Assembly: GCA_963718895.1 (NCBI GenBank)
Contig: CAVRAG010000002.1
Span: 1-12,898, forward strand
Source of the DNA: an uncultured Nitrososphaerota archaeon
GTDB taxonomy: Archaea > Thermoproteota > Nitrososphaeria > Nitrososphaerales > Gagatemarchaeaceae
DNA length: 12,898 nt
Reading direction: 5' to 3'
Every line of letters begins with the position of its first letter. Position 1 is the first letter of the stretch. A program made the position numbers and the translations under genes. The notes beneath the pieces were generated by a model. The model made no database searches, was not told where the DNA came from, and worked only from the letters and a program-made list of their open reading frames with translations. Positions 1 through 12,898 of the stretch are shown one piece after another.

Positions 1-494
1 CAGGTGTTGCCTCAGGTCTTGAAGGAGTGGCCCCACTTGGTGTACGTGAACATCGGCGTGGCCTACAACGATTCGTACGCACGCCTCCTCTCGGAGAAGG
101 TCGCTGCACTTGGCATAACGAGGTCCGTGAGGTTTCTACAGAACATTCCCCAGAACGATCTGGTTGCCCTGATAAACTCCGCTGATGCCTGCGTACACGC
201 CACGACGCGAGAAGGTTTCGGACTCGCGGTCGTCGAAGAGATGGCCTGCGGCAAGCCGGTCGTCGCTCTCAACAGGGACTCTATCCCCGAAATAATCGAT
301 AGCGGCACAGATGGGTTGCTCGTCGAAGCAGGAGATAGGGAGGGCCTCGAACGCTCGCTCCTTGAGACGCTGGGTAATCAGAGTCGAGCTAGGAGCCTTG
401 GCACTGCCGCAGAATGAAGGTGATGAAGAGGTTCACGTGGGACGAGACTGCTTCCTCGCTGGACCGAATCTACAGCCAGCTTTTCATCTCGTGA
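1..494 (+). CDS. GT4 (GT-B fold) glycosyltransferase, C-terminal part; 5' truncated by the window, frameshift near 410
   Basis: ORF 4..417 has the GT4 EX7E motif EGFGLAVVEEMACGKPVV, plus IPEII and GLLV. A frame change near 410 gives the typical tail RMKVMKRFTWDETASSLDRIYSQLFIS* ending TGA 492-494. Confidence 0.9.
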
Positions 495-586
495 CCTCGT
501 CTTCCAGCTAATCTAGCTCTTCAAGTAGTCTAGGGATCGAGCTCTGTCTTATCGCATAGAGAGCGGGGAAGATGGCGAGGAACGAC

Positions 587-1250
587 TCAGAAAGCTTTCG
601 AGTGCCTTCTCCAGCAGAGCAGCCAGACGAGTCCCCCGGCGTCTTTCCTCTCCTCGACCCGGAAGTTGAACTGGGACTCCAGTTCCCTTCGACACACTTC
701 TGTCGTGGCTTCTCCGTTGCTAAGCACGTGCGTCTCCACGAAAACTGACCGCAGAGAGGACGACAGCCCGCGGCCTTTCAAGACCTCGACCTCGTAGCCC
801 TCGCAGTCGATGACTAAAGAGGTGGGTGCTAGGTCAAACTTGAAATCGTCCAGGGAATGAGCCGGGTCGTCTGGACTCTGGAATACTCCCACCCGCACAA
901 CCCGCCTATAGAACTGACCGTGCTCTTGTGGCGTTGACCTTCAGTCCGACGTTGGACCTGTTCTCGGAACCGCAGCCCAGGTTGAAGGCGGTGACATTGG
1001 GGCACATCTTCGCAATAGTCGAAACTTGTCTGAAGTTCCTCTTGTCTGGCTCGAACGAATACACCCATCTCACGAGCATAGAGAGAAGGAGCGTCCCTCC
1101 ACCTTTGTTGGCACCAATCTCCACTACAACATCTGTCCCCGAGAGATGCCTCGCATAAAGTTGCGACGACGAAGGTTCGGGGCGAGGTAGGGTAAACAAG
1201 GGAAAGATGAATGGCTTCAGCCACCTGAAGGGAGCCCGAACATCAGGCAT
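587..1250 (-). CDS. FkbM-family SAM-dependent methyltransferase (frameshifts around 850-930)
   Basis: ORF 906..1250 has VVEIGANKG and VYSFEP. ORF 587..898 has LDDF and VIDCEGYEVEVLKG, then VFVETH. These are the FkbM motifs in the expected order; an intervening frame gives STVSSIGG...TTRLIP. Confidence 0.88.
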
Positions 1251-1277
1251 ATCACGTTATTGGTGAGTGTTGCATGG

Positions 1278-1311
1278 TAATTAAGACATCTAAGGTGAAA
1301 TCACATCACCT
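1278..1311 (-). promoter_or_regulatory. TATA-like box for the FkbM gene plus adjacent inverted repeat
   Basis: Minus-strand TTAATTA at 1278-1284, about 28 nt before ATG 1250. AGGTGA-N7-TCACCT at 1293-1311. Confidence 0.5.
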
Positions 1312-1440
1312 CCTTCACCCGTGTTTTTCGTCAGCCGAGAGGACTATGTTGATGTCTGAGGAGATGTGAGAGAGAAATGGAACGAAGGTCAAGAATCGGA
1401 CCGCTACAAGGCCGCAGCCTGTGTTCCTCACCAAGCCGCC

Positions 1441-1460
1441 GAAAACCAAGGAAAAGAACG
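1441..1460 (-). terminator. Possible oligo-T archaeal terminator after the large Tat protein gene
   Basis: Minus strand reads GTTCTTTTCCTTGGTTTTC just after the stop at 1465-1467. Confidence 0.35.
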
Positions 1461-1464
1461 ACGC

Positions 1465-4400
1465 TCACTGGGAGATGTAGATAATCCAGTCGTTGGGAGG
1501 TAGGTTCTGATTCACAGATGGATTGCCCGTTCCCTGAATGACCTGCTTAGAATTGTAGTCCTCCATGCTCCAGCTGGAGGAGTAACCATAGAAGGCTGAA
1601 GAGAGATTCACCTGGACTGGGGCTGCTCGCGGTGGCGTTGCTAAGCATCAGTCTCTTCTGACTTGGGTTCGCAGCAGAAGAGTTCAGGTGGATACCGATG
1701 CCGGAGAAGCCTCCTTGACCACCGGCGCTCAAGGGAGCAGCCCAACTGGTTCTCTTCACGTAGTTGGGGAGGTAGACGGCAGGGGCTGTCTGGCCGCCGA
1801 GCCAAAGGATGGCGTTCAGGGTTAGATATCCGAGACCCGATGCAAGACCATCGCAACCTCCGGCACTGTTCTCGTTCTTGCATCCGATTCCTTCCCCGTA
1901 GTACGATGAAGAGAGGGTCACGACCCTCCCCGCCCCGTATTGGTTGATCGTCCCATACCCTTTCGGCATCGCCGCGTCCAGGTCGGCCTGAGCGTATGGC
2001 AGGGTGATCGGGTGGCCGTACGGTATCGGGAACCGCCGTGGTGCCCACGCCGGTCAGGTCGTTCGGGCGCCCGAGCCGCTGTAGACGAGCAGATTGCCGC
2101 CGTCCTTCACGTACGCTCTGACCAGGTCGATGTCCGAGGCACGTTATCGGGGATTCCGTAAAGAACGTTGAAACTGCCGAGGGACGGATTTGCGAGCCCT
2201 ACTAAGTTCTGAACCTGGCCTTGCAGCGGGAGCTGCGAGTCCACTCCCCACTGGTGACAGACGAGCCCGAGCGCGGAGTAGGTATTCGGACTGTTGTAGT
2301 AGTGGTCGATGGTCAAGAAGCCGGATCTTGTCCTGCACGTAGCCGATACCAGCTCCCTATAGGTATCGTCCTGTAGAGAGCGCCAAAGTGACCCCAAGCC
2401 GTAGTCGTCGTCTGAGTCTGGATCGCGCGAAGCTTGCGGTGTCCGCTTCCATCATGGGATAGGTCGAGAAGAACGGAACTACCGAATTCCAGAAAGCCAA
2501 GACCGTCGCCGGCGTCGCGACCCCAACTAGCTGCTGGCTCCAGAATTGGAACTGTTGTCGAGCGGGTTGCAGAAATTGAAGTAGGGAATGCACAGCTGCT
2601 CACCCCCACTAGCCTGTAGCGCCGCGAAGGACGTAGTCGCACCCGGATCCCATCGTCTCAAGAGATGAATTGTAGTACGACGGGAATTCTGCCAAGTCAG
2701 CTATGGGGATGGCTGTCCTCGCAAAGGCATACGGAGTTCTCTGCAGTACGCTCTGAAGACAAGCCGCCTCGATGGCCGCATTTGCCGTGGCCATGTAGGA
2801 CTCGAAGCTAGAGACTGGCCGCCGGCTCTGTGGTAGGTCGTGACATCGGTTGCCATTTGACGGTCGGGATTATCCCGGTTCCCGGTATGGCGGCGCCCTG
2901 GAGTCGACCGAGACCGTGACCTGTCCCTGATAGTTCGCAGACTGTCCCCTGAAGAGACCACAGCACGCAAGGGCTCCCATCGGAGAGTGGGTCCCGTTCG
3001 CCGTCGTATCTCCCAGATAGAAACCCAGGGGGCTGTTCACATACCTGACATACGAATTCATGTTGTGGCCGCCGTTCGCCCCTTGAGCCCCGCCATAGTT
3101 CACCCCGTGGTCGGACTGAATCCAACCTGCGATACCGGCGAGGTTCTTCAGCCCGACCTTCTTGGTCGATCTGATTGTAGAGTTGCACCCAGAGTCCGCA
3201 GATACTCGGGGGCGTCGATGACAACTCCATTGATCCCATAGGAGCTCGCCGCGGTGAACTTGCCGTTCGCAAGTAGTACTCCTGTTCGTTGGGATAGAGC
3301 TTCGCGGCGTTGAAGACGAACCCGGTGTTGTAGCCCCATCCGTCCAGAGGCCCGAGCACCACTCCCCCCACCGACTGCCAGCCAGCGATCTGGGCGGCCA
3401 GATCTGAAGTGTATCCGTCGCTGCCATCTTGCCAGGGATAGACGCCAAACCCGCCGACCGAAGAGTAGTAGTTGATTGCGGCTTGAAGTGAAGAGAAGGG
3501 TGCGAAACCGATTGGAGGGGCTCCCCATAGGCCACCAGTCCGCACGTGGTCATCCCGTGGGCAAGGAGGATTTGATTGTAGGCGAAGTGACGGGGAGATG
3601 AAGAGGTCGACGTCGTTGTGGTGCTGCTCGAGGTCGCAATCGATGGTCGCTACCAAGTGCTCGTGGTGGTACCGCCGCCGTAGTGGCGCTCGACGTCGTG
3701 CTGGAAGTTGCTGTATTAAACTTCCCGGTCGAATATCCAATCTGGAAGTTGATCGCACAGGGACCAGATACGCGGGCTTCCAGAGACCCCCGAGTCGCTG
3801 GAAACCAGAGTGTCAAAGCCGACCGGGTTCCCTTGGTCGATGCCCTGGGGGCCGTACCTGAACCAGTAGTACGTCAGAGGGACCGACGCGGCGTTCCCGC
3901 TGGCGGAGAGACTACTAACCAGTATTTTGTCCCCGCTTGAAGGACGGGATTCGAACCGCTCACGGGAACGTAGTGTGCTGAGTAGAAGTAGATGTAGGGG
4001 CTTCCATATGTCCCCTGGGCGATGGGCTGACCCATAATGGCGCCCTGGCCGTTGTCGGCATAGATCGAGACGGTGACATTGCTGGAGACCCCGCTGAGCC
4101 TGACACAGTTCACCGTCCCCTTGGACGGAGCCACGAAGGGCTGTGCGACGAGACTGATGGTGTTCACGGGCAAGGGTGAGCCTGGACGACGGGGTTCCCT
4201 AGCGCTTCGGCGGTCGTGAACACCTTGAAGGCCCAGTCAGTCGGACCTTCGGCACAGTACTTCCACGAGAGCCGTTCCGTGGGTCGAGACAATAGCCCCT
4301 GAAGGGGCTCACCATGCGCATGAGCGGAACGTTGAGGGTGCTTGACGCGGTGGAAGGACGACCCAGTAGTTGCCCCCGCCACCACGGGGAGGCTGAACCC

Positions 4401-5785
4401 CTTGGCATCGAGGTAACCCTGCTGGGGGATTGCGCCCGAGTCGAGGGTGAGGAAGCGAGCGAAGCGCCGGGGGCGACTCCAAGCGTTGCTCCGTAGGCGG
4501 GATTGTCGCTATAGAAGGAGACCGTAAAGGGCTGCCGGGAGATAGAATTGCCCTGTTGGGGAATTGTTCCAGACCTCGCATTGAACCTCGGTCAGCGTGC
4601 CGTATTGGTGGGAGAGAATCTGACCGCTGCTTGCCTGGAAGAATTGACGGCATCTTCACCGCCCGCGCCGAAGGGCCCGGGTAGTCGGTGTGCCCGACAA
4701 CGAGCTGCGTGTTCACCAGCTGATACCACGGGGAGTGAGCCTGACCCTGGAAACCCAGCGTCGAGGGGTTGACATTGTTGCCCCTGAACAGGACTCCATA
4801 GGCATACCCGGGTTCGTTCAGCGCTATCTGATATTGATGACCCGGATTCGTGGTCACCACGTTGTCCAGAGTGAACGGAAGCAGTCCCTGCTGTCCGTGC
4901 GAATTCGCGAGCTGGGTCGCAGCCGCCGTGCCCAGAGAGCTTCCCGGCCGTAATGTCTGTGACGGTGAAGCTCCCCTGATAGCCGGGGGTCGTCTGGTGC
5001 ATGTCGGAGAGCCAGGGAGAGACGGTCTTGAAAGAGAACGTGCTGTCGGCGGTGAACGTCAGGGTCGACCCTGGTCCTGTGTTCCAGGGGTGAAGGGGAG
5101 GGTCACGACCTCAGGAGCCGGTCTGATCAGGACCCTCAGCAGGACGAGCCCGTGTTGCCCATGGAATACTGGGACGATGCTGTAGTTCGCGACGCGTTAA
5201 CGTCCCACCAGTTGGGGGTTGCGTCGTTGATCCAGATGTTGTAGTAGTTGGCCGAGTTGCTGTTCTGCGCGGAGAGCGAAACCGTGTAGACGCTCCCCGA
5301 GCGAGGGGCTTGGTAAGGGTGACCGCGATGGGCGGGGTCCACCCCTGTCCCCGACCGACGAGGCGCGATGGTCCCAGAGCCCAGGTGTTGCCGCGGGATC
5401 CTTGATGGTCACGACAAGGGGACCAGGACTGCCGACCACAGAAGCGTAGAATATGCTTACGCCCGTCGCCGGAGAGGGCATAGTGAAGCTCTGACAGAAT
5501 CCGTAGGTGCCAGAGGACGGGGTGAACACCTTGCCGCTACCGGAGTCTTGCGGCGTGAACGTCCACAGGGGTATCAGCGGGCTATTCCTGCCCGAGGGGT
5601 ATGCCGGCAAAGAGGGACGGGAAGAAACTCGGGTCGAAGAGCTCGACAATTGCCGTGGAAAACTGGCACTACCTACAAGCACCGCGCCGACCCCCTAGCG
5701 CGAGCACGCCCTCGACGAACGCCCTCCTGGAGATTCGTCGACCGCTATGGGGCTTCTCTCCGGGGGCGACTTCTCTCTCGGTCAT
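1465..5785 (-). CDS. Large (~1,440 aa) twin-arginine-signal secreted multidomain protein: four beta-sandwich-like repeats, Ser/Thr linker, putative carbohydrate-active C-terminal half; many frameshifts
   Basis: ATG 5785 follows GAGGT (5793-5797). N-terminus MTEREVAPGEKPHSGRRISRRAFVEGVLALG-VGAVLVGSA has a Tat motif and h-region. Protein-like Tyr/Trp/Gly/Asn-rich segments continue through ORFs 5197..5682, 5136..5342, 4592..5002, 4309..4860, 3874..4173, 2808..3758, 2870..3553, 2609..2794, 2357..2593, 2107..2397 and 1547..1969, ending ...NLPPNDWIIYISQ* at 1465. It could be two genes. Confidence 0.7.
3590..3717 (-). repeat. Low-complexity Ser/Thr linker coding region
   Basis: Stitched translation NTATSSTTSSATT...TTTST...ATSSSTTTTSTSSSP. 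Confidence 0.75.
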
Positions 5786-6096
5786 GCTCCATACCTCTTG
5801 ACTGTGGCTGATTCGCATCTCTCGGATTCTAGGCGGCTTCCGGATAGTGGGAGAAGGTGCAAGTATTGGGTGTTCGTTGGAATCAAAGTTTCTCTCGGCG
5901 GTGCTTACACTTTCCATGGGGTTATTTAGCTACAGCTGTGCTTTCTCTCAATTGAGAACCACCGCGTTTTGGTCGGACCGCGGGCGACGAATGCACCGAA
6001 CTGGGATTAAATCGCTCCTCTCCCGAAGTTCTTGCTGATTCTCCTTTGGTTTCACCTCAATCTGACACATGTTCAACCTGGCTCACGAAACACTAT

Positions 6097-6117
6097 ACGT
6101 AATATAAATTTTAAATA
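6097..6117 (+). promoter_or_regulatory. Archaeal TATA box for the 6141 gene (probably leaderless)
   Basis: TTTAAATA at 6110-6117, about 24 nt before GTG 6141, in an AT-rich island within GC-rich DNA. Confidence 0.7.
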
Positions 6118-6140
6118 ACCTTAAATTCATTGACTGAGCC

Positions 6141-7722
6141 GTGAAGGTCCGCTACAGAATCCTCTCGGCGGGGATGGCGCTTCTCCTCGTAATCTCTGCT
6201 GCTCTCGGCGGAGGAATCGAACTCGCCGCCGCAGCAACTTCTCATGCAGCCCTCGACGGTAGCGCCTCGACAGGATGCGGATATGTTACCTCTTGCTCCG
6301 CATCGCTGACAACAACGAATCCTTCGGACGTCATCATAGTTGGGTGCGATTGCCTTGGCGGAGACACATGGTCAGTAAGAGACACCGCCGGCCTGACATT
6401 CACATCTAGGACAGGTCAAATTGCCATAGGGGGAAATCAGTGGGTGGAGACTTGGTATGCTATCTCGCCAAACGTCCTAAGGGGGGATAGCATGGCCATC
6501 CAGACGACATCAAACGGGGAGACATGGTATGGCGTCGTGGCCTTCGCCATCTCCGGGGCGAACACTGCCCAGCCTTTCGCGGCAGGACCTCCCATAGCCC
6601 AGGCGAACGTCAAAGGCTGTGGCAGTCCCTGTAACACAGGAGTCTTTGCACCTGCAGGTTCCTTCGTGTTCCAAGTGGGCGGCGATACAGGATCCAAAGT
6701 CCAGAGTGCAGGACCTGGAATGACGCTGATACAATCGTCCCGATCGGGGCAGGATGCATACGCTCAATATGAGGTCCCTTCTGCCCCAATGTCTGGAGCT
6801 CTTCTCTCGTTCGGCACCGCCCAAGGCAGCGACTTTGGGGCCATCGTCGATGCCATCAATGCAGCATCATCAACGAGCTTCTTCGACTTCGTCCGGAGCT
6901 TCGAGCACTTCAAGCTCATCGAGCACTTCGATGAGTTCCTCCTCTTCATCCACGACCGGTTCCGGATCGAATTCGGCTTCGACATCTTCGAGCACAACTT
7001 CGCAGACTACGACCTCGAGGTCGTCATCAACATACACTACCACCACAGGAACCACAACCACCTCGACAACCTCGTCAGCTGGGAGGGGAACCCCAGGGAA
7101 TGGGGTGTTTTACTTAGGAGCGATGTCGACGGGTTCGTCCGCACTACCCAACGCCGGCGCCCGCAGCTCCATCCAGGTCCAGGCCTTCGACGTTCCCGTT
7201 GGCTGTGTATCTTTCTGGGTGAGTGACGATTCAGCCAGTAACCTCTGGATGCAGGTAGGCTATTACATCTGCTACGGCTCGGTCCCGATGGTCTTCACCC
7301 AGGTCTGGAATCTTGCAACTGACACCTTTGTGTACGGAAACATCCTGAGTTCAGCTCCGACGTCGGGAGTCCACCAGTTCGCGGTCTCCGTCCAGTCTGG
7401 CACCACATGGGTGGCTACGTACGACGGGACCATCGTTGGAAGCTACAACCTAGGGGCGTCCGTGTCCTCATCGTCCTACCCAGTCTATGCGCTGTCGGAG
7501 GAGAACAGTTTGGCCGCACCGATAAACATCCCGACGACAAGCTTCCCTGTGGCGATTCAGGTCCGGGTGAACGGTATCTGGGGTGACCCAGCATCGGTCA
7601 GCGTCTACAACTACGGAGGAGCCTGGGGGCTCCGGGGACCCGGCCAGAATCCACTGATGGCAGCGGACAGCTTCATCGTCGGAGGGTCTCTCCTGAGCCC
7701 ACCCAACGGTTCACCGCTTTGA
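6141..7722 (+). CDS. Secreted protein (~525 aa): signal peptide, beta-rich domain, Ser/Thr linker, G1/neprosin-like glutamic-peptidase-like domain; one frameshift near 6879
   Basis: Signal peptide MKVRYRILSAGMALLLVISAALGGG. ORF 6141..7226 is protein-like to DAINAASSTS, and removing one base near 6879 joins it to the Ser/Thr run and C-terminal domain of ORF 6754..7722 (FWVSDD...LWMQVGY, YALSEEN). Confidence 0.75.
6864..7080 (+). repeat. Low-complexity Ser/Thr linker (~70 aa)
   Basis: SSTSSSTSSGASSTSSSSSTSMSSSSSSTTGSGSNSASTSSSTTSQTTTSRSSSTYTTTTGTTTTSTTSS, with TCGAGCACTTC-type DNA repeats. Confidence 0.85.
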
Positions 7723-7783
7723 GGGCTAGGAAGCAAAGGACCTTCGTCCGGGCGCGGGATTCGAATGGCCGCTCAGCAATTAA

Positions 7784-7813
7784 CTATTTATGTGACGTTT
7801 ATAATTTAAATAG
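7784..7813 (+). promoter_or_regulatory. TATA box of the wHTH gene overlapped by an inverted repeat
   Basis: TTTAAATA at 7805-7812, about 24 nt before ATG 7836. CTATTTA (7784-7790) and TAAATAG (7807-7813) are inverted repeats. Confidence 0.65.
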
Positions 7814-7835
7814 ATTGGCTACACCGGACCTTCCG

Positions 7836-8340
7836 ATGAGCGCAAGCGACCTAGACCTTGGGGGCGGGCTCAAGCTGGCACGTCTGCTCAAGAAGGGATA
7901 CACCGGCTACTTCGAAGGCCGCACCTTCCGAATCCTGCAAGGAGGCACCGTTGTGAACTCGTTCAGCGAGTCTCAGGGAAAGATAGTGACCGAGCTCAGG
8001 CAGAAGAACGCAATGACACCGACTCAAATCTCGGATGTTGTCGGGTCGACCCCGGCGGCCGTAATTTACAACCTCAAACCTCTGATAAGGGCGGGGGTAG
8101 TGGAGAGACGCGCCTCTTCCTGGTGGGACGGTCTTCTATGTTCTCTGCTGGGATGTGGGCGTAGACCTCTCCCCCACACTCAAGGCCAGGATTCAGCCAG
8201 ACGTCTCTAGGATGGGAGGCTGGTCGGAGCTGGCGGGCGTTCCCATGGGGGTCCTCAGGAAGGAACTTGTCTACCTGTCCGAAGACGAGTTCCTTGAGGT
8301 CATGAGGTACCTGGTCTCGGCGAAGAACCTTGCTAGCTGA
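7836..8340 (+). CDS. Winged helix-turn-helix transcriptional regulator (ArsR/MarR-like), frameshift near 8110
   Basis: KIVTELRQKNAMTPTQISDVVGSTPAAVIYNLKPLIRAGVVERR is an HTH plus wing start. A frame change gives PLPGGTVFYVL (wing) and continues into ORF 8155..8340. Confidence 0.75.
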
Positions 8341-8878
8341 CCGAGAAGTGGCCCTACGGCTGGCTGTCGACAGGGACCTCGACAGGAAGCTTAGGATTAC
8401 GAGCGGCTCGCGATTCTTCTGGGTCTACTCGCTCTCGCTCTGGGATCCCGACGCCTTCTGGAAGTGCACTTCAGGGGCATCTACCTTCGCCCTGGTGTGG
8501 CTAACGCTGGAGAGGTTCGTGCCTGGCGGCTTCTCGTCGGCGCCCCTGACCGCGATGGCCTTCTTCGAGTGGTTCCTGCTCGGCCTCATCCTGATGTGGG
8601 TGTACAGTCTCGGACCGTGGCTACACCCGACGAACCTCGCAGTGATCTTCACCTTCATCTTCAGCCTGTACAGGAACAACAAGACGCTCGATGACCTGAG
8701 CCCGAAGGAACTCAACGACCTGTTCCCTGAGAAGGGAGACCCAGCGGAGACGCCCAAGGCGCAAGCCCTGCTCTGGGGGCTCTACACCCGGATCAAGGGA
8801 TTCCCTGTAATCGGGTCGTTGGTGCTTGGGTCCACATTTGCTGCGCTGCTGGTCGCGCTCCTTCTGATAGCGTCCTAG
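8330..8878 (+). CDS. Hypothetical integral membrane protein (about 4 hydrophobic segments)
   Basis: Intact 182-aa ORF with a TTG start overlapping the wHTH stop. Hydrophobic stretches include AMAFFEWFLLGLILMWVY, LAVIFTFIFSLY and VIGSLVLGSTFAALLVALLLIA. Confidence 0.7.
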   Translation: MLADREVALRLAVDRDLDRKLRITSGSRFFWVYSLSLWDPDAFWKCTSGASTFALVWLTLERFVPGGFSSAPLTAMAFFEWFLLGLILMWVYSLGPWLHPTNLAVIFTFIFSLYRNNKTLDDLSPKELNDLFPEKGDPAETPKAQALLWGLYTRIKGFPVIGSLVLGSTFAALLVALLLIAS

Positions 8879-9003
8879 CCAGCCGCGCTAAACCTAAAGA
8901 GTACCCACGAGCGGAACCCTGAAATTCGCGCTCCGGAGGTCTCATGATGAGACGAAAGGACAACGCTCCGACACCAACTAAGCTGTACTCGAGGAGATAG
9001 GAC

Positions 9004-10159
9004 TTGCTCTTGAGACTCCTGAATAGTGACTTTTGACCCGCCGCAGAACATAGGAGGAGTTGAGGGCAGGGTCAAGGCTACGTGACGGAGCTCATGAAGC
9101 AGCGGGAGATTTGTCGAGGTCGAGACCCTTGCGCCAGGCTACAGGTTCACGGACGAGACCTTCTCCGGGATTCCCTCCTTCACAAGTGCCCCTCGGGCTC
9201 GAGCGCGCTCCCCCGTTCCTTCCGCTACACCCTCAAACTCATCAGCAGGGATTCAATCGACTCGGTCTTTCTCCTGAGCGGTGGAATCACCCTCTTCGGG
9301 AACATCCTGCTCCTCTACTGCAGAGTGCGGAAGAAGAGGGGACCGCGATGCTCCTCACGACGAAGGACATCCTTCAAGCCCCGCAAGAGCTCCCTGGGGA
9401 AGGTACTCCTGCTCACTCTTCTCAGCTCCTGGCGAACCGGATAGCAACGAACTCACGGTTCACCGCCTCGCTTCTGCCCCGCTCTCCCAAAGCAAGGTCG
9501 GGCTCCTCTATCCGAGCGTCAATCCCGAACTGCACGGAGCCGCGCCCGTAAGGAGGAGGCCCCCAACCGCTGGAGGCAGGATACTCTTCGTGGGGAGACT
9601 GGTCGAAAAGAAGGGGGTCGACGACCTGATAAACTCGGTTCGATGTCCTGTCCGCCGCGATTTCCCGGCGGCCCGGCTTGAGATAGTCGGAGGAACGGCC
9701 CTGAGATGCCCAAGCTCACGGGAGCTCGTCCGGAGGGCTCGGCCTGGTCGATAGGGTGAGGTTCTATGGCAGTCTGAGGGGCGAGGCCCTGTACAGAGTT
9801 ATGGAAGAGTGCGACCTCGTCGCGATGGCACATCGAAGACGATCCGCGGCGACGTAGAGGGCTTTGGGACCGTCTTTCTGGAAGCCGGCCTGATGGGGGC
9901 TGGTCCTTCATCAGCACCTCTACAGGAGGGATTCCCGAGGCCGTGACCGACGGAGGTCAGCGGGGTGCTCTTGGTCAAAGAGGGGAACGCCGATGAGCTG
10001 ACGGCGGCACTGCAGCGCTTTCCTCTCGGGGACCAGAGCCTCAGAGGAGCAACTCGGCAGGAGAATGCGAGGGCTGGCGGGTCCTGCGGTGACTTCACCT
10101 CGGGACGTTACGACGACTCAGCTCGAGAGAATTCTTTGATAACTGACCGCAGTGGCTGA
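9004..10159 (+). CDS. GT4 glycosyltransferase, heavily frameshifted
   Basis: GAGGAG at 8991-8996 precedes TTG 9004/9010. Stitched N-terminus LRLLIVTFDPPQNIGGVEGRV; ILFVGRLVEKKGVDDLI near 9581-9630; VEGFGTVFLEAGLMG (EX7E) near 9853-9898; GGIPEAV; GVLLVKEGNADEL. The exact stop is uncertain. Confidence 0.85.
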
Positions 10160-10167
10160 ACTAAAGA

Positions 10168-10187
10168 GAGAACCCTTCACGGTTCTC
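10168..10187. terminator. Hairpin between the convergent GT4 and sortase stop codons
   Basis: GAGAACC-cttcac-GGTTCTC, a 7-bp stem in the 38-nt gap. Confidence 0.45.
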
Positions 10188-10197
10188 GTCGGGACGC

Positions 10198-11137
10198 TTA
10201 CCATGATGGAAACCTTGCCGGAGGTCTCAACGGCTCAGACCGGGCTGCCGCTCTGCGGGACAGGACAGGGGAGACTACGGTTGCCCAGTTTTCGGGAGAC
10301 AGGTACTTGAAGGCGAGACCCCAGAAGACCAGAACCCAGATTATGAAGAGGGTGTACCCTGCATAGACGTGCACGGTGTTTCCAATGGAGATGCCAAGGA
10401 AATCGAATGACAGGAAGACGACCAGCAGCCTCAGGATGTTGATCAGAAAGACACCGACGAAACCTATCACAAGTAGCGGAATTACCCTCGAGAGCTTCGC
10501 CTTGACGTCAATCAGAGCCATGCTCCCCCAGGAGTCCGAACGCCAGAACGCCCTGGATTCCCGTGCCATCGCTGGCTACGTCGAGAAGGAGCGGCGAGCT
10601 TGAATTGGAATTCGCCAGCGACGAGGTGGCCCGAGACGGGGTCGACGTAATCCCAAGCACGCTCATCGCCGACGCCATGACCCCGGCCATCCAATCCTGC
10701 AAGACGACGTAGTTCGGTATGTCGTTCTCGACCTGGTAACCGAGCAGGAGGACAACCCCGTAGGCCGCGGGAACCCAGAAGAGCTTGAAGGACCTGATCC
10801 CGAAGAAGGCAACCGCCAGCGCCCCGAAGATGATTACCATGTCGAGCAGTCCCAGGCGTGTAGCCGAAGCTGTCTTGTACGCGTAGACTGCCACGACCAC
10901 GCCCACCCCGAGGACAGTTTCCCAGAGCGTGCTCTTGTTTGTGAGGGCCTCGAAGCTCTCCCATTTCATTATCAGCCAGGCAAAGAAGACTATGATGAAG
11001 ATGAAGAAGTAGGTGAAGTCGATCCCGACCCGGGGGATGGCGAGGGGAAGAAGGAACGACACCAGCAGCGCCACAAGGTACGCGTTGGGGCGAGACATCC
11101 TGCGCCAGTCAATAATGGTGGTTAGTCCCAACTTCAA
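10198..11137 (-). CDS. Exosortase/archaeosortase family transpeptidase (~310 aa, multi-TM), frameshifts near 10530 and 10620-10645
   Basis: Multiple TM helices; soluble loop ending LLLDVASD[G]TGIQG (family V..xCxG position); FLINILRL with Arg at 10429-10431; NTVHVYAGY with His at 10369-10371. ORFs 10508..11137 and 10198..10569 join at FGLLG/SMALID. Confidence 0.88.
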
Positions 11138-11162
11138 CGATTCTGGTGCAATCTGTCAGGCG

Positions 11163-11178
11163 TAATTAAAAATTTCTG
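11163..11178 (-). promoter_or_regulatory. BRE/TATA-like promoter for the sortase gene
   Basis: Minus strand CAGAAATT-TTTAATTA, ending 26 nt before TTG 11137. Confidence 0.6.
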
Positions 11179-11390
11179 GTCTGTTACGGTCGGTACCCTT
11201 CTGGAAAGTCGCTCTCAGGGCCATAGGCCCGGGGGGTTTCACTCTCGGCACAATCCATATAAGCGCCTTCCCAGAACTATCAGGATGTGCTTATGCCGAC
11301 ACCCTCTAACGGGGGACGCTATGAGCCCGGGCTCCCTGAAGAGGTCCGAAATAGCCCATTTTCCGGTTGACTATCCCTCCAAATCCGACG

Positions 11391-11405
11391 TGAATTTCAA
11401 ATTCA
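11391..11405. promoter_or_regulatory. 15-bp palindrome, candidate operator
   Basis: TGAATTT-C-AAATTCA in the divergent intergenic region, about 28 nt upstream of the substrate gene's TATA box. Confidence 0.45.
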
Positions 11406-11432
11406 TGTCCATTGATTTCGGCTTCTTAGGCC

Positions 11433-11438
11433 TTATAA
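11433..11438 (+). promoter_or_regulatory. TATA box for the VPQF-tailed gene
   Basis: TTATAA about 24 nt before ATG 11462. Confidence 0.6.
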
Positions 11439-11461
11439 CCGACCCACGCTAAGGCAGAGTC

Positions 11462-12092
11462 ATGCAACTGAGGAAGCTCGACTGTACTGGCGTCCGTTGG
11501 GGCGATGTTCGCTCTGATGATGCTGCCAACCGCAATGGCAGCGACATACACTGGATCTTTGCAGTGCGTAAGTGGCTGTTCCGTAGGTAACGTAATAGCC
11601 CTGTCTGGTCCTGGAAGCACGGGGACCGCGAACTTCGAGTTCTACGCAAGCAACGCTCCTAGTGGCACGGCAATGCACTACTACGTCTGTCCCATAGGCA
11701 CCGGTTGCAGTTCAAATTCGGGCACCGACAACGGATGGAGCTGGACCTTTACTCCCGCATCAGGGACCGTGAGCACATGCCCATCGGGCACCTGTGAAGG
11801 AGCAGGGTACGGGTCACCCTCGACAATGACGCTGTCACTTACCGCCCCATCGACGGTAACTCCCACAAACGGCCAGGAGACGCTGACCATCTACGCATGC
11901 TCCCAGGTCGGTTCAGAGATGAAGTGTGGCGGCTCATACACTGAGGTTGCGTCACTCACAGTCACAGCGACTGTACCCCAGTTCGCGGTTGTCGGAACGG
12001 GCCTGGCTGTGGTGCTCGGCGCGGTAGGCCTTCTCTTCCTCAGGAAGAAGAGTCTCCCGCAGATCGCGCCCACAGTCGGTACAGCAGTGTAA
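11462..12092 (+). CDS. Secreted Cys/Ser/Thr/Gly-rich surface protein with a C-terminal tripartite sorting signal (VPQF + TM + RKK), PEF-CTERM-like
   Basis: Removing one base near 11481 extends ORF 11505..12092 to ATG 11462, giving signal peptide MQLRKLxVLASVGAMFALMMLPTAMA. C-terminus is ATVPQFAVVGTGLAVVLGAVGLLFLRKKSLPQIAPTVGTAV*, with VPQF at 11973-11984. Confidence 0.85.
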
Positions 12093-12131
12093 GTCATAAC
12101 TACACTGCTGCCATCTGTTTTTCTGATTTTT
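12082..12131 (+). terminator. Stem-loop over the stop codon followed by T tracts
   Basis: CAGCAGTGTA (12082-12091) pairs perfectly with TACACTGCTG (12101-12110), followed by TGTTTTTCTGATTTTT. Confidence 0.65.
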
Positions 12132-12480
12132 CAAGTTCGTCAGATTATTCCGATTTTAACAGTAGGTTTCGGCACTTCTTTCAGCTGACATCTCCGCGTT
12201 CTCTTGGGAGAGGATCGTGTCAATCATACCCTCTCCCGCCGTGATCGACTCGGTTGGGAAGCGGATTCTGCCAGCCTTTGAGCGATCACTTGCGCTACCC
12301 GAGGACTCTTCACTCACGAGAAGTTTCGGAACTCGAAACGGGTGTATTTCGATGGCTCACTCGCTCTCTATTCCACTCATCTGAGCGAGCTAGGAGGCCT
12401 TGGCTCGACTCAAGAAGGGACAAGCAGTCGACATGAAGGCTCCTTACGAGAGATCACAGGTGCGTGGAGCAGCTTCGTCC

Positions 12481-12898
12481 CTAGTTGAACGCATCGGCGA
12501 TTATGAGCCAGGTGTACGTAAGGGGCTGAGACACGGTTGTGAACGACACCTCTAGTTTTGTCTGGGGAGAAGAAACCAGCATGTACTCGGCGACTGTGTC
12601 CTGTGCCAGCGAGGCGTCTCTGTCCGATTGTATCAACGTGTATCCCTGGCCCGTCCCCAGTTGCGGATTGACATCAATCGCTCCCCCAATGATCAGGTCG
12701 CTCGAACAGTCGGTGGAGACGGCTGCCGATATGGTTCCCTGGGTGGTCCCGCTCACCCCGACGGGAGACGGAAGGTTCGGATCGAATGGAGAATTGGTAT
12801 TGGCTCCAGACACCGCGAAGGCGATAATCGTAAGTACGCTCGTTTGGGAGGCTAGGGTAACCGTGATGGGGTCATTGGCTAAAGGGACCGGCGCGATC
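12481..12898 (-). CDS. C-terminal part of a probable extracellular protein; domain paralogous to the N-terminal domain of the 6141 gene; 5' end outside the window
   Basis: The frame is open to the window edge: IAPVPLANDPITVTLASQTSVLTIIAFAVSGANTNSPFDPNLP...GQGYTLIQS...AQDTVAEY...WLIIADAFN*. Confidence 0.8.
   Translation of the reverse strand, partial: IAPVPLANDPITVTLASQTSVLTIIAFAVSGANTNSPFDPNLPSPVGVSGTTQGTISAAVSTDCSSDLIIGGAIDVNPQLGTGQGYTLIQSDRDASLAQDTVAEYMLVSSPQTKLEVSFTTVSQPLTYTWLIIADAFN

Follow-up and report, generated by a model that had tools for sequence, protein, structure and literature searches.

The window analysed in this work, i.e. the whole stretch of 12,898 nucleotides, carries two genes in head-to-head orientation: an archaeosortase/exosortase-family gene on the reverse strand (10198-11137) and a gene encoding a signal-peptide protein, hereafter the substrate, on the forward strand (11462-12092). 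Both diverge from a promoter spacer of 324 nt (11138-11461), in which each gene has its own TATA-like element, i.e. CCTTATAACC at 11431-11440, which precedes the substrate ATG (11462) by 22-31 nt, and AAATTTTTAATTA at 11163-11175 on the reverse strand, located 26-38 nt upstream of the enzyme TTG. A palindrome, GAATTTCAAATTC, lies within the same spacer (11392-11404), and both the CTTATA box and the region of this palindrome were conserved in all five upstream regions that were aligned. On the other side of the enzyme gene and convergent with it stands a fragmented group-1 glycosyltransferase gene (9281-10159, forward strand); of the 26 related loci, 12 likewise have a glycosyltransferase gene of this type close to the enzyme. 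The initial annotation of this DNA had described the divergent gene pair, its 324-nt spacer and the two TATA boxes, all of which were found in place, and had proposed that a sortase-family enzyme sits beside a protein with a tripartite tail; this proposal was borne out by the family scores and the tail described hereafter.

The product of the substrate gene (11462-12092) is a Cys-rich, Ig-like secreted protein that starts with a Sec signal peptide (MQLRK...AMA/ATYTG) and carries a C-terminal sorting signal (11973-12050). This signal is composed of VPQF (11973-11984), which directly abuts a hydrophobic helix of 19 residues (AVVGTGLAVVLGAVGLLFL, 11985-12041), and of an RKK basic cluster (12042-12050), followed by about 13-14 residues and the stop codon (12090-12092). 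The generic layout of tripartite sorting signals (i.e. signature, abutting helix and basic end) is thus satisfied, and the tail scored 50.9 bits against our tail profile A3 over 11973-12050. Among 27 aligned tails, P and F were invariant and V was present in at least 90 %. The substrate gene of the window contains an extra base at 11479, which is missing from a short-read contig of the public run X1 and is therefore spurious. The modelled protein is a beta-sandwich (mean pLDDT 74.6), and the Foldseek matches listed for it were all beta-sandwiches of a generic nature, i.e. Ig-like, PapD-like, pilin and nanobody folds (TM-score normalised to the query, 0.21-0.34); the fold was not used to assign a specific function. 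A peat metatranscriptome run (X2) contained contigs matching the substrate gene (at best 232 nt with two differences), presence in an RNA library being no proof of transcription, and none of them lay on the enzyme gene. Word shares in the public runs were all at or below 0.16 and no habitat was drawn from them.

The enzyme gene is split into two ORFs (10508-11137 for the N-terminal piece and 10198-10569 for the C-terminal piece), intact homologues being about 286-299 aa long. The N-terminal piece passed the Pfam model PF09721 (27.2 bits, cut-off 25.7) and the C-terminal piece narrowly passed the TIGR04178 signature (23.9 bits, cut-off 23); intact homologues reached 38.7-44.4 bits in this family test. 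PF09721 was present in all 151 enzyme homologues found, and the 30 that were aligned all matched TIGR04178. The exosortase-like Arg...His arrangement pointed out initially was confirmed as part of an invariant Cys-Arg-His set, present in 30/30 aligned homologues (C190, R235 and H255 in P0002 numbering, alignment A1). In the window, the conserved Arg lies in NILR (10429-10431) and the conserved His in TVHVY (10369-10371), both on the reverse strand.

Scoring against named subfamilies, one of which might have claimed the enzyme, left it outside all of them: no named-subfamily model reached its cut-off with the homologues, and TIGR04178, the generic signature, was the sole NCBIfam model passed. 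All Xrt models stayed far under their cut-offs, the scores implied by the best E-values of all 30 members were still below those of the named models, and the ArtA model was absent from the 14 families matched by these 30 homologues. The enzyme profile had no match among solved structures at E up to 1, and public records label the homologues in generic terms only. Classified in this way, by HMM scores and not by a tree, the enzyme appears as a member of an archaeosortase/exosortase subfamily without a name.

Among the closest known systems is ArtC/PEF-CTERM (TIGR03762/TIGR03024): ArtC was the best-scoring named archaeal model (25/30 homologues matched), and the system shares a P-E-F-type signature abutting a helix with a basic cluster; we take PEF-CTERM to be the partner signal of ArtC. 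However, among the nine homologues scored in detail, eight reached only 16.2-47.4 bits with ArtC (cut-off 100) and the ninth, P0007, gave no match at E up to 0.01, the C-terminal piece of the window scoring 17.6 bits. Similarly, the best TIGR03024 score in the genome was 16.9 bits (cut-off 23), the window tail did not appear among the matches at E up to 10, an hmmscan of the substrate returned no PEF-CTERM match, and about half of the tails here carry Q instead of E. Thaumarchaeosortase/PEFG-CTERM (TIGR04297/TIGR04296) occurs in the same archaeal order, with several substrates per genome and a [VI]PEFG signature opening the six tails read, all six of which contain E, whereas E or Q is found here. 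Window-type homologues scored 19-20 bits in two of nine cases against TIGR04297 (cut-off 250), which had zero matches in this genome and was passed by all five order-mates used as positive control. For TIGR04296, the genome best was 14.8 bits (cut-off 25) with no match at a VP(E/Q)F tail, and the same five controls had from one (G210) to nine (G008) tails above cut-off per genome. To our knowledge, ArtA is the only archaeosortase studied experimentally, the other subfamilies being known from genome patterns alone. The ArtA/PGF-CTERM system of Haloferax volcanii belongs to the same enzyme superfamily and follows the same tripartite signal logic, but it differs by its Cys-Arg-Arg residues and its PGF signature from the Cys, Arg, His triad and the VP(E/Q)F signature found here; PMC6098224 and PMC9263693 present ArtA as the reference case in which cleavage is coupled to lipid anchoring, and the latter gives Cys173, Arg214 and Arg253 as its critical residues. 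The Cys-Arg-His triad is shared with EpsH/XrtA (TIGR02602)/PEP-CTERM, the bacterial exosortase triad being described as such in a section of the Haft preprint (10.1101/2023.06.07.544157). EpsH/XrtA also sits in glycosyltransferase-rich surface-polymer loci, as group-1 glycosyltransferase genes flank the enzyme here, but the nine homologues scored 41-59 bits with the 8TM_EpsH model (cut-off 105.55), and both the archaeal host and the signature are different. The main text of the paper on Gagatemarchaeaceae (PMC10640624) mentions no sortase, exosortase, S-layer or glycosyltransferase.

As assembled in the window, the enzyme gene is visibly damaged, with at least three indels within about 150 nt. 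One of them is a +1 insertion in a five-C run (10525-10529, G5 on the coding reverse strand) that splits the gene and where the relatives L005-L008 and a paralogue on contig C4 have four G, as seen when the DNA of the window was aligned with that of C4 and L005-L008. In addition, where the catalytic Cys is expected (10565-10567, reverse strand), the window reads GGC (Gly), whereas both the C4 paralogue and L005-L008 read TGC (Cys); this change amounts to two substitutions, not an indel, and among the contigs of four public runs none covered 10171-10667. A decayed pseudogene would present such traits, with the functional gene, if any, being the C4 paralogue (C4:14015-14864, 81.5 % identical to the window copy over the aligned stretch), which keeps the Cys, or lying elsewhere. 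We consider this unlikely, because the C4 paralogue is itself frameshifted, at another homopolymer, because the short-read contig lacks the extra base of the neighbouring substrate gene, and because the gene for aEF-2, although essential, falls into at least three frame pieces in this genome as well. Taken together, these three defects indicate that such an error density is general in the assembly, in line with the initial warning that the sequence is error-prone. As aEF-2 is broken likewise, the frameshifts are most likely errors of a noisy assembly, and the Gly is probably one too. Programmed frameshifting was discarded as an explanation, since the shift affects a different homopolymer in each paralogue and the genes of the relatives read through in frame.

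The pairing of enzyme and tailed protein, whose conservation the initial annotation had left to be checked, recurred in relatives: across loci with enzymes 36-98 % identical to the query in the best segment, a tailed ORF was present in the fetched flanks of 16/23 loci and a homologue of the window substrate in those of 7/23, five of these seven being head-to-head. Within the genome (3.13 Mb), profile matches of at least 26 bits were obtained at only 14 places, yet each of the two copies of the window-type sortase has a profile-matching tail within about 350 nt, which argues for a pairing beyond chance; the tails used to train the profile came from this genome and from this protein family, so that the counts for this genome (G000) follow from its construction. 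Co-occurrence pointed in the same direction among genomes that are related and not independent, so that the counts are no statistical proof. In the genus (23 genomes), VP(E/Q)F tails were found in 8/9 genomes with the enzyme versus 4/14 without, these four having one or two tails each and being 54-82 % complete; no tails were detected in G407, an enzyme-positive member of the genus, nor in G341, a member of the family. In the class sample (401 genomes), the enzyme was present in four genomes, and strong tail matches (E below 1e-7) were restricted to three of these four. None of the genomes sampled in family f2 (0/223) or family f4 (0/78), the two families of the five control genomes, had the window-type enzyme.

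A second sortase type is encoded in the genome (C1:28051-29037); like the window type it passes the generic signature only (35.6 bits), and it adjoins a VPEYPYQ-tailed NHL/ScyE-like protein. As processing by either enzyme is something we infer, this second sortase might serve the VP(E/Q)F tails, or these might be permanent membrane anchors, adjacency to the window-type enzyme being incidental. Such a reading appears improbable in view of the four genus members that possess the C1-type sortase only (G401, G404, G416 and G418) and have no A3-type tail, versus 0-4 tails in the five members with the window-type sortase only, four of which have 2-4, and in view of the recurrence of the neighbourhood among divergent enzymes reported above. 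Within the genus, VP(E/Q)F tails do not follow the second sortase type.

Regarding the signature itself, the initial annotation had warned that Q could be a misread E (CAG/GAG). The general concern about sequence errors was justified, but Q is genuine, because VPQF was read in all three genomic copies of the substrate family (C2, C4 and C7) and in the short-read contig of run X1 (record 3), which spans 11957-12107 with one G>A difference only. The same annotation had taken PQF for a possibly undescribed signal, unless homologues read VPEF, and this was found for part of them: the 12 substrate orthologues comprised eight with Q, three with E and one without tail, and the 15 family representatives fetched comprised seven, six and two, respectively. 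Outside this family, 32 other tailed proteins of the genus were distributed between Q (17) and E (14), one having no motif; a second protein family likewise alternates E and Q between genomes (tail at G000 C4:5605 versus L091, L098 and L083), and the tails adjoining the enzyme subfamily comprised 10 Q and 10 E. The scan of C-termini that had been suggested retrieved 11 [VA]PE[FY] and five VPQF tails in this genome, i.e. about 16 VP(E/Q)F-tailed open frames, which speaks against a system dedicated to one target. Since Q and E replace one another freely as third residue of the motif, VPQF does not form a separate class and is, to judge from the sequences compared, an interchangeable variant of the PEF-type signal. 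The idea of a distinct, undescribed PQF-CTERM signal with its dedicated enzyme is thus largely refuted and very improbable, given the VPEF orthologues, the second alternating family, the even split beside the enzyme subfamily, and the 11 [VA]PE[FY] and two further VPQF tails on unrelated frames, even if, in this genome, no tailed genes other than the three VPQF copies of the substrate family directly adjoin this sortase type, the tail matches no named signal model, and a literature search found neither 'PQF-CTERM' nor 'PQF motif'. The string VPQF does appear in the literature, in no case in a record on a sorting signal as far as titles and the beginnings of abstracts tell.

We thus regard it as likely that the window holds a copy, broken by the assembly, of a lineage-specific archaeosortase of non-ammonia-oxidising, Gagatemarchaeum-like Nitrososphaerales, lying beside one of its substrates and working with a VP(E/Q)F signal. 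We thus see a new branch within a type of system already known for the sorting of surface proteins, and not a system of another type. As an intramembrane cysteine protease, the enzyme would rely on its Cys-Arg-His triad. The substrate would be exported by Sec and temporarily retained by its C-terminal helix; the sortase would then recognise V-P-(E/Q)-F abutting this helix. If ArtA/PGF-CTERM is taken as the analogue, removal of the helix and basic tail would follow, and the protein would be re-anchored or otherwise passed on at the cell surface. Some 16 open frames of this genome carry this signal.

A broader proposal, which we advance tentatively and hold at somewhat less than even chances, is that this enzyme represents a separate archaeosortase class replacing thaumarchaeosortase in non-ammonia-oxidising Nitrososphaerales, that its V-P-(E/Q)-F motif shows recognition of PEP/PEF-type signals to do without the acidic residue, and that the small, disulfide-rich Ig-like protein conserved as its head-to-head partner is a core surface component (e.g. 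an S-layer anchor or fibre subunit) and not just one substrate among many. The natural alternation of E and Q would provide a ready mutational series in this respect, with P and F invariant and the charge apparently dispensable for recognition. On the practical side, the window illustrates how a noisy assembly most likely makes an enzyme appear dead. Finally, this work adds one subfamily and one signal missed by current annotation models; as the enzyme is named in generic terms only and the tails match no model, the surface proteome appears under-annotated in this widespread, uncultured lineage of soil and peat related to the ammonia oxidisers.

The window corresponds to the complete contig C2 (12,898 bases). 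The multi-pass membrane protein of the sortase family (minus strand, 10198-11137) is split over two open reading frames, of which 10508-11137 matched Pfam Exosortase_EpsH (27.2 bits, above the cut-off of 25.7) and 10198-10569 matched the exosortase/archaeosortase signature TIGR04178 (23.9 bits, barely above the cut-off of 23). The adjoining substrate gene (plus strand) runs from an ATG at 11462 to 12092 and its tail comprises VPQF (11973-11984), a 19-residue hydrophobic stretch (11985-12041), RKK (12042-12050) and 13 more residues. The 324-nt spacer and the separate TATA boxes described in the initial annotation were both recovered: coordinates 11138-11461 fit the spacer exactly, and TATA-like boxes lie 22-31 nt 5' of the substrate ATG (core CTTATA in all five aligned upstream regions, i.e. 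paralogues and relatives) and 26-38 nt 5' of the TTG of the enzyme. A perfect palindrome, GAATTTCAAATTC, at 11392-11404 (58-70 nt 5' of the substrate ATG) is a candidate regulator site; it occupies the same position in the paralogues on contigs C4 and C7 and reads GAATCTGAAATTC in two relatives (L007 and L008). The window also encodes a winged-helix protein (7719-8210) and two related secreted proteins outside any Pfam family, frameshifted and devoid of a sorting tail (6141-7722 and 12481-12897), the first found near the enzyme in 6 of 26 loci from relatives and the second in 3 of 26. The region is bordered (1-1250 and 9281-10159) by two group-1 glycosyltransferase genes plus a fragment of an FkbM-type methyltransferase gene, which suggests a surface-glycan island.

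DNA around the enzyme active site was aligned for the window, the C4 paralogue and four relatives. In the window enzyme, a run of four G is lengthened by one (C5 on the plus strand, 10525-10529), which splits the frame; the gene also has one more surplus base upstream, and reads GAT GGC (Gly) at the catalytic Cys position versus GAC TGC in all other aligned sequences. Such defects could mark a real pseudogene, a reading that we consider unlikely. Among the public contigs, none reached 10171-10667. The C4 paralogue (C4:14015-14864) retains the Cys and has its own extra base directly after it, and the substrate gene contains an extra base at 11479, absent from a 204-nt contig of the public sequencing run X1; removing this base restores an N-terminus matching homologues (MQLRKLAVLASVGAMFALMMLPTAMA, then ATYTG). 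Another gene of this genome, the essential and single-copy aEF-2 (C7:786050-788172), contains in-frame stops and is spread over three or more frame pieces (profile positions 11-211, 215-368 and 364-720), whereas RNA polymerase B domain 6 was matched within an unbroken open frame of 1,075 residues. The assembly (3.13 Mb in 11 contigs, completeness 80.5 %, contamination 5.4 %) is noisy, and because extra bases affect the C4 paralogue and the substrate and aEF-2 is broken, the enzyme defects were read as assembly errors; broken genes anywhere in this genome call for a read-level check before being labelled pseudogenes. Window positions 1464-12898 are largely a diverged copy of C4:12215-24001 (75-81.5 % DNA identity, sortase and substrate included), which may reflect segmental duplication or a co-binned relative.

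A search with the N-terminal frame retrieved 151 relatives, all with PF09721, and those bearing a name are called only "exosortase/archaeosortase family protein" (Nitrososphaerota, Nitrososphaerales or Thaumarchaeota). Among 30 aligned full-length homologues (about 270-337 aa), C190 (DCTG.QG), R235 (N[IV].RL) and H255 are invariant, in agreement with the Arg...His arrangement initially proposed. All 30 matched the generic NCBIfam signature TIGR04178. The enzyme was also to be compared with named subfamilies, and every named model scored far below its cut-off in the nine homologues scored in detail: 41-59 bits for 8TM_EpsH (cut-off 105.55), 16-47 for ArtC (100), 33-37 for XrtA (208) and 19-20 for thaumarchaeosortase (250). 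The best E-values over the 30 homologues (1.5e-19 for 8TM_EpsH and 4e-13 for ArtC) convert to approximately 70 and 50 bits, likewise below the cut-offs. No solved structure matched the enzyme profile.

The initial annotation had cautioned that the Q of VPQF could be a sequencing error at 11979. The Q is real: the genome carries the substrate gene three times (in the window, at C4:13028-13669 and at C7:777541-778341, the last with 86 % DNA identity), each time with VPQF, and record 3 of X1, a run that may be the source sample, spans 11957-12107 with one G>A difference and no gaps, so that the C at 11979 stands in a short-read contig. PQF as a signal of its own was not upheld, as E and Q alternate in every tail set counted. 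Q was found in eight, E in three and no tail in one (truncated) of 12 substrate relatives from a 5.8-billion-protein set, one being the genome's own C7 copy; a substrate profile search returned 17 hits among 1.84 billion representatives, and the 15 retrieved comprise seven Q, six E and two without tail or motif. Other open frames of the genome comprise five VPQF and 11 [VA]PE[FY] tails (16 in total), two of these VPQF tails being on frames unrelated to the window substrate family, and tail-profile matches in the remaining 22 genomes of the genus comprise 17 Q, 14 E and one without the motif (32 in total). A second protein family swaps the two residues (VPEFPFGLAIL...KSKFAAQATR in this genome versus VPQFPLGFA...KSKYAARATR at L091). 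P and F are invariant in 27 aligned tails and V stands in at least 90 % of them, which together with this alternation defines the signature as V-P-(E/Q)-F.

A neighbouring tailed gene had been expected beside enzyme homologues. Among 23 loci from species-representative genomes (recorded as Nitrososphaerales, Nitrososphaerota, Thaumarchaeota or (uncultured) archaeon, and one as Candidatus Gagatemarchaeum stordalenia), 16 indeed encode a [VTA]P[EQ]F-helix-basic-tailed frame within the flanks examined and seven a homologue of the window substrate, five of them head-to-head as in the window (in one, L005, the contig ends within the substrate gene). At 12 of 26 loci, and likewise in the window, a group-1 glycosyltransferase lies close to the enzyme. 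The profile of VP(E/Q)F-type tails matched 14 places in 3.13 Mb at 26 bits or more, 13 of which are its own training sequences, the next ones scoring 21 bits or lower. Across 23 genomes of the genus, the enzyme is present in nine, tails in 12 and both in eight; G407 has the enzyme and no tails, and G406, G408, G410 and G415 (completeness 54-82 %) have one or two tails without the enzyme. In the class sample, among the matches listed, tails with E <1e-7 occur only in three genomes (this one, G000, plus G034 and G001), all enzyme-positive; the G034 tail lies ~200 nt 5' of the enzyme gene. Six enzyme-negative genomes have one match each, of 24-27 bits. This co-occurrence is a strong pattern, not a test, because related genomes are not independent and the large search limited the scoring for each genome.

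Thaumarchaeosortase had no match in the window genome, and neither PEFG-CTERM nor PEF-CTERM exceeded its cut-off there, the few weak matches being mostly ordinary membrane helices. As a positive control, five order-mates of families f2 and f4 all encode thaumarchaeosortase (362-619 bits), with one (G210) to nine (G008) PEFG-CTERM tails above cut-off per genome. The six such tails read follow [VI]PEFGT... with E in all, whereas window-type tails have E or Q. Among 401 genomes sampled from the class, the window-type enzyme was found in only four, this one included (0/223 in f2, 0/78 in f4, 1/11 in its own family and 2/9 in f12).

A second sortase-family gene (C1:28051-29037) matched the generic signature only (35.6 bits) and BLASTP detected no similarity between its product and the window enzyme. 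It adjoins a gene for a 478-aa NHL/ScyE-like protein ending VPEYPYQLAAA...RRR, with which it probably forms a separate sorting pair (both genes within C1:28051-30503; L028 and L066); a VPEYPYQ-like tail also occurs at C8:1488209-1489597. This C1 type is present in eight of the 23 genus members. The four genomes with it alone have no VP(E/Q)F-profile tails, and four of the five with the window type alone have two to four.

The substrate family is small (17 representatives at E ≤0.001 among 1.84 billion), Thr/Ser-rich, with nine Cys invariant or nearly so. The AlphaFold model of a close homologue (P0121; mean pLDDT 74.6, core 80-94) shows a beta-sandwich followed by a C-terminal helix, and Foldseek retrieved solely generic Ig-like, PapD-like and pilin folds with low TM-scores. 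Near-identical contigs in a peat RNA library are compatible with expression of the substrate gene and do not prove it.

We propose that the substrate would be exported via Sec and anchored transiently by its helix, and that the Cys-Arg-His enzyme would recognise V-P-(E/Q)-F at the membrane surface. By analogy with ArtA as treated in passages of PMC6098224 and PMC9263693, and with parts of Haft's family account (preprint 10.1101/2023.06.07.544157), the helix and cytoplasmic tail would then be removed, and a lipid or another acceptor would receive the substrate. The cargo may be glycosylated, or the system may belong to a surface-polymer context, as the glycosyltransferases on its flanks suggest. 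Our literature search returned no occurrence of PQF-CTERM or 'PQF motif', the titles and abstract openings of the four listed papers matching VPQF show no link to protein sorting, and the main text of the Gagatemarchaeaceae paper PMC10640624 does not mention sortases. The window system is a new branch of a known sorting system, distinctive in its non-ammonia-oxidising Nitrososphaerales host, where it may stand in place of thaumarchaeosortase, and in a signature with free E/Q alternation.
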